Shown here in pieces: positions 1 to 54,449 of a stretch of 54,449 nucleotides of DNA. The notes beneath the pieces were generated by a model, which worked only from the letters and a program-made list of their open reading frames with translations, ran no database searches and was not told where the DNA came from. A program made the position numbers and the translations under genes. Every line of letters starts with the position of its first letter. Positions within the stretch are counted from its first letter, which is position 1. Source of the stretch: an uncultured Eubacteriales bacterium (GTDB lineage Bacteria > Bacillota > Clostridia > Christensenellales > CAG-138); the NCBI GenBank assembly GCA_902794055.1, contig CADBGC010000008.1, positions 1 through 54,449 on the forward strand. The letters run 5' to 3'.

Positions 1-309
1 GGTCAGCGTATCCATATACACGATATGGACGGCGGCGTTCTGCAGCACGTGGGAGGTCCGAATGAAGGAGACCGCGTCTCCGATCGACATATCCTTGCTG
101 TCGATATAGCGCGCCCAGACGTCGCAGATGCGCTGCTCGCCCTCCAGATAGTTCTCGGTGACGTGCTTCATCGTGATTGTGGTGTTCTCGAAATGCTCGA
201 TCTGTATGTCCTTGGCTTTTCGGTTCTCGACGTTGGCGAAGAGGACCACGAAGATCAGCATCGCGATCATAATGCATACGTTGACGACGACGACCCAAGT
301 TCTTTTCAT
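1..309 (-). CDS. 5' part of a membrane-anchored (sensor-like) protein; the gene runs off the window
   Basis: Absent from the ORF track because it is open at the window edge. The reverse-strand ATG at 309..307 reads MKRTWVVVVNVCIMIAMLIFVVLFANVENRKAKDIQIEHFENTT... with no stop down to position 1. It has an N-terminal hydrophobic helix and a purine-rich stretch upstream. Confidence 0.45.
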   Translation of the reverse strand, partial: MKRTWVVVVNVCIMIAMLIFVVLFANVENRKAKDIQIEHFENTTITMKHVTENYLEGEQRICDVWARYIDSKDMSIGDAVSFIRTSHVLQNAAVHIVYMDTLT

Positions 310-481
310 ACTGTTTTCCGCTTCCTTGTCATTCCGTTCACACGCGTATAACGGTTTTTTGGGTTTAAAAGTGAAAAATAAATGAGAGAGGAAGATATAC
401 ACAGTTAGTATAACACAAAAAAACGCAAATTGGAAGAGGTTTTCGTCAATATGAAACAAAAAATGATGAAAATAATAAAAG

Positions 482-514
482 AACGGCGGCGAGCCGACTA
501 TGCGGCTCGCCGTT
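482..514 (-). terminator. Hairpin terminator at the distal end of the tRNA operon
   Basis: Stem GGCGAGCCG (488-496) pairs with CGGCTCGCC (503-511). T-rich tracts flank it on both strands. Confidence 0.5.
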
Positions 515-520
515 ATTCTT

Positions 521-544
521 TTGGTGCGCCCGACAGGAGTTGAA
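521..544 (-). repeat. Orphan copy of the last 24 nt of tRNA-Leu (T-loop to CCA)
   Basis: ttggtgcgcccgacaggagttgaa is identical at 521-544 and 714-737. No complete tRNA can be folded around the 521 copy. Confidence 0.8.
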
Positions 545-671
545 ACGCTGCCCGCGCTCGCGCCGTGTTATGATGAAAGGACCGCTTTCCGAAACGCAAG
601 CGCTTTGACAACCGACGGCTCCGCCGCGCGGTTGTCGGTGCAGGTTCCTTGCACTTTGTTGAACAGACCAA

Positions 672-713
672 ACGAAGAACGGAGAGCCGACTTCGCGGCT
701 CTCCGTTCTTCGT
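672..713 (-). terminator. Perfect 18-bp hairpin abutting the tRNA-Leu 3' end
   Basis: acgaagaacggagagccg (672-689) pairs with cggctctccgttcttcgt (696-713) around a 6-nt loop. Confidence 0.6.
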
Positions 714-714
714 T

Positions 715-797
715 TGGTGCGCCCGACAGGAGTTGAACCTGCACCCATTCGGACCGGAACCTAAATCCGGCGCGTCTGCCAATTCCGCCACGCCCGC
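715..797 (-). tRNA. tRNA-Leu(TAG), long variable arm, CCA encoded
   Basis: The reverse complement GCGGGCGTGGCGGAATTGGCAGACGCGCCGGATTTAGGTTCCGGTCCGAATGGGTGCAGGTTCAACTCCTGTCGGGCGCACCA folds as a class II tRNA with anticodon loop TTTAGGT. As read, the acceptor stem has two G-G mismatches (4:69 and 5:68). Confidence 0.8.
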
Positions 798-816
798 ATT
801 TGCTCTATGGAAGAGC

Positions 817-892
817 TGGTGACCCGTCGGAGATTCGAACTCCGGACACCTTGATTAAAAGTCAAGTGCTCTACCGGCTGAGCTAACGGGTC
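817..892 (-). tRNA. tRNA-Lys(TTT)
   Basis: The reverse complement is GACCCGTTAGCTCAGCCGGTAGAGCACTTGACTTTTAATCAAGGTGTCCGGAGTTCGAATCTCCGACGGGTCACCA. It forms a cloverleaf with anticodon loop CTTTTAA. Confidence 0.95.
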
Positions 893-897
893 AAATC

Positions 898-972
898 TGG
901 CTGGGGTGGCAGGATTTGAACCTACGATGCGGGAGTCAAAGTCCCGTGCCTTGACCACTTGGCGACACCCCA
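898..972 (-). tRNA. tRNA-Gln(TTG)
   Basis: The reverse complement is TGGGGTGTCGCCAAGTGGTCAAGGCACGGGACTTTGACTCCCGCATCGTAGGTTCAAATCCTGCCACCCCAGCCA. The anticodon loop is CTTTGAC. Confidence 0.95.
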
Positions 973-1009
973 ACGGTGACTCCCATTTCGGCGCATGCAG
1001 TTTTAAAAA

Positions 1010-1087
1010 TGGGGTGAGTGGTGGGGCTCGAACCCACGACCTCCAGAGCCACAATCTGGCGCTCTAGCCAACTGAACTACACCCACC
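1010..1087 (-). tRNA. tRNA-His(GTG) with encoded G-1
   Basis: The reverse complement is GGTGGGTGTAGTTCAGTTGGCTAGAGCGCCAGATTGTGGCTCTGGAGGTCGTGGGTTCGAGCCCCACCACTCACCCCA. The anticodon loop is TTGTGGC, and the extra 5' G pairs with C73. Confidence 0.95.
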
Positions 1088-1107
1088 ATATTAAAAACTG
1101 CCGAAAA

Positions 1108-1184
1108 TGGCGCGCCTGCAGGGATTCGAACCCGGGACCTACGGCTTAGAAGGCCGTTGCTCTATCCTGCTGAGCTACAGGCGC
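1108..1184 (-). tRNA. tRNA-Arg(TCT)
   Basis: The reverse complement is GCGCCTGTAGCTCAGCAGGATAGAGCAACGGCCTTCTAAGCCGTAGGTCCCGGGTTCGAATCCCTGCAGGCGCGCCA. The anticodon loop is CTTCTAA. Confidence 0.95.
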
Positions 1185-1215
1185 ACACCGTATATCCTGC
1201 CGCCGACAGATAAAC

Positions 1216-1244
1216 ATTATACCAACACGGTTTCGATTTGTCAA
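1216..1244 (-). promoter_or_regulatory. SigA-type promoter of the tRNA operon
   Basis: On the minus strand: TTGACA (1244-1239), a 17-nt spacer, then TGgTATAAT (-10 at 1221-1216). It lies about 30 nt upstream of tRNA-Arg. Confidence 0.75.
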
Positions 1245-1329
1245 GTTTTCGGAAGTTCAATTTAATGCAATAAACAATATATTTGCAATGCCGCGCACGA
1301 TGCTTTTTGCGCATTTGCCGCTTCGGTAC

Positions 1330-1358
1330 TTGTAAAACCACCTGATTTCGGATATAAT
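1330..1358 (+). promoter_or_regulatory. Putative SigA-type promoter
   Basis: TTGTAA (1330-1335), a 17-nt spacer, then TATAAT (1353-1358), upstream of the CDS at 1405. Confidence 0.6.
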
Positions 1359-1404
1359 TTAACCGTCGGTTTTTAAGTTATCCCCATTAAACAGGAGCAA
1401 AAAT

Positions 1405-3069
1405 ATGAATATTACCGTTAATAAGATCCCTTGCGAATTCGTTGAGGGCAGGACTATACTCGAATATGCTTGCGAGCTTGGGCTGGACAGCGACGAGCTT
1501 TTCAAAAAGCCTTTAGCCGCCATGATAGGCGGAAAAATATACAACCTCGGCTATGCACCCAAGGGCGAATGCAGCATAAGGCTCATCGGCTTTTCAAATG
1601 AATTCGGCAAAAGGGCGTATGATTGCAGCCTTGAATTCATCTTCATGCTTGCCATGCGCAAGCTCTTCCCGAAGCATCGTGCGCTCGTGCAGTATCCGCT
1701 CGGCGAGGGCGTATACGTTCAGATAAAGGGGGAAACGCCCCTGACCGATGAGGACGTTGCGCTTTTAAAAAGCGAGATGCGCACCATAGTGGACAATGCC
1801 TATCCTTTCGTGCGCCGCAGGCTCGATATAAAGACGGCGCTCGAATTCTTCGATAAGGACGGCCAGAGCGACAAGGTCGAGCTTCTCAAATGGCGCAAAT
1901 TCAATTATTTCGACACCTATTCATGCCCCGAATACAGCGATTATATGGACTATTACTACGGCGAGCTGACACCGCATTCGGGTTATATACGCGTGTTCGA
2001 CCTTCACCGTCTCGGCGATGCGCTCGTTATGCTTCTTCCCTCCAAGGAGGATCCGTCGAGGCCTGCTGAATACGAAGAAAGCCCGCGCATGCTTGCTGTT
2101 TTCAAGCAGACTGACGATTGGGGCCGCCTTATGACCGCTTCGACCGTGCATGAGCTGAACCGCCGCGTGGAGAACGGCTCCATACGGGAGCTTGTGCGCG
2201 TAAACGAAGCTCTGCACGAGAAAAACTACAGCCGCATCGCCGATGAGATAATCGAACGGGGAGCGAAGGCCATCATGATCGCGGGTCCGTCGTCCTCGGG
2301 AAAAACGACCTCGGCAAACCGTATCGCAACTCAGCTTCGTGCGGATGGGCTCGATCCCATCATGCTTTCGCTCGACGATTACTATATCGACCGCGACAAG
2401 ATGGAAAGGGACAAGAACGGAGAGCTGGATCTTGAGCATATAAACGCGCTCGATACTGATAGATTCGTAAAGGATCTTCGCATCCTGCTTTCGGGCGGAG
2501 AGGCGGAGATACCGCAATTCAGCTTCATAAACCAAAGGCGCGATGGCTTCGTGCCGCTGAAGCTTTCAAAGGATCAGCCGCTTATAATCGAGGGTATCCA
2601 CGGCCTCAACCCCCTTATGCTCGGAGACATCGATCCGAGCAGCGTTTTCCGCATCTACGTTTCGGCGCTGCCCACCATGAATCTGGACGACCACAACCGC
2701 ATCCACACCTCCGATCTGCGCCTGCTTCGCCGCCTTGTGCGCGACCACGCCAACCGCGGCGCGAGCATGGAGCACACCATCGGCATGTGGCCGAGCGTTC
2801 GCCGAGGCGAGGCGCGTTGGATCTTCCCGTACCAGGAGAATGCGGACAGGATCATAAACACCACGCTGCACTACGAGCTTTCGGTGATGAAAAAATACAT
2901 CTTCCCGCTGCTGCTCGAGGTTAAGCCCGAGAGCGAGCATTACTGCGCCGCAAGGGCGATACTGAAGTATCTGAACTACGTGCTCGAGGCCGATATTGAG
3001 GACGAGATACCGCCCACCTCGGTGCTGCGCGAGTTCATCGGAGGAAACACCTTCTACCGCAAGAGCTGA
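1405..3069 (+). CDS. Uridine kinase / phosphoribulokinase-family P-loop ATPase with an extended N-terminal domain (554 aa)
   Basis: Intact ORF with an AGGAG RBS. Walker A motif IAGPSSSGKTT, and a C-terminal half typical of the uridine-kinase family. The antisense ORFs inside it are rejected. Confidence 0.8.
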   Translation: MNITVNKIPCEFVEGRTILEYACELGLDSDELFKKPLAAMIGGKIYNLGYAPKGECSIRLIGFSNEFGKRAYDCSLEFIFMLAMRKLFPKHRALVQYPLGEGVYVQIKGETPLTDEDVALLKSEMRTIVDNAYPFVRRRLDIKTALEFFDKDGQSDKVELLKWRKFNYFDTYSCPEYSDYMDYYYGELTPHSGYIRVFDLHRLGDALVMLLPSKEDPSRPAEYEESPRMLAVFKQTDDWGRLMTASTVHELNRRVENGSIRELVRVNEALHEKNYSRIADEIIERGAKAIMIAGPSSSGKTTSANRIATQLRADGLDPIMLSLDDYYIDRDKMERDKNGELDLEHINALDTDRFVKDLRILLSGGEAEIPQFSFINQRRDGFVPLKLSKDQPLIIEGIHGLNPLMLGDIDPSSVFRIYVSALPTMNLDDHNRIHTSDLRLLRRLVRDHANRGASMEHTIGMWPSVRRGEARWIFPYQENADRIINTTLHYELSVMKKYIFPLLLEVKPESEHYCAARAILKYLNYVLEADIEDEIPPTSVLREFIGGNTFYRKS

Positions 3070-3103
3070 CGGAGGCGGCTTTCATTGGTGTAACAATTAT
3101 AAA

Positions 3104-4657
3104 ATGAAATCTGCTGAGAATAAAAAAGTGAATATGAAAAAGCGGAGCGGACTGCTGCGGTTCGCTCTTGCTTTGCTGATAGCGCTTGCATTTTTGAGCG
3201 TTTTCTCAAAGAATTCGTTTCTGTATCCGATGAACGATTGGGTGGATGCGAACTGCTTTTTTACTGCAGCACGCTCCATGCTGGACGGCAAGGTGCTGTA
3301 TCTTGATATATGCGAGCAGAAGGGTCCCGTTGTCTACTTCGTTTTTGCGCTGGCGGCGCTCGTTTCGCGAACGAGCTTCATAGGAGTTTTCTTTATCGAG
3401 GTGCTGAGCTTTGCGGCGTTTCTCTATGCGGGCGATGCTTGCGTGCGGCTGTATCGCCCAAAGCTTGCGCTTTCTTCATCGGCCGGAGTTATGGTGCTCG
3501 TTTCGTTTGCGATCACAACGGCGCTGTCATTCTCGCATGGCGGAAGCGTTGAGGAATTGAGCCTTTTCATGCTTGCGTTCTCGCTGCTTTTTGTTCTGCG
3601 CGCAGTAAAAACAAATGCGGAAGTGAAGAATGCGGAAGCGGCGCTGATTGGCATGTTCGCAGGTGCGGCGCTTTGGAGCAAATTCACAATTTTGGGCTTC
3701 TATCTTGGCCTTTGCGTGTTCACAGCCGTCTATATGATAAGGCGTGGGGCGCTTTCTCTGCTTGTTAAAAACGCAGCTGCATTCAGCCTCGGCTTCTGCG
3801 CGGCCACTGCGCCGGTTTTGATCTATTTGTTCTTAAACGGCGCTTTCGGCGCGATGGCGGAAACATATTTTTACAACAATATCTTCCTTTATCCGAGCAG
3901 GGTAGGCGAGAGCACCGTTTTGAAGCTGCTTTCTCCGGCTGTCAATATGCTCAAAGGTGCAGCCGCCTCTTTGGTTACGAACGGACTTTGCACGGTGCTG
4001 CTTGCTTTCGGAGCATACCGCCTTATAAGGCGTGGAAAAACACATCCGAATGAAGCGCTTGCGGTTTGGTTCTCGGTTGTCCCGCTTGCCGCAGCCTCTT
4101 TTTTCGGCGGCAAGCTCTTTGCTCCGTACTATGCGCTGATAATGGTATTCTGCGCTCCGCTTGGCGCAGCGGCAATGCTGAATCATATCAAAGAACGCGC
4201 AAAAAAAACGCGCAGAGCCGTGCCGAGGGCTTCCCGCGTTGTGCTGATGGCGGCGGTGCTGATACTAATCGGTATGCCGCTCAGCCGCAACACAAGGCTG
4301 CTTCTTTATAAAAAGACCGATATGCCTCAGTATAGGTTCGCAGAGGTGATAGCCAAAAGGGAGGGCGCAACGCTGCTGAACTATGGCTTTTTGGACGGCG
4401 GCTTCTATTTTGCTGCGCAAAAAAACCCGTCCTGCAAGTACTTTTGCGAGCTAAATATAGAGCTGGACGAAATGCTCGCAGAGCAAAGGCGAATGATAGA
4501 GATGCGCGAAGTCGACTTCGTGGTAACTCGCGGAAATACGCTCGATGAAAGAGGGATCGACCATTCGGGATACCGACTTTTGCGCGTTTCAAGCTTTCCC
4601 TTCGAGAGCAGATACTTCGCATATCATCTCTACGAGCGGATAGAGAACGGGGATTGA
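3104..4657 (+). CDS. Polytopic membrane protein, ArnT/PMT-like (GT39-like) glycosyltransferase candidate
   Basis: Many hydrophobic helices and an N-terminus KKRSGLLRFALALLIALAFLSVF...DWVDANCFF. The track start at 2996 overlaps the previous gene, so an internal ATG at 3104 (or 3134) is preferred. Confidence 0.65.
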   Translation: MKSAENKKVNMKKRSGLLRFALALLIALAFLSVFSKNSFLYPMNDWVDANCFFTAARSMLDGKVLYLDICEQKGPVVYFVFALAALVSRTSFIGVFFIEVLSFAAFLYAGDACVRLYRPKLALSSSAGVMVLVSFAITTALSFSHGGSVEELSLFMLAFSLLFVLRAVKTNAEVKNAEAALIGMFAGAALWSKFTILGFYLGLCVFTAVYMIRRGALSLLVKNAAAFSLGFCAATAPVLIYLFLNGAFGAMAETYFYNNIFLYPSRVGESTVLKLLSPAVNMLKGAAASLVTNGLCTVLLAFGAYRLIRRGKTHPNEALAVWFSVVPLAAASFFGGKLFAPYYALIMVFCAPLGAAAMLNHIKERAKKTRRAVPRASRVVLMAAVLILIGMPLSRNTRLLLYKKTDMPQYRFAEVIAKREGATLLNYGFLDGGFYFAAQKNPSCKYFCELNIELDEMLAEQRRMIEMREVDFVVTRGNTLDERGIDHSGYRLLRVSSFPFESRYFAYHLYERIENGD

Positions 4658-4692
4658 GCGCAAACGATAGGCAAGGCGGAGGCTGAAAAGCC

Positions 4693-5763
4693 TCAGCCGG
4701 CTGCTCCGCACAGGATCCGCGGCAGCTCGTTTTTTGGCGTGAAAAACTCAAGCTCGATCCCCGTGTAGTAATGCTTGAGTATGGTCTCAAAATCCGCGCC
4801 CTCCTTTGCCATGGCGTTCGCCCCGCATTGGCTCATGCCAACGCCGTGTCCGAAGCCCAAGCAGGATATCTCGACCGTGTCGCCCTCGATATCGAACTCA
4901 ACGTTCGTGCTCTTCAGCGAGAGCGCATTGCGAAGCTGCTGCCCGCTGACCACGGTGCCGCCGAGACGAATGAGCGAAACGCGCCCGCTGTCCGTGCGCT
5001 GCCAAACCTCAACGTCCGTCGAAGGCTCCTTCATTTCGGCATCGGGGAAGGCGGCGTTTATTCTTTCGTTGAATTCGCTCTTGGTGAAGCATACCGTGCT
5101 GCGGTATTCGGGCGAATCCTCCTCTCCTGCGCTCTCCACCGAAACGAGATAGGGCAGGGCAACGGCGAATACCGCTTCGCAGTTCTCCGTTCTTCCGCCC
5201 GAGGACGAATGATACAGCGCTGTCACAAGCTCTCCCTCGCTCATCATCACCATATCCTCGGTGCTGTCCACCGCTTTGCAGATCTTCCCGTATCTTTCCT
5301 CGAATCTATCGCCCCAGTTTTTTTTCATCCGCTCAACGCTTATATAAGCCTGGCAGCAGCGGTGATCGGTGCATATCGTGTGACCGCTCTTGCAGCGAAG
5401 CTCGCCCGTTATATGCTTGAGCGTGAACGTGCGCGCCGCGACCGCCTGCGCCTTTAGCGCCTCGATGCCGTAGCCTGCGGGCATCTCCGCCGCCGTTACG
5501 CCCACAAGATAATCCCGCAGAGTCATAGCAAGCACCTTTTCGCCGTCGAAAACGCCTATTCGCGCCTCTGCGTTCGCCGTTTTCGGCTCATTCGTTCCGA
5601 TAAGATCGAGTCCCCTGGTGATATTTGGGCTCAGATCCAAATAAGGAAGGCTTTTCGGCGCGGCGGAGCCCTCCTTGTGCGGAATAAAATGCGCAAGAGC
5701 CGATGCGGCAATGACAATAAACGCCAATGCCCGTACAAGTTTTGAGTGCATGGAATTCTTCAT
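4693..5763 (-). CDS. spoIID: Stage II sporulation protein D (SpoIID/LytB-domain lytic transglycosylase)
   Basis: N-terminal signal/anchor, with conserved blocks AQAVAARTF, HSSSGGRTE and GHGVGMSQCGA. Confidence 0.9.
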   Translation of the reverse strand: MKNSMHSKLVRALAFIVIAASALAHFIPHKEGSAAPKSLPYLDLSPNITRGLDLIGTNEPKTANAEARIGVFDGEKVLAMTLRDYLVGVTAAEMPAGYGIEALKAQAVAARTFTLKHITGELRCKSGHTICTDHRCCQAYISVERMKKNWGDRFEERYGKICKAVDSTEDMVMMSEGELVTALYHSSSGGRTENCEAVFAVALPYLVSVESAGEEDSPEYRSTVCFTKSEFNERINAAFPDAEMKEPSTDVEVWQRTDSGRVSLIRLGGTVVSGQQLRNALSLKSTNVEFDIEGDTVEISCLGFGHGVGMSQCGANAMAKEGADFETILKHYYTGIELEFFTPKNELPRILCGAAG

Positions 5764-5821
5764 GCTGAATGTTATGAGTACGATGTCATAATAATGCCAT
5801 TTTCCCGTACTCGAAAATACA

Positions 5822-5850
5822 TTGAATAAGCGGGGGTATCGCGGTATAAT
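5822..5850 (+). promoter_or_regulatory. Putative SigA-type promoter of the nfeD-floA operon
   Basis: TTGAAT (5822-5827), a 17-nt spacer, then TATAAT (5845-5850). Confidence 0.6.
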
Positions 5851-5895
5851 ATAACAAAACGGGTGATTACCCGAAAGCAGCGAGGTGAACAGTAT

Positions 5896-6456
5896 ATGCT
5901 TTTTATTAATCTTGCCGCAGCAGCGGGGCAGATATCAAGCGAGGCCGGCTTCTTTACGGAATGGCTGCATGGCATGAACATCGGCGGCGTTATCCTACTG
6001 TTGGTGGGCATTGCGCTGATCGTAGTTGAAATGGTCATCCCCGGCTTTGGCATCGCGGGTCTTTCGGGAAGCGCGGCGGTCGTTGCGGGTCTCATCGTAA
6101 GCTCCAAGAGCTTCGGTGCGGCGATGTTCACGCTGGCAATAGTCGTGCTTCTGCTTTGTATAGCGGCGCTGATAGTGTTTAAAGTCGTTTTCGGAAAGGG
6201 AAGGAAAAACTCCAAGCTGGTTCTGAACGACAGCATCACAAGCGGCTCCACCGATATTTCCGCGCTCGATGCGAAGGAGATGATCGGCAAGGAAGGTACC
6301 ACGCTGACGGCGCTTCGTCCCTCCGGCATCGCAATGATCAACGGCAGGCGACTCGACGTGCTCGCAGAGGGCGAATACATTGAAAAGGGCGAACCCGTCA
6401 AGGTATCCGCTATTCAGGGTCTTCGTATAAGCGTTGTTAAGAATACCGGCAAATGA
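5896..6456 (+). CDS. NfeD-family membrane protein
   Basis: Hydrophobic N-terminal half plus a C-terminal OB-like tail (GKEGTTLTALRPSGIAMINGRRLDVLAEGEYIEKGEPVKV). The ATG at 5896 has a GAGGTG RBS, whereas the track start at 5863 is a GTG. The arrangement nfeD, small ORF, floA matches the Bacillus yqeZ-yqfA locus. Confidence 0.8.
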   Translation: MLFINLAAAAGQISSEAGFFTEWLHGMNIGGVILLLVGIALIVVEMVIPGFGIAGLSGSAAVVAGLIVSSKSFGAAMFTLAIVVLLLCIAALIVFKVVFGKGRKNSKLVLNDSITSGSTDISALDAKEMIGKEGTTLTALRPSGIAMINGRRLDVLAEGEYIEKGEPVKVSAIQGLRISVVKNTGK

Positions 6457-6671
6457 CGGAGAATAATTCATACGAAAAAAAGCGCGAACGCTTCATGAAA
6501 AGCGGCTACTACGATGCGAGCGACGTGATCGAGGCGGCGGATAAGGCATACGATCAAAGCCTCGATGAAGCCGAACTCAAAAAGCGCCGCATCAGGGACT
6601 GGATATTCATTGTCATCGGCGTTCCCGCATTCATTGCGTTCATGTATCTCATCGTTATGATCTTCCGCTGA
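6453..6671 (+). CDS. Small membrane protein (72 aa, C-terminal TM helix)
   Basis: ATGA start/stop overlap with nfeD. Single TM helix WIFIVIGVPAFIAFMYLIVMIF. Confidence 0.6.
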   Translation: MTENNSYEKKRERFMKSGYYDASDVIEAADKAYDQSLDEAELKKRRIRDWIFIVIGVPAFIAFMYLIVMIFR

Positions 6672-6731
6672 AGGATATCGGCGGAGTTCAATAGAAATCA
6701 TAAGCCAATATTATTTGGGAAAGGAAAAACT

Positions 6732-7712
6732 ATGGATCCGATCGTAGTCGTTGGCATTATAATTGCCGCAATCATCTTCCTCATCTTCTTCTTCACCTTC
6801 GTGCCCGTGGGTCTCGCGATCAAGGCGAAGGCTTCGGGCGTTAAGGTGGGCCTGTTGCAGCTCATCGGTATGCGCATCCGCAAGGTCAACCCGCATAAGA
6901 TCCTCGAGCCCCTCATCAAGGCCACCAAGGCGGGTCTCGACCTCAACGTAAACAAGATGGAAGCGCACTACATGGCGGGCGGTAATCTCGACCGCGTTGT
7001 AAACGCCCTTATCGCGGCTCAGCGCGCGGGCATCCCCCTCGATTTTGAAAGCTCCAGCGCCATCGACCTTGCGGGTCGTGACGTGCTTACCGCTGTTCAG
7101 ATGAGTGTCAGCCCCAAGGTCATCGAAACCCCGATCATCGCGGCCATTGCGAAGGACGGCATCGAGCTGCGCGCCAAGGCAAAGGTCACCGTTCGCGTGA
7201 ACGTAGACCGTCTCGTTGGCGGTGCGGGCGAGGAAACCATCATCGCCCGTGTTGGCGAGGGCATTGTTACCACCATCGGCTCATCTCAGAGCCATAAGGA
7301 CGTGCTCGAAAATCCCGATTCCATCTCCCAGACCGTTCTTGGCAAGGGTCTTGACAGCGGCACCGCGTTTGAGATCCTCTCCATCGATATTGCGGACGTG
7401 GACGTTGGCGTAAACGTCGGCGCAAAGCTGCAGATCGACCAGGCGGAGGCGGATAAGCGCATCGCTCAGGCGAAGGCAGAGGAGCGCCGCGCAATGGCGG
7501 TTGCTCAGGAGCAGGAGAACAAGGCGGAGGTACAGGGCATGCGCGCCCGCGTTATCGAGGCCGAGGCTCAGGTTCCTCTTGCGATGGCGGAGGCGTTCAG
7601 AAACGGCAATCTCGGCATCATGGACTACTATAAAATGAAGAACATGATGGCCGATACCGAGATGCGCGAGTCCATCGGCAAGACCACCGGCGGCGAAAAC
7701 GGCAACAAATAA
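6732..7712 (+). CDS. floA: Flotillin-like protein FloA (UPF0365 / YqfA family)
   Basis: N-terminal TM helix, an SPFH-like body and a C-terminal EA-rich coiled region ([25 protein letters not shown]). GGAAAGGAAAAA RBS. Confidence 0.9.
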
Positions 7713-7743
7713 TCTGCGCGCCGAAACTACCGTATGAAAGGGG

Positions 7744-8409
7744 GTGCCGCATTTGGAAGGCATTATAATCTTCTTTGTGATAGTGTCCGTCATTACTTCG
7801 ATAGCCAATGCGGCCAAAAAGGCTCAGCAAAACGGCGGTGATCAGCGCGGCGTATCTTCTTCGGGTGCAAATGGTGCTTCAAGACAGGGCGCATATACCG
7901 GCTCTGTCACGAGCGATCAGCGTGCGAGGCTGGAGCAGCTTCGGAGAATGCAGCAGCAGCGGCAGCAGGAGCAGAGGCAGTCCGCCAACTCTCCAAGCGC
8001 AAAGCCCGCCGCTTTTGCAGCCGAGAAGCCGGTTTATCCTCATGATACCGAGGATTGCGGAGGCGGAAGCATCCATGACGGCTATCACGAGGGCGGTGTT
8101 CGCAGACCCGCTCCCGCTTCGAGCGCGGAGGGCAGTGTCGGCAGACAGGGCGTTCTCGAGAGGGAAGGCCGCGGCGCTTCCGATCTGTATAAAAAGGATC
8201 GCAGCGAAAGAAAAACCGCAAGTGCGGCGGATATCCCCGCTGCAAAGCAGCCCATGCCCGCAAGCACGGATGCCGTGAGCGCTCCGATCGATCCGGAGCC
8301 GAGCGGAGCCGAAAAGCTCTCCAAGGCGATTTCGGATAAGCCCGCCATCGTGCAGGGGCTCATCTGGAGCGAGGTGCTCGGAAGACCGCTTTCGGACAGC
8401 CGACAATAA
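7744..8409 (+). CDS. Hypothetical membrane-anchored low-complexity protein (Q/R/A/S-rich)
   Basis: N-terminal TM helix (IIIFFVIVSVITSIANA) followed by a disordered-looking sequence. The start may be GTG 7744 or TTG 7753, each after AAAGGGGG. The antisense ORFs are rejected. Confidence 0.55.
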   Translation: MPHLEGIIIFFVIVSVITSIANAAKKAQQNGGDQRGVSSSGANGASRQGAYTGSVTSDQRARLEQLRRMQQQRQQEQRQSANSPSAKPAAFAAEKPVYPHDTEDCGGGSIHDGYHEGGVRRPAPASSAEGSVGRQGVLEREGRGASDLYKKDRSERKTASAADIPAAKQPMPASTDAVSAPIDPEPSGAEKLSKAISDKPAIVQGLIWSEVLGRPLSDSRQ

Positions 8410-8448
8410 GCAGGCAGCTTATAAATTTGGGTTTCAGTTTATAGACAA

Positions 8449-8474
8449 AAGCGTTTCGAAAGGAACGCTTTTAT
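8449..8474 (+). terminator. Rho-independent terminator
   Basis: AAGCGTTTC-GAAA-GGAACGCTT followed by TTTTAT. Confidence 0.65.
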
Positions 8475-8547
8475 CGTATGCAATCTTTTTGCAGGCAAAA
8501 GCTTTTGGATATTAATTTTCAAGCAAAGTATATTATGCGAAATAATA

Positions 8548-8576
8548 TTGACCGAGTCGGCAAAAAATGTTATAGT
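8548..8576 (+). promoter_or_regulatory. Putative SigA-type promoter
   Basis: TTGACC (8548-8553), a 17-nt spacer, then TATAGT (8571-8576). Confidence 0.6.
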
Positions 8577-8664
8577 TCCTTATAATTGCAGTAAATATCG
8601 GCTATGTGCCGAAAGCGCAATGAGGATTCGCAGGATCCGCCGCTGCAAACGGAGGTATATCTTA

Positions 8665-9780
8665 ATGTTTAAATACTACTCGCCCGTGGATGATGCAATA
8701 ATCTTCTTCACGTCCAAGGTCAACAAAAGCATGACCAATATCGACCTGATGAGGACCTTGAATAAGAATCATCCCGCCCTCGAAAAGAAGCTTGAACGAG
8801 TGCTAAGGCCTTCGGTCGAGCTTGAAAAGAAGCTGAATGCGGCTATAAAAACCATCGACATGGACTATGAGTTCCTGTTTATGCTGGATCAGACGGCCGA
8901 CGGCAACGCGGATCATCTATACAACCCCGCATGGCTGCTGTTCAGCTATTGCTCGGGAAGGGGAGAGTTTTCCACGGATATGGCGACCGAGATCAAAAAC
9001 CTCCACGCGCTTCCGCAGCACAAAAGAGACGTGCTTTTCCTCAACTATTTGCGCGATCTCAAGATATTCGAGAGCCCGAGCCATATTCCGAACGTTACCG
9101 AGGAAAACTGCGGTCAGATCATCGAAACCATGCGCAGCCTGAATATGGATCAGAGTGTGCGCACGAGGCTTATCGAGCTGTACGTCAATTTCGATGAATA
9201 CGTTTCCCGCCTGAACACCATTCTCAAGCCCGCGGTGGACGTTATAATAGCAAACGAAGCGATCTATGCCGACGACGTCAAAAAGAACGAAGAAGCGATC
9301 GATGCTCTTGGCGGTCTGCGCGGCGTTGTGAAGCAGAAGTACGGCTTTGCAATGAAGGAGGGCGTTGCGGAGCGCATGCACCTTTGCGTGCTCATCCCCA
9401 ATAAGGCCAGCCTCAGGGACGACGTGAACGACAACGTGGACGCATTCTTCGGCGTGAATGTGCTCGAGCTGGTGGATATCGTTTTCTCAGGCCGCGAGAA
9501 TCAGAAGCTTTCCACAATGTTTAAGATGCTCTCCGATGAAACCAGACTTGAGATCCTGCACTCCATCTGTAAAAAGCCGATGTACGGGCTTGAGCTTGCG
9601 GAGCAGTTCTCCATCTCCGCGCCAACCGTTTCCTACCACATGCGTAAGCTCGGCATGGGTGGCTTCACCGAGAGCTATTTCGACAGCGGAAGAACCTACT
9701 ACCGCGCGAATATCGATAATATCAAGCGCTTCGTCAAGAGCTTTGAGGATTTCCTTTCCGCCGAGCCGGAGCAGCAGTAA
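8665..9780 (+). CDS. ArsR-family winged-HTH regulator with a long N-terminal domain of unknown function
   Basis: C-terminal LSDETRLEILHSICKKPMYGLELAEQFSISAPTVSYHMRKL. The ATG at 8665 follows a GGAGG RBS. The track start at 8548 lies inside the promoter. Confidence 0.75.
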   Translation: MFKYYSPVDDAIIFFTSKVNKSMTNIDLMRTLNKNHPALEKKLERVLRPSVELEKKLNAAIKTIDMDYEFLFMLDQTADGNADHLYNPAWLLFSYCSGRGEFSTDMATEIKNLHALPQHKRDVLFLNYLRDLKIFESPSHIPNVTEENCGQIIETMRSLNMDQSVRTRLIELYVNFDEYVSRLNTILKPAVDVIIANEAIYADDVKKNEEAIDALGGLRGVVKQKYGFAMKEGVAERMHLCVLIPNKASLRDDVNDNVDAFFGVNVLELVDIVFSGRENQKLSTMFKMLSDETRLEILHSICKKPMYGLELAEQFSISAPTVSYHMRKLGMGGFTESYFDSGRTYYRANIDNIKRFVKSFEDFLSAEPEQQ

Positions 9781-9820
9781 GCGGCTTTCCCATAAAAACT
9801 AAATATTTCCAATAATGAAC

Positions 9821-9855
9821 GCATCCGCCGAAAGCCTTGGCGGATGCTGATTTAT
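9821..9855 (+). terminator. Rho-independent terminator of the ArsR-like gene
   Basis: GCATCCGCC (9821-9829) pairs with GGCGGATGC (9839-9847), followed by TGATTTAT. Confidence 0.6.
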
Positions 9856-9887
9856 ATCCAAATTAAGCAGGATCGAATGCCCATGCG

Positions 9888-9921
9888 CAAAAATACCCGA
9901 GACTCCGCAGGGAGACTCGGG
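9888..9921 (-). terminator. Rho-independent terminator of gdhA
   Basis: Minus strand CCCGAGTCTCCCTGCGGAGTCTCGGG followed by TATTTTTG. Confidence 0.6.
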
Positions 9922-9954
9922 TATAGGGGTTACTGGGTTAAACGCTTAACGGGA

Positions 9955-11304
9955 TCAGACGATGCCCTGAGCCATCATAGCATCGGCAACCTTCTTGAAG
10001 CCTGCGAGGTTTGCGCCGGCAACGAGGTTGTAGCCAAGGCCCGCTTCTTCAGCAGCTTCTTCGGAGGCCTTATGGATGTTGATCATGATGTTGTGGAGCT
10101 TAGAATCAACTTCCTCAGCGGTCCAGGCAAGACGCTCGGAGTTCTGGCTCATTTCGAGACCGGAAACCGCAACGCCGCCCGCGTTGACTGCCTTGGAGGG
10201 AGCCACGATCATGCCGGGCTGCTTCATCATGAAGAAGAGCGCATCGTTGGTGGTGGGCATGTTCGCAACCTCGATGTAGTACTTTACGCCGTTGGCAACG
10301 ATCTTCTCGGCGGATTCCATGAGAACGTCGTTCTGCATCGCGCAGGGCATAACGATATCGACCTTGCAGCCGAAGGGCTTCTCGCCGGGGAAAAACTGAA
10401 CGCCGAACTTGTCCGCGTAATCCTGAACGCGGTTGCGGCGGGAGTTGAGCATCTCGACCATGTAGTTGATCTTCTCATCGGTGGTGATGCCATCGGGATC
10501 GTAGATGTAGCCGTCGGGACCGGAAAGGGTAACGACCTTACCGCCGAGCTCAGCAGCCTTCTTGGTTACGCCCCAAGCAACGTTGCCGAAGCCGGAAACC
10601 GCGATGGTCTTGCCCTTGATGGTGTCGTTCTCATGCTTGAGAACCTCGCAGAGATAGTAAACTGCGCCGTAGCCGGTCGCCTCGGGACGGATGAGGGAAC
10701 CGCCGAAGCTGAGACCCTTGCCGGTGAGAACGCCGTTCTCGTAAGCATTGCGGATCCTCTTGTACTGGCCGAACATGTAGCCGATCTCGCGGCCGCCAAC
10801 ACCCATATCACCGGCGGGAACGTCAACGTTGGGTCCGATGTGGCGCTGGAGCTCGGTCATGAAGCTCTGGCAGTAACGCATGATCTCGCCATCGCTCTTG
10901 CCGGTGGGATCGAAATCGGAGCCGCCCTTACCGCCGCCCATGGGGAGGGAGGTGAGGCTGTTCTTGAAGGTCTGCTCGAAGCCGAGGAACTTCATGGTGT
11001 CAAGAGAAACGTTCTTATTGAAGCGGATACCTCCCTTGTAGGGACCGATAGCGCTGTTGAACTGTACGCGGAAGCCGCGGTTTACCTGAACCTTGCCCTG
11101 ATCGTCGACCCAGGGTACGCGGAACTCGATAACGCGCTCGGGCTCGACCATACGCTCGAGAAGGCTTGCTGCCTCGTATTCGGGATGCTTCTCGATCATG
11201 GGCTCGAGGGAACGAAGAACTTCTTCAACGGTCTGGATGAAGAGAGGCTCGTGCGCGTCGCGTGCGCGGACCTTTTCGATGACACTTTCGATGTAGGCGT
11301 TCAT
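9955..11304 (-). CDS. gdhA: NADP-specific glutamate dehydrogenase
   Basis: Conserved blocks KGGIRF, LPMGGGKGG and GFGNVAWG. The ATG at 11304 follows a GGAGG RBS, whereas the track start at 11319 lies inside the RBS. The 501-aa antisense ORF is rejected. Confidence 0.95.
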   Translation of the reverse strand: MNAYIESVIEKVRARDAHEPLFIQTVEEVLRSLEPMIEKHPEYEAASLLERMVEPERVIEFRVPWVDDQGKVQVNRGFRVQFNSAIGPYKGGIRFNKNVSLDTMKFLGFEQTFKNSLTSLPMGGGKGGSDFDPTGKSDGEIMRYCQSFMTELQRHIGPNVDVPAGDMGVGGREIGYMFGQYKRIRNAYENGVLTGKGLSFGGSLIRPEATGYGAVYYLCEVLKHENDTIKGKTIAVSGFGNVAWGVTKKAAELGGKVVTLSGPDGYIYDPDGITTDEKINYMVEMLNSRRNRVQDYADKFGVQFFPGEKPFGCKVDIVMPCAMQNDVLMESAEKIVANGVKYYIEVANMPTTNDALFFMMKQPGMIVAPSKAVNAGGVAVSGLEMSQNSERLAWTAEEVDSKLHNIMINIHKASEEAAEEAGLGYNLVAGANLAGFKKVADAMMAQGIV

Positions 11305-11394
11305 TTGAAAATCCTCCAAGTGAAATATAAAGATTTTTCTGCCGTTTGACGGCTTGTCGGAAAGCCGTTTTGCGGCAATACCAACCTGTATAGT

Positions 11395-11423
11395 ATGATA
11401 AACCCATGCGGCGGCAAAGTCAA
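11395..11423 (-). promoter_or_regulatory. Putative gdhA promoter
   Basis: Minus strand TTGACT, a 17-nt spacer, then TATCAT. Confidence 0.55.
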
Positions 11424-11476
11424 CAGTTATTTGAAAATATACTTAAAAACAATGCTTTTTTCATGCGATTTCGCTA

Positions 11477-12664
11477 TCAAAGGCTTATCTTTTCAAGTAT
11501 CCCGTTTGCATAGGCAAGGAAGATGCCGTAATTCGTCATCGGAACGCGCTGCCGCTTCGCGCGGTCTATGCGCGAAAGCACGTATTTGCGGTTGAACATA
11601 CACGCGCCGCATTGGATGACGAGCGCATAGGGCGTTAAGTCCTCAGGGAAGTCCGTGCCGCCGAGGATGTCTATTTTGATGCCATCGCCTACGAGCTTTC
11701 TTAAAAGCTTCGGTATCTTCACCCTGCCGATATCCTCGGCCTGCGGAGCGTGGGAGCAGCATTCGGCGATCAGCACGCGCGAATTCTCGGTGAGCTGCGG
11801 AATGATCTTCGCGCCCTCCATGTAGTAGTCCATATCGCCCTTGAGCACCGCAAAGAGCACCGAAAACGAGGTAAGGCGGCTGCCCTCGGGCTTTTTTTCA
11901 TAAACTTCGCCGAACGCCTGCGAATCGGTGATGATCAGCGAAGGCGGCTCCTTTAAAGCCGAGAGCGCGTTCTCCATGCCCTCGGGCGTGCAGCCTATGA
12001 CGGTGCAGCGGTTGTCGAGCAGGTCGCGTATCGTCTGCACCTGCGGCAGTATCAGCCTGCCCTTGGGCGCGGAAGCGTCCTGCGGCATAACGAGCAGCAC
12101 CGTGTCGCCCGCCTTAACGAGCGCACCTGTGATCGAAGGCAGCTCGAAGCCCTCCGGCATTAGGCGCACAAGCTCGTTGATAAGCGTATCGCGCGTGGCG
12201 GGGGAGGAGGGATCGAGCGAGAGAGGCTCTATATTGAGCTCCGAAGCGAGCCTCGCCCTCAGCTTCTCCGCGCTGCCGCTCACCCTCCCGATAAGAGGCA
12301 GAACGGGAGTTTTATTCGCCTTGAAGGCGCGGTATCTTTTTATATCCTCATCCGTGTCCGAATCCGAAAACAGCAGCACGGCGATATCCGTTTTCTCCGC
12401 CGCCGCATCGGTTTTTTCAATGCGAAGCAGCCCAAGCTCGCCCTCATCGTCATATCCCGCCGTGTCTATAAGCACGCAGGGGCCGAGGTTCGGAAGCTCC
12501 ATCGCCTTATTCACGGGGTCGGTCGTGGTGCCCTTGACGGGTGAAACTATGGTAACGTTCTGCCCCGCAAGCAGGTTTACCAATGTGGATTTTCCGCTGT
12601 TTCGCGCGCCGAAAAAGCCGATATGCAGACGGTTTGCGGATGGGGTTTTGTTTAGTTCAGACAT
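11477..12664 (-). CDS. hydF: [FeFe]-hydrogenase H-cluster maturation GTPase HydF
   Basis: GTPase P-loop GARNSGKST, C-terminal CSH...CGAC cluster ligands, and an operon context with hydE and hydG. Confidence 0.9.
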   Translation of the reverse strand: MSELNKTPSANRLHIGFFGARNSGKSTLVNLLAGQNVTIVSPVKGTTTDPVNKAMELPNLGPCVLIDTAGYDDEGELGLLRIEKTDAAAEKTDIAVLLFSDSDTDEDIKRYRAFKANKTPVLPLIGRVSGSAEKLRARLASELNIEPLSLDPSSPATRDTLINELVRLMPEGFELPSITGALVKAGDTVLLVMPQDASAPKGRLILPQVQTIRDLLDNRCTVIGCTPEGMENALSALKEPPSLIITDSQAFGEVYEKKPEGSRLTSFSVLFAVLKGDMDYYMEGAKIIPQLTENSRVLIAECCSHAPQAEDIGRVKIPKLLRKLVGDGIKIDILGGTDFPEDLTPYALVIQCGACMFNRKYVLSRIDRAKRQRVPMTNYGIFLAYANGILEKISL

Positions 12665-12676
12665 TTTTTCTCCTTA

Positions 12677-14095
12677 TCAGAAGCGAAAATCCCTTTCGCC
12701 GTTCTCTATTTTAACGAGCCTATCTTCGGCGATCGCGCGAACCTTGTCGCTCGCAACGTTCTTCATCTCTTCCTCGATCAGCCTTTCGCCGACCTCGCGG
12801 GTTTTCGGCGAAGCGTAATCCATCAGATACTCCTTCAAGGTCATAAGCGCGTTCGGCTGGCAGCAGTTCTGTATCTGCCCGCTCTTACATAGGCTCATGA
12901 ACCTGTCGCCCGTGCGCCCCTCGCGATAGCAGGCGGTGCAGAAGGAAGGAATATAGCCCTGCTCCATCAGCCAGCGCACTACCTCATCGAGCGTGCGGTT
13001 GTCGCTAACGTCGAACTGCTCGCTCTTCTCGTCCTCGGGCTCATCCTCGGCATAGCCGCCAACGCTCGTTTTCGATGCGCCGCTTATCTGCGATATGCCC
13101 AGATGCAGCAGCCTTTCGCGAACGGACTTGCTTTCGCGCGTGGAGATTATCATACCCGTGTACGGCACGGCGATGCGGATGCAGGCAACTATCTTTGCAA
13201 AGGTGTCGTCGTCGATGCCGTTGTCGAAAACGTTGGGGTCGATGTCGTCCGCGCGCTTGATGCGGGGAACGCTTATCGTGTGCGGGCCAACGCCGTACGC
13301 CGCCTCAAGGTGCTCCGCGTGCATCAAAAGCCCCGCGAATTCGTAGCGGTACAGCTCAAGCCCGAACAAAACGCCGAGGCCAACGTCATCTATGCCGCCC
13401 TGCATAGCCCTGTCCATCGCCTCGGTGTGGTAGCAGTAGTTATGCTTGGGGCCGGTCGGATGGAGCTTTTCATAGCTCTCTTTGTGGTAAGTCTCCTGAA
13501 ACAGGATATAGGTGCCGATGCCCGCGTCGCGCAGCTTACGGTAGTTTTCAACCGTCGTTGCGGCGATATTCACGTTCACGCGGCGGATGGCGCCGTTCTT
13601 ATGCTTGATGGAGTAGATGGTCTTTATCGACTCCAAAATGTACTCTATCGGGTTGTTCACGGGGTCCTCGCCCGCTTCGAGCGCAAGGCGCTTATGGCCC
13701 ATGTCCTGAAGCGCGGTAACTTCGCGAACGATGTCCTCCTGCGAGAGCTTCTTTCTTGCGATATGCTTGTTTTGATAATGATAGGGGCAGTAAACGCAGC
13801 CGTTCACGCAGTAGTTGGAGAGATACAGAGGCGCAAACATAACTATGCGGCTGCCGTAAAAATCCTTCTTTATCTGCTCGGCGAGGCGGTACATGCGCTC
13901 AGTACGGTCGGGAAGCTCGCAGGCAAGAAGCACGCTCGCTTCGCGGTGGGTCAGACCCTTTCTAAGCTCCGCTTTTTCAAGGATGGAGTCGATAAGCTCG
14001 GCATTTGCCTTGTTTGCTTCGGCGTAGGCGAGAGTTTCGAGTATCTCATCATGGTCGATGAACTCGGTCGCGTTGTGGGATTTGGGATTATACAT
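12677..14095 (-). CDS. hydG: [FeFe]-hydrogenase maturase HydG (radical SAM, ThiH-like)
   Basis: Radical-SAM motif CVNGCVYCPY and the HydG-type C-terminal motif CTACYREGRTGDRFMSLC. 472 aa. Confidence 0.92.
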   Translation of the reverse strand: MYNPKSHNATEFIDHDEILETLAYAEANKANAELIDSILEKAELRKGLTHREASVLLACELPDRTERMYRLAEQIKKDFYGSRIVMFAPLYLSNYCVNGCVYCPYHYQNKHIARKKLSQEDIVREVTALQDMGHKRLALEAGEDPVNNPIEYILESIKTIYSIKHKNGAIRRVNVNIAATTVENYRKLRDAGIGTYILFQETYHKESYEKLHPTGPKHNYCYHTEAMDRAMQGGIDDVGLGVLFGLELYRYEFAGLLMHAEHLEAAYGVGPHTISVPRIKRADDIDPNVFDNGIDDDTFAKIVACIRIAVPYTGMIISTRESKSVRERLLHLGISQISGASKTSVGGYAEDEPEDEKSEQFDVSDNRTLDEVVRWLMEQGYIPSFCTACYREGRTGDRFMSLCKSGQIQNCCQPNALMTLKEYLMDYASPKTREVGERLIEEEMKNVASDKVRAIAEDRLVKIENGERDFRF

Positions 14096-14144
14096 ATTGT
14101 TTCCTTTCTTCGGGGTGAGGACGAACCTTGCCCCTTAGCTTAAT

Positions 14145-14188
14145 TAGTGAATGGTGAATATTGAAGAATGAATAGTGAAGAGTTGAGG
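14145..14188 (+). repeat. Heptad-repeat intergenic element, copy 1
   Basis: t AGTGAAT GGTGAAT ATTGAAG AATGAAT AGTGAAG AGTTGAGG, followed by the hairpin TTTTGC-agg-GCAAAA. It lies between hydE and hydG and is antisense to them. Confidence 0.7.
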
Positions 14189-14222
14189 TGGTTTTTGCAG
14201 GGCAAAAGCTTCAACGATTTAT

Positions 14223-15314
14223 TCATTCCGTCAGCTTGCTGTCGCCGCGAACGAAGGCGATATTGCAGCCGATGGTTTCAAGCCGCTTTTCAAGATCGTT
14301 GAGGCTCTGTGCCGCTTCGCTGCCGGTGTAAAGCTTATTGTCATACAAAGAATACTTGCTTCGCACGTCGGCGGGGGAGAGGTTGGGCATACATACATTC
14401 GCTCCCGAAAGCATACCCATCTCGCGCCCATGGGGGTGTATCGTGCCGAGCGCGGTCGTTGCGGGAAGCAGCACCTCGGGAAGAAGTATGCGAACGATAC
14501 TCAGGAAAAACAGCGTTTGCTCGAATGTTCCCGCCTTTTCATTTGCAAACGGCGTATCGTGCGCGGGGATGAATGGGCCTATACCGACCATCTGCGGGCG
14601 AAAATCGCGGATAAACACAAGATCCTCGGCAAGCGTTTCATAGCTCTGATAGGGCGAACCTATCATCATGCCGCAGCCTGTCTGAAAGCCGAGAGAGCGC
14701 AGGTTTTTAAGGCAGTCCATGCGCGTTTCAAGCATCATCTCTGCGGGGTGCAGCTTTGAATAATGCTCCGCATTCGCAGTTTCATGCCTTAAAAGATATC
14801 TGTCCGCGCCCGCCTCGCGCCAAAGCGCATAAACCTCCTTCGGGTATTCGCCGAGCGAAAGCGTTACCGCGCAGTCGGGATAATTCCTCTTTATCTCGCG
14901 CACAATATCCGCAACTCTCTCGGGCGTGAAATAGGCATCCTCGCCGCCCTGCATCACGAAGGTGCGGAAGCCGAGCGCATAGCCCTCCGCGCAGCAGGAG
15001 AGTATCTGCTCCTTGGTCAGCCTGTACCTTGAAACGGTCGGATTGCCGCGCCTTATGCCGCAGTAAAGGCAGTTGTTTTTGCAGTAGTTCGTAACCTCGA
15101 TCAGCCCGCGAACGTATACGGCATTGCCGTAGTGAAGCTGCTTGAGCTCAAGCGCCCTCTTTGAGAGCTTTTCACGAAGCGCTGCGGCGTTTTCCTCGGG
15201 CAGCTCCCTTTCGGCGCGGATAAGCAGGGCGAAGTCATCCTTTGAGAGCTTTTCGCCGTCAATAAGCTTATCCGCAAGCTCAAACGCTCTTTTTTCAAGT
15301 TCAATAGGGGTCAT
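14223..15314 (-). CDS. hydE: [FeFe]-hydrogenase maturase HydE (radical SAM, BioB-like)
   Basis: Radical-SAM motif CKNNCLYCGIRR. 363 aa, with a 4-nt overlap with the upstream regulator gene. Confidence 0.92.
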   Translation of the reverse strand: MTPIELEKRAFELADKLIDGEKLSKDDFALLIRAERELPEENAAALREKLSKRALELKQLHYGNAVYVRGLIEVTNYCKNNCLYCGIRRGNPTVSRYRLTKEQILSCCAEGYALGFRTFVMQGGEDAYFTPERVADIVREIKRNYPDCAVTLSLGEYPKEVYALWREAGADRYLLRHETANAEHYSKLHPAEMMLETRMDCLKNLRSLGFQTGCGMMIGSPYQSYETLAEDLVFIRDFRPQMVGIGPFIPAHDTPFANEKAGTFEQTLFFLSIVRILLPEVLLPATTALGTIHPHGREMGMLSGANVCMPNLSPADVRSKYSLYDNKLYTGSEAAQSLNDLEKRLETIGCNIAFVRGDSKLTE

Positions 15315-15565
15315 TTTATCTTCGAGTACACGGCGGAGGTCGAAACGCCGTCAAGCATTCCGATCTTGCCCGAGAGCGTTGAAACAATATCGCTCGGCGC
15401 ATCGAGCACCACCGAGATTATGTTCACTCCGCGTTTATGGTAGGGTATACCCATGCGCCCGATAACGTATTCGCCGTACTGATGCAGTATCGCGTTCAGC
15501 TTTTCAACCGAATCGGGGTTTTCAACAACTATGCCAAGCTGCGCAACTCTGGTGTTTGTTTCCAT
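15311..15565 (-). CDS. Small ACT-like protein of the TM1266 / iron-only hydrogenase system regulator family (85 aa)
   Basis: METNTRVAQLGIVVENPDSVEKLNAILHQYGEYVIGRMGIPYHKRGVNIISVVLDAP... The ATG at 15565 follows an AAGGAG RBS. The longer track ORF (start 15685) would run through a terminator hairpin. Confidence 0.75.
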   Translation of the reverse strand: METNTRVAQLGIVVENPDSVEKLNAILHQYGEYVIGRMGIPYHKRGVNIISVVLDAPSDIVSTLSGKIGMLDGVSTSAVYSKIK

Positions 15566-15595
15566 GATTCTCTTTATCTCCTTAAAGTTTTTTTG

Positions 15596-15630
15596 CAAAT
15601 AAAAACCGCGCTTCCTTTGAAGAAGCGCGG
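15596..15630 (-). terminator. Intrinsic terminator/attenuator hairpin inside the hyd operon leader
   Basis: Minus strand CCGCGCTTC-ttcaaag-GAAGCGCGG followed by TTTTTATTT. It lies about 30 nt upstream of the regulator gene RBS. Confidence 0.65.
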
Positions 15631-15801
15631 AATAAATCAAACAAGATGCCGCAATAAGCAGGCATATATTCCACAGCCCCTTCAATCAGAAATCCCTTTA
15701 GGGGAGCTCTTTATGTCGGAAAACCGATGTTTTTGTTTTTTCTGCCTGCCGTCGGGAAAAGGATTCTCGTTAAGACCTCGCCCCTTCGGTTCGGCAAGTT
15801 A

Positions 15802-15830
15802 AGTATAGCAGAAGCGAGATTCAAATACAA
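15802..15830 (-). promoter_or_regulatory. Putative promoter of the hyd maturation operon
   Basis: Minus strand TTGTAT, a 17-nt spacer, then TATACT. Confidence 0.5.
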
Positions 15831-15880
15831 GTGATTTGGTCGGAATTAAAGGAATATAGTTTTGGGCAGATCGCCAGATG

Positions 15881-16291
15881 CTAAAACCGCTCCGAGTTAT
15901 AGCGCGTCAAGCAAATGATCACAGCAAATATGATCGCGAATACTAATGCAAAGACACCGCCGAATATAAGCGCGGCATTAAGATAAACGCTTAAATGGAT
16001 CGGCGGTGCATCGCCGAAGATAAGATCGAAAACAAGAACCAGCGCGCCGAAAGCAAGACCGGCCAAAATGGGAATGAAGGCGATCCACAAGAACGGCTTT
16101 GATAATGCGGGTATTAGGAACTTGTATTTTTGACGATAGTTTTCGCGATAAACTGCATTGGGCTTTTTCTTATCAAGGATCGAGCAGGCAGCATCAAGAA
16201 AGGGCTCAAACCTATCTAATAGCTCCCCTGCGGATCCAACGCTAACGGTGGTCGGATCATTCGATCCCACATCGGTTTCACCATCGACCAC
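15881..16291 (-). CDS. Hypothetical membrane protein (136 aa, two C-terminal TM helices)
   Basis: ORF in a locally lower-GC stretch. It has hydrophobic segments FLWIAFIPILAGLAFGALVLVF and ALIFGGVFALVFAIIFAVIICL, and I recognise no family. Confidence 0.55.
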   Translation of the reverse strand: MVDGETDVGSNDPTTVSVGSAGELLDRFEPFLDAACSILDKKKPNAVYRENYRQKYKFLIPALSKPFLWIAFIPILAGLAFGALVLVFDLIFGDAPPIHLSVYLNAALIFGGVFALVFAIIFAVIICLTRYNSERF

Positions 16292-16326
16292 CTTAAAAAC
16301 TTCCGGGCAAGTGATGCCTTTGGCGC

Positions 16327-16932
16327 TCAGTGCTCCTTTTGAACGGGTGGAATACGGGTTGAGCTTCTATTAGAGAATAGATCAAACTCGTTTACGGGAA
16401 CTCTCATCGTTTTTGTTACAGGCTTGAGATGGTCGTTCGGCTCCAAGCACTCTAAAATTATCATTTCGTCTTTAACATTTGCGCGATAGCATTGGATCAA
16501 CGGAAAAAGCATTAAACCTTCGTTATCATACAGCAAAGGATCAAAGTTTACATAAACGCCCTTAACGGCGGTAGCATCCGAAAGCTCATACTCGCCTTTG
16601 CCGCGCTTTTTGAAGCCGCGTGATATGAAAAAGGCATCAATATGATCGTTAAGCTCGGCAAAAAAACCGTCAAAGCTTGAAGTGTCCCGCTTCGCCGCTT
16701 CGTAATCGGAGCTAAGCTCTTTTGTGATGGCGGCAGCGGCTTCATTTGAGGCTATCTCGCAGTTTTCGAACCTATCGATGATGCTTTCAAGACGATTTAA
16801 TAGCTCATCCTCAATCTCACCATCCAGTTTGATGTCAGCGCAGGCATCGTAAATAAGCTCGGAGTCAAATTCCGCATCAGCTTCGATATTTGAAAACATC
16901 TCGTAGATTTCTACAAGTCTGAATTTATTCAT
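16327..16932 (-). CDS. Hypothetical protein (201 aa): acidic helical N-terminus, and a C-terminal half resembling DUF4304-like immunity-type domains
   Basis: ORF in the lower-GC stretch. The segment FFISRGFKKRGKGEYELSD...VYVNFD recalls DUF4304. That assignment is from memory and is weak. Confidence 0.55.
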   Translation of the reverse strand: MNKFRLVEIYEMFSNIEADAEFDSELIYDACADIKLDGEIEDELLNRLESIIDRFENCEIASNEAAAAITKELSSDYEAAKRDTSSFDGFFAELNDHIDAFFISRGFKKRGKGEYELSDATAVKGVYVNFDPLLYDNEGLMLFPLIQCYRANVKDEMIILECLEPNDHLKPVTKTMRVPVNEFDLFSNRSSTRIPPVQKEH

Positions 16933-16968
16933 AATCGTTGTTTCTCGGAAAACCGAGTGAGCGCTGTT

Positions 16969-17337
16969 TTATTCAAGAATTTCCTTCCTCCACTCCGGCG
17001 GCTCGCCGTCATCGCCCCAATATTCATCAAGGAGAACTATCCGCTCATCATCAAGCGTGATAAACGAGCAGCAATGGAAGGAAAGGGAAGGTGCATCCGC
17101 GGACCATACCCTTGCCGCGGCGATAACGGTATCCTCGATGCGATATTCGCGCTCGATCTCGCCACGCCAATCGCCGGGGTAATCGCAGTTTGCGCGGATA
17201 AAGCCGCGAAGATCGAACCTTTCCTGCGTGTTGTGCCAGTAAACTTCGGCATCTTCGCGGAAAAAGGCCTGCAAAGCGGCGGCATCCTTGGAGACCACCG
17301 CCGCAAAATAGGTTTCAAAACTAAAGCTTGCCTTCAT
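16969..17337 (-). CDS. SnoaL-like / NTF2-fold protein (122 aa)
   Basis: Its size and the sequence pattern FETYFAAVVSKDAAALQAFFREDAEVYWHNT... are typical of the NTF2-like superfamily. Confidence 0.65.
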   Translation of the reverse strand: MKASFSFETYFAAVVSKDAAALQAFFREDAEVYWHNTQERFDLRGFIRANCDYPGDWRGEIEREYRIEDTVIAAARVWSADAPSLSFHCCSFITLDDERIVLLDEYWGDDGEPPEWRKEILE

Positions 17338-17343
17338 ATTCTC

Positions 17344-17377
17344 GCTTTTGAAAAGTGAAGCTTCGGCAACGGAGCGG
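17344..17377 (-). terminator. Terminator of the glgCD operon
   Basis: Minus strand GCTCCG-ttgc-CGAAGC followed by TTCACTTTTC. Confidence 0.55.
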
Positions 17378-17381
17378 TTTT

Positions 17382-17410
17382 ACCCACTCTTCACCGTTCA
17401 TTATTCACTA
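17382..17410 (-). repeat. Heptad-repeat intergenic element, copy 2 (short)
   Basis: Minus strand t AGTGAAT AATGAAC GGTGAAG AGTGGGT, followed by the terminator hairpin. Confidence 0.6.
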
Positions 17411-17414
17411 AAGC

Positions 17415-18545
17415 TTAAACCACTACGCCCTTTCGCAGTATCATCGGATAGCTGTCGTACCCCGCGAGCCTTCTGCCGCCGAGCACCTGACAGCCCTTGT
17501 CGAGCACCATGTAGTCCAGGTCGCAGTTCTGATTGATGACCGATGACTGCATTATTATGCTGTTCTTGATCCTCGAGCCCTTGCCGATGTAAACCCCGCG
17601 GAAGATGATGGAATTCTCCACCTCGCCCTCGATTATGCAGCCGTCCGCCACGATAGAGTTTTTCGCGCTGCCGCCGCCGATGTATCTTGCGGGAACTTCG
17701 TCCTTGACCTTGGTATAGATAGGATGATCGGGGTTGAAAAGATCGCGGGCGACCTCGGGCTTCAAAAGGTTCATATTATGCCTGTAAAACTGCGCAACGG
17801 AGTTCAAACGGGCAACGTAGCCGTCGTACTTCCAGCCGTAGAACTTGAATTTCTGCTGGTTTTTGATGAGCACGCCCTGCATGAAGTCGAATTCGCCGTG
17901 CGCCGCCGCATCCTCAACGAGGTATTCAAGCAGCGTTTTATCCATAACGTAGGCATCACAGCCCGTGAACGGGGTGCTCGGATTGAGCGGGTTGAAGGTC
18001 AGCTCAGTAACGCGGCCGTCCTCGTCCACCTTAAGGCGCAGATCGTCGTACTGCTCGCTACGGTCGAAGTCGTTTCCGCTCTCGTCGCTGTACATTATGG
18101 TTATATCCGCGCCCGTTGCGATGTGCTGCCGGATCATAGCATCGAAATCGGTGTTGTAGATGGTGTGGCTGCCGGTCAGCACCACATAGCGCTGCGAATT
18201 GCGGCGAACGTAGCCGAGCACGGAGCGAATCGCGTCCACCGTGCCGCGGTAAACGCCGGTGTTGTCCTTGGTTACGAACGGGGGAAGGATGAAAAGGCCG
18301 TCGCGCTTTCTGTGCAGATCCCATTCCTTGCCGCTGCCGAGATGATCCATCAGCGAATGGTAGTTTCTTTGAGCGATGAGTCCCACGCTCGAAATGCCCG
18401 AATTCACGATGTTTGAAAGCACGAAGTCAATAGCGCGGTATCTGCCGCCGAATGGCACCGCCGCCACGGAGCGCGAGAAGGTGAGCTCGCGAAGCTGGGC
18501 GTTCGCTTCGCCCGTATAGATAAGACCGAATGCATTGCTGGACAT
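17415..18545 (-). CDS. glgD: Glucose-1-phosphate adenylyltransferase regulatory subunit GlgD
   Basis: A GlgC paralogue that lacks the catalytic GGxGxRL motif. It sits immediately downstream of glgC and has a GGAGG RBS. Confidence 0.9.
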   Translation of the reverse strand: MSSNAFGLIYTGEANAQLRELTFSRSVAAVPFGGRYRAIDFVLSNIVNSGISSVGLIAQRNYHSLMDHLGSGKEWDLHRKRDGLFILPPFVTKDNTGVYRGTVDAIRSVLGYVRRNSQRYVVLTGSHTIYNTDFDAMIRQHIATGADITIMYSDESGNDFDRSEQYDDLRLKVDEDGRVTELTFNPLNPSTPFTGCDAYVMDKTLLEYLVEDAAAHGEFDFMQGVLIKNQQKFKFYGWKYDGYVARLNSVAQFYRHNMNLLKPEVARDLFNPDHPIYTKVKDEVPARYIGGGSAKNSIVADGCIIEGEVENSIIFRGVYIGKGSRIKNSIIMQSSVINQNCDLDYMVLDKGCQVLGGRRLAGYDSYPMILRKGVVV

Positions 18546-18564
18546 AATTCTTCGCCTCCTTCCG

Positions 18565-19791
18565 TTACTTGCCGCAGTTTTCGGGATCGAATCTGATGAC
18601 CTTGCCTGCGGGAACGCGTGCCTTTTCGCAGATGTTCATCGAGTTTGCAACCAGCGTTATATCGCCGGTGAGCTTGTTGTCGTACGGCTCGTCCTCGGGG
18701 AGCTTTTCGCAGCCCACGAGCGCGCCCGTGCCGATCTTTACGTTCTCGCCGATAATGGCTTTTTTAACAACAGCGCCCGCGCCTATGACCGTATTAGGCA
18801 TTATCACCGAATCCTCGATGAGCGCGCCGTGCTCAACGGTAACCCCAGCAAACAGCACGCTTCTTTTAACGCTGCCGTGAACGGCGCAGCCCTCGGTTAT
18901 GAGGCTGTCGTCCACCTCGGAATCCTCGCCCATGTAGTGCGGGGGCATCACGGGGCTCTTTGAATAGATGCGCCATTCGGTGTCGTAAAGATCGAAGCGG
19001 GGCACAACGCCAAGAAGATCCATATTCGCTTCCCAAAGGCTTGAAATGGTGCCTACGTCGCGCCAATAGCCCGAGAACTGCCATGCAAAAACCTTCTGCC
19101 CGCCGTTTATCATCGCGGGGATAACGTTCTTGCCGAAATCGTGCTCGCTCTTTTCGTTTGCGGTGTCGTCCACAAGGTATTTTGTCAGAACGTCCCTGTT
19201 GAAAATGTATATGCCCATCGAAGCCTTGGTGCTCTTGGGCTCCTTGGGCTTCTCCTCAAATTCGATTATCCTGCACGAATCGTCTGTATTCATGATGCCG
19301 AAGCGATGCGCTTCCTCAAGGGGAACGTCCAAAACGGCGATAGTGGCATCGGCGCCCTTTGAGATATGAACCTCGAGCATCTTGGAATAATCCATTTTAT
19401 AGATATGGTCGCCCGAAAGGATCAGAACGTAGTCGGGATCGAACTGCTCTATGAACGGCAGATTCTGATAGATGGCGTTCGCAGTGCCCGAATACCACTC
19501 GCCGCTCTGCTGGCTGACGTATGGGGGGAGCACGAAAACGCCGCCGTTCAGCCTGTCAAGATCCCAGGCTTGGCCGCTTCCGAGATAGGCGTTTAGCGCG
19601 AGCGGCTCGTACTGGGTGAGCACGCCAACGGTGTCTATTCCCGAATTGACGCAGTTTGAAAGCGGAAAATCAATTATGCGATACTTTCCCCCGAAGGGCA
19701 CGGCGGGCTTGGCCATGCTTTTGGTGAGCTCGCCCAAACGGCTGCCCTGACCGCCCGCAAGCAGCATCGCAACTATCTTCTTACCCGGCAT
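18565..19791 (-). CDS. glgC: Glucose-1-phosphate adenylyltransferase
   Basis: [13 protein letters not shown] motif and a left-handed beta-helix C-terminus. GGGAGG RBS. Confidence 0.95.
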
Positions 19792-20114
19792 GAATATACC
19801 TCCCTTAAACAGTGCCGCATGAAACTAAGCGGCATTATCAATATATTTACATTGTACCAAATTTTCGGAAAATCGCAAGGGGTTTTTGCTTATTTGCAAA
19901 AAACCGACTAAAATCGTGGCGTGCCCTCAAGTGCGCAGCACGATGAAAAATGCAATGGCTGCTTATGAAAAATGCAAGGAACACGCAAATATGATTAATG
20001 AAAAAAGGCAAGGCGGGATATTGAAACGGGAGGCGTTCGGTAGTATAATGTATATGTGGAAATTTATGCATACGCAGGCGCATTTGCGCTTTGCCGTGAG
20101 CGGAAAGAAGCTTG

Positions 20115-20957
20115 ATGAGAAGAAACGCTCCGAATAAAAAGCCCCTTATAATAACCGCCGCAGCCGCGGCGCTGCTGCTCGTGCTGGTGATCGTCGGCGC
20201 GGGCGCTTCGCGCGCGAATTTTTTTGAAAACACGCTTGGCTCCGTGCTTGCCCCGGTGCAGCGCACGGCTGCCTCGGTTTTCGATGCAGTGGGAGGCTTC
20301 TTCAGAAACCTTTTCAACACAACGGATGCGGATATTGAAAACGCCAAGCTTAAAAACGAGCTTGCGCTCAAAAACCGCAGCCTTGTTGAAATGGAGGAGC
20401 TTCGCAGGGAAAACGAGCGCCTTCGCGAGCTGCTCGGCTTTGCGCAGTCCGCCGGTATCGAAAACGGCGTTACCGCGCGCATCATCGGAAGGCCCTCGGG
20501 AGTCTATTTCCGCACCTTCACGCTCGGCGCGGGCTCCTCAAGCGGCGTGGACGTGAATATGCCCGTAGTCTGCGCATCCGGGCTCGTGGGCGTGGTCACC
20601 GAGGTCGGCTCAAGCTGGTGCAAGGTAACGGCGGTCGTGGATTCGACCGTTGCCGTGCCGGTGATGGTGGAGCGAACGAGGGATACCTGCATAGCGCACG
20701 GCGTTTTGAACGCATCGGGCGATGAAAACCGAATGGAGCTTCATTATCTTCCGGCGGACAGGCGCGATCTCGTGCCGGGGGACGTGCTGATAACGAGCGG
20801 AATAGGCGGCGTTTACCCCAAGGGGATACGGCTCGGCACCGTTACCGAGGTTATGACGGGCGATAAAAGCTCAATAAACGCCTATATCGCGCCATCGGTG
20901 GATTTTGCGCACCTTGAGGAGCTTCTGATAATAACGGGAGGGGGCGAAAACGGCTGA
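20115..20957 (+). CDS. mreC: Rod shape-determining protein MreC
   Basis: N-terminal TM helix, a coiled coil (ENAKLKNELALKNRSLVEMEELRRENERLRELL), and a beta-rich C-terminus. The track start TTG 20112 and the ATG at 20115 are adjacent. Confidence 0.85.
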   Translation: MRRNAPNKKPLIITAAAAALLLVLVIVGAGASRANFFENTLGSVLAPVQRTAASVFDAVGGFFRNLFNTTDADIENAKLKNELALKNRSLVEMEELRRENERLRELLGFAQSAGIENGVTARIIGRPSGVYFRTFTLGAGSSSGVDVNMPVVCASGLVGVVTEVGSSWCKVTAVVDSTVAVPVMVERTRDTCIAHGVLNASGDENRMELHYLPADRRDLVPGDVLITSGIGGVYPKGIRLGTVTEVMTGDKSSINAYIAPSVDFAHLEELLIITGGGENG

Positions 20958-21469
20958 TGAGAAAGCTATTGCTCGCTCTGAGCATCCTTGCCGCCGTGTT
21001 GCTCGACTACCTGATATTCCCGGGGCTCGGGCTCTCGAGGGTCGCGCCGGATGCGCTCATCGCGCTGCTCGTTTCATTGAGCGTTTTAACGGGGCTGCTT
21101 CCCGCCGCGCCGATAGCCGTTGTATTGGGTATTTTGCTCGATATCGGCTTCAACCGCTTCATAGGCATGAGCGCAATACCGCTGTTCATTTCCGCGCTCG
21201 CAGGCTCCGTGTTCTACGGCCGCTTTTATGCCGATAATATCGTGATCCCCGCAGTGACCGCAGCTGTTGCCGCGTTTTTGAAGGAGCTGTTTCTTTTTGC
21301 CGTGCTGCTGCTTTCGGGTGGAAAGACCTCGGGCTATTTCGCGCTCTTCGCGCTGCACATGCTGCCCGCTTCGCTCCTCACGGGCGCACTTTGCGCGCTC
21401 ATCCGTCTTTTGTTTAAAAACTACCTGCTCCGCTCATCGTTCAGGCTGGATATAGACTATCTCAGATAA
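20957..21469 (+). CDS. mreD: Rod shape-determining protein MreD
   Basis: Polytopic 170-aa membrane protein with a TGATG overlap with mreC. Confidence 0.8.
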   Translation: MRKLLLALSILAAVLLDYLIFPGLGLSRVAPDALIALLVSLSVLTGLLPAAPIAVVLGILLDIGFNRFIGMSAIPLFISALAGSVFYGRFYADNIVIPAVTAAVAAFLKELFLFAVLLLSGGKTSGYFALFALHMLPASLLTGALCALIRLLFKNYLLRSSFRLDIDYLR

Positions 21470-21517
21470 GCGGTGCGGCTGCTATAGGGAGCTCCGAACG
21501 GAGAAAATACCGATACG

Positions 21518-24031
21518 ATGCAGAAAAAACCGATCTTCAGGCTCATAGTGCTCATGCTGGTGCTCGTTATGATGGCGGCGCTTCTTGTGAATGCGCTCTA
21601 CGATCTCACCGTCGTTCACGGCGATGAGTATTATAACGTGGCCAAAAACGAATCGCTCAACACCATCAAGACAAAGGGCAGGCGCGGCGCCATACTCGAT
21701 CGAAACGGCCTCGTGCTCGCCTACGATGAGACCTGCTTCAACGTTTGCTTCATGCGCGACGGCAACAACCGCTCGGATTACGACAGCGCGGTGTATACCG
21801 ATGCGCTGATAAGGGCGATCGGCATAATCAACGGCGGCGGCATGAAAACCATCGACACATCCTATATTCGGATGGATGAAAACGGCGAATATTACTACGA
21901 TTTCGGCAGTCAAAACGAAAAGACCATAAAATCGCGCTATAAGAATTTCTGCAATGCCTGCGGCTTCCACATGAAGGACCCCGATGATATGAGCACATGG
22001 ATCAGCGCCGAGGACGCCTATCTTGAGCTGCGCGAGGCGTGGTTCGTTCCCGAGGAGATGCCGTTCTCCGAGGCGGTCAAGATAATCTCCGTGCGCCAGG
22101 ACGTGCTTTTAAACGACTACCGAAGCTATGAGCCCGTTATAATCGCGGCGGACGTGAGCGAGGATATAGTTGCAAAGCTCGAGATGGAGCAGCTTGCGGG
22201 CATCGAAACGCGCATAAGCACGAGGCGCGTGTATCCCTACGGCTCCACGGCGGCGCATATACTCGGCTACTGCCAGAGGATGACCGAGGAAAACGCGGAA
22301 GCCTATCTTGCGCTCGGCTACGGCTATGACGACCGCATCGGCGTTTCGGGTATCGAGGCCACGATGGAGAGCTATCTCACGGGCTGCACGAGCGATAAGC
22401 AGGGCAGCACCATTATAAAAACGAACGCGAATAAGTCCGTTATCGAGGTCATCTCCGTTGAGCCCGCAACGGACGGCGGCGACGTTACGCTCACCATCGA
22501 TCTTCCAATGCAGATGGCGGCCGAGGCCGCACTCGAGGAAGTTATAAAGCGCATCTATGAAAAGCAGATCGATAGGATAGACCCAGACGGCGACGGAAGA
22601 TACGACGATAAATACGCTGAATACGACAGCTTGGAGCTCGCAAAAACGGGAGCTATAGTGGTTATGAACGTCAACACGGGCGAGGTGCTCGCCATGGCGT
22701 CGTACCCGTCGTTCGATCCGAACTGGTTCGTCAAGGGGCTCACAAAGGAGCAGGCGGAATACCTCTACAACAGCGAGGAAGCGAGCAAAACCACCCCCAC
22801 GCGCAACAAGGCCATCTCCATGAAGCTGGCTCCGGGCTCGATCTTCAAGATGTGCACGGGTATCGCAGGGCTTCTTGAGGGCGCGGTTGGTATAGACGAG
22901 CGCATAGACGATGAATCGCCGTACTACGTCAAGGATCCCGACACGGGCGAGGTCATCAACCAAAACCCCGTAAAGTGCTGGACATCCCATCCCGAGCGCC
23001 ACGCGGCTCAGACCGTTGTGGAGGCGCTCAAAAACTCCTGCAACTACTATTTCTGCGAGGTAGCAAGCCGAATCGGCATTAATTCGCTCGCGAAATGGGC
23101 AAAAAGGCTCGGCCTTGCGGATAAAACGGGCGTGGAGCTGACGGGCGAAGCCGTGGGCATAATCGGCGGTCAGAGCGCGCTCTACGACAATACTCGCGAC
23201 TACGACAAGCAGGACACGAGCCTGCCCGTGCTCATCCACCGCGCGCTCGTGACGAGGCTTCGCGGCTATCAGGAGTCCAGGGGCGTTGAATCGAGTGACG
23301 AGGCGTATTCCCGCTGCGCCGAAAGGCTTATGCAGCTTCAGGACGGCTCGCTCGCGGGCAAGGGTGCGGACGTTCGCAGGATACTGAGCGAGGAGCTCGG
23401 CATACCGGACGGCATCTCGCGCTCCACGAATTGGGTAAGCGAGATAATGTCGCTGCTCAATGAGATCCAATGGAAACCGACTCTCACCATACGAACCGGC
23501 ATCGGGCAGAGCATCATGCTCGTAACGCCCATCGCCGCGGTGCGCTACGCATCCGCCATCGCAAACGGCGGCACGGTTTACGATGCGCATATCGTCAAGA
23601 GCGCGGTATCCTCCAAGGGCGAGACTCTGCTCTCGGTGGAGCCCACGGTTTTCGATCATATCGACGCGCCCGAGGAATACTGGGAGGCCATCAAAAAGGG
23701 CATGGCTGAGGTCGTTTCGCCGGAGGACGGCGGCACGGCGGGCGAAGCGTTCGGCGAGGAATTCGCCGAAAAGGGCTATCTTTCGCGCATAAGCGGCAAG
23801 ACCGGCTCCGCGCAGGTCGGAAACGTTACGGTGGACGTTCAGAACACCGGCTGGTTCGTGGCCTTCGCTCCGAACGACGATCCCGATATCGCGGTCTGCG
23901 TGTGCATCCCGAACGGCTACTCCGGCTCGAGCACCGCGGGCGCTATCGAGGACGTTCTGACCTATTACTTCAGCAAGCTCGAGGCAAGGAGCCCCGAGAC
24001 CCTGGCCGAGCCGGACTCGGTGCTGCCTTAA
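21518..24031 (+). CDS. mrdA: Penicillin-binding protein 2 (class B transpeptidase), 837 aa
   Basis: Carries SxxK (GSIFK), SxN (NSCN) and KTG (GKTGSA). It follows mreCD. The 707-aa antisense ORF is rejected. Confidence 0.9.
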   Translation: MQKKPIFRLIVLMLVLVMMAALLVNALYDLTVVHGDEYYNVAKNESLNTIKTKGRRGAILDRNGLVLAYDETCFNVCFMRDGNNRSDYDSAVYTDALIRAIGIINGGGMKTIDTSYIRMDENGEYYYDFGSQNEKTIKSRYKNFCNACGFHMKDPDDMSTWISAEDAYLELREAWFVPEEMPFSEAVKIISVRQDVLLNDYRSYEPVIIAADVSEDIVAKLEMEQLAGIETRISTRRVYPYGSTAAHILGYCQRMTEENAEAYLALGYGYDDRIGVSGIEATMESYLTGCTSDKQGSTIIKTNANKSVIEVISVEPATDGGDVTLTIDLPMQMAAEAALEEVIKRIYEKQIDRIDPDGDGRYDDKYAEYDSLELAKTGAIVVMNVNTGEVLAMASYPSFDPNWFVKGLTKEQAEYLYNSEEASKTTPTRNKAISMKLAPGSIFKMCTGIAGLLEGAVGIDERIDDESPYYVKDPDTGEVINQNPVKCWTSHPERHAAQTVVEALKNSCNYYFCEVASRIGINSLAKWAKRLGLADKTGVELTGEAVGIIGGQSALYDNTRDYDKQDTSLPVLIHRALVTRLRGYQESRGVESSDEAYSRCAERLMQLQDGSLAGKGADVRRILSEELGIPDGISRSTNWVSEIMSLLNEIQWKPTLTIRTGIGQSIMLVTPIAAVRYASAIANGGTVYDAHIVKSAVSSKGETLLSVEPTVFDHIDAPEEYWEAIKKGMAEVVSPEDGGTAGEAFGEEFAEKGYLSRISGKTGSAQVGNVTVDVQNTGWFVAFAPNDDPDIAVCVCIPNGYSGSSTAGAIEDVLTYYFSKLEARSPETLAEPDSVLP

Positions 24032-24037
24032 AGGGTT

Positions 24038-24081
24038 TAGTGAATAATGAATAGTGAAGAGTGAAGAGTGAATAGTTGAGG
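24038..24081 (+). repeat. Heptad-repeat intergenic element, copy 3
   Basis: t AGTGAAT AATGAAT AGTGAAG AGTGAAG AGTGAAT AGTTGAGG. It starts 7 nt after the mrdA stop codon. Confidence 0.7.
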
Positions 24082-24084
24082 TCA

Positions 24085-24116
24085 AGATCCCTGCGGGATC
24101 TTTGGAATTTTGTTTC
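24085..24116 (+). terminator. Rho-independent terminator after mrdA
   Basis: AGATCCC-tgc-GGGATCT followed by TTGGAATTTTGTTT. Confidence 0.7.
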
Positions 24117-24188
24117 GGCTGCGCCGGCTCATTCGTTCGAAGAACAGATCGGCTGCTGCCGAAAAAGTGAATTATGAGGTCTGAAAAC

Positions 24189-24857
24189 ATGATTTCAAAA
24201 TATAAATACTGCCTTTTCGATCTGGACGGCACTCTGACCGACCCCGCACCGGGAATAACCGCTTCGGTGGCCTATGCGCTTGAAAGGTTCGGCATAGAGG
24301 TCTCGGATAGAGCCGAGCTCAATAAATTCATCGGTCCGCCGCTCGTTTATTCCTTTAAAACCTATTACGGCTTTTCGGATGAGCAGGCGAAGCAGGCGGT
24401 AGCTTACTACCGCGAGCGTTTTAGAGCGGGCGGGCTCTATGAAAACGAGATATACCCCGGCATAGCCGAGCTTCTTGAAAATATCAAGGCAGGCGGCGGA
24501 AGGGTCATCCTCGCAACGAGCAAGCCCGAGGAATTTGCCGTGAAGATACTCGAGCATTTCGAAATCCTCAAGTATTTTGAATTCGTTGCCGGAAACACTC
24601 TTGAGGAAACGCGCCCCGAAAAACGGCAGGTCATCGAGCATATCCTTGCGAATTATCCCGATATCTGCGCCGAAAACGCCGTTATGGTGGGCGATAGGGA
24701 ATACGACGTGCTCGCCGCGAAGGAATTTTCGCTGCCGTCCGTCGGTGTGCTCTTCGGCTACGGCTCGCTTGAGGAACTCACGAACGCGGGCGCGGATATG
24801 CTCGCCGAGAGCGTTCCCGCGCTGAGCGCGCTTCTTATCGATGCTCGAGTTGAATAA
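24189..24857 (+). CDS. HAD-IA family hydrolase (phosphoglycolate phosphatase / PpaX-like)
   Basis: Motif I FDLDGTLTD, plus later GDREYD. The ATG at 24189 follows a GAGGT RBS. Confidence 0.8.
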   Translation: MISKYKYCLFDLDGTLTDPAPGITASVAYALERFGIEVSDRAELNKFIGPPLVYSFKTYYGFSDEQAKQAVAYYRERFRAGGLYENEIYPGIAELLENIKAGGGRVILATSKPEEFAVKILEHFEILKYFEFVAGNTLEETRPEKRQVIEHILANYPDICAENAVMVGDREYDVLAAKEFSLPSVGVLFGYGSLEELTNAGADMLAESVPALSALLIDARVE

Positions 24858-24886
24858 ATATTACGTGGAATGAAACGGAGAAGGGC

Positions 24887-26026
24887 TTGAATCCATTTCA
24901 AATTTTAAAAACTGAAGGAAATGCAAGGCGGGGGAGGCTCGCCACCGTTCACGGCGTTATCGAAACGCCGGTTTTTATGAACGTGGGCACGGCGGCGGCG
25001 ATACGCGGCGGCGCGGGCACGATCGATCTTCGCGAGATCGGCTGTCAGGTCGAGCTTTCAAACACCTACCATCTGCATCTTCGCCCGGGCGACGAGCTGA
25101 TAAAGCGTCTTGGCGGTCTGCACCGCTTCATGGATTGGGATAGGCCGATACTCACCGACAGCGGCGGCTTTCAGGTGTTTTCGCTTGCGCACAGAAGGAA
25201 AATAACCGAAAAAGGCGTGCGCTTCTGCTCGTATATCGACGGCAGGATGGTATTCATCGGTCCCGAGGAATCGATGCGCATCCAATCCAACCTCGGCTCG
25301 ACCATCGCGATGGCTTTTGATGAGTGCATCGAAAATCCCGCGCCCTATGCCTACGTTGAAAGGTCGATCGAGCGCACCACGCGCTGGCTCGTTCGCTGCA
25401 AAGCCGAAATGGAGCGCCTCAATGCGCTCGACGATACGATAAATAAGAATCAGATGCTTTTCGGCATCAACCAGGGCGGCATCTTTCCCGATCTGCGCAT
25501 AAGGCACATGCGCGAGATACGCGAGATAGACCTTCCCGGTTTTGCGATAGGCGGGCTATCGGTCGGCGAAACGGCGGAGGAGATGTACGGCATACTGGAT
25601 GCGGTCGTGCCCGAGATGCCGAAGGAAAAGCCGCGCTATCTGATGGGCGTGGGCACCCCGCTGAACATCCTCGAGGGCGTTTATCGCGGCGTGGATTTCT
25701 TCGACTGCGTGCTTCCGCTTCGCAACGCGCAGCACGGCAACGTGTTCACGTGGAACGGCAAGATGCGCCTTCTTGCAGAAAAATACCGTGAGGATATGCG
25801 CCCGATCGATGAAAACTGCGGCTGCCCCGCATGCAGGCATTACGGCAGGGCGTATATCAGGCATCTTCTGAAGGCGGACGAGCGGCTCGGGATGCGGCTC
25901 TGCGTTCTTCATAACCTCTATTTCTACAACGACTTAACAGCGAAGATGCGCGAGGCGCTCGATGCGGGCGAATTCACGGCGTTTTACAATAAATACAGGT
26001 CTATACTCGGCGAATTCGCTCAGTGA
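24887..26026 (+). CDS. tgt: tRNA-guanine transglycosylase (queuine tRNA-ribosyltransferase)
   Basis: Motifs TDSGGFQV and GLSVGE, with the zinc site CGCPACRHY...H. TTG start after GGAGAAGGG. Confidence 0.95.
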   Translation: MNPFQILKTEGNARRGRLATVHGVIETPVFMNVGTAAAIRGGAGTIDLREIGCQVELSNTYHLHLRPGDELIKRLGGLHRFMDWDRPILTDSGGFQVFSLAHRRKITEKGVRFCSYIDGRMVFIGPEESMRIQSNLGSTIAMAFDECIENPAPYAYVERSIERTTRWLVRCKAEMERLNALDDTINKNQMLFGINQGGIFPDLRIRHMREIREIDLPGFAIGGLSVGETAEEMYGILDAVVPEMPKEKPRYLMGVGTPLNILEGVYRGVDFFDCVLPLRNAQHGNVFTWNGKMRLLAEKYREDMRPIDENCGCPACRHYGRAYIRHLLKADERLGMRLCVLHNLYFYNDLTAKMREALDAGEFTAFYNKYRSILGEFAQ

Positions 26027-26067
26027 GCGGTCAAGGCGCATAGAAAATTCCGTGGAGGCAATGGAAA

Positions 26068-26391
26068 ATGGCTTCAAGCAAGGAGTATTTAAGCTTTATT
26101 CTGGAGCAGCTTTCTTTGGTCGATGGCGTGCGCACGCGCGCGATGATGGGGGAATACCTTATCTACGTTCGCGGCACCCTGATCGGCGGCATATATGACG
26201 ACAGCTTTCTGATAAAGCCGGTTTCCGCCGCACTTGAAAGACTGCCGGGCGCCGCTCTTATTGAACCCTATCCCGGCGCGAAAAAGCAGCTTATGGTGGA
26301 TAAGCTCGATGATAAGGTCTTTTTGAAGGAGCTTTTGGAGGCCGTGGCGGATGATATCGGAAGCGCCGGCAGCAAGAAAAAGCGCGGCTAA
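26068..26391 (+). CDS. TfoX N-terminal domain protein
   Basis: 107 aa, MASSKEYLSFILEQL...RAMMGEYLIYVRGTLIGGIYDD. GGAGG RBS. Confidence 0.75.
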   Translation: MASSKEYLSFILEQLSLVDGVRTRAMMGEYLIYVRGTLIGGIYDDSFLIKPVSAALERLPGAALIEPYPGAKKQLMVDKLDDKVFLKELLEAVADDIGSAGSKKKRG

Positions 26392-26486
26392 GCCCGGCAA
26401 GGATGCGTTTTTTCCGCCGAAACCGCCTTCTGAGCGGCTTGTGAACCGCCAATTTAAATTGTATATCGTTTTTTCGATATTTCAGC

Positions 26487-26515
26487 TTGACAAGCACATT
26501 CCATCCTGCTATAAT
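26487..26515 (+). promoter_or_regulatory. Consensus SigA-type promoter of the tRNA-Ser pair
   Basis: TTGACA (26487-26492), a 17-nt spacer, then TATAAT (26510-26515). Confidence 0.75.
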
Positions 26516-26535
26516 ATTACTGTTGCACTGAATAG

Positions 26536-26624
26536 GGAGAGATGTCCGAGTGGTTTATGGAGCCGGTCTTGAAAACCGGTGATGCCGCAAGGCACCGGGG
26601 GTTCGAATCCCTCTCTCTCCGCCA
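26536..26624 (+). tRNA. tRNA-Ser(TGA)
   Basis: GGAGAGATGTCCGAGTGGTTTATGGAGCCGGTCTTGAAAACCGG... with a long variable arm, TTCGAATCC T-loop and CCA encoded. Confidence 0.95.
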
Positions 26625-26630
26625 AAATAT

Positions 26631-26723
26631 GGAGAAGTACCCAAGTGGCTGTAAGGGGCTCCCCTGCTAAGGGAGTAGGCTCTGCGAAGGGGCGCGAGGG
26701 TTCAAATCCCTCCTTCTCCGCCA
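26631..26723 (+). tRNA. tRNA-Ser(GCT)
   Basis: GGAGAAGTACCCAAGTGGCTGTAAGGGGCTCCCCTGCTAAGGGAG... with a long variable arm, TTCAAATCC T-loop and CCA encoded. Confidence 0.95.
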
Positions 26724-26724
26724 A

Positions 26725-26758
26725 AAAGCCCGAAAGTTTAACGCTTTCGGGCTTTTTT
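26725..26758 (+). terminator. Rho-independent terminator
   Basis: AAAGCCCGAAAG-tttaacg-CTTTCGGGCTTT followed by TTT. Confidence 0.8.
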
Positions 26759-27147
26759 GTGTCTTAAACTAATCCCGTCCGCAAATGCTCGCGGGGAGTA
26801 AAAGTTTGATGGAGTTTTGATAAAACGAATTCTATGACTTACATCGGTGCCTACAACGCCTCTTTCGCGTTGCCTACATCTTCGCGGCCCGGATCTTCCT
26901 CTTTAGCTTTGAAATTCAGAGGGATTTGAAGCCCTACGCCGTCCGTCCCGCGGATGATTTTCCGCACTCTCGTTTTTATTTGGCGTTTGGCATCGGGCTT
27001 CAAGCCTGCAGCGGTCAGCGAAGATCAAAAACTTGCCTGATTTAGCATCAAGCCGACTTATCGGAAGCTTCTAACAAACACAACGACCGATATCATGCGC
27101 AATAATTTGCAAAAAAGCAAAAACTAACGGAAGTCTCAACATAATTA

Positions 27148-27176
27148 TTGACAAATCGCTTCAACAAGCCTATAAT
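27148..27176 (+). promoter_or_regulatory. Consensus SigA-type promoter
   Basis: TTGACA (27148-27153), a 17-nt spacer, then TATAAT (27171-27176). Confidence 0.7.
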
Positions 27177-27209
27177 CAAAGCAAATACGAGGCTTTAAGA
27201 GGCGTTAAA

Positions 27210-28562
27210 TTGATTGAGGGCAAAATATCAAAGCGAATAGCACTTTTCGCTCTGCCGATCTTCATCGGGCAGCTTTTTCAGCAGATGTACAATATCGCGG
27301 ATTCGCTCGTTGTGGGCAACGTGCTTGGCAAGCAGTCGCTCGCGGCGGTCAGCTCATCCGGCAGCCTTATCTTTTTGATAGTGGGCTTCATCTACGGCGT
27401 TTTCGTGGGCGCGGGCGTGGTCATCGGGCGATACTACGGCGCGCAGAAATACGACATGGTGCACAGGGCCGTGCATACCACCGTTGCGTTCGGCATTGCG
27501 GCGGGCCTGCTTCTGACCGTGTTCGGCATCATATTCACGCCGTTTATACTGAAGCTGATGCGCACCCCTGCGGACGTTCTGCCCGAGTCGATACGCTATT
27601 TCCGCTTCTATTTCGCGGGCTCATTGGGCAACGTTCTTTACAACGCCTTCAACGGCATCTTCCAGGCGCGGGGCGACAGCCGCCATCCGCTGTATTACCT
27701 GATGATAGCCTCGATTACGAACATTATTCTCGACGTACTTTTCGTTAAGTATCTCGGCTTCGGCATCGCAGGCGCGGCGGTGGCAACGGCGATATCGCAG
27801 TTCTTGAGCGCGGGCATATCGCTGTATAAGCTCACGCATGTGAACGACGTTCACCGCATCACGCTCAAGGATATCCGCTTTGATCCCCCGCTTCTCAAGG
27901 AAGTGCTCTCAACGGGACTTCCCACGGGCGTTCAGAACTCGGTCATCGGCTTTGCAAACGTTATCGTGCAGTCCAATATAAACGTGTTCGGCTCGGATGC
28001 TATGGCGGGCTGCGGCGCGTACTCCAAGCTTGAGGGCTTCGCGTTCCTGCCCGTAACGAGCTTCAGCGTTTCACTGACCACCTTCACAAGCCAGAACCTC
28101 GGCGCGAAGAAGTACGACCGCGTTAAAAAGGGCGCGGCGTTCGGGCTCGCTTCGGGCGTTATTCTCGCGGAGATAATCGGAATACTTTTCATCACCTTTG
28201 CGCCAAGGCTGATAGGGCTTTTCGACAGGTCGCCCGAGGTGGTGGCGTTCGGCGTTAAACAGGCGCGAACCGAGGCACTGTTTTACTGCCTGCTCTCGTT
28301 TTCGCATTGTATGGCGGGCATCATAAGGGGCTCGGGCAAAACCACCGTGCCGATGCTCGTTATGCTGATATGCTGGTGCGTTATCCGCGTTACCTATATA
28401 ACCGTAACAACAAAATACATCCCCGATATCGCCGTCATCTTCTGGGCGTATCCCATAACCTGGACGCTCAGCTCCATCGCTTTCGCCGTCTACTTCTTCA
28501 AGGCGGACTGGATGCATAATTTCGAGCGGCAGGAGCAGAGAATGAAAGCAAAGCTTAACTGA
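27210..28562 (+). CDS. MATE family efflux transporter
   Basis: 12-TM profile and the N-terminal signature ALPIFIGQLFQQMYNIADSLVVGN. TTG start. Confidence 0.9.
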   Translation: MIEGKISKRIALFALPIFIGQLFQQMYNIADSLVVGNVLGKQSLAAVSSSGSLIFLIVGFIYGVFVGAGVVIGRYYGAQKYDMVHRAVHTTVAFGIAAGLLLTVFGIIFTPFILKLMRTPADVLPESIRYFRFYFAGSLGNVLYNAFNGIFQARGDSRHPLYYLMIASITNIILDVLFVKYLGFGIAGAAVATAISQFLSAGISLYKLTHVNDVHRITLKDIRFDPPLLKEVLSTGLPTGVQNSVIGFANVIVQSNINVFGSDAMAGCGAYSKLEGFAFLPVTSFSVSLTTFTSQNLGAKKYDRVKKGAAFGLASGVILAEIIGILFITFAPRLIGLFDRSPEVVAFGVKQARTEALFYCLLSFSHCMAGIIRGSGKTTVPMLVMLICWCVIRVTYITVTTKYIPDIAVIFWAYPITWTLSSIAFAVYFFKADWMHNFERQEQRMKAKLN

Positions 28563-28607
28563 AAAGCATTATAAACCCCAAAATTTAAACCGAAAGGAAA
28601 TATAAAA

Positions 28608-29882
28608 ATGAACCACGAAACAGTATCCGCAAAAAGAGCATTCGCTCTGATGGAAAAGCTCGCTTACGTTCGTCTGAGCTGCAGCGAGGAGGAAAAGCGC
28701 GCCGCCGAGGAGCTTAAAAAGGAAGCCGCCTCATTCGGGCTTGACTGCACGATCGAGGAATTCGAGGCCGCGACCGGCGAAGTTACCAAGGCGACCTTCA
28801 AGGTGCTCGCTCCCTACGAAAAGGAGTACGAGGTAACGGGCTATATTCGCTCCGATTCAACACCCGACGAGGGGCTTGAGCTGGACTTCGTGTACGTTGA
28901 AAATGCGCTCGAAGCGAATCTCGTTGGCGTTGCGGGCAAGGCGATTCTCGTAAACGGCAGATTCGGCATGGATGCTTACGAGCGCATCCAAAAAGCGAAG
29001 CCCGCCGCCATCATCACATTCTCGGGCTCGGTGGACGACGACCTTTCCAAGACCGACCTTGAAATAAGGAAGATCCGCGAGACCTACGCCGAAAAGCACG
29101 GTTCCGCCGTTGCGCTGACGATCCGCGCGGCCGATGCGCTCGAGATCGTTAAGAGCGGCGCAAAGAAGGTTCATATTCTCGTCAAGAGCGAATCCAAGCA
29201 GGGCATTTCGCGCAACGTTTGCGGCGAGATCAAGGGCACTGAGTTCCCCGATGAGATAATCTCCTTCGGTGCGCATTTCGACAGCGTTTATTTCTCCACC
29301 GGCGTTTATGATAATATGTCCGGCTCGGTCATCATAATGGAGATCGCGCGCTACTTCATGGCCCATCCCCCGAAGCGCACCCTCAAATTCAACTGGTACG
29401 GCTCGGAGGAGCAGGGACTTCTCGGAAGCAAGGCGTATGTTGCGGCGCATAAGGAGGAGCTTGAGAAGCACCGCTTCATGATAAATGTGGACGTGGCAGC
29501 GCCCATCCTCGGCAAGGAGCTGATCTTCTGCATGGGCACCGAGGCGCTCAAGAGCTATGTTGATGCGATGATGAAGGAGCTCGGCAGAGCCGCCGTTGTT
29601 GAGGACGATATCTATTCAAGCGACAGCATCCCGTTCGCGGATAACGGCGTTCCCGGCATCAACTTCTGCCGCTTCGGTGCACCCGGAACCGCCTTCATCC
29701 ACGACAGGCGCGATAACCTCGCTCTCGGCTATATGTCCGCAGAGGCGCTGGATATCACGCTTCAAAACGCGCTCGAGTTCTCAAAGCGCGTAATAAACGC
29801 CCCCGTGTTCCCGATCGAGAGGAAGATATCCGATTCCATCAGGGGCAAGGTGGATAAGTATCTGTTCAAGAAGAAGGATTAA
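28608..29882 (+). CDS. M28 family metallopeptidase with a PA domain
   Basis: Zinc-ligand blocks FGAHFDSV, DNMSGSVIIMEIARYF and YGSEEQGLLGSKAYV. Confidence 0.85.
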   Translation: MNHETVSAKRAFALMEKLAYVRLSCSEEEKRAAEELKKEAASFGLDCTIEEFEAATGEVTKATFKVLAPYEKEYEVTGYIRSDSTPDEGLELDFVYVENALEANLVGVAGKAILVNGRFGMDAYERIQKAKPAAIITFSGSVDDDLSKTDLEIRKIRETYAEKHGSAVALTIRAADALEIVKSGAKKVHILVKSESKQGISRNVCGEIKGTEFPDEIISFGAHFDSVYFSTGVYDNMSGSVIIMEIARYFMAHPPKRTLKFNWYGSEEQGLLGSKAYVAAHKEELEKHRFMINVDVAAPILGKELIFCMGTEALKSYVDAMMKELGRAAVVEDDIYSSDSIPFADNGVPGINFCRFGAPGTAFIHDRRDNLALGYMSAEALDITLQNALEFSKRVINAPVFPIERKISDSIRGKVDKYLFKKKD

Positions 29883-29897
29883 AATCAAAACTGAACT

Positions 29898-29935
29898 ATA
29901 TCGCCGCGTGATACATTTTGCGCGGCGATATTTCT
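29898..29935 (+). terminator. Rho-independent terminator
   Basis: ATATCGCCGCG (29898-29908) pairs with CGCGGCGATAT (29921-29931), followed by TTCT. Confidence 0.65.
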
Positions 29936-29994
29936 ATACTGAATAGACAAGCAAAAGACAGGTGAAAAGTCATTTGAAACGCTGAAACAAAGCC

Positions 29995-30024
29995 TTGATA
30001 AGTGAACGTATGATAAGGTATAAT
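29995..30024 (+). promoter_or_regulatory. Putative promoter upstream of the CPBP gene
   Basis: TTGATA, an 18-nt spacer, then TATAAT (30019-30024). Confidence 0.5.
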
Positions 30025-30130
30025 GAATTATGGAGGCGAGCGGCGGTATGAATGCTATATGTTTTGCAGGCTTGCGTTTAGGGCATGAAGCGTAAATCGG
30101 AAGGAATAAAGAGAATAAATATCGATATTC

Positions 30131-30739
30131 GTGCATTTTATCGTATTCTCTTGTGCATGGTTTTTTACTGCGCTGATCGCTGTCGATCTGATAAAACAAT
30201 TCATTCTTATTGCGGTTTCGATGAACATTGTCCTTTTATCGGTAAGCAATTCGCTGATGAAAAAGGATTTCGGTATCGAAGCTTTTGCCTGTAGGAACAA
30301 GCGCAGGATCGTTACGGCTTTCTTTAACGGATTTTTGTATGCTCTGCTGTTCGCTGTTGCGGTCTTTTTTACGTTCGCCGTTTTTCAGGACGTTACCTTT
30401 CTGGTGAAACAAGGTAATCTTGGGTTTTGGTCGCTATTCGTATGGGTGATAGTTCAAATTATAACTGCATTCGCAGAGGAGCTGTTTTTCCGAATCTATG
30501 CTTATGAGGTGCTTTTTTCCGCATTCCGAAGAAAGCTTCTATCAATAGTGCTTATATCGCTTATGTTTGCAGGTGTTCATATAGCCTTGCACGGCAATAT
30601 CAAGCAGTTCTTTGTTTCTTTGGTTTTTAGCTTTTATGCTTTCGGCATCAAAGAAAAAAGACCCGATGACACCCTCTATTATTTGGGATGGATGCACTTT
30701 ATATACAACTGCCTTGCGCGTTTCGTGTTTTCTGTTTAA
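30131..30739 (+). CDS. CPBP-family intramembrane glutamic endopeptidase (CAAX protease / Abi-like)
   Basis: Motif 1 EELFFRIYAY and motif 2 FAGVHI in a polytopic membrane protein. It lies in a lower-GC segment. The start codon is uncertain (GTG 30131 or an internal ATG). Confidence 0.75.
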   Translation: MHFIVFSCAWFFTALIAVDLIKQFILIAVSMNIVLLSVSNSLMKKDFGIEAFACRNKRRIVTAFFNGFLYALLFAVAVFFTFAVFQDVTFLVKQGNLGFWSLFVWVIVQIITAFAEELFFRIYAYEVLFSAFRRKLLSIVLISLMFAGVHIALHGNIKQFFVSLVFSFYAFGIKEKRPDDTLYYLGWMHFIYNCLARFVFSV

Positions 30740-30869
30740 AATGGAGGAGAAGCCTTATAAACCCGCGTGTAAACCAAAGGTAGAGTGAACTAAACCCCGA
30801 GTCGGTTGAGTAAATTGGGAGGAATATGCTAATATGAGCGCATCCAAAACACAAGGAGGCAATCTTAAA

Positions 30870-31271
30870 ATGTCAGAATTAACGATGGGCGGCTTAATCG
30901 CCGCAAAGCGGCAGGAAAAGGGGCTCACTCAGCTCGAGCTCGGCGAAAAGCTGGGCGTTACCGACAAGGCGGTTTCAAAATGGGAGCGGAATATCTCCTG
31001 CCCCGATATCGGCTCGATACCGAGGCTTGCAGAGGTGCTCGGCGTTTCCGTTGAGGAATTGCTGCGCGTGAACAATACCGCCGCGAATGAGAAGCCGAAG
31101 AAAGAAATAGGCTTTATGCTCTCGCTTCCGTTCAAGGCGATCGCGCTTGCGATGGGCGTTGCTGTCGCGGTGCTTGCCGTGCTTGAAAAGCTCGATGCTA
31201 AATCCGCATTCATAATGCTCGGCATAGGGCTTGCTCTTTTGGGCATCACAAGCCTCGGGGAGGATAAGTAA
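30870..31271 (+). CDS. XRE-family HTH regulator with a C-terminal membrane anchor
   Basis: HTH segment KGLTQLELGEKLGVTDKAVSKWERN, then the TM region AIALAMGVAVAVLAVL. The ATG at 30870 follows an AAGGAGG RBS. Confidence 0.8.
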   Translation: MSELTMGGLIAAKRQEKGLTQLELGEKLGVTDKAVSKWERNISCPDIGSIPRLAEVLGVSVEELLRVNNTAANEKPKKEIGFMLSLPFKAIALAMGVAVAVLAVLEKLDAKSAFIMLGIGLALLGITSLGEDK

Positions 31272-31291
31272 AACTCAATAAGCGCTGCTTT

Positions 31292-31319
31292 GGACACCCT
31301 ACGCGGTGTCCGATTTTAT
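31292..31319 (+). terminator. Rho-independent terminator
   Basis: GGACACC-ctacgc-GGTGTCC followed by GATTTTAT. Confidence 0.6.
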
Positions 31320-31450
31320 ACAGCATACATTCCGAAAAAAAGAAATAGGATGAAGAGCGAAGCGAAACAAAAATATAATCCCCGCGCGTGCGGTTTTTCG
31401 CGCTGTATGTGCTATAATGGAAAAAAAGAGTTTGAATCGAGGAAATCCAA

Positions 31451-32869
31451 GTGACCGGCGCGCAATCAAAAAAGGGCTTTTTAGGCAAAAAAGACGTTGA
31501 TATGACGGAGGGCAATATACTGCGGCATCTGATCGCATTCGCCCTTCCGCTTCTTCTCGGCAATATTTTTCAGCAGCTTTACAACACTGTGGACACCTGG
31601 GTGGTGGGCAACTACGTCAGCAAGGAGGCGTTTTCGGCGGTCGGCACCGTTGGCCCGATCATGAACACGCTTATCGGAACCTTCATGGGTCTCTCCGCGG
31701 GCGCGGGCGTGGTCATCTCGCAGTATTACGGCGCCAAGCAGCACGAAAAGGTTCAGGATACGGTGCATACCGCGCTCACGCTGACGCTTATCCTCGGCGC
31801 GGTCTTTACGGCGCTCGGCATATTTATGACGCCGTATATGCTCAAGCTGATGAAAACGCCCGAAACGGTTTTGCCCGAGGCAACGCGCTATCTTCAGATC
31901 TATTTTTCCGGCATTCTCGGCCTCATGGTCTACAATATCGGCTCCGGCATAATGCGCGCGGTCGGCGACTCGCAGCGCCCGTTCATGTTTCTTTGCGTTT
32001 CAGCGGGAACGAACACCGTGCTCGATCTTCTGTTCGTTCTCGGCTTCAAGATGGGCGTGGAGGGCGTTGCGCTCGCAACGATAATCGCGCAGTTCGTTTC
32101 GGCGGCGCTCGTGGTATTCACCCTTATGCGCTCCGACAACTGCTGTAAGCTCGTGCCGAAAAAGCTTCGCATCCACGGCGAAATGCTCAAAAAGATACTC
32201 GCCGTCGGCATCCCCGCCGCGCTTCAGATGGCCGTTACCTCGTTCTCAAACGTTTTCGTGCAGAGCTATATCAACCATTTCGGCGAGGACTGCATGGGCG
32301 GCTGGACGGCATACGCCAAGATCGACCAGTTCCTATTCCTGCCGATGCAGAGCATATCGCTTGCGGGAACCACCTTCGTTGGTCAGAATCTCGGCGTGGG
32401 CAACACGAAGCGTGCCAAAAAGGGCATAGGCTACGCTCTGGCGATCTCCGCCGCCGCAACGGTCATTCTGATGATACCTGTGCTCGCGTTCGCGCCCAAG
32501 CTCGTTGAATTCTTCAACGGTTCGCCCGAGGTAGTCAAATACGGATCCATGCTTCTTAGGCTCATATCGCCCTTCTACGTGCTTTGCTGCGTTAATCAGG
32601 TGCTTGCGGGTTCTCTTCGCGGCGCGGGCAACAGCCGAACGCCGATGTTTATAATGCTTGGAAGCTTCGTTCTGTTCCGCCAGATCTATCTTTACATTAT
32701 GGCAAACTATATCAGCAACACGATAAAGCCAATTGCGCTTTCCTACCCTGCGGGCTGGCTCGTTTGCTCCACAATAACGCTTATCTACTTCCTCAAGGCA
32801 AACTGGGATAAATACAGGCTCGTTAAGGATGATGAAAATGATAAAAGTCAAGATAAAAACATGACTTGA
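31451..32869 (+). CDS. MATE family efflux transporter (intact reading frame; its 3' end abuts an inserted islet)
   Basis: 12-TM profile and the signature ALPLLLGNIFQQLYNTVDTWVVGN. The last roughly 13 codons (DDENDKSQDKNMT) are AT-rich, unlike the rest of the gene. Confidence 0.9.
   Translation: MTGAQSKKGFLGKKDVDMTEGNILRHLIAFALPLLLGNIFQQLYNTVDTWVVGNYVSKEAFSAVGTVGPIMNTLIGTFMGLSAGAGVVISQYYGAKQHEKVQDTVHTALTLTLILGAVFTALGIFMTPYMLKLMKTPETVLPEATRYLQIYFSGILGLMVYNIGSGIMRAVGDSQRPFMFLCVSAGTNTVLDLLFVLGFKMGVEGVALATIIAQFVSAALVVFTLMRSDNCCKLVPKKLRIHGEMLKKILAVGIPAALQMAVTSFSNVFVQSYINHFGEDCMGGWTAYAKIDQFLFLPMQSISLAGTTFVGQNLGVGNTKRAKKGIGYALAISAAATVILMIPVLAFAPKLVEFFNGSPEVVKYGSMLLRLISPFYVLCCVNQVLAGSLRGAGNSRTPMFIMLGSFVLFRQIYLYIMANYISNTIKPIALSYPAGWLVCSTITLIYFLKANWDKYRLVKDDENDKSQDKNMT
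32736..32829 (+). repeat. Left copy of an imperfect direct repeat of about 95 bp (MATE 3' end)
   Basis: It aligns with 34282-34375 at roughly 85% identity by eye, including the identical 26-mer tgggataaatacaggctcgttaagga. Confidence 0.85.
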
Positions 32870-32917
32870 TTGTATGCAATTAACTAATGCCAATTTAGAA
32901 AGGAAAGAACAGAGAAC

Positions 32918-34276
32918 ATGAGTAATGGGTACATTAATGAAATTGAGTATGCGAGATTCGTTTTGAATTCGCTATATAAAGATAATCCTAAACTCGTCGA
33001 ACAATATAGAGTAGAAAGCGATAAAAATCGATGGTATATTTATGATGCGGTTGCCTTTGGTGAATTGCGGCTGTCGTCGTTCGGCGCGAAGGATATTCTT
33101 GCTGATAGAATTGCAATTGAAATTAAAAACACACGAACCTTGAACGACAGTACTATTCGTTCCTTTATTCACCTTGCGGAGGAGCAAGGCTTTGATGCAG
33201 TGGTTTTTATATTTAATGGCAAGCCGAGAGAATCATATTATGATTATAATAGCGATAAAATCCAAATCTGCTTTATTCCCGCAGAAGGTAAAAATAATGA
33301 ATACAACCGCGCAGCTAAGAACAAAGTTGGAGTTGATCCTGCGCTTTTGATTGATGAATATACATTGTCGCGTTTGAAGGAAGCAAAGAATGATTTAGCA
33401 TTTGCCATAGGTGCAGGCTGCTCACGAGGATCACATATAAGTGATTGGAAAACACTTAGCAAAGCGCTTGGATACGAACTTCTGTATGAAATTGTAGCGA
33501 ACGCCGCAGAATCAATGTATAGGAGCAAAGTGATAACTGATAGATTAAACGATGGGGTTTTTGAGTGCTTTGATTCCACATCTGCGCTGGATGCGATTTA
33601 TCGATGTGTCTATGAATCTGACTATGAATCTAAGTCAAAGATTAATTATTGGAAAGCAATAAAAAGGGTGCTTTACATGGAATATGATGCTGAGAAGAAG
33701 GATAATAAGTTAATGGAAGCAATATCCAACTGCATTGAGAGAAACCATGTTAAGGAAGTTATTAACTATAATTTTGATTCTGTTCTTGAACAATATATGA
33801 ATTCGGCCTACAAATCTACTGTGAAAGAAGTTGAGCAGAGTCAAGTGACAATAAAAGAGTGTACGATTTCCCATGTTCATGGTTATATACCGTATGATTA
33901 TCGCGGAAAAGGGACTGTTGGAAACTTTGTTTTTATCGACACTGAATACTATGATAATATGATGGAAAGGGAGAACTTTACAAACAGCGTTCAGAAAAGA
34001 ATACTTGAAAGTAAAAATGTTATTTTTGTTGGCTTTTCCTTTACAGATACAAATGTGAAAGAGATTCTGCGTGAGCGACACAATAATAGTGAACCCTCGC
34101 AGAACTCAATTTTTGCTTTCCGTAAACTGCCGACCTTCGACTTTGAAGGAACAAATAATGCACTAATTGAGAAGAGGTATAAGGATCTTTTTGAAAAGTA
34201 TTTCGGATCACTGGGCGTCATAGTGGTATGGGTAAAGGACTTTAATGATATTCCGAAAATTATAAATATGATATAA
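32918..34276 (+). CDS. SIR2-like (SIR2_2 / defence-associated sirtuin type) protein with an N-terminal PD-(D/E)xK-like module, 452 aa
   Basis: Clean ORF in an AT-rich islet. The C-terminal half carries LAFAIGAGCS (GAGxS), VINYNFDSVLE (NYD/LE block), SHVHGYIP (catalytic-His block) and VIFVGFSFTDTN (GxSxxD). The N-terminus carries YIYD...DRIAIEIKN. Confidence 0.8.
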   Translation: MSNGYINEIEYARFVLNSLYKDNPKLVEQYRVESDKNRWYIYDAVAFGELRLSSFGAKDILADRIAIEIKNTRTLNDSTIRSFIHLAEEQGFDAVVFIFNGKPRESYYDYNSDKIQICFIPAEGKNNEYNRAAKNKVGVDPALLIDEYTLSRLKEAKNDLAFAIGAGCSRGSHISDWKTLSKALGYELLYEIVANAAESMYRSKVITDRLNDGVFECFDSTSALDAIYRCVYESDYESKSKINYWKAIKRVLYMEYDAEKKDNKLMEAISNCIERNHVKEVINYNFDSVLEQYMNSAYKSTVKEVEQSQVTIKECTISHVHGYIPYDYRGKGTVGNFVFIDTEYYDNMMERENFTNSVQKRILESKNVIFVGFSFTDTNVKEILRERHNNSEPSQNSIFAFRKLPTFDFEGTNNALIEKRYKDLFEKYFGSLGVIVVWVKDFNDIPKIINMI

Positions 34277-34280
34277 TTAC

Positions 34281-34403
34281 ACCCTCGCCTACCCCGCCGG
34301 CTGGCTGGTTTGCTCCACCATAACGTTCATCTATTTCCTCAGGGCAAATTGGGATAAATACAGGCTCGTTAAGGACGAGGAAACTGAGTCGAGCGGCAAA
34401 TAA
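34281..34403 (+). pseudogene. Orphan 3' fragment of a MATE gene (right repeat copy plus its own stop)
   Basis: It translates in frame to TLAYPAGWLVCSTITFIYFLRANWDKYRLVKDEETESSGK*. The intact gene end reads ALSYPAGWLVCSTITLIYFLKANWDKYRLVKDDEND... The fragment has no start codon or RBS, and its GC is host-like. Confidence 0.8.
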
Positions 34404-34409
34404 TCGGTG

Positions 34410-34438
34410 TTGAACTATTCTCTCTTCTATGTTAAAAT
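34410..34438 (+). promoter_or_regulatory. Putative promoter
   Basis: TTGAAC, a 17-nt spacer, then TAAAAT. Confidence 0.5.
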
Positions 34439-34495
34439 ATTCGTCATAGCGGCGTAAAAGGCCGTAACGCCCTAAAAGAGAGAGTAGAGAACGCT

Positions 34496-35941
34496 ATGGA
34501 AAACCCGATAACCGAAATTGAACTGCTCGAAACGGAGCAAAAAAAGCCCCGGTTTCCACGCGGAAAGGCGCTTGCGGTGCTTATCGTCCGCATCCTTGCG
34601 GTCGCTGCCGCCGTCTGCGGCTTCGTGCTGTATGCGCTTGCGCATAAAAACTATAAGCTCACCGAGTTCGGCATGTCCATCGTAACGCTCGGACTCTTCG
34701 TTTTGATATTTATTTCCGCCGCGCCGAAGCTTGTGGATCTGATCGTTGGAGACAGCAGCATCGAGTATCTTGAGCGAAGCGCATCGAGGCGCGCTTGGCG
34801 CAATTTCTTTATCATCTGCATAGCCGCGCTATTGCTGCACGCGGCTGCCGGTATAATCGGCACTTTCATATTCAAAACCTTCAATCAATACGGCGCTTCC
34901 GTTAAGGACGTTTTCAAGCTCTGGCGCAATTCGTGGATGAAGGGCAACACCGACGCGGGGCATTATCTCAAGATAGCCGAAAACTGGTACGTTAAGGAAG
35001 GCAACGACAGGCTTCTTATCGTTTTCCTGCCGATGCTCCCCGTGCTGATTCGCGCGTTCAACCTCGTTTTTCACGACAGCTTCATCTCGGCTCAGATCAT
35101 AAACGCGCTTGCCTCCGCGCTCGCCTCGGGCATGGTCTATATGACCCTGCTTCCCATAATCGGCAGCCGCCGCAGCAAGGTCGGCGCGTTCGTTTCCATA
35201 CTGCTTCCCGGTATGATCTTCATGAATTCGCCGATGAGCGAGCCGCTTTTCCTGCTCTTCACCGCCTGCGCGTTCTTCTTCATGCAGCGAAAGCAGTTCG
35301 TGCTTTCGGGCATCTTCGTCGCCTGCGCGGGCTTCACCCGTTCGCTCGGCGTGATTGCCGCAGTTCCGCTCGCTCTGGTCGGAATAGGGCATATCGTGCG
35401 CCTTATGCGCGATAAAAAGCCGTGGGGCAAGGCGTTTGCGCTGCTTGCAGTCGGTCTTGTTATCTCCACGTTCGGAACGCTCGGCTATCTCTATATCAAC
35501 TATTCGATACATGGGGATGCGCTGAAATTTTTTGAGTTCCAGTCCGGCAATTGGCATCAGAATTTCAATCCATTCTTCGACACCACGCGCTATATGCTGA
35601 ATTATGCGGTGCGCTACTATCAGCAGGGCAGCATCGAAAAGCTCGTTTCGCTCTGGGTGCCGGGTCTTATCGCTATATTCGGCTCGCTCATACTCATCGA
35701 GGCGAAGGCGAAAAAGCTTCCCGCGAGCTACACCGTTTACTTTCTCGCCTATTCTGCGGTCGCCATCGGCTGCACCTGGCTGCTTTCAGCCATGCGCTAT
35801 ATCTCGGCGGCGCTGCCGGTTACGGCGGCCATCGCGCACTGTGCCGATAAAAAATGGAAAACGGCGGCGCTTTTCATAATACTTGCCGCGCTCTATCTCG
35901 GTTACACCTATATGTATATGATGCGCTGGGAAACCTATTGA
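34496..35941 (+). CDS. Polytopic membrane protein, PIG-V / PMT_2-like mannosyltransferase candidate
   Basis: About 11 TM helices, with the motif GHYLKIAENWYVKEGNDRLLIVFLPMLPVLIRAF, which is typical of bacterial PIG-V-like glycosyltransferases. Confidence 0.6.
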   Translation: MENPITEIELLETEQKKPRFPRGKALAVLIVRILAVAAAVCGFVLYALAHKNYKLTEFGMSIVTLGLFVLIFISAAPKLVDLIVGDSSIEYLERSASRRAWRNFFIICIAALLLHAAAGIIGTFIFKTFNQYGASVKDVFKLWRNSWMKGNTDAGHYLKIAENWYVKEGNDRLLIVFLPMLPVLIRAFNLVFHDSFISAQIINALASALASGMVYMTLLPIIGSRRSKVGAFVSILLPGMIFMNSPMSEPLFLLFTACAFFFMQRKQFVLSGIFVACAGFTRSLGVIAAVPLALVGIGHIVRLMRDKKPWGKAFALLAVGLVISTFGTLGYLYINYSIHGDALKFFEFQSGNWHQNFNPFFDTTRYMLNYAVRYYQQGSIEKLVSLWVPGLIAIFGSLILIEAKAKKLPASYTVYFLAYSAVAIGCTWLLSAMRYISAALPVTAAIAHCADKKWKTAALFIILAALYLGYTYMYMMRWETY

Positions 35942-35966
35942 ACCATTGCGTGCAAAGGAACAACTC

Positions 35967-36006
35967 AAAACGCTTCCACTCGGCAAGGGGGGGGAGCGTT
36001 TTTTGC
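35967..36006 (+). terminator. Rho-independent terminator
   Basis: AAAACGCT...AGCGTTTTTT imperfect hairpin with a T-run. Confidence 0.55.
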
Positions 36007-36048
36007 TGAAACGAAGCGACTTTTGTTTAAATATACTCGTTTTTCCTA

Positions 36049-36077
36049 TTGACAAGAGAGGGGGAATGGAGTATTAT
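36049..36077 (+). promoter_or_regulatory. Putative feo operon promoter
   Basis: TTGACA (36049-36054), a 17-nt spacer, then TATTAT (36072-36077). Confidence 0.65.
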
Positions 36078-36081
36078 AGTA

Positions 36082-36103
36082 TTGGTTAGCGAGCACTAAC
36101 CAA
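36082..36103. promoter_or_regulatory. Palindromic operator candidate immediately downstream of the -10 element
   Basis: TTGGTTAG-cgagca-CTAACCAA, with perfect 8-bp arms. Confidence 0.45.
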
Positions 36104-36158
36104 GTTTGCGCCATGCAACCATTTTGCTCGCGAATCCTTAGCGAAAGGAAGTGTTATC

Positions 36159-36368
36159 ATGCCTTTAACTCTCGCTCCCATCGGCGAAGGCAATATCATC
36201 AAGCGCATCGGCGGCAGCGCCGAGGTTAAGAAGCATCTCAGCGATCTCGGCTTCGTTCCGGGAGGCGAGGTGCGCGTGATCTCCATGCTCGGCGGCAACG
36301 TTATCGTGAGCGTTAAGGAATCGCGCATCGCGATAAGCCGAGAAATGGCGATGAAGATCATGGTATGA
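36159..36368 (+). CDS. feoA: FeoA-domain protein
   Basis: 69-aa SH3-like FeoA pattern (LAPIGEGNIIKRIGGSAEVKKHLSDLGFVPGGEVRV). Confidence 0.9.
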   Translation: MPLTLAPIGEGNIIKRIGGSAEVKKHLSDLGFVPGGEVRVISMLGGNVIVSVKESRIAISREMAMKIMV

Positions 36369-36378
36369 ATGATATGAT

Positions 36379-36433
36379 CGGAAGAAATTCCACCGGAATT
36401 TCTTCCGCAACTATTCACCATTCATTATCCACT
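36379..36433 (-). repeat. Heptad-repeat intergenic element, copy 4, with a perfect 12-bp hairpin
   Basis: Minus strand t AGTGGAT AATGAAT GGTGAAT AGTTGCGG, running into GGAAGAAATTCC-ggt-GGAATTTCTTCC (36379-36405). It lies between the two feoA genes and is antisense to them. Confidence 0.65.
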
Positions 36434-36462
36434 ATTAACTAACAATACCGGGAGGTGTTTGA

Positions 36463-36684
36463 ATGAAAACTTTGAAGGAAACCCCCATCGGGGCAACCGT
36501 CCGCGTTGTGAAGCTTCACGGCGAGGGCGCAGTCAAGCGCAGGATCATGGACATGGGCATCACCAAGGGCGTGGAGGTGCACGTTCGCAAGGTGGCGCCG
36601 CTCGGCGATCCCATCGAGGTAAACGTTCGCGGCTACGAGCTCTCCATCCGCAAGGCGGATGCGGATATGATCGAGGTGCAGTAA
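36463..36684 (+). CDS. feoA: FeoA-domain protein (second copy)
   Basis: 73 aa, with TVRVVKLHGEGAVKRRIMDMGITKGVEVHVRKVAPLGDPIEV. GGGAGGTG RBS. Confidence 0.9.
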   Translation: MKTLKETPIGATVRVVKLHGEGAVKRRIMDMGITKGVEVHVRKVAPLGDPIEVNVRGYELSIRKADADMIEVQ

Positions 36685-36749
36685 CCTCGGCTTTTAGCGC
36701 CGCTTCGACCGAAAACGCGCGGATGATCCGCATTTTTTACGGCAAACAT

Positions 36750-36765
36750 GTTAGCTTTAGCTAAC
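36750..36765. promoter_or_regulatory. Second palindrome sharing the GTTAGC/GCTAAC half-sites
   Basis: GTTAGCT-tt-AGCTAAC, about 40 nt upstream of the feoB start codon. Confidence 0.35.
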
Positions 36766-36804
36766 TTAAAGAGCCTAAACAAACGGCAAACAGGAGAAAA
36801 CATT

Positions 36805-39216
36805 ATGGCAAACACGAGAATAGCCCTTGCGGGCAACCCGAACAGCGGCAAAACCACGCTGTTCAACGCGCTGACGGGCTCGAACCAGTTCGTCGGCAAC
36901 TGGCCGGGCGTAACGGTCGAAAAGAAGGAAGGCAAGCTTAAAAAGCACGATGACGTTACCATCACCGACCTTCCCGGCATCTATTCACTTTCGCCCTACA
37001 CGCTCGAGGAGGTCGTGGCAAGAAACTACCTGATCGGCGAGCGCCCCGATGCGATACTGAATATCGTGGACGGCACGAACCTTGAGAGAAACCTCTATCT
37101 CACCACCCAGCTTCTCGAGCTCGGCATCCCCGTTGTTATTGCGATAAACATGATGGATATCGTGAAAAAGAACGGCGATAAGCTGAACACACAGGAGCTT
37201 TCAAGGAGCCTCGGCTGCCCGATCGTGGAGATATCCGCGCTCAAGGGCACGGGCGTTCAGGAAGCTGCCGAAGCCGCAATAGCTGCTGCAAAGGGCGGCA
37301 AAAAGCCCCCCGTCAGCACTTTTTCGGGCACGGTGGAGCATGCGCTTGCGCATATCGAGGAGGCCACTGTCCACGGCTTCCCCGAGGAAAAGCAGCGCTG
37401 GTACGCGGTAAAGCTGTTTGAGCGCGATGAAAAGGTGCTCGAGGAGCTGAATCTTCCTGCGGATACGAGGGCGCATATCGAAAAGGATATCGCCGCCGTT
37501 GAAGCGGAGCTGGACGACGATGCCGAGAGCATCATCACCAACGAGCGCTACGTCTACATAGCGGAGCTTATCAAGGGCGCATATAAGAAGAAAAACGCCG
37601 GCAAGCTCACGGTTTCGGATAAGATCGACCGCGTGGTAACGAACCGCTGGCTCGCGCTTCCCATCTTTGCGCTCGTTATGTTCCTCGTTTACTACATCGC
37701 CGTTTCCAAGGTCGGCGGCGCAATGACCGACTGGACGAACGACAATCTCTTCGGCGACGGCTTCCATCTTCTCGGCATCGGCCAAAAGGAATACGATGAA
37801 AAGATGGACGAATACGCCAAGGAATTCGTGTTCACCGAAGATATTCGCTCCACCGTTGAAGCGGCCGAAAAAGCGGGCGTTATCGGTGCGGACGAGCTTA
37901 TGGGCGCTATCAAGGACGAGGATTTCGGCGCATTTGACGAGGCGCTCGGAACCTACGGCGATGCGCTCGACGAGGCGGGCTTCGGCATAGGCGAAACCGT
38001 TGAAGCGGCGCTCGAGGAAGCCCCCGCAACCGAGGACTACGGAGTTTGGGTGCCCGGCATACCGGTGCTCGCAGAGAAGGTGCTCACCAAGCTGAACACC
38101 CCCGAATGGCTGAACAGCCTCGTGATCGACGGCGTTATCGGCGGCGTTGGCGCGGTGCTCGGCTTCGTGCCCCAGATGCTCGTTGTGTTCCTGTTCCTTG
38201 CATTCCTCGAAAGCTGCGGCTATATGGCGCGCGTTGCGTTCGTTATGGACCGTATCTTCAGAAGGTTCGGCCTCTCCGGCAAATCCTTCATCCCGATGCT
38301 CATCGGCGTCGGCTGCGGTGTTCCCGGCATCATGGCATCGCGCACCATTGAAAACGAGCGCGACAGGCGCATGACGATAATGACCACCACCTTCATCCCC
38401 TGCGGCGCAAAGATACCGATCATCGCGCTGATCGCAAGCGCACTGTTCGGCGGCGCATGGTGGGTAGCTCCCAGCGCATACTTCGTCGGCTTTGCCGCCA
38501 TCGTTATCTCGGGCATAATCCTCAAGAAAACGCGGATGTTTGCGGGCGATCCCGCGCCGTTCGTAATGGAGCTTCCCGCATACCATTGGCCCACGCTTTC
38601 AAACGTGCTCCGCAGCATGTGGGAGCGCGGCTGGTCCTTCATCAAGAAGGCGGGAACGGTCATCTTCCTTGCCACCATCTTCATCTGGGCGGCCTCCCGC
38701 TTCGGCTGGGTGGACGGCAAATTCCTCTTCGACGTGGACATGGAGCTTGAAGCGAGCATCCTCGGCAAGATCGGCAGTGCGATCAAGTGGATCTTCGCGC
38801 CCCTCGGCTTTGGCAGCGGCGATGAAGGCACCAAGGCCACCATCGCCACGATCATGGGTCTTGTTGCAAAGGAAGAGGTCGTTGGCGTGTTCGGCGTGCT
38901 CGACTTCGGCGGCCTTACGCAGCTTGCGGGCTACAGCTTCCTGATCTTCAACCTGCTCTGCGCGCCCTGCTTCGCGGCTATCGGCGCTATCCGCAGGGAG
39001 ATGAACTCGGCGAAGTGGACTTGGTTCGCTATCCTGTACCAGTGCATATTTGCCTACGTTATCGCTCTGATCTTCTATCAGCTCGGAATGCTGTTTGTCG
39101 GCAGCGCGAATGCGGTTTGGCTTGTGATCGCGCTCATCCTCCTTGCTGGGCTTGTCTACCTCCTTTTCAGGCCCTATAAGGAAGCCACCAAGCTCGAAAT
39201 GAAGCTTAAAAAGTAA
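36805..39216 (+). CDS. feoB: Ferrous iron transporter FeoB (803 aa)
   Basis: G-domain motif GNPNSGKTTLFNALTG plus polytopic gate domains. The ATG at 36805 follows a CAGGAG RBS, and the track start at 36748 is rejected. The 461-aa antisense ORF is also rejected. Confidence 0.95.
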   Translation: MANTRIALAGNPNSGKTTLFNALTGSNQFVGNWPGVTVEKKEGKLKKHDDVTITDLPGIYSLSPYTLEEVVARNYLIGERPDAILNIVDGTNLERNLYLTTQLLELGIPVVIAINMMDIVKKNGDKLNTQELSRSLGCPIVEISALKGTGVQEAAEAAIAAAKGGKKPPVSTFSGTVEHALAHIEEATVHGFPEEKQRWYAVKLFERDEKVLEELNLPADTRAHIEKDIAAVEAELDDDAESIITNERYVYIAELIKGAYKKKNAGKLTVSDKIDRVVTNRWLALPIFALVMFLVYYIAVSKVGGAMTDWTNDNLFGDGFHLLGIGQKEYDEKMDEYAKEFVFTEDIRSTVEAAEKAGVIGADELMGAIKDEDFGAFDEALGTYGDALDEAGFGIGETVEAALEEAPATEDYGVWVPGIPVLAEKVLTKLNTPEWLNSLVIDGVIGGVGAVLGFVPQMLVVFLFLAFLESCGYMARVAFVMDRIFRRFGLSGKSFIPMLIGVGCGVPGIMASRTIENERDRRMTIMTTTFIPCGAKIPIIALIASALFGGAWWVAPSAYFVGFAAIVISGIILKKTRMFAGDPAPFVMELPAYHWPTLSNVLRSMWERGWSFIKKAGTVIFLATIFIWAASRFGWVDGKFLFDVDMELEASILGKIGSAIKWIFAPLGFGSGDEGTKATIATIMGLVAKEEVVGVFGVLDFGGLTQLAGYSFLIFNLLCAPCFAAIGAIRREMNSAKWTWFAILYQCIFAYVIALIFYQLGMLFVGSANAVWLVIALILLAGLVYLLFRPYKEATKLEMKLKK

Positions 39217-39301
39217 AATTCGGGCAAATGTGAGCGTATAATAAAGCATCCGGCAGCGGGAAAGCCCCTGCCGGATGCGCATACAAAATCGAGGTGATAT
39301 C

Positions 39302-39493
39302 ATGTTTCAATGGTTAGGTAAAAATATCGGAACTATCATCGTGCTTGCGTTGATAATCGCGGGCGTAGTCAGCGTGATACGCGGCATGATAAAGGAGAAA
39401 AAGAACGGCGGCTCATCCTGCGGCTGCGGCTGCTCAAGCTGCGCAATGAGCGGAAGCTGCCACGGCACGGGCGAAAGCGCCCAAAGCAAATGA
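39302..39493 (+). CDS. FeoB-associated Cys-rich small membrane protein
   Basis: 63 aa with one TM helix followed by GGSSCGCGCSSCAMSGSC. The ATG at 39302 follows a GAGGTG RBS. Confidence 0.7.
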   Translation: MFQWLGKNIGTIIVLALIIAGVVSVIRGMIKEKKNGGSSCGCGCSSCAMSGSCHGTGESAQSK

Positions 39494-39510
39494 CGGTACC
39501 AAATGAATCA

Positions 39511-39549
39511 AAAGCCCTGCGTCTCAAAAACGCAGGGCTTTGGTATTTT
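39511..39549. terminator. Bidirectional terminator between the feo operon and the convergent dockerin gene
   Basis: AAAGCCCTGCG-tctcaaaaa-CGCAGGGCTTT with T-rich and A-rich flanks. Confidence 0.75.
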
Positions 39550-39577
39550 CTAAACGCCGATCAGCTCGGAAAGTGGC

Positions 39578-40864
39578 TCACAGCCCCATTCCCATGCGCA
39601 GTATGCTGATGGCATCGGCGATGGTGATGCTGCCGTTGCCGTCCATATCGGCGGCGGCGGTATCGAGCGCGCTTTCATCGATAAGTCCCATGGAAAAGCG
39701 CAGCGCGAGGATAGCATCGGCAAGGGTAACGCTGCCGTTTCCGTCCGCATCGCCGGGAAGCGAAGCGCCGCCCTCGAACCTTGCGATGAAAACAACGCCG
39801 TCAAGCTCGCTTGCCTCGTATTCGGGGTTCATCGAGATAAGCTCGTTCTCCGCGTTGTACCAGCCCGCGAAGGTGTAGCCGTCATCGGGCTGCGCATAAA
39901 CCTTGGTGTACCAGCCGCTGAGCTCGCAGCCGACGGTGCCGCCGGGCTCGGACTTGAGGGTGTTTAGCATAAGGATCTCGTTTGCCTCAAGATCGTAAGT
40001 CGTAGTCGGATTGCCAACGCTGTAAAGCCCGAGCAGGTCGGGGTTGTTTGAAACGTCGATATACTCAAGTCCGGTGCGGTTGATACGAAGCGACTGAAGG
40101 CGATCGTTTGCGGAAACGTCAAGCCCGTCGTAAAGATCGTTGTCCGAAACGTTCAGAGAATCGAGCATGGAGAGCATGGAAACGTCGATACCGTTCAAGA
40201 GATTGTCCGAAACGTCAAGTATCTCAAGGCTCGTATTGTTTGAAACGTCCAGATCGAAGAGCATGTTGTTGCTGCAGGTGAGCTGAACAAGGCCGGGGTT
40301 TGCGGAAACGTCGAGATCAACGAGCAGGTTGCCGTCGCAGCGGAAAAAATGGAGCATGGGGCATACCGAAACGTCGATATCCGCAAGCAGGTTGTCGTAG
40401 CAATCGAAGGTCCAAAGCGAGGTGCAGCCGCTAAGGTCGATGCTTTCGATCTCGTTTGCAGAGATGTTTGCATAGTAGAGCTCGGAAAAGCCAGAAATAT
40501 CCAGATCGCCAACGAGCTGCTTATCGAAAATGAGGATGCGGCGAACGCGGTATTCGCCGTCAAACTGCTCCCATGAGAAGGTGGGCATTTCGGTGTAGTA
40601 ATCGGGATCGTAGCAGATGCCCCATGTGGCGGGATAGTTCGGATCGTAGTTTGAGCTGAGCTTCGTGCCGTTCTTTATGCCGCTAACGTCCGCGATCTCA
40701 AGGAAGGCTGCGATCTTGTTGTAGTCGTTTTCGTTGTAGCCCGCGGGAACGCTCCAAGCGGGGGTGACCTCCGCCTTGAGTGCGGATAGGGGGAGCTGCG
40801 CTGCGGTGAGTGCGACTAGCAGCGCGAGTGCCGCCGAAAGGACGGCTTTTGCGAGGTTTTTCAT
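39578..40864 (-). CDS. Secreted leucine-rich-repeat protein with a C-terminal type I dockerin
   Basis: Signal peptide, LRR units (L.DLDVS.N..L..LD) and two dockerin Ca-binding repeats (GDADGNGSVTLADAILALR and ADMDGNGSITIADAISILR). Confidence 0.85.
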   Translation of the reverse strand: MKNLAKAVLSAALALLVALTAAQLPLSALKAEVTPAWSVPAGYNENDYNKIAAFLEIADVSGIKNGTKLSSNYDPNYPATWGICYDPDYYTEMPTFSWEQFDGEYRVRRILIFDKQLVGDLDISGFSELYYANISANEIESIDLSGCTSLWTFDCYDNLLADIDVSVCPMLHFFRCDGNLLVDLDVSANPGLVQLTCSNNMLFDLDVSNNTSLEILDVSDNLLNGIDVSMLSMLDSLNVSDNDLYDGLDVSANDRLQSLRINRTGLEYIDVSNNPDLLGLYSVGNPTTTYDLEANEILMLNTLKSEPGGTVGCELSGWYTKVYAQPDDGYTFAGWYNAENELISMNPEYEASELDGVVFIARFEGGASLPGDADGNGSVTLADAILALRFSMGLIDESALDTAAADMDGNGSITIADAISILRMGMGL

Positions 40865-41181
40865 AGCTTTCTCCTTTGCGTATGATAGGATATTTTCATT
40901 TTACCCGCACGAACACCGCGTTGTCAATATTCCAAACAAAAATAAGCAATAATAAACAATAATACAGCGAGGCGCACTTTTTCTATATGAAAAACGGGCG
41001 GTCTTGGGCGCATCCGCATAAGGATAAATAGCCTCAAAAGGCATCTTTTCGCGCCATACTTCGTTAAAAATGCTCGAAAGACCACTACGAGTATTTCTCC
41101 GCTTTTCGCCTCGTCTGCCACGAAAACCCGCTCTTTTGAGGCGCTGTGCGGTTTTCAGCCAAAATCTTGAATTAAATTGAG

Positions 41182-41210
41182 CTCCGGGAATACGAACGGT
41201 ATTCCCGGAG
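41182..41210 (-). terminator. Terminator hairpin downstream of the second LRR-dockerin gene
   Basis: CTCCGGGAATAC-gaacg-GTATTCCCGGAG, a perfect 12-bp stem. Confidence 0.6.
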
Positions 41211-41300
41211 CGTTTGTCTTGGGTAAAGCGTTATATTCGGCTGAAAACCTATATCTCCTTATGCGTACACGCCCTTCCGCCCGAATCGTTTAAAAGGGTT

Positions 41301-42626
41301 TTATACGTTCATCACCATTCTTAAAACAAGAAGCGCATCGGTCGAGTTTACTGCGCCGTTGCCGTCCACATCGCTGTTTTCAAGATCGAGCTCGGTTCCG
41401 TCGATTATATTCATAGCGCAGCGCATGATGAGCACAGCATCGGAGATCGAGATCTCGCCGTCGTCGTCCGCATCGCCGATGAGGAACGGGGATTCAAACA
41501 CGGCAACGATATCGGTATAGGCAAGGTTCTTGAGGTTGAGCTGAGTGCTTGCTAAGATCTCGTTATCCTCGGTATCAAACCAGCCCGCGAAGCGGCAGTC
41601 GCCCTCGGGCACAGCCTCGGCATAGCCGTAATCATAGTTCCCGTTGTAGTAGTAGCCCACGAAGCCCTCGCCAACGGCAGTCACGCTTTCGAGCTTGAGC
41701 AGGGGATTGCTTGAAAGATCGAATTCGGCTATCTCGTTGCCAACGCAGTAGAATTCGCGAAGCATCGGGCAGAATGAAATATCAATCTCGTTGATTGCGT
41801 TGCCGGAGCAGTCGAGCAGCTCGAGCTTTTCGCAGCCCGAAATATTCAGCGCTTCAATGCCGTTATTCTGGCAAGCAAGAAACTGCATTTCGGGGCAGGA
41901 CGAAGCATCAAGAGAAGTCAGATTGCAGTTCGGCGCCCAAAGGTTGTAGAGCGAAGCACAATCGCTTAAATCAAGCTCGGAAAGCGGCGCGTTTTCGCAG
42001 GAAAAATCGGTCAGATTCTCGCAGCCCGAAAGGTTTACCGTTTCCAAATCGGTGTAGTTGCAGGTAACGAAGGTTATGCTCGGGCAGCGGGAAAGATCGA
42101 GCGAAGTAAGCGGCATATTGTCGCACCAAAGCTGCTCAAGAAGGCTGCACTCGGAAAGCTCGACCTCGGTGATATAGTTGCCGCCGATCTGAAGCTCCTT
42201 GAGCGCGGAGCAGCCCGCGATATCAAGGCGCGAAAGCCCGCATTCGCTGACGATCAGCGCCTCGAGTGCGGTGCAGGATGAAACATCGAGCGCACCGAAA
42301 AGGTTGTTCCAGCCAACGTTCATTCGCTTGATTCGGTTCTCGCCGTCAACCTCGATCCACTCAAAGCGGGTGATATAGGGATTGCCTTCCCATGTTGCTG
42401 GATCGTTCGCATCGTAGTCGCTGCCGATTTTTTCGCCGTTTTTTACGCCGCTTTCGTCCGAAATCTCAAGGAACGAAGCAACGGCGATATAGTCGTGCTC
42501 GTTATAGCCATCGGGCACGGTGATATCCGCCTCGGCGGAGCCGAAGCGTGGCGCGAAGCCGAAGGAAGCGAGCGCGAAAACCGCCGCAACCGCCGCCGCA
42601 ATGATCTTTTTGAAGAAGCTGTTCAT
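41301..42626 (-). CDS. Secreted LRR protein with a C-terminal type I dockerin (paralogue 2)
   Basis: Signal peptide, Cys-containing LRR units (LS.C..L..L.C) and dockerin repeats GDADDDGEISISDAVLIMR and SDVDGNGAVNSTDALLVLR. AGGAGG RBS. Confidence 0.85.
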   Translation of the reverse strand: MNSFFKKIIAAAVAAVFALASFGFAPRFGSAEADITVPDGYNEHDYIAVASFLEISDESGVKNGEKIGSDYDANDPATWEGNPYITRFEWIEVDGENRIKRMNVGWNNLFGALDVSSCTALEALIVSECGLSRLDIAGCSALKELQIGGNYITEVELSECSLLEQLWCDNMPLTSLDLSRCPSITFVTCNYTDLETVNLSGCENLTDFSCENAPLSELDLSDCASLYNLWAPNCNLTSLDASSCPEMQFLACQNNGIEALNISGCEKLELLDCSGNAINEIDISFCPMLREFYCVGNEIAEFDLSSNPLLKLESVTAVGEGFVGYYYNGNYDYGYAEAVPEGDCRFAGWFDTEDNEILASTQLNLKNLAYTDIVAVFESPFLIGDADDDGEISISDAVLIMRCAMNIIDGTELDLENSDVDGNGAVNSTDALLVLRMVMNV

Positions 42627-42723
42627 GGATTTATCCTCCTGTTTGCTCTTAGCAAGGCTTATTGTAAATAATCAGATCCGAATTGTCAAGCGGCAAAACG
42701 GAATTTGGCGTTTACGGGAACGC

Positions 42724-44073
42724 TCAATTCAGCCCCATTGCAAGCCTAAGTATCATCACCGCATCGGCTATGGCAACGCTGCCGTCGTTGGTTGCATCGG
42801 CGTTGATAAGGTTGATCGCATCGGAGCCAATAAGCCCCATCGCAAAGCGAAGCGCGAGGATCGCATCGGCAATGTTCACGCTGCCGTTTCCGTCCGCATC
42901 GCCAACAAGCACGGGGGAGGCGGGGGTGAAGCGCGCGGTCAGCTCGGTGTATGCCGTGTTCCAAATGCTGATATAGGGCGAAGCGGTGATGAATGCGCCG
43001 TTCTGATCGTACCAGCCCACGAAAACATAGCCCTCGTCAGCTTTTGCGGAGAGGAAGCCCTCGCTGTACGGCACGGAGTAGTGATAGCCGAAGCAGCCGC
43101 TGCCCTCGGCGCGAACGGTGTCGAGCCCGAGGCGGTCGTTGAGCTTGAGATAGGTGAAGCTGTTGCCCGCGCCGTCAAGCTCCTTTAGTGCGGTGTTCGC
43201 GGAAACGTCCAGCTCGCTTATCGCGTTGTTCATAACGTCCAGAAGAACAAGATTTGTGTTATCGCCAAGCACAAGCTCGGTGATGCCGCTGTTTGCAGCA
43301 AGCAGCTTATACAGCTTTGTGTTCGCGGAAAGATCGAGCCTTTCAAGACTGTTTTCGGGGCACCAAAGAAAGGTCAGCTCAGTATTCGCGGAAAGATCGA
43401 GCTCGGCAAACAGGTTGTTTGCGCAGCAGAGCTCCCCAAGCAAGGGTTGGTTTGAAAGATCAAGCTCGGTTAAAAGATTGTTGTTGCAGTCGAGCGCATA
43501 GAGCAGGGGATTGTTTGAAAGATCGAGCTCGGTCAGCTCGTTTCCGTCGCACCAAAGCTTGTAAAGAAGCGGATGCTCCGAAACGTCGATGCTGCCCAGC
43601 CCGTTATTGTCGCAGTAAAGCTCGCGCAGTGCGCCGCAGCCGTGCGTGTTGATAGCATCGAGGTTATCGCCGGTAGCTTCGATATACTCAAGATACGGGC
43701 AATCCGTAAGCTCAAGCGTGCCGACAACGCCGAGAAACGCCACGTCTATGCGCCAAAGGTATTTAACGCCGTTCTGCTCCGTCCAAAGCACGTGCTCGAA
43801 CACGGCGTTCAGCTCGTCTATGCTGATCCAGGTTTCGGGATCGTTCGGATCGTAGCCCGAATCCATACGAAAGCCGTTCTTAACGCCGTTTTCATCGGTT
43901 ATCTCGAAGAACGCGGCGCATTTATCGTAGTCGTGCGCATCGTAGCCCGCGGGCACAGTCCATGTGCGCGAGGGCGTGACTTCGGCACGAACGGCAAGGA
44001 GCGCGGGAAAGACGGAAAATGCGCAGAAGATCAGCGCGATTGCGGCTGAAACGAGGAATCGAGTTTTTTTCAT
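42724..44073 (-). CDS. Secreted LRR protein with a C-terminal type I dockerin (paralogue 3)
   Basis: Signal peptide, LRR units (ELDLS.N..L..L) and dockerin repeats GDADGNGSVNIADAILALR and ADATNDGSVAIADAVMILR. AAGGAG RBS. Confidence 0.85.
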   Translation of the reverse strand: MKKTRFLVSAAIALIFCAFSVFPALLAVRAEVTPSRTWTVPAGYDAHDYDKCAAFFEITDENGVKNGFRMDSGYDPNDPETWISIDELNAVFEHVLWTEQNGVKYLWRIDVAFLGVVGTLELTDCPYLEYIEATGDNLDAINTHGCGALRELYCDNNGLGSIDVSEHPLLYKLWCDGNELTELDLSNNPLLYALDCNNNLLTELDLSNQPLLGELCCANNLFAELDLSANTELTFLWCPENSLERLDLSANTKLYKLLAANSGITELVLGDNTNLVLLDVMNNAISELDVSANTALKELDGAGNSFTYLKLNDRLGLDTVRAEGSGCFGYHYSVPYSEGFLSAKADEGYVFVGWYDQNGAFITASPYISIWNTAYTELTARFTPASPVLVGDADGNGSVNIADAILALRFAMGLIGSDAINLINADATNDGSVAIADAVMILRLAMGLN

Positions 44074-44077
44074 TTGT

Positions 44078-44130
44078 AAAGGCTCCTTTAGCTATAATCA
44101 AACGCTTTAATTATAGCATGAAAAGGAGCC
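44078..44130 (-). terminator. Long imperfect hairpin between the kinase-like gene and paralogue 3
   Basis: GGCTCCTTTAGCTATAAT ... ATTATAGCatgAAAAGGAGCC. It also contains the RBS of the downstream gene, so its role is ambiguous. Confidence 0.4.
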
Positions 44131-44140
44131 GTCTATATGT

Positions 44141-44671
44141 TTAAAAATTTATATTCCCGATTATATTCCGAAAGGCAGTTTCAAGCTGCCTGTCGTTCTT
44201 GCAGCGAATGAATTTTTCGGGGTACTGATTCGCGAGCCGCTCATAATTCGCCTTTAATTCGCGCGTTCTGCCGTCATGCAGTATCCACTTGATAAATTCA
44301 AGGTCGAGCTTCTCCTCGCAGCCCTCGGTCATGCTTGCGCGGCTCTTTCCCTTGTATCTGAAGTATCTTTTGTAAGCCCGTATGAGGCAGCGAAGGGCGG
44401 GGTAGTCGAGAAAGATTATCCTGTCCGCCTCCTCCATGCGCCGCTCATAGGAAAGCTTGGTATAGTTGCCGTCAATGATCCAGCCTTTAACCGCGTTTTC
44501 ATCGAGAAATTCGGAAACGATCGCTATGCGCTCGTCCCGCTCCCGCGTTTTCCAGCCGGGCAGCCAATGTACGGTGTCAAGATGCAGCACGGGCAGCTTG
44601 AGCTTTTCGCCGAGCCTTCCCGCAAGCGTGCTCTTTCCCGAGCCGCTGTAACCGATTATCGCAATCTTCAT
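44141..44671 (-). CDS. P-loop kinase-like protein (DNA topology modulation FlaR / adenylate-kinase-like family)
   Basis: MKIAIIGYSGSGKSTLAGRL Walker A motif. 176 aa, with an ATGA overlap with the upstream transporter gene. Confidence 0.7.
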   Translation of the reverse strand: MKIAIIGYSGSGKSTLAGRLGEKLKLPVLHLDTVHWLPGWKTRERDERIAIVSEFLDENAVKGWIIDGNYTKLSYERRMEEADRIIFLDYPALRCLIRAYKRYFRYKGKSRASMTEGCEEKLDLEFIKWILHDGRTRELKANYERLANQYPEKFIRCKNDRQLETAFRNIIGNINF

Positions 44672-45630
44672 GCTATCAGCCCCATAGCCTTCAAAAGCAG
44701 CATCAGAAGCGGCACCAGCACGAAGCAGCCGAGCGTTGTAAGGCTCATTCCGCCCGCAACAAAGCTTTCGTCCGCATCGTGCGCGGCGGCAAGCACGACC
44801 GCCTGGGTCATAACGGGCATTGCGGATTCCACGACCAGCACGCCCGAGGGCATCCCGCCGAAGCCGAAGAGCTTGCAGAGCGCAAGCATCACGAGCGGCG
44901 CAGCGATAAAGCGCATCAGCATCACGGCGATCATGTGCCTGTCGGGCTTCATGCTCTTGATTCCGTATTCATACAGCGCGTAGCCGATATAGAAAAGCGC
45001 GATCGGCGTTACGATATTGCCCATGTACCCCGAAAGCTTGATAACGGGTTCCGGCATTTTTACGCCGAGCGCAAGCAGGGGAAGGGAGATCGAAAGCACA
45101 ACGAGCGGCGGCGAAACCAGCTTTTTAAGGTTTTTAAACAGCCCCTTTTCATGGCTCTCGCCCTCGCCGCTTCGGCTGATAAGATAGTTTCCGACCGTCC
45201 AAAAAAGCGTTGTGTTCACAATATAAAAGCACATCACGAACGGCACCGCCGCGTCCCCGAAAAGCCCCGTGTTCATCGGAAGGCCGACGAAGATGGAGTT
45301 TGAAAATGCGCACATCGTTATGAACCCGCCGCGCCGCCTTGCATCCGGCTTCAAGATTTTAGCGAGTAGTATGCCCAAAAGAAGCGTTATCAGCATCGAA
45401 AGCGCGGGCAGAAGGAACAGCAGCACGGGCCTGTCCAACGAAGCCAGGTCGAGATTGCCGAACACGTTGTTCACAACGAGCGCGGGCATACCCGCCGAGA
45501 TGATGAGCTTTATCATCAGCCCCTTGTGCTCCTTTTTGATATAGCCGAGCTTTCCGAAAAGAAAGCCCACGCCGACCATGAACATCACGATCAGCACGGC
45601 GGATAGGGAATGGAGAGTTATTTCAAGCAT
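44668..45630 (-). CDS. AEC (auxin efflux carrier) family transporter
   Basis: 10-TM profile. The start is uncertain: ATG 45630 is preferred over the track's TTG at 45645, and neither has a good RBS. Confidence 0.75.
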   Translation of the reverse strand: MLEITLHSLSAVLIVMFMVGVGFLFGKLGYIKKEHKGLMIKLIISAGMPALVVNNVFGNLDLASLDRPVLLFLLPALSMLITLLLGILLAKILKPDARRRGGFITMCAFSNSIFVGLPMNTGLFGDAAVPFVMCFYIVNTTLFWTVGNYLISRSGEGESHEKGLFKNLKKLVSPPLVVLSISLPLLALGVKMPEPVIKLSGYMGNIVTPIALFYIGYALYEYGIKSMKPDRHMIAVMLMRFIAAPLVMLALCKLFGFGGMPSGVLVVESAMPVMTQAVVLAAAHDADESFVAGGMSLTTLGCFVLVPLLMLLLKAMGLIA

Positions 45631-45703
45631 AGTAAAAGAATTCAATAAAAAGTCGTTTGGTCGTTTGGAGAAGCGCTGAAGCTTTTATGAACCGAAAGCC
45701 GCA

Positions 45704-46162
45704 TCACAACAGCCGTTCAAGCTCCGCAAGGAGTCGTTCCTTCATCGCCGTTAATTCGGTATCCGATGGGCGATTATCATCGCTGTACATTTTATCCATA
45801 GGATACCACCATACGGGGCCTTTTCCGTTGCTGCCATAATCGCCGAGATCTCCGGTTTTTCTTGGAAACAGATGCCAATGCAGGTGCGTTTCTCCGTTGC
45901 CCAACAGCTCATAATTCATTTTTTCGGCGGTAAATGCATTCGATACGGCCTCCGATACGATACACATTTCCTGAAGAAACCTCGTTCTGAATGCTTCACC
46001 CAACTGAAACAATTCACTTTTGTGCTCCTTGCAGAGAAACAGCGTGTAGCCCCAAAAGTATTGATGATCCCCAAGCACAACGTAACCGGTGTCCAACTCC
46101 ATAACAAAATAAGGGTTCGTTCCGTTATGAATCATATTTATCCTATCGCAAATCAGACACAT
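45704..46162 (-). CDS. HIT (histidine triad) family protein
   Basis: HLHWHLFPR triad motif. GGAGGTG RBS. Confidence 0.85.
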   Translation of the reverse strand: MCLICDRINMIHNGTNPYFVMELDTGYVVLGDHQYFWGYTLFLCKEHKSELFQLGEAFRTRFLQEMCIVSEAVSNAFTAEKMNYELLGNGETHLHWHLFPRKTGDLGDYGSNGKGPVWWYPMDKMYSDDNRPSDTELTAMKERLLAELERLL

Positions 46163-46231
46163 TCTCGCACCTCCAAACTCCTGTTAATAAGCAATGCGGC
46201 ATGGTCAAACGCTCCGCAGATTTGCCGCGCA

Positions 46232-47392
46232 TTAGAATCCGCTGTAATCAAAATCGAAATACTCCTTCTCCCAGCCCTCGGAATAGCGCCAGCAGCGCAG
46301 GATATCCTCATCCGGATACAGCGCCTCAAAATAATAGTCCCAGATCGGCGCGAAGAAGTCGTCGGTCACGGCATAGTCGGGATGAGGGTGTTCCTTGGAG
46401 TAGTGGGAAACGGCGAAGAAGGTGGAAACGGGGAATGAATCCATAACCTCGCGCCGATCATCGGTCATCATCAGATATGAAAGCGGATCATAGGAGTCGA
46501 GTGCGTAGGTGGGATCGATATGATAGTCCTTCCCGTTTATGCGAACGTAGCTCCATTGATGCCCGAGATGGTCGTATTCGCGCGTGCCGCTCATAACGGA
46601 GGCCTCCACGCCCGCCTGCATCAGAAGATACGAATAGGCGATGGAAAGCTCGGCGCAAATACCCTTGCCTTCCCTGAAACAGCGCATGGAGCAGGCCTCG
46701 AAAACGTATCCCTGCTGAGTTCTGTCAAACATATCGTAATCGTACGTATAATTATCGGCAAAGTATTTATAGAGCGCCGCGCATTTCTCAAAATCGGAAT
46801 AATCGGGTTTCAGCACCTCGTTGAGGATGCCCTCGATAAACTCGATGAATTCCTCTATCCGCTTCGGGACCTCATCCTCGGGGATCGTGTAAACGAAGCT
46901 CGCAACGCCGTCCTTCACGGGCTCGCTGCGGTCGTATGCATAGTCCGTTATTTCGTAAAGCAGCGGGAAGCAGGGATCGCGGAACTGACCCATCACCCAG
47001 TTGTAGGTATCGTTATCCGGGCAGGCAAAGGTGGTTTCGCCCGCCATCACCGCATCCACAAAATTATACCAAGCGTCGACCATGGTTTGCCCGAAAACCT
47101 CCTGCTGATACACGGATGCGACCTTCGGCTTGAACACAAAGCGCGCGGGAAGCTCGGGCGTGGGCTCCTCGGTGGGCGCTTCGGTGGGCGCGCTCGTCGG
47201 CTCCGCTGTCGGCGCACTCGTCGGCTCCGCCGTCGGTTTGCTCGTCGGTGCGGCGGTGGGCTCGGCGCAGTCCGGCGTCACGACCTCGGCTGTGGGCTTT
47301 GCGGTAGTGTCCGCGGGCGGCTTGGGGCTGCAAGCAAAAAGCGAAGCAAATAAAACTGTGAGCAGGATCGCAAGTATACGCTTATTCATCAT
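46232..47392 (-). CDS. Lipoprotein with a Pro/Thr-rich linker and a transglutaminase-like cysteine-protease core
   Basis: Lipobox LFAC, PTAEPTSA repeats, and a Cys...His...Asp core (GKGICAELS ... HQWSYV ... HIDPT). Confidence 0.7.
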   Translation of the reverse strand: MMNKRILAILLTVLFASLFACSPKPPADTTAKPTAEVVTPDCAEPTAAPTSKPTAEPTSAPTAEPTSAPTEAPTEEPTPELPARFVFKPKVASVYQQEVFGQTMVDAWYNFVDAVMAGETTFACPDNDTYNWVMGQFRDPCFPLLYEITDYAYDRSEPVKDGVASFVYTIPEDEVPKRIEEFIEFIEGILNEVLKPDYSDFEKCAALYKYFADNYTYDYDMFDRTQQGYVFEACSMRCFREGKGICAELSIAYSYLLMQAGVEASVMSGTREYDHLGHQWSYVRINGKDYHIDPTYALDSYDPLSYLMMTDDRREVMDSFPVSTFFAVSHYSKEHPHPDYAVTDDFFAPIWDYYFEALYPDEDILRCWRYSEGWEKEYFDFDYSGF

Positions 47393-47481
47393 TTTGCACC
47401 CCTTTCTCCATCAGACACTTTGAAAGTATTAAACAACAGGTTTGTCGCCAAATCGCGGCGGTTAGCTCCGCAAGCTCGAAG

Positions 47482-47838
47482 TTATCTGCGTATCAAAACG
47501 CCTTTCATATACTGCGTTTCATTATGCGTTTTATAGACTTCCAGCTTTTCCTCCTCGGTACAGCCGATCAGTATCTTGATCTCGGAGTCGCGCTTCATTA
47601 AATCTACGATGCACATGATGGCATCGACCGTTTTCTTGCCGCTCCCGACCCATACGTCAATTCCTGCTCCATCAATAGAGGAGGTATTTTTCAGGTATCC
47701 GTAATCGACCCGATAAAGGAAATTCGGAAACTTAGGATGGGCAGTTCCTTTTGGTCTGTCGATCACGATCTCGGAAGCGTTCACAAGCTCATCCAATGCG
47801 TTCCAAAAATCTTTATTGAATTCGTTACAAGCGTTCAT
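47482..47838 (-). CDS. Small cytoplasmic protein, inorganic-pyrophosphatase-like (weak family call)
   Basis: The block IDRPKGTAHPKFPNFLYRVDYGYL..DGAGIDVWV resembles the PPase-fold family. The ATG at 47838 follows a GAAGGAAAA RBS. Confidence 0.55.
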   Translation of the reverse strand: MNACNEFNKDFWNALDELVNASEIVIDRPKGTAHPKFPNFLYRVDYGYLKNTSSIDGAGIDVWVGSGKKTVDAIMCIVDLMKRDSEIKILIGCTEEEKLEVYKTHNETQYMKGVLIRR

Positions 47839-47880
47839 TTTTCCTTCGGTCAACTCCCAATTTACAGTGTTGCGGCAATC

Positions 47881-48057
47881 TCAAACCCTATCCCGCGCCG
47901 CCAAAACGCGGCGGATAATATCATTTGCAGGCTCGGAATGCACCGAGCAGATGATGCGTCTGTTTCCCGCGTGAAGAACAAAGCCCCTTGCTGAGCAGAT
48001 GGGGGAGCAGTTTACTTCGCCGTATTCATAGGTTTCTGGCTTTCTGAATTCGCTCAT
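47881..48057 (-). CDS. Unlisted small ORF (58 aa), hypothetical
   Basis: Below the track's length cutoff. It reads MSEFRKPETYEYGEVNCSPICSARGFVLHAGNRRIICSVHSEPANDIIRRVLAARDRV*. A truncated paralogous copy lies at 48379-48500. Confidence 0.4.
   Translation of the reverse strand: MSEFRKPETYEYGEVNCSPICSARGFVLHAGNRRIICSVHSEPANDIIRRVLAARDRV
47900..47976. repeat. 77-bp direct repeat, copy A
   Basis: It aligns with 48418-48494 with about 7 mismatches (hand count). Confidence 0.8.
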
Positions 48058-48135
48058 AATCAGCCATTGTCATTGGGCGAATCGTCAACTCTTCTCCGTG
48101 ATTTTCGATTTAACACCATCCATACAAACGGGGAT

Positions 48136-48378
48136 TTAGGGATGATTCAGATCCGATGTCCGATCAGAGTAATCGATAACTACCTTCGAACACGATCTGC
48201 ACAGATATGCCAGCACAGCCGAGCCCTTCATAAACGACAGCTTGGAAAGAACCACCGAACCCTCATGAAACATAGCCCTTCCGAAGGCCGGACGCTTGGT
48301 TCCCTTTTTCCAACAGAGCTCATGGGGACTTTGAATGATCCCTGCTTCCATCTCTTTATTGCAATACGGACATTTCAT
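48136..48378 (-). CDS. Small zinc-ribbon protein (MKCPYC...CRSC), DUF6487-like
   Basis: 80 aa with CxxC pairs at both ends. Confidence 0.6.
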   Translation of the reverse strand: MKCPYCNKEMEAGIIQSPHELCWKKGTKRPAFGRAMFHEGSVVLSKLSFMKGSAVLAYLCRSCSKVVIDYSDRTSDLNHP

Positions 48379-48417
48379 AGCTCATTCCTCTCTGCTTTTA
48401 CCTCATGATTCTGCGTC

Positions 48418-48494
48418 GCCAAAACACGGCGGATAATATCCTTTGCAGGCTCGGAATACGCCGAGCAGATGATGCGCCTGTTTCCGGCATGAAC
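48418..48494. repeat. 77-bp direct repeat, copy B (within a truncated paralogue of the 58-aa ORF)
   Basis: On the minus strand it reads ...VHAGNRRIICSAYSEPAKDIIRRVLATQNHEVKAERNEL*, and the stop overlaps the ATG at 48378. No convincing start codon. Confidence 0.8.
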
Positions 48495-48545
48495 CAACGG
48501 GGCTGCCGCCAAGCGGCGCAGCCCCGATAAAAACCTAATTCAAAC

Positions 48546-49880
48546 TTACTTGCTTATCTTCCTGCACTCGAGGTAATACCTCTTCTCATGCGCTTCGCCC
48601 ATCGAGAAGGTCTTTCTCGGGAGCGCGCCGTCGAAAACAACGGTCTTGAACAGGTCGCCCTTCGCCATCGGCGGGAGCAGGAAGCCCATGTTCGAGGGCT
48701 TGGTGCCAAGCTCGTTCACAACGTCCTCGCCGTGGATGTAGTCGATAACGGCGCCTTCGGTCTTCTTGAGAAGCACGTCGAGCGCGTTCTGGAGCGTGCC
48801 GACCTCGAGCTGAGCCGCGGGCTTTTCAACCACGATCATGCCGAGCTTGTTTTCCATGCAGAAGGGGATAGCATGAGTGCCCTTTTTAAGCTCCTTCATA
48901 GCGGAAGCCATGCAGTGCGGGCAGTCGAAGTACTGAACGGAAGCGTTGCCGTTCTGCTTCTCAAGCTCCGCCTCAAGCGCCTCGATGAAGGCGGGGGCGT
49001 TGATATTGAAGATAACGCGGTGGATGGGCTCGAACACGATGCCGTCGTCGTGCACGTTCTCAAGCTCAACAAGCGCATACCTTGCGGGATGGTTTTCGCG
49101 CTCCTCCTCGGGAAGGGTCGCCTTGAGCTTCTCCCAGTTCGCCTTCGCGGTGGCAAAGCTGTGGTTGCCGTCGCCCATTGCGAAGAGGAGGGGGGGCATC
49201 TTCTGACCGTACTTGTTTTCATCAACAAGGCCCATGATGCCGTCGATAACGCCCTTGATCATCGCTTCGTCGTTGATCAGCCAGCCCTCAACGTGGCCGC
49301 CCGCCTGCATGAGCTCGAAATCGTAGAGCTGCTCGGCCTTGTCCAGCTTCTCGGCAAGGGGCTCGATAACGGTCTTATGCTCGTCGTCGATAAGAACGAT
49401 GATATGGGGAAGCTCCACAGTCGCGGCCTCGCGGATGCGAAGGCGCGGGGGGATGCGCTCAACGATCGTGCCCTCGGTGGCGCGGATGAGCGTGGTGGAA
49501 CCCTTGCTATAGTCATAGCACTCAAGATCGAGCGCAACAACGAGACCGTTACGGGTCTTGCCGTCCACGGTGCGGCGGGTGAAAACGAAGCCTTCGCCGC
49601 GGTTCTCGAGGATGCCGGTCTTAACGTATTCGTCCATGGTCCTGCGGATCTCCGCGATGCGCTCGGCCTCGCCGGGCTTTTCAAGGTAGATCTCGGGGAG
49701 CATAAGGCGCAGGGTGGAGGGAGCGTCGCCGACGATCCTCTCGCACTCGTTCCAGTAATCGGGCTGGGAGGTGTACTGATCGCACGCAACGACCGCCCAC
49801 TTGGTAAGGTCAACGCCCTTCTTGGGCATCATCAGCTCCGGCACCTTGATGCCGATATTGTTTTCAAACTTCTTGCTCAT
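48546..49880 (-). CDS. DUF1015-family protein (444 aa)
   Basis: The ATG at 49880 follows a GGAGG RBS. The N-terminus reads MSKKFENNIGIKVPELMMPKKGVDLTKWAVVACDQYTSQPDYW. The family call is from memory. The 517-aa antisense ORF is rejected. Confidence 0.75.
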   Translation of the reverse strand: MSKKFENNIGIKVPELMMPKKGVDLTKWAVVACDQYTSQPDYWNECERIVGDAPSTLRLMLPEIYLEKPGEAERIAEIRRTMDEYVKTGILENRGEGFVFTRRTVDGKTRNGLVVALDLECYDYSKGSTTLIRATEGTIVERIPPRLRIREAATVELPHIIVLIDDEHKTVIEPLAEKLDKAEQLYDFELMQAGGHVEGWLINDEAMIKGVIDGIMGLVDENKYGQKMPPLLFAMGDGNHSFATAKANWEKLKATLPEEERENHPARYALVELENVHDDGIVFEPIHRVIFNINAPAFIEALEAELEKQNGNASVQYFDCPHCMASAMKELKKGTHAIPFCMENKLGMIVVEKPAAQLEVGTLQNALDVLLKKTEGAVIDYIHGEDVVNELGTKPSNMGFLLPPMAKGDLFKTVVFDGALPRKTFSMGEAHEKRYYLECRKISK

Positions 49881-50130
49881 TTTGGCCTCCGTAAGAATAA
49901 TAAGTATGCCTTGCCTTTCGGCAGTTCCAAATGCCATTTTACAACATTTCTTTGCGAATGGCAACTTAAAAAGGGCGCGGGGATAAATATATACGGGCGG
50001 CGAACCTCTTTATTTTACTTTACCGCCAAAACCGCGCATCTTACCTCCGCTTCCATGCCTCTTGCGCCAAAACCGATGACTTTTTCCCCCGTTCGTGCTA
50101 TACTCATTTCGCCGGCTGAAAGGAGAGAAT

Positions 50131-50574
50131 ATGAAGGTTGAAATAAGGATAGATAAGAGCATTTCAAAGAGCGAGATAAACGCGCTCATCACATGCCCAG
50201 AGGTCACCGAAGCGGTGCTCGAAGCGCAAAGGCTTCTATTGGGGCTCGGCGAGGGCGAAGCCGTGATAACGGGCACGGAGAACGGGCGAACTGTCATAAT
50301 CGAGCGGCAGGAGCTGTTCGCAATAAAGAGCGAAAACGGCAGAACGCAGCTCGTTTGCAAAGAAAAAAGCTTTGAAAGCCCCAAGCCGCTCAAGGATTTT
50401 GAAGGCCTGCGCGATTTTATGAGAATTTCAAAATCGTGCATCGTCAATCTTAAAAAGCTCAAGCTCGTGGAGCCGCATTACAGCGGGCTGATGCTTCTAA
50501 CGCTCAAAAACGGCTCCAAGGAATACATCTCAAGAAAATATCTGCCCGATCTAAAGAAATATCTCGGGCTGTGA
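50131..50574 (+). CDS. LytTR-domain DNA-binding protein
   Basis: C-terminal FMRISKSCIVNLKKLKLVEP...KEYISRKYLPDLKKYL. The ATG at 50131 follows an AGGAG RBS. Confidence 0.8.
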   Translation: MKVEIRIDKSISKSEINALITCPEVTEAVLEAQRLLLGLGEGEAVITGTENGRTVIIERQELFAIKSENGRTQLVCKEKSFESPKPLKDFEGLRDFMRISKSCIVNLKKLKLVEPHYSGLMLLTLKNGSKEYISRKYLPDLKKYLGL

Positions 50575-50585
50575 AAGGGGAAAAT

Positions 50586-51008
50586 ATGAAAAAACTTCTA
50601 TCTGCCGCATGGGGCGGCATCAAGATCGCCAGCACGGTGTTCGTTATCTCAAGCTTTTTCGTTGCGCTTTCTTCGGAGGAAGGGGTTTTTGCCTCCACAA
50701 GCGGAATGCTCCGCTTATGCATCTCAACCTTCGCCATAGGTCTTGGGTTCGGCATACCGTCGCTCATCTATGAAACCGAGCTTTCAATGCCCGTCAAGGT
50801 GCTTGTCCACATGGGCATCGGCTGCGCGGTGATGATCGCTGCCGCGATAGTCAACGGCTGGGCGCGCGTTGAAAACGGCGGAATCTTAGTAAGCCTTGCA
50901 ATCATCGCGGGGCAGGTCGCAATAGCGTTTATCATCTGGTTCATTCAGTACAGAAGTGCGAAGAAGCTTGCAAGCGAAATGAACAGCAGGCTGAAAAGCG
51001 AAAAATAA
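50586..51008 (+). CDS. Four-TM membrane protein (DUF3021-like partner of LytTR regulators)
   Basis: Translationally coupled to the LytTR gene, with four hydrophobic helices. Confidence 0.6.
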   Translation: MKKLLSAAWGGIKIASTVFVISSFFVALSSEEGVFASTSGMLRLCISTFAIGLGFGIPSLIYETELSMPVKVLVHMGIGCAVMIAAAIVNGWARVENGGILVSLAIIAGQVAIAFIIWFIQYRSAKKLASEMNSRLKSEK

Positions 51009-51052
51009 CGGATAAAACTCCGAACAAAGAGAATAAAGAAAAGCAAAAACGA

Positions 51053-51076
51053 GCCGCCCGCAGCATCGCGGGCGGC
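51053..51076. terminator. Bidirectional terminator hairpin between convergent genes
   Basis: GCCGCCCGC-agcatc-GCGGGCGGC. Confidence 0.6.
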
Positions 51077-51100
51077 CCGAGCCGTATTCTGAGCAAATAA

Positions 51101-52189
51101 TCAAATATCCTTCCGCATAAACCGCATTTTCCCGAAGAACAGCGCGGCAAGCGCGATCGCGCACCATATACCGAGCGTCCAAAGCTCACTGCCCGCAAAC
51201 GCGGTCGCGGGGTGATCCGCTATGAACCATTTTCCGCAGCTTTTAAGAAGCGCGGCGGGAGTCATGCGGATGGCGGTGGTGAATATCCCTGCGTTGTTCA
51301 CAATTTTTATCGCGGTATGCGCGCCGAAGAAGATCGCGGCGGTGCAGACCGTAACAAGATAGCTGTTGTTGCAAAAATACTGCGCCGCGCCCACGATCAA
51401 GCCCATTATGAGCGTCAGCATCAGCGCAGCGGCTATGCCGAGCATCAGCTCCTGCGCCAAGGTGAGCGGGAAGAAGGTTATGAACAGCTCCCGTTCCATC
51501 ACCGTAAATGCGCTTACGCTTGTGCTCCAAAGCCCCTCCATCGGAACGAGGGCGAGAAAACCCGCAAGGCTTCCTGCAAGTATGATAAACGAAAGCAGCA
51601 TTCCGAAAAGCAGCCCCGCGCCGAGCTTTACTCCCATGATCCTTCGCCCGACTGCGCTTGCAAAAACCAGATCATCGGTATGATTTATGCGCTCATAGTC
51701 CATCAGATACAGCACCGAAAAGCAGGTGATTATAAGCATTCCAACTATTGCGAAGCTCATGGTGGAATACAGCGTGCCGTGGACCTCGAACGTCGCGCCC
51801 GGGTAGAACGGGCCGTCCGTTTCGCCGCTTGCCTTCATTTCGTCCACGCGCCTTTGAAGCCTTTCGTAGTTGCCGCGAATGAACTTCTCATAGCCGCCCG
51901 TCGGCGCAAAGCCGAGGCTTTCCTTCTTCATTTCAAGCTGCTTGAGCATATCGAGCCCGTCGTATGCGCCCGCGTAATTCTCGCGGTACCTCGCGTAAAG
52001 CTCGAAAGCCCCGCCCTCGCTCGACCGCTTGAGAAGCACGGTGTGCATTTCGTGCAGATTCCGCTGAAAATCGTCATAGCCGACCGAGGTATGCGTTAAA
52101 ACAAGGTTCAGCGCGATGAAAAGCGCCGAAAGCACCCAAAGCAGAGGGAAACGCAAAAGCTTTTTGAATTCGTAAATAAATATCTTCAT
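51101..52189 (-). CDS. ABC-2-type transporter permease-like membrane protein
   Basis: Polytopic, with an N-terminal TM helix, a large loop and five further TM helices. It overlaps the upstream gene by 4 nt. Confidence 0.6.
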   Translation of the reverse strand: MKIFIYEFKKLLRFPLLWVLSALFIALNLVLTHTSVGYDDFQRNLHEMHTVLLKRSSEGGAFELYARYRENYAGAYDGLDMLKQLEMKKESLGFAPTGGYEKFIRGNYERLQRRVDEMKASGETDGPFYPGATFEVHGTLYSTMSFAIVGMLIITCFSVLYLMDYERINHTDDLVFASAVGRRIMGVKLGAGLLFGMLLSFIILAGSLAGFLALVPMEGLWSTSVSAFTVMERELFITFFPLTLAQELMLGIAAALMLTLIMGLIVGAAQYFCNNSYLVTVCTAAIFFGAHTAIKIVNNAGIFTTAIRMTPAALLKSCGKWFIADHPATAFAGSELWTLGIWCAIALAALFFGKMRFMRKDI

Positions 52190-53394
52190 AGTATATCCCG
52201 CACCTTATCGCGTTTCAGCATAATAAGCACTGCTGCTGAAATTGCGGCAAATACAAGCAGCGTTATACAGGGCTTGATAACGGCAGCGGCGATCGAAGGC
52301 GAGGAGAACAGATACAGCGGATTTCGCACGAGCATATAAAAGCCGAATACAAGCGCCGCCGCCACCGGCAGGGCGATGCCGAGCCCAACGATATGGCTAT
52401 TTGCAAGCCTGCCGATGAAGTATGCCGAAAGCGAAGCGCAAACGGAGAAAAGCATCACCGCCGCCGCATGGATAAGCAGATAGCTACCGAAGCTGATATC
52501 CGTCCAAAATCTCCAGCGATCAAAGCTGCTTATGTCGCAGGCGATAAACCCAAGCGTGCCGCTGCGCCAAAGTAGCAGGGCGTAAACAAGGTCAAGAAGA
52601 AGCCCTACTCCGAGCCCGAAAAGCGCGCAGGTTTTTGCCTGAACTGCGAATATCCCGCGCCCCGCCGAGCTTGCAAGCTGAATATCGCGCATTCCGCGAA
52701 GCCTCTCTTTGATAAGGCAGGGGAGGATCAAAACGAAGCAAAGTATCGCCGAAAGAATTAAGAGCTGAATTAAGCCATCCCGAACGTTGTCCACAGCCGT
52801 ACGCGGGATAAGCGAAATGCTGCCGGTGCAGGTTTCCCGATACCTCTCCGCGACTGCCGCGTTTCTATACGGCGCATCGCTCGGAACGTATCCTTCGCCC
52901 TTTGCTTCATCATAATCCCTTTCGTCGGCAAGTGCGTGAAGATCGTCCTTGCGGCTGATAAGGTAATCCATTTCGTGCAAATAGTCGAACAGCGGAGAGG
53001 TGTTCTCATCCAAAATATAAATGCGATTCTTTTCCATCTGCATCTCGATCGCCTCTTCGCTCGTTGTTGGAGTAAAAACGACGGGCGGCGTATGGATAAA
53101 GGTTTCATAATCATATATCCCGTTCTTGCGAAGGATCTCGCTGCTTCTAATACTCTCGTTTATCCGCTCGAGAACGGCTTCGCGCTTAGCTAAAAACGCA
53201 TCCCATTCATCACTCGAAAGCTCGCGACCGAATTCGGCGCGAAGCTCTTCATATAACCGTGTCTGACGAACGGTCCATCTCTGCGAGAGAGGGGAGTTCA
53301 GGAAAAGAAAGGTATAAGCGACGGAAAATGCCGCAAGTATCAGCACGATCAGCGGACTTAAAAGCTTTTTCAGTTCCTTTAAAAGCAGCCTCAT
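52186..53394 (-). CDS. ABC-2-type transporter permease-like membrane protein (second)
   Basis: The ATG at 53394 lies 1 nt after the ATPase stop codon, whereas the track start at 53454 overlaps the ATPase gene. Same topology as its neighbour. Confidence 0.6.
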   Translation of the reverse strand: MRLLLKELKKLLSPLIVLILAAFSVAYTFLFLNSPLSQRWTVRQTRLYEELRAEFGRELSSDEWDAFLAKREAVLERINESIRSSEILRKNGIYDYETFIHTPPVVFTPTTSEEAIEMQMEKNRIYILDENTSPLFDYLHEMDYLISRKDDLHALADERDYDEAKGEGYVPSDAPYRNAAVAERYRETCTGSISLIPRTAVDNVRDGLIQLLILSAILCFVLILPCLIKERLRGMRDIQLASSAGRGIFAVQAKTCALFGLGVGLLLDLVYALLLWRSGTLGFIACDISSFDRWRFWTDISFGSYLLIHAAAVMLFSVCASLSAYFIGRLANSHIVGLGIALPVAAALVFGFYMLVRNPLYLFSSPSIAAAVIKPCITLLVFAAISAAVLIMLKRDKVRDIL

Positions 53395-53395
53395 A

Positions 53396-54268
53396 TCAGC
53401 TCCATTTCGCGGAATCGTCCGCATCCCTGTACGCAACGAGGAAAAAGTCCTCAAGATCGGGCGTGCAGAGCGTGCCTTCCGCCTTTTCCTCGGAATAGAA
53501 GCGCACGCTCGCCCCGCCGCGCTCCTGCCTTGAGGAAAGCAGGAAGCCGCCGCCGATATTCATGCGCTCCCCGTTCGGGATAAAGGTTTCGTAAACCCTG
53601 CCCTCAAGCTCGGCGCCGATGGCGTCCACCGTGTCGTTTCTGTAGATGCGCTTATCCTTCAGCATGATAACGCGGTTTGCGATGGACTCTATATCCGAAA
53701 CGATATGCGTGGAAAGTATCACGATGCGATCCCTTGAAAGCTCCGAGATGATGTTGCGAAAGCGCACGCGCTCCTTGGGGTCGAGCCCCGCTGTCGGCTC
53801 GTCAAGTATCAGTATCTTCGGATCGTTCAGCATCGCCTGCGCTATGCCTACGCGCTGAAGCATTCCGCCGGAGAATTTGCGCATCTTGGTGTTTGCGCTC
53901 TCGCTAAGTCCAACGAGCTCGATAAGCTTACCAATGCGCTCCTTAAGCCCCGCCTTGGGAACGCCCTTGAGCGCCGCAAGATAGTCGAGGTACTGCACGG
54001 GAGTATTATTCTTGTAAAAGCCGAATTTTTGCGGCAGATACCCGATAAGCGAGCGGTACTCCGCACCCAGCCTGCGTATTTCCGCGCCGTTATAGAGTAT
54101 TTCGCCCTCGGTCGGCGCAAGCAGCGTGGTTATCATCTTTATAAGCGTGGTTTTGCCCGCGCCGTTCGGCGCAAGAAGGGCATAGGTGCCGTTTTCAAAA
54201 TCGAGCGAGATATGCTCGATCGCCTTGAATTTGCCGTAGTATTTTGTAACGTCAGAAACCGTAAGCAT
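53396..54268 (-). CDS. ABC transporter ATP-binding protein
   Basis: Walker A LAPNGAGKTT, signature FSGGMLQRV and Walker B ILILDEPT. The ATG at 54268 follows an AAAGGTGG RBS. Confidence 0.9.
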   Translation of the reverse strand: MLTVSDVTKYYGKFKAIEHISLDFENGTYALLAPNGAGKTTLIKMITTLLAPTEGEILYNGAEIRRLGAEYRSLIGYLPQKFGFYKNNTPVQYLDYLAALKGVPKAGLKERIGKLIELVGLSESANTKMRKFSGGMLQRVGIAQAMLNDPKILILDEPTAGLDPKERVRFRNIISELSRDRIVILSTHIVSDIESIANRVIMLKDKRIYRNDTVDAIGAELEGRVYETFIPNGERMNIGGGFLLSSRQERGGASVRFYSEEKAEGTLCTPDLEDFFLVAYRDADDSAKWS

Positions 54269-54449
54269 TTTGTTTTTCCACCTTTCCGATATATGCGATA
54301 AATGCCGAAAGACTGACAGCCGCCGCGATAAAATGCACCGCAAGCGGTATCGCCTTGATGATAAGCTCATACAGCGGCGCGCCGTGCCTTATAAGCACGA
54401 TGCAGCCGATGGTCCAAACCGCGCTCACCACCGCCGAGGGCACGAGCGA
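54252..54449 (-). CDS. 3' end of a membrane protein gene that enters from beyond the window
   Basis: The frame is open to the window edge, and the hydrophobic C-terminus reads ...SAVWTIGCIVLIRHGAPLYELIIKAIPLAVHFIAAAVSL... It overlaps the ATPase start by 17 nt. Confidence 0.3.
   Translation of the reverse strand, partial: SLVPSAVVSAVWTIGCIVLIRHGAPLYELIIKAIPLAVHFIAAAVSLSAFIAYIGKVEKQNAYGF

Follow-up and report, generated by a model that had tools for sequence, protein, structure and literature searches.

What does a lone AT-rich gene do at the very end of a MATE efflux transporter gene, and how did it get there? The question is raised by the window, the 54,449-nucleotide stretch of clostridial DNA analysed here. 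The gene is an ATG-initiated ORF of 452 aa at 32918-34276 on the forward strand, the sole long ORF of its islet, and it is flanked by the MATE gene and a gene for a PMT_2-like membrane protein. In 200-nt windows, G+C is 0.31-0.42 over approximately 32750-34350 against 0.51-0.62 across the MATE gene, and no other low-GC trough of the whole window is as deep or as long as the islet (minimum 0.338, with a window mean of 0.529 and an sd of 0.053). The original prediction, made from the letters alone, had described one gene with these same coordinates and length, and the ORF reading agrees; its estimate of about 35% G+C for the islet lies close to the 36.2% measured for the unique inserted DNA (32842-34287), whereas its 60% for the flanks was a little high, since the MATE gene has 54.9%. 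As it had also stated, neither a recombinase nor a transposase was found in the islet by reading its ORFs and Pfam domains, the insert consisting of one ORF.

That the islet was inserted into a gene end, as first supposed, is proven by a 100-nt repeat, an orphan MATE C-terminus and an uninterrupted site in a related contig (L024). The target is the MATE gene (31451-32869, forward strand; 472 aa; Pfam MatE, E=5.7e-62), and the direct repeat, 88% identical between its copies, brackets the inserted gene. The upstream copy (32742-32841, forward), an attL-like mimic of the MATE 3' end, agrees in 88 of 100 positions with the downstream copy and likewise with the empty site; the downstream copy (34288-34387, forward), attR-like, is the native MATE 3' end and matches the empty site (L024, 9292-9391) in 97 of 100 positions, and past it the sequences of the window and of the empty-site contig are identical. 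The cassette extends over 32742-34287 (1546 bp) and brings with it the last ~128 nt of the MATE gene (from 32742), which substitute the native end. The MATE ORF is completed by an AT-rich replacement tail (32842-32869, forward), ending in DENDKSQDKNMT and a stop codon, that is 100% identical in the occupied locus L001 and missing at the empty site; the closest MATE relatives have 468 aa and a C-terminus reading ...DEETESSGK. On the other side of the cassette gene lies the orphan native MATE C-terminal remnant (34290-34403, forward; YPAGWLVCSTITFIYFLRANWDKYRLVKDEETESSGK plus stop, from translation), identical to the C-terminus of the MATE protein encoded at the empty site (P0063), and the position 34403, originally given as the end of the islet, is the stop codon of this remnant. 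The empty site was reached via close MATE homologues; a search for exact matches to the protein of the 481-aa gene downstream led to occupied sites only, and the same search with a 145-aa HTH ORF gave no record.

The cassette has spread horizontally in recent times. It is 98.7% identical (pS 0.025) in two hosts whose MATE genes are 82-87% identical (pS 0.36) and whose flanking genes differ by 13-18%, and the cassette boundaries are matched by the edges of the high-identity block (32753 and 34291). The upstream repeat shares 95 of 100 positions with the L001 cassette segment, against 82% identity for the adjacent MATE DNA. Of the 18 nucleotides at which the two near-identical cassettes differ, 12 lie in codons 18-61. 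A near-identical cassette set in diverged flanks argues for horizontal, site-specific movement without a recombinase of its own. The cassette is absent from the sister strain, and its gene is AT-rich relative to each host locus examined. A scan of viral contigs with the family alignment returned zero relatives, and thus the idea of a phage-borne gene is unsupported; a PHROGs search also returned zero matches.

The repeats suggest how the cassette may enter: with an integrating enzyme, a single (Campbell-type) crossover between the carried mimic of ~100 nt and the chromosomal MATE 3' end would insert it, restore the MATE frame and place the cassette gene under MATE read-through. In a scan of the cassette for promoters and terminators no site exceeded the shuffle expectation, such that the gene is probably transcribed by read-through from MATE. 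In the 48-nt spacer (32870-32917, forward) a Shine-Dalgarno-like GAAAGGAAAG is located at 32897-32906, about 10 nt upstream of the ATG, and we assume that the gene is expressed at this locus. Integrative islets at gene 3' ends (tRNA-type att, CIME-like) have in common with the cassette the repeats that duplicate the 3' end of the target, the replacement end supplied by the element and the existence of an empty site; unlike the CIME-like recombinase-less remnants, the cassette, of 1.5 kb, is no decayed relic and has moved recently between diverged hosts. With its empty and occupied sites and no recombinase, it is an unusually clean natural example of the movement of a single putative defence gene: the cassette mends the gene into which it inserts, and it has passed in recent times between gut Clostridia that are about 15% diverged. 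The example bears on the spread of defence genes outside classical islands.

The C-terminal part of the encoded protein (residues 159-452 plus stop; 33392-34276, forward) is a SIR2_2 NADase-type domain by Pfam, Foldseek and profile alignment, as had been foreseen. PF13289 is matched with 61.6 bits (cutoff 24.5; E=1.2e-16) over residues 280-405, and in Foldseek searches the SIR2 half of the model (pLDDT of the whole protein, 84.7) matched solved defence NADases, namely BcThsA (8.2e-11), DSR2 (6e-9), EcThsA and KomC (range to 1e-7), the highest target-normalised TM-scores being those of KomC (0.71-0.74). The four motifs named at the outset, AIGAGCS (163-169), INYNFDSVLE (282-291), SHVHG (318-322) and VGFSFTD (371-377), are all present and invariant or nearly so: in the family alignment GAGxS, HxHG and GxSxxD do not vary, and the N/D/H residues are intact in 62 of 63 members. 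The key residues are GAGCS 165-169, N285 (33770-33772), D287, H321 (33878-33880) and G372/S374/D377. By profile alignment, N285, D287, E291 and H321 fall on the NYD..E and KMHG blocks of EcThsA (8wc0), which settles the catalytic histidine, proposed as H319 or H321, in favour of the latter; the register given by single-sequence phmmer against ThsA was misaligned and was replaced by this one.

Membership in the SIR2 superfamily could also be that of a housekeeping sirtuin-type protein deacylase, a reading that we consider hardly credible. The match is to SIR2_2 and not to classical SIR2, and the CxxC pairs of the zinc-binding module are absent from the protein sequence; moreover, a pattern scan of 185,579 species genomes found the gene in just 6 loci. 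Together with the empty site, the mobility and the AT-richness of the cassette described above, this distribution and the absent zinc module effectively rule the housekeeping reading out.

The N-terminal residues 1-122 (32918-33283, forward) form a PD-(D/E)xK-fold domain, according to the AF2 model, the fold matches and the motif, in agreement with the PD-(D/E)xK-like module of the original prediction. The model (pLDDT 91.6 for this domain) follows the order alpha-beta-beta-beta-alpha-beta, with DSSP elements H3-22, E27-33, E39-50, E60-70, H77-89 and E94-99; the acidic D43 (33044-33046) is on beta2, and the (D/E)xK residues E68 (33119-33121) and K70 (33125-33127) are on beta3. The named fold matches, individually weak (E 9e-4 to 0.3), are MspJI, EcoT38I, BbvCI, BspD6I, NucS, R2-RLE, McrC and phage PD-(D/E)xK/Mrr proteins. 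Among curated sequence families such as Mrr_cat and PDDEXK_n, the best match is Mrr_cat, at E=0.011 in 2 of 14 members, about the level of noise; a profile search of the PDB turned up nothing relevant, with a bilin-binding protein (E 0.8) as an example of its noise. With the Mrr/Type IV-like effector or sensor domains of defence proteins (such as the Avs4 N-terminal nuclease, MspJI and McrC) the domain shares the fold class and the placement of D...(E/D)xK on beta2/beta3, but not sequence similarity above noise, and it is a family of its own. Among 1.84 billion representative proteins it does not occur outside its fusion to the SIR2 domain. Alternative architectures, checked for P0196-P0198, were unsupported: the distant match P0197 is a divergent full-length family member, P0198 has its first 220 residues in common with P0197 and then diverges, and these alignments give no evidence of the domain in other effectors. 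A helical linker (residues 123-158; 33284-33391, forward), with pLDDT 53-71 over residues 121-150, connects the two halves.

We favour, with modest confidence, the explanation that this is a mobile recombinase-less cassette that carries a single-polypeptide abortive-infection SIR2 effector with a PD-(D/E)xK recognition module. The N-terminal domain would bind the nucleic acid of an invader, this binding would drive oligomerisation, and the ThsA/DSR2/KomC-type SIR2 domain, once switched on, would hydrolyse NAD+, a course of events expected to protect the bacterium against phages. In most members the N-terminal domain probably also cuts the invader nucleic acid, by a putative metal-dependent nuclease activity.

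The opposite division of labour, in which the PD-(D/E)xK domain is the main weapon and degrades phage or host DNA in the manner of a Type IV or other stand-alone restriction nuclease, while the SIR2 domain is regulatory (NAD+ sensing or ADP-ribosylation) and not a bulk NAD+ depleter, appears quite unlikely to us. In the 63 aligned sequences D43 is retained 56 times and K70 59 times, and at position 68 there are 54 E and 3 D; of 59 full-length members about 52, or about 88%, have the complete D-(E/D)-K triad. The nearest named fold neighbours are true restriction endonucleases, and SIR2-HerA offers a reported precedent for a NADase combined with a nuclease. However, the triad is broken in six members, all of which keep their SIR2 catalytic residues, a pattern that fits a binding module with dispensable catalysis. 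The SIR2 domain is also the more constrained half in a family that is under purifying selection (dN/dS 0.08, against 0.22 for the N-terminal domain), and the structures nearest to it are without exception those of bulk NADases.

The abortive-infection effector that we favour has not been named before, as originally suspected: PADLOC gave domain-level matches and no system assignment, an NCBIfam search gave zero matches, and no REase-SIR2 or Mrr-SIR2 system was found in the literature searched. Among the effectors of bacterial immunity the SIR2 NADases form a major class, in which the sensor joined to the domain differs from one known system to the next. ThsA of type I Thoeris (PDB 8btp, 6lhx, 7uxt, 8wc0) is the best match of the SIR2 half in both sequence and fold; the two proteins have the catalytic Asn and His and the GxSFxD block in common and are of comparable length (about 450-480 aa), and the PADLOC ThsA model was matched over 69-274 of its 478 positions, SIR2 positions only. 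ThsA differs in having SIR2 followed by SLOG, whereas here SIR2 is C-terminal, the partner domain is PD-(D/E)xK and there is no SLOG/STALD, and in its ThsB/TIR partner, of which none is present in the window. DSR1 and DSR2 are likewise single-gene SIR2 NADase defences with sensor and NADase in one protein (SIR2 fold match, E about 6e-9), but they are about 1000 aa long and open with the SIR2 domain, and their C-terminal part is a long helical sensor for a phage tail-tube protein, which it binds, unlike the 452-aa protein with its small nuclease-fold N-terminal domain and C-terminal SIR2. KomC of Kongming (PDB 8zsf, 9xvc) has the SIR2 NADase fold and forms filaments, but consists of SIR2 alone (264 aa) and depends on KomA and KomB together with a nucleotide signal; such partners do not accompany the present gene. 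SPARSA (SIR2-APAZ/pAgo), SIR2-HerA, Avs5 and Lamassu LmuA-SIR2 likewise combine a SIR2 effector with a sensing module for nucleic acid or protein (the PADLOC model for LmuA-SIR2 was weakly matched, 1.5e-10 over residues 159-389), but they need pAgo, HerA, LmuB or a STAND NTPase, none of which is found in the cassette or its flanks. The family adds a compact SIR2 architecture of about 450 aa, with reverse domain order and a nuclease-fold module found nowhere else, and its small size suits biochemical and structural work on how the sensing of nucleic acid, or of something else, is coupled to NAD+ depletion.

The architecture is common to about 60 homologue clusters. Homologues are found in defence islands or mobile islets and not in housekeeping contexts, the outcome of a check that had been proposed with the original prediction; the association with defence neighbours is a raw count over about a dozen contexts. 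The neighbours in single contexts are Thoeris II; Type I R-M, HEPN/MNT and DUF2971; Type IIG R-M, YhcG and DUF4238; TIR/SEFIR, methylase and helicase; and AbiEii, a DUF4011 helicase and a SLFN-like helicase. DUF4297-HerA is found as well, the HerA gene of locus L021 being part of a complete DUF4297-HerA pair. No second recognised defence gene adjoins the cassette within the window. A tiny, mobile and compositionally foreign cassette with a potentially toxic enzyme could also act selfishly, as an addiction or toxin module that secures its own stability or serves in conflict between bacteria, and have nothing to do with phage defence; we regard this as very unlikely, because neither an antitoxin nor an immunity gene is present in the solo cassette, the neighbours of the homologues are overwhelmingly anti-phage systems, and no plasmid-like or secretion-system setting was found in the loci read.

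The anti-phage effector of our preferred reading is not everywhere alone. In 6 of 10 surveyed loci, all of one clade, the SIR2 gene is preceded at identical spacing by a pair of genes, for a DUF3990 protein (ART-like, PDC-M42A-like) and an HTH protein, with products of 223 and 212 aa. The block common to these loci has the bounds of a single unit and reaches from -1465 to +1380, counted from the SIR2 start; the pair matches the PADLOC candidate PDC-M42 (A, 2e-49; B, 2.6e-4). The term stand-alone, used in the original prediction, is correct for the window and at least six further lineages, but in the six loci the gene is the third of a DUF3990/HTH/SIR2 cassette. The protein could therefore be one component of a multi-gene system, either the ancestral DUF3990/HTH/nuclease-SIR2 unit or one with a signal in trans (for instance from a TIR protein; Thoeris II and TIR/SEFIR genes are near homologues in two loci), and the solo copy inactive or partner-dependent. 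We find this unlikely. At least seven lineages, the window included, have the gene without the pair, and tblastn found no homologue of either pair gene in the window (E>2); the solo cassette has recently spread between hosts and is still intact; and domain searches and the model revealed none of the ligand-sensing domains SLOG, Macro, CARF or SAVED in the protein. In addition, the pair is 94-99% identical at the protein level, with dS 0.35-0.5, whereas the SIR2 protein is 75-94% identical, with dS about 0.9-1.0, different histories that speak against tightly co-evolving partners. Given the co-inheritance in the six loci, some dependence on partners may nevertheless exist.

For the single-polypeptide effector, a more far-reaching version can be proposed tentatively, as a possibility that we would not yet bet on: a minimal, self-homing immune cassette for a class of single-protein defence not described before. 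Its family-exclusive PD-(D/E)xK domain would sense phage DNA without an intermediary and set off a filament-type activation of the SIR2 domain, its recombinase-less, site-specific integration would proceed via the ~100-nt mimic, and its gene would be expressed by read-through. If true, it would place beside integrons, transposons and integrase-bearing islands a separate, gene-cassette mode by which defence genes spread. A scar of flanking repeats was not found around the Rce1-like islet. Elsewhere in the family, a sister member lies between tRNA-Leu 3'-end repeats, adjoining a serine recombinase.

A trough of low G+C content (0.31-0.42 at about 32750-34350, vs. 0.51-0.62 in the MATE efflux transporter gene at 31451-32869) is the longest and deepest low-GC run of the window (minimum 0.338; window mean 0.529, sd 0.053). 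Its sole substantial ORF, at 32918-34276 in the forward strand, encodes a 452-aa protein with an N-terminal PD-(D/E)xK-fold domain and a C-terminal SIR2_2 domain, and the unique inserted DNA has 36.2% G+C vs. 54.9% for the MATE gene, which confirms the AT-rich single-gene islet of the original prediction. No recombinase gene is encoded within the insert. A Shine-Dalgarno-like GAAAGGAAAG lies about 10 nt upstream of the SIR2 gene ATG, and the gene is likely transcribed by read-through from MATE, since a scan from the MATE stop to the SIR2 start revealed no sigma-70-like promoter or terminator.

The cassette (32742-34287) is bordered by a 100-nt direct repeat (32742-32841 and 34288-34387) whose copies are 88% identical and spaced 1546 bp apart. 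An orphan MATE C-terminal frame, YPAGWLVCSTITFIYFLRANWDKYRLVKDEETESSGK*, starts in the downstream copy (34290-34403), and the C-terminus of P0063, the MATE protein of the related contig L024, is exactly this peptide. In L024 a 481-aa membrane-protein gene directly follows MATE, with no SIR2 gene between them, and BLAST of the window against L024 matched a single stretch (9292-9391) to both repeat copies. The downstream copy agrees with this empty site at 97/100 positions and is identical past the repeat, whereas the upstream copy agrees at 88/100 and then continues into an AT-rich replacement tail; therefore, the downstream remnant is the native MATE end. The cassette supplied its own mimic of the MATE gene end, holding MATE in frame at 472 aa, vs. 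468 aa in its nearest homologues (95-96% identity), P0063 among them. This structure, expected if a circular molecule of 1546 bp recombined with the chromosome by one crossover, bears out the predicted insertion into a gene end, and the carrier is an unusually small, recombinase-less, gene-end-mimicking mobile cassette.

In a second genome, L001, this site is likewise occupied by the cassette. Between the two, identity is 82-87% for the MATE gene (pS about 0.36) and 85% for the gene downstream of the cassette, vs. 98.7% for the SIR2 ORF (pS about 0.025), 95% for the cassette-borne repeat and 100% for tail and spacer; the mismatch density falls at 32753 and climbs again at 34292, the cassette borders. 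By these comparisons the cassette is much younger than the split of its hosts, and hence a discrete unit with site-specific movement. Two more contigs bear cassette copies identical to that of the window. The native MATE remnant of L001 (4809-4925) encodes ...TLIYFLKANWDKYRLVKDDETEPSGK*. Because the mimic resembles the native MATE end of L001 (93/100) more than that of the window (88/100), it was probably captured from an L001-like lineage. In the contig L012, a family member sits between a 55-nt stretch identical to the tRNA-Leu(CAG) 3' end (7644-7698) and a third, tRNA-end-like copy (9588-9633), adjoining a serine recombinase gene, so that small gene-end-targeting islets may be the usual vehicle of the family. 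In the L012 region 5996-9633, islands are arrayed in tandem at tRNA-Leu(CAG): a LytTR/DUF3021 islet and then the solo SIR2 islet lie between the tRNA-end copies, with the serine recombinase gene just beyond.

The C-terminal half matched Pfam SIR2_2 with 61.6 bits (cutoff 24.5), and a search of NCBIfam with the 452-aa protein gave no match. An AlphaFold2 model built from 36 homologues (mean pLDDT 84.7) retrieved BcThsA from the PDB as the top Foldseek match (8e-11), followed by DSR2, EcThsA, SeThsA and KomC; both profile and fold thus place the effector domain in the defence-type SIR2_2 group. The family-profile alignment to EcThsA sets N285, D287 and E291 on the N-Y-D...E block, H321 on the KMHG His and GFSFTD on GFSFTD. 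All four SIR2 motif blocks originally read from the DNA are present: GAGxS, HxHG and GxSxxD are invariant over 63 aligned sequences, and N/D/H are intact in 62 of them. The zinc module of classical deacetylase sirtuins is absent, as the six cysteines, read directly from the sequence, form no CxxC pair.

Residues 1-137 folded alone (pLDDT 91.6) in the order alpha-beta-beta-beta-alpha-beta, where strand two carries D43 and strand three has E68-x-K70 at its end, a modelled placement that corresponds to the canonical PD-(D/E)xK arrangement and agrees with the N-terminal module proposed earlier. Taken singly, the fold matches are weak (E from 9e-4 to 0.3), and nearly all the named ones are restriction-endonuclease-fold proteins; they include MspJI, EcoT38I, BbvCI, R.BspD6I, NucS/EndoMS, the R2 RLE domain, McrC and Rpb5-N, as well as phage PD-(D/E)xK, Mrr or 'restriction endonuclease' proteins. 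Sequence methods gave only a marginal Mrr_cat match (0.011, 2/14 members). The domain is exclusive to the nuclease-SIR2 architecture, since only 27 matches emerged when 1.84 billion representative proteins were searched exhaustively with an HMMER profile, all of them family members or fragments. Of 59 full-length members, about 52 keep the D-(E/D)-K triad intact, and six have it broken (N43, I68 or L68, C70) but retain the SIR2 site. In the clade with three-gene loci, dN/dS values of 0.22 for the N-domain and 0.08 for the SIR2 domain place both under purifying selection. Of the 18 nucleotide differences that separate the cassettes of the window and L001, 12 fall in codons 18-61 (32969-33100), a segment of the N-domain that spans the loop between beta1 and beta2, then beta2 and the first part of beta3; some of the changes are synonymous and others non-synonymous, so the cluster resembles either a hypervariable recognition surface or a small patch of recombination. 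The pattern is one of an obligatory SIR2 catalytic site and a faster-evolving N-domain whose catalysis is sometimes dispensable. In line with this, we propose that the N-domain would serve in recognition, binding and usually also cutting nucleic acid, and would thereby control the NADase effector.

A word-indexed search recovered 62 clusters from gut and rumen metagenomes, nearly all of 445-470 aa and full length, with 38-51% identity and annotated, at most, as 'SIR2 family protein'. When 185,579 species genomes were scanned by pattern, six loci emerged, in MAGs of goat-rumen Clostridia, Christensenellaceae, Bacilli and Lysinibacillus; no relatives were found in viral contigs. In every examined homologue locus save L023 the gene is more AT-rich than the surrounding DNA. 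Known defence genes lie near homologues at seven loci, a strong, if qualitative, guilt by association: at L029, type II Thoeris (ThsA_Macro and ThsB_TIR) with an S24 peptidase directly upstream; at L027, a Type I R-M system together with two DUF2971 proteins and a HEPN/MNT pair; at L025, a Type IIG R-M system, YhcG and DUF4238; at L021, DUF4297-HerA; at L012, TIR/SEFIR, a methylase, a helicase and a serine recombinase; at L003, a DUF4011 helicase-nuclease, AbiEii and an SLFN-like helicase; and at L009, a YhcG nuclease with a serine recombinase. The YhcG/DUF1016 PD-(D/E)xK nuclease gene (L009 6775-7782; L025 8462-9457) is the immediate neighbour of the SIR2 gene in two different lineages, lying upstream of it in one but downstream in the other; either functional linkage or island co-residence may account for this.

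At six of ten surveyed loci (L003, L014, L019, L020, L021 and L022) the same genes of 223 and 212 aa precede the SIR2 gene, with a 20-bp overlap and then a 32-33-bp gap, and the outer flanks differ. The 223-aa protein belongs to DUF3990 (1.6e-46), is weakly similar to the ART-PolyVal ADP-ribosyltransferase family and matches the PADLOC candidate PDC-M42A (2e-49); the 212-aa protein has a C-terminal HTH_3 domain and matches PDC-M42B weakly. The conserved block extends from -1465 to about +1380 relative to the SIR2 start, once more ending at the SIR2 stop codon. This three-gene mobile cassette of about 2.9 kb (L003 8560-11380) occupies different chromosomal sites. The pair proteins are 94-99% identical (dS 0.35-0.5), whereas the SIR2 proteins are 75-94% identical with a roughly twofold higher dS (about 0.9-1.0), and for this reason the three genes do not have a single simple shared history; allele swapping downstream of a conserved pair is suggested. 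The window holds no homologue of either pair gene, and the SIR2 gene occurs without the pair in at least seven lineages. The stand-alone gene originally proposed holds for these cases, but not for the six loci with the pair, which we read as a neighbouring or regulatory module and not an obligatory partner. DUF3990 and SIR2 both use NAD+. Some 5 kb downstream of the cassette, L014 also has a gene for an ADP-ribosylglycohydrolase (14394-15383), which may be relevant to an ADP-ribose or NAD-centred conflict.

The whole protein fails the defining features of each named system considered. Unlike ThsA, it has neither a SLOG or Macro domain nor ThsB; it differs from DSR1/DSR2 in size, domain order and sensor; and it lacks the partner gene or STAND module of SIR2-HerA, SPARSA, Lamassu and Avs5. 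PADLOC gave domain-level matches only, of ThsA models over the SIR2 positions and of the Lamassu LmuA-SIR2 model. The reviews and primary papers searched place SIR2 in Thoeris, DSR1/2, SIR2-HerA, PD-T7-2, Avs5, pAgo and Lamassu only, and literature searches found nothing under fused names for this architecture or on PDC-M42. The earlier failure to assign it to a named system thus agrees with the literature searched and with PADLOC-DB, in a version dated 2023, such that a very recent naming is possible. It is best classified as a putative SIR2 NADase defence made up of one protein, whose domain order is reversed and whose PD-(D/E)xK module is novel and exclusive to the family, in support of the candidate NADase defence gene first suggested.

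Elsewhere in the window, at 29931-30754, another independent islet of low G+C content (40%) likewise has a single gene, and no direct repeat was found at its flanks. Its ORF (30131-30739) codes for a membrane protease of the Rce1-like/CPBP ('Abi') family; L024 lacks this islet and has the Peptidase_M28 and HTH genes side by side. Inside the native HTH_3 gene (30834-31271), the short stretch 31049-31123 does not align to the relative L024, which is otherwise 88-93% identical, and forms a mid-gene segment of local divergence in this regulator.

Follow-up and report, generated by a model that had tools for sequence, protein, structure and literature searches.

A single-gene SIR2_2 islet bracketed by two versions of a MATE gene end in an uncultured Clostridia bacterium: a probable scar of one reciprocal exchange

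Results

A lone SIR2_2 gene lies at the end of a MATE gene

The window, that is, the whole stretch of 54,449 nucleotides analyzed here, comes from contig CADBGC010000008.1 of an uncultured Eubacteriales bacterium (GTDB lineage CAG-138; source genome G000). In it, an intact MATE efflux gene is followed by a lone SIR2_2 gene, an orphan duplicate of the MATE 3' end, and a gene for a membrane protein (Table 1). GC content is 0.31-0.42 across 32.8-34.2 kb versus 0.50-0.62 in the flanks, and the single-gene islet has a GC content of 35%. The SIR2_2 gene is the one ORF of the islet, the other ORFs of at least 60 aa having no family match. Neither a terminator nor a convincing promoter was found in the 48-nt spacer between the MATE stop codon and the SIR2 start codon, so the cargo gene is probably transcribed by read-through from the MATE promoter.

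Table 1. Coordinates of the islet, its junctions and the neighboring genes in the window.
Feature	Coordinates	Strand	Remarks
MATE efflux gene, 472 aa, intact, chimeric	31451..32869	+	Host 5' part, 3' end probably element-supplied; Pfam MatE E 6e-62
Repeat copy A (attL-like)	32738..32841	+	Host-type to about position 11, then element-type
Exchange interval in copy A, repeat positions 1-19	32742..32760		From the table of informative sites
AT-rich surrogate tail, DDENDKSQDKNMT then stop	32828..32869	+	In place of native DEETESSGK and stop
48-nt spacer with RBS-like GAAAGGAAAG	32870..32917	+	Between MATE stop and SIR2 start
Cargo gene, 452-aa protein	32918..34276	+	PD-(D/E)xK-like N-terminal module and SIR2_2 domain; Pfam SIR2_2 E 1e-16; PADLOC ThsA E 4e-15
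7-nt element-borne spacer TTACACC	34277..34283	+	SIR2 stop to copy B; same in both occupied haplotypes, missing from all empty sites
Orphan reading frame, TLAY...DEETESSGK then stop	34281..34403	+	No start codon; out of SIR2 frame; matches C-terminus of P0063 exactly
Repeat copy B (attR-like)	34284..34387	+	Positions -1 to 11 element-type; the remainder is the native MATE 3' end, displaced
Promoter-like site of downstream gene, TTGAAC-17-TAAAAT with TG	34410..34438	+	Intact past copy B; kept in empty sites
Downstream gene, 481-aa membrane protein (right flank)	34496..35941	+	Weak PMT_2 match; identity to empty-site contig L025 is 97-100% as far as about 35200

The cargo resembles the sirtuins of several antiphage systems. 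In 28 homologues, the motifs GAGCS (residues 165-169), NFDS (285-288) and HVHG (319-322) are invariant, including N285/D287 and H319/H321, and D43 and E68-x-K70 are nearly so. In an AF2 model (pLDDT 82), the N-terminal module is folded as alpha-beta-beta-beta-alpha-beta with D43, E68 and K70 on strands 2 and 3, and this placement of the acidic and lysine residues gives the module a PD-(D/E)xK layout. Foldseek returned a probability of 1.0 to ThsA, KomC and DSR2, and the SIR2 domain is nearest to those of ThsA, KomC/HAM-SIR2 and DSR2. The protein has both the domain and the conserved NAD-binding and catalytic residues of a SIR2_2 defence NADase. It shares the SIR2_2 fold and the conserved catalytic motifs with ThsA (Thoeris), DSR1/DSR2 and KomC/HAM-SIR2, but it lacks a SLOG domain, a ThsB partner or a large sensor domain, and is instead a lone gene with a PD-(D/E)xK-like N-terminal module of ~130 aa. 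We rejected an assignment to Thoeris itself: the matches are confined to the SIR2 part, there is no SLOG domain and no adjacent ThsB TIR gene, and the neighbors are the MATE gene and the PMT_2-like gene.

The cargo is most likely an NAD-depleting antiphage gene. An antiphage role is predicted from context, as homologues adjoin type IIG restriction-modification and DUF1016/YhcG genes. The homologues with 45-52% identity lie in seven distinct contexts, next to DUF1016/YhcG nuclease-like, type IIG restriction-modification or acetyltransferase genes. The initial annotation had proposed that the SIR2-like gene travels beside MATE genes in donor genomes; this found no support, as in none of the seven contexts does a MATE gene lie within 5 kb, and bracketing repeats are missing from all seven. 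In the family itself, the 239 other genomes lack the SIR2 protein. The nearest distant homologues (L017-L020 and L021-L024) repeatedly adjoin a DUF1016/YhcG_C nuclease-like gene, on either side, and one lineage of them also adjoins a type IIG restriction-modification gene. The adjacency to DUF1016/YhcG_C could be a functional partnership or merely a common defence island.

The MATE gene end is present in two diverged copies

A repeat search detected a direct repeat of 100 nt (32742-32841 and 34288-34387; 88% identity; start-to-start spacing 1546), and the full repeat measures 104 nt (32738-32841 and 34284-34387) once the four nucleotides 5' of CCTA (CTCG/CTTT) are counted. We number the repeat from CCTA, so that position 1 is 32742 in copy A and 34288 in copy B. 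The match between the copies is not due to chance (BLAST E = 1.6e-30), and the longest run without an A/B difference is the 26-mer TGGGATAAATACAGGCTCGTTAAGGA. An orphan duplicate of the MATE 3' end had been described in the initial annotation with an identity of ~85%; it is indeed there, its identity measures 88%, and the other details hold. Copy B starts 7 nt past the SIR2 stop codon (TAA, 34274-34276). It reads TLAYPAGWLVCSTITFIYFLRANWDKYRLVKDEETESSGK up to a stop codon at 34401-34403, in a frame that differs from that of SIR2, and it has no start codon.

Within positions 1-88, seven of the nine differences between the copies fall at third codon positions and the remaining two are conservative (L/F and K/R), indicating that both copies evolved and diverged as parts of working MATE genes. 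Among the 240 genomes of the family, the source genome alone has two copies of the MATE 3' segment; each of the 12 other family genomes with a detectable match has one copy.

Related strains carry the empty site

Among 41 related genomes searched, several congeners have the MATE gene next to the downstream 481-aa gene, and all of these lack the SIR2 gene. In one of them (G013), the matches to the MATE gene and to the downstream region overlap by exactly the 100-nt repeat: a single copy runs to ...DDETEPSGK and a stop codon, and then into the downstream gene. A MATE protein search yielded a 468-aa protein (P0063; 96% identity) whose C-terminus is letter-identical to the translation of the orphan copy. 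The contigs that encode it (L025 and L026) are an empty site, in which the 468-aa MATE protein ends in ...DEETESSGK and its gene is followed by the downstream gene. This is exactly the empty site that had been predicted from the window, i.e., a MATE gene ending in ...DEETESSGK followed by the sequence from 34404 onward. In all, empty sites with one copy were found in G013, L025/L026, L027 and L042-L044. Relatives that lack the SIR2 gene and keep both copies, which would have spoken against an insertion, were not encountered; those lacking the gene carry one copy.

Within the MATE gene, the window and L025 share 97-100% identity at 31548-32330, and they do so again from 34308 to about 35200. 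From position 12 to the end of the repeat, copy B of the window matches the native gene end of L025 at 89 of 89 positions; the native end of G013 is matched at 88 of 89, by copy B of the second occupied haplotype described below (L015). The comparison with L025/L026 bears out the proposal that the incoming DNA carried its own surrogate MATE 3' end with an AT-rich tail, and that the native end was displaced downstream. The identification of the orphan copy with the native end stands from position 12 on and fails for the first ~11 nt, which are element-borne. We also considered copy B as the foreign copy, since within the repeat its distance from G013 exceeds that of copy A; the existence of L025, an empty site of the window type, contradicted this reading. 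We place no weight on the CTCG stub 5' of CCTA as a mark of descent from 'ALAY' MATE alleles (L042-L044), there being 2 informative bases only. Among MATE relatives of odd length (P0071, P0073, P0076, P0077 and P0089), we found no other insertion at the MATE gene end.

The same islet occupies two diverged backgrounds

The exact SIR2 protein is encoded on three contigs from other samples (L045, L046 and L047), which agree with the window at 99.95-100% identity through both junctions. In a second occupied haplotype (L015/L016), the SIR2 protein is 98% identical and, on L015, the gene order is that of the window. The source genome is a 209-contig, 88%-complete metagenome-style assembly, so a chimeric metagenome contig or a collapsed repeat might be suspected, but we regard such an artefact as vanishingly improbable: both junctions recur in these three further, independent assemblies and in the second haplotype. 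The possibility that the duplication was made by assembly had been raised in the initial annotation, and at the level of assemblies it can be set aside on these grounds.

The islet of L015 is about 99% identical to that of the window (range 98-100%), and the tails differ by a single base (GATGAG for GATGAT, D to E). In contrast to the islet, the center of the L015 MATE gene and its downstream neighbor share just 69-91% identity with the window but 99-100% with G013. Judging from these alignments, one cassette is found in two diverged allele backgrounds, each of which is also known empty. We take this as evidence of at least two integrations of the cassette, in at least two diverged host backgrounds, the count of events following from the two occupied haplotypes.

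The same data bear on whether the cassette could instead have entered once, long ago, and been inherited vertically, its flanks being later overwritten from empty-site strains by tracts that ended at the boundaries of homology. A conversion tract entering from the right would naturally end at the left edge of copy B, but the left-hand tract would have to end at the equal coordinate inside copy A, in two lineages. Moreover, the identity of the islets exceeds the genome background (92-97% between the source genome and G013) while the flanks differ by 10-30%, and G013 and L015 are nearly identical on both sides with the islet in L015 only. We therefore consider a single ancient insertion very improbable.

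Several further features of these contigs and their surroundings were noted. Contig L016 (Logan SRR29460059, corresponding to 32803-34325 of the window) begins within the core of copy A and stops 38 nt inside copy B. A branch of the assembly graph at the repeat, or a mixture of occupied and empty strains in the sample, would produce such ends, and they are not evidence of a circle. From 31550 to 35900, the MATE gene and the downstream 481-aa gene form a patchwork of alleles in which identity to one relative swings from ~70% to 100% within a few hundred bases. L025 and L027 carry different alleles in one sample, and thus the locus looks like a local recombination hotspot. Lastly, a low-GC insertion with a CPBP/Rce1-like gene lies at 29939-30733 in both SIR2-occupied haplotypes (the window and L015; ~96% identical) and is missing from G013, L025, L027 and L044. 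This insertion co-occurs with the SIR2 islet but is more diverged and so, by sequence comparison, probably older.

Both repeat copies switch parents at their left end

Comparison with the native gene ends locates the point at which each copy changes from one parent to the other. In L015, copy A differs from the native end of G013 at positions 11, 32, 44, 89, 92 and 97, and copy B differs at -1, 0 and a private SNP at 77; the switch of parent in both copies therefore lies within positions 1-10. Copy B of the window differs from L025 at -1, 0, 5, 8 and 11 only. Over positions 12-100, its copy A matches copy A of L015 at 87 of 89 positions and L025 at 79 of 89; it is element-type from position 20 on and has the ACA marker (position 32) in common with L015 copy A. 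The exchange intervals are 1-10 in L015 and 12-19 in the window.

Position 11 itself is swapped between the two haplotypes (window A = G and B = C; L015 A = C and B = G), as two reciprocal outcomes are expected from one exchange region. The two intervals are compatible, as far as these sites show, with one overlap region of 6-8 bp that holds position 11, or with two different crossovers. We infer that the two states of position 11 may be the two segregants of a heteroduplex in such an overlap region.

The element's GC-rich MATE fragment has two differences from the G013-type allele over positions 12-88 (at 32 and 44; ~97% identity), indicating that the fragment was acquired within the genus and not from a low-GC donor.

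Because each pair of copies is a reciprocal mosaic of host and element with one switch coordinate, we favor a single reciprocal (Campbell-type) exchange with a circular partner. The initial annotation had suggested, as one of two options, a recombinase-free cassette exchanged by flanking homology, which entails two crossovers; the junctions instead point to a single reciprocal crossover located at the repeat's left end. The two-crossover alternative has a linear donor of MATE gene, islet and downstream DNA replacing the empty allele. The mosaic flanks do indicate frequent allelic replacement at the locus, and the tract 32568-32747 of the window is nearer to G013/L015 than the neighboring MATE sequence is. 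However, copy B becomes host-type within 11-19 nt of its left edge in both backgrounds, leaving the right-hand exchange with at most 19 nt of homology beside 1.4 kb of heterology, and an equal switch coordinate in copies A and B is not predicted. A double crossover is accordingly quite improbable.

A right junction with only a few bases of homology to the host, and the lack of a recombinase, could also point to homology-facilitated illegitimate recombination of linear DNA, in which the MATE fragment anchors the left side and CCTA microhomology joins the right. Such joins should not recur, yet both backgrounds have the identical right junction (TAATTACACCCTCG followed directly by CCTA), and the mechanism leaves the reciprocal state of position 11 unexplained. 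We give this mechanism very little credence.

Proposed integration by a single exchange

With a probability of about 0.7, which applies to the topology and excludes the enzyme, we conclude that the 127 bases that follow the SIR2 stop codon are an attR-like integration scar, left by a single reciprocal exchange with an element that carries its own version of the gene end. The cassette would be ~1546 bp long and would consist of a MATE 3' fragment of ~104 nt, the AT-rich tail of 13 codons, one promoterless SIR2_2 gene and 7 nt. A single reciprocal crossover of the Campbell type, located in the first 19 nt of the repeat, would insert it into the 3' end of the chromosomal MATE gene. A single reciprocal exchange implies a circular intermediate, the joint of which would read ...ATGATATAATTACACC, then the A-type repeat, then the AT-rich tail. 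The exchange would make copy A host-type and then element-type and copy B element-type and then host-type. The working MATE gene would now end in the surrogate brought by the element (copy A plus tail), and the last ~40 codons of the host gene would lie unused behind the cargo as copy B. The direct repeats should also permit precise loss of the islet.

The islet has two features of a site-specifically integrated element, namely direct repeats that bracket it and include the displaced native end, and a single-copy empty site in relatives. It does not have those of an autonomous integrative element (prophage, ICE or IME): its sole ORF is the SIR2_2 gene, and there is no integrase or recombinase gene. 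Some observations count against the proposed exchange. The occupied haplotypes number only two, and so do the events. The true recipient of the islet in the window is represented by L025, a contig that is not isogenic with the window at 32330-32747. In addition, the intervals 1-10 and 12-19 are disjoint unless position 11 lies within a heteroduplex overlap region. Finally, the strongly mosaic make-up of the MATE locus shows that RecA-driven exchange is clearly at work there.

Which enzyme might have carried out the exchange

Our tentative lean, held at somewhat less than even odds, is toward a site-specific recombinase of the tyrosine type supplied in trans, in which case the islet would count as a minimal CIME-like element. 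By definition, a CIME retains attL and attR and has lost the integration genes (PMC5704250). The att sites of a CIME are acted on in trans by the integrase of a related ICE or IME. The placement of the exchange in the islet matches that of integrase-borne elements inserted in gene 3' ends. Other contigs of the source genome (C61, C102, C128 and C202) encode three or four tyrosine recombinases, and none is tied to the MATE site. Searches of GTDB genomes, JGI metagenomes, IMG/VR, plasmids and phages turned up neither a cognate integrase nor an autonomous relative that has these arms: scans for exact matches to both islet ends returned none in GTDB genomes, JGI metagenomes and IMG/VR, and a blastn search with the islet as query matched no plasmid or phage. 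The islet ends have no inverted repeats. A mismatch at position 11 within the overlap would be unusual for many tyrosine recombinases, and it counts against that enzyme.

A possible, if doubtful, alternative leaves the topology unchanged and dispenses with the recombinase. Recombination between copies A and B would loop out a circle, which would re-enter another MATE gene through host RecA acting on the 104-nt homology, and the MATE fragment would serve as a homing arm; it is the lean toward an enzyme in trans that this contests, not the single exchange. Several observations favor it: the cassette has no recombinase and no cognate element turned up in any database searched, homologous recombination among strains that occur together has made the locus a mosaic, the element's MATE fragment is so close to a G013-type allele as to look captured from a host, and the exchange intervals of the two events differ. 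On the other hand, 104 nt at 88-95% identity is a poor substrate for RecA, and the exchanges lie at the extreme left in identity runs of at most 10 nt (10 and 8 nt), while the runs of 20-32 nt that RecA would prefer are present and unused. If crossing were proportional to length, the joint chance of both exchanges falling in short runs on the left would be ~0.02. This placement is suggestive rather than decisive.

A self-sufficient version of the RecA route is also conceivable, and we regard it as unlikely. The islet would then be a recombinase-free 'homing' mini-cassette, consisting of a defence gene and ~100 nt of a host gene end, that forms a circle through its own repeats and re-enters that gene in another strain. 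If true, a defence gene could move without a mobility gene and leave the target gene working.

Discussion

An islet bracketed by a duplicated target-gene end is a known and ordinary kind of integration signature, which is well resolved here. It is of interest that the islet is minimal in size and lacks a recombinase, that its target (the end of a MATE gene) is new, and that there is evidence of at least two integrations. Single reciprocal exchange with an element-borne gene end, as we propose for the islet, has counterparts in several known systems. Integrase-borne islands, prophages and ICEs that insert in the 3' ends of tRNA, tmRNA and protein genes likewise bring a replacement 3' end and displace the native end to the far junction, but they encode an integrase beside attP, and the islet has none. 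Williams is said to have noted in 2002 that the exchange takes place at the 5' edge of the identity block and that the remaining block merely restores the gene.

The islet also resembles elements that have lost their integration genes. Streptococcal CIMEs at the 3' end of fda keep the target gene intact, as is the case for the MATE gene. Those CIMEs have short repeats of ~27 bp. In comparison with them, the islet is only ~1.5 kb long, with one ORF, a diverged repeat of 104 nt and a MATE gene as target, and no cognate ICE, IME or integrase was identified.

Other systems share part of the architecture. Non-replicating plasmids that carry an internal or 3' gene fragment, and integrate by the single crossover of Campbell-type insertion-duplication, likewise produce a bracketing duplication and reciprocal mosaic copies; that process is engineered and RecA-dependent, whereas the one proposed here is natural and its exchange is confined to the first 19 nt. 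Integron gene cassettes are, similarly, small promoterless single-ORF units that lie behind a resident promoter and depend on a recombinase in trans, and the circular form that we postulate for the islet would extend the likeness. However, the islet has no attC hairpin and no core site, and its partner is the end of a coding gene. Single-strand DNA folds of both copies on both strands, which we examined for an attC-like structure, were no better than those of shuffled sequences (z about 0). A transposon or IS was rejected as an explanation: there are no terminal inverted repeats and no transposase, and the duplication is 104 nt long and diverged.

Many antiphage genes are found in variable spots without mobility genes, and the SIR2_2 islet has a bearing on their movement. 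E. coli hotspot #37 and the core defence hotspots of P. aeruginosa hold variable defence cargo between conserved genes without the hallmarks of mobile elements, as does the MATE locus. For hotspot #37, 68% of the occupants have no detectable mobile element (PMC10121019), and the P. aeruginosa hotspots are reported to hold defence cargo of this kind too (PMC10250203). In comparison with those hotspots, the junctions of the SIR2_2 islet are resolved to about 20 bases and the topology of the event is visible. Either a recombinase acting in trans recognizes the end of the MATE gene, or a stretch of 100 nt borrowed from the host suffices for a defence gene to pass between strains.

Orphan duplicates of gene ends provide a usable search key for minimal islets in metagenome-assembled genomes. 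The source genome itself contains a second low-GC cassette, on contig C1, where a 149-nt direct repeat (5985-6130 and 8815-8961; 81% identity; L034:3486-3631 and 6316-6462) brackets genes for a 164-aa ORF and a 546-aa HD-domain protein. This cassette has 38% GC versus 57% in its flanks and lies between an Indigoidine_A-like gene and clpB. The 149-nt repeat is not an obvious protein-gene end. At the same site, G011 and G016 have ~170 bp and G013 has a 70-83% diverged version, and the candidate empty sites are too diverged to align. The C1 cassette hints that a repeat-bracketed architecture may recur in the source genome.
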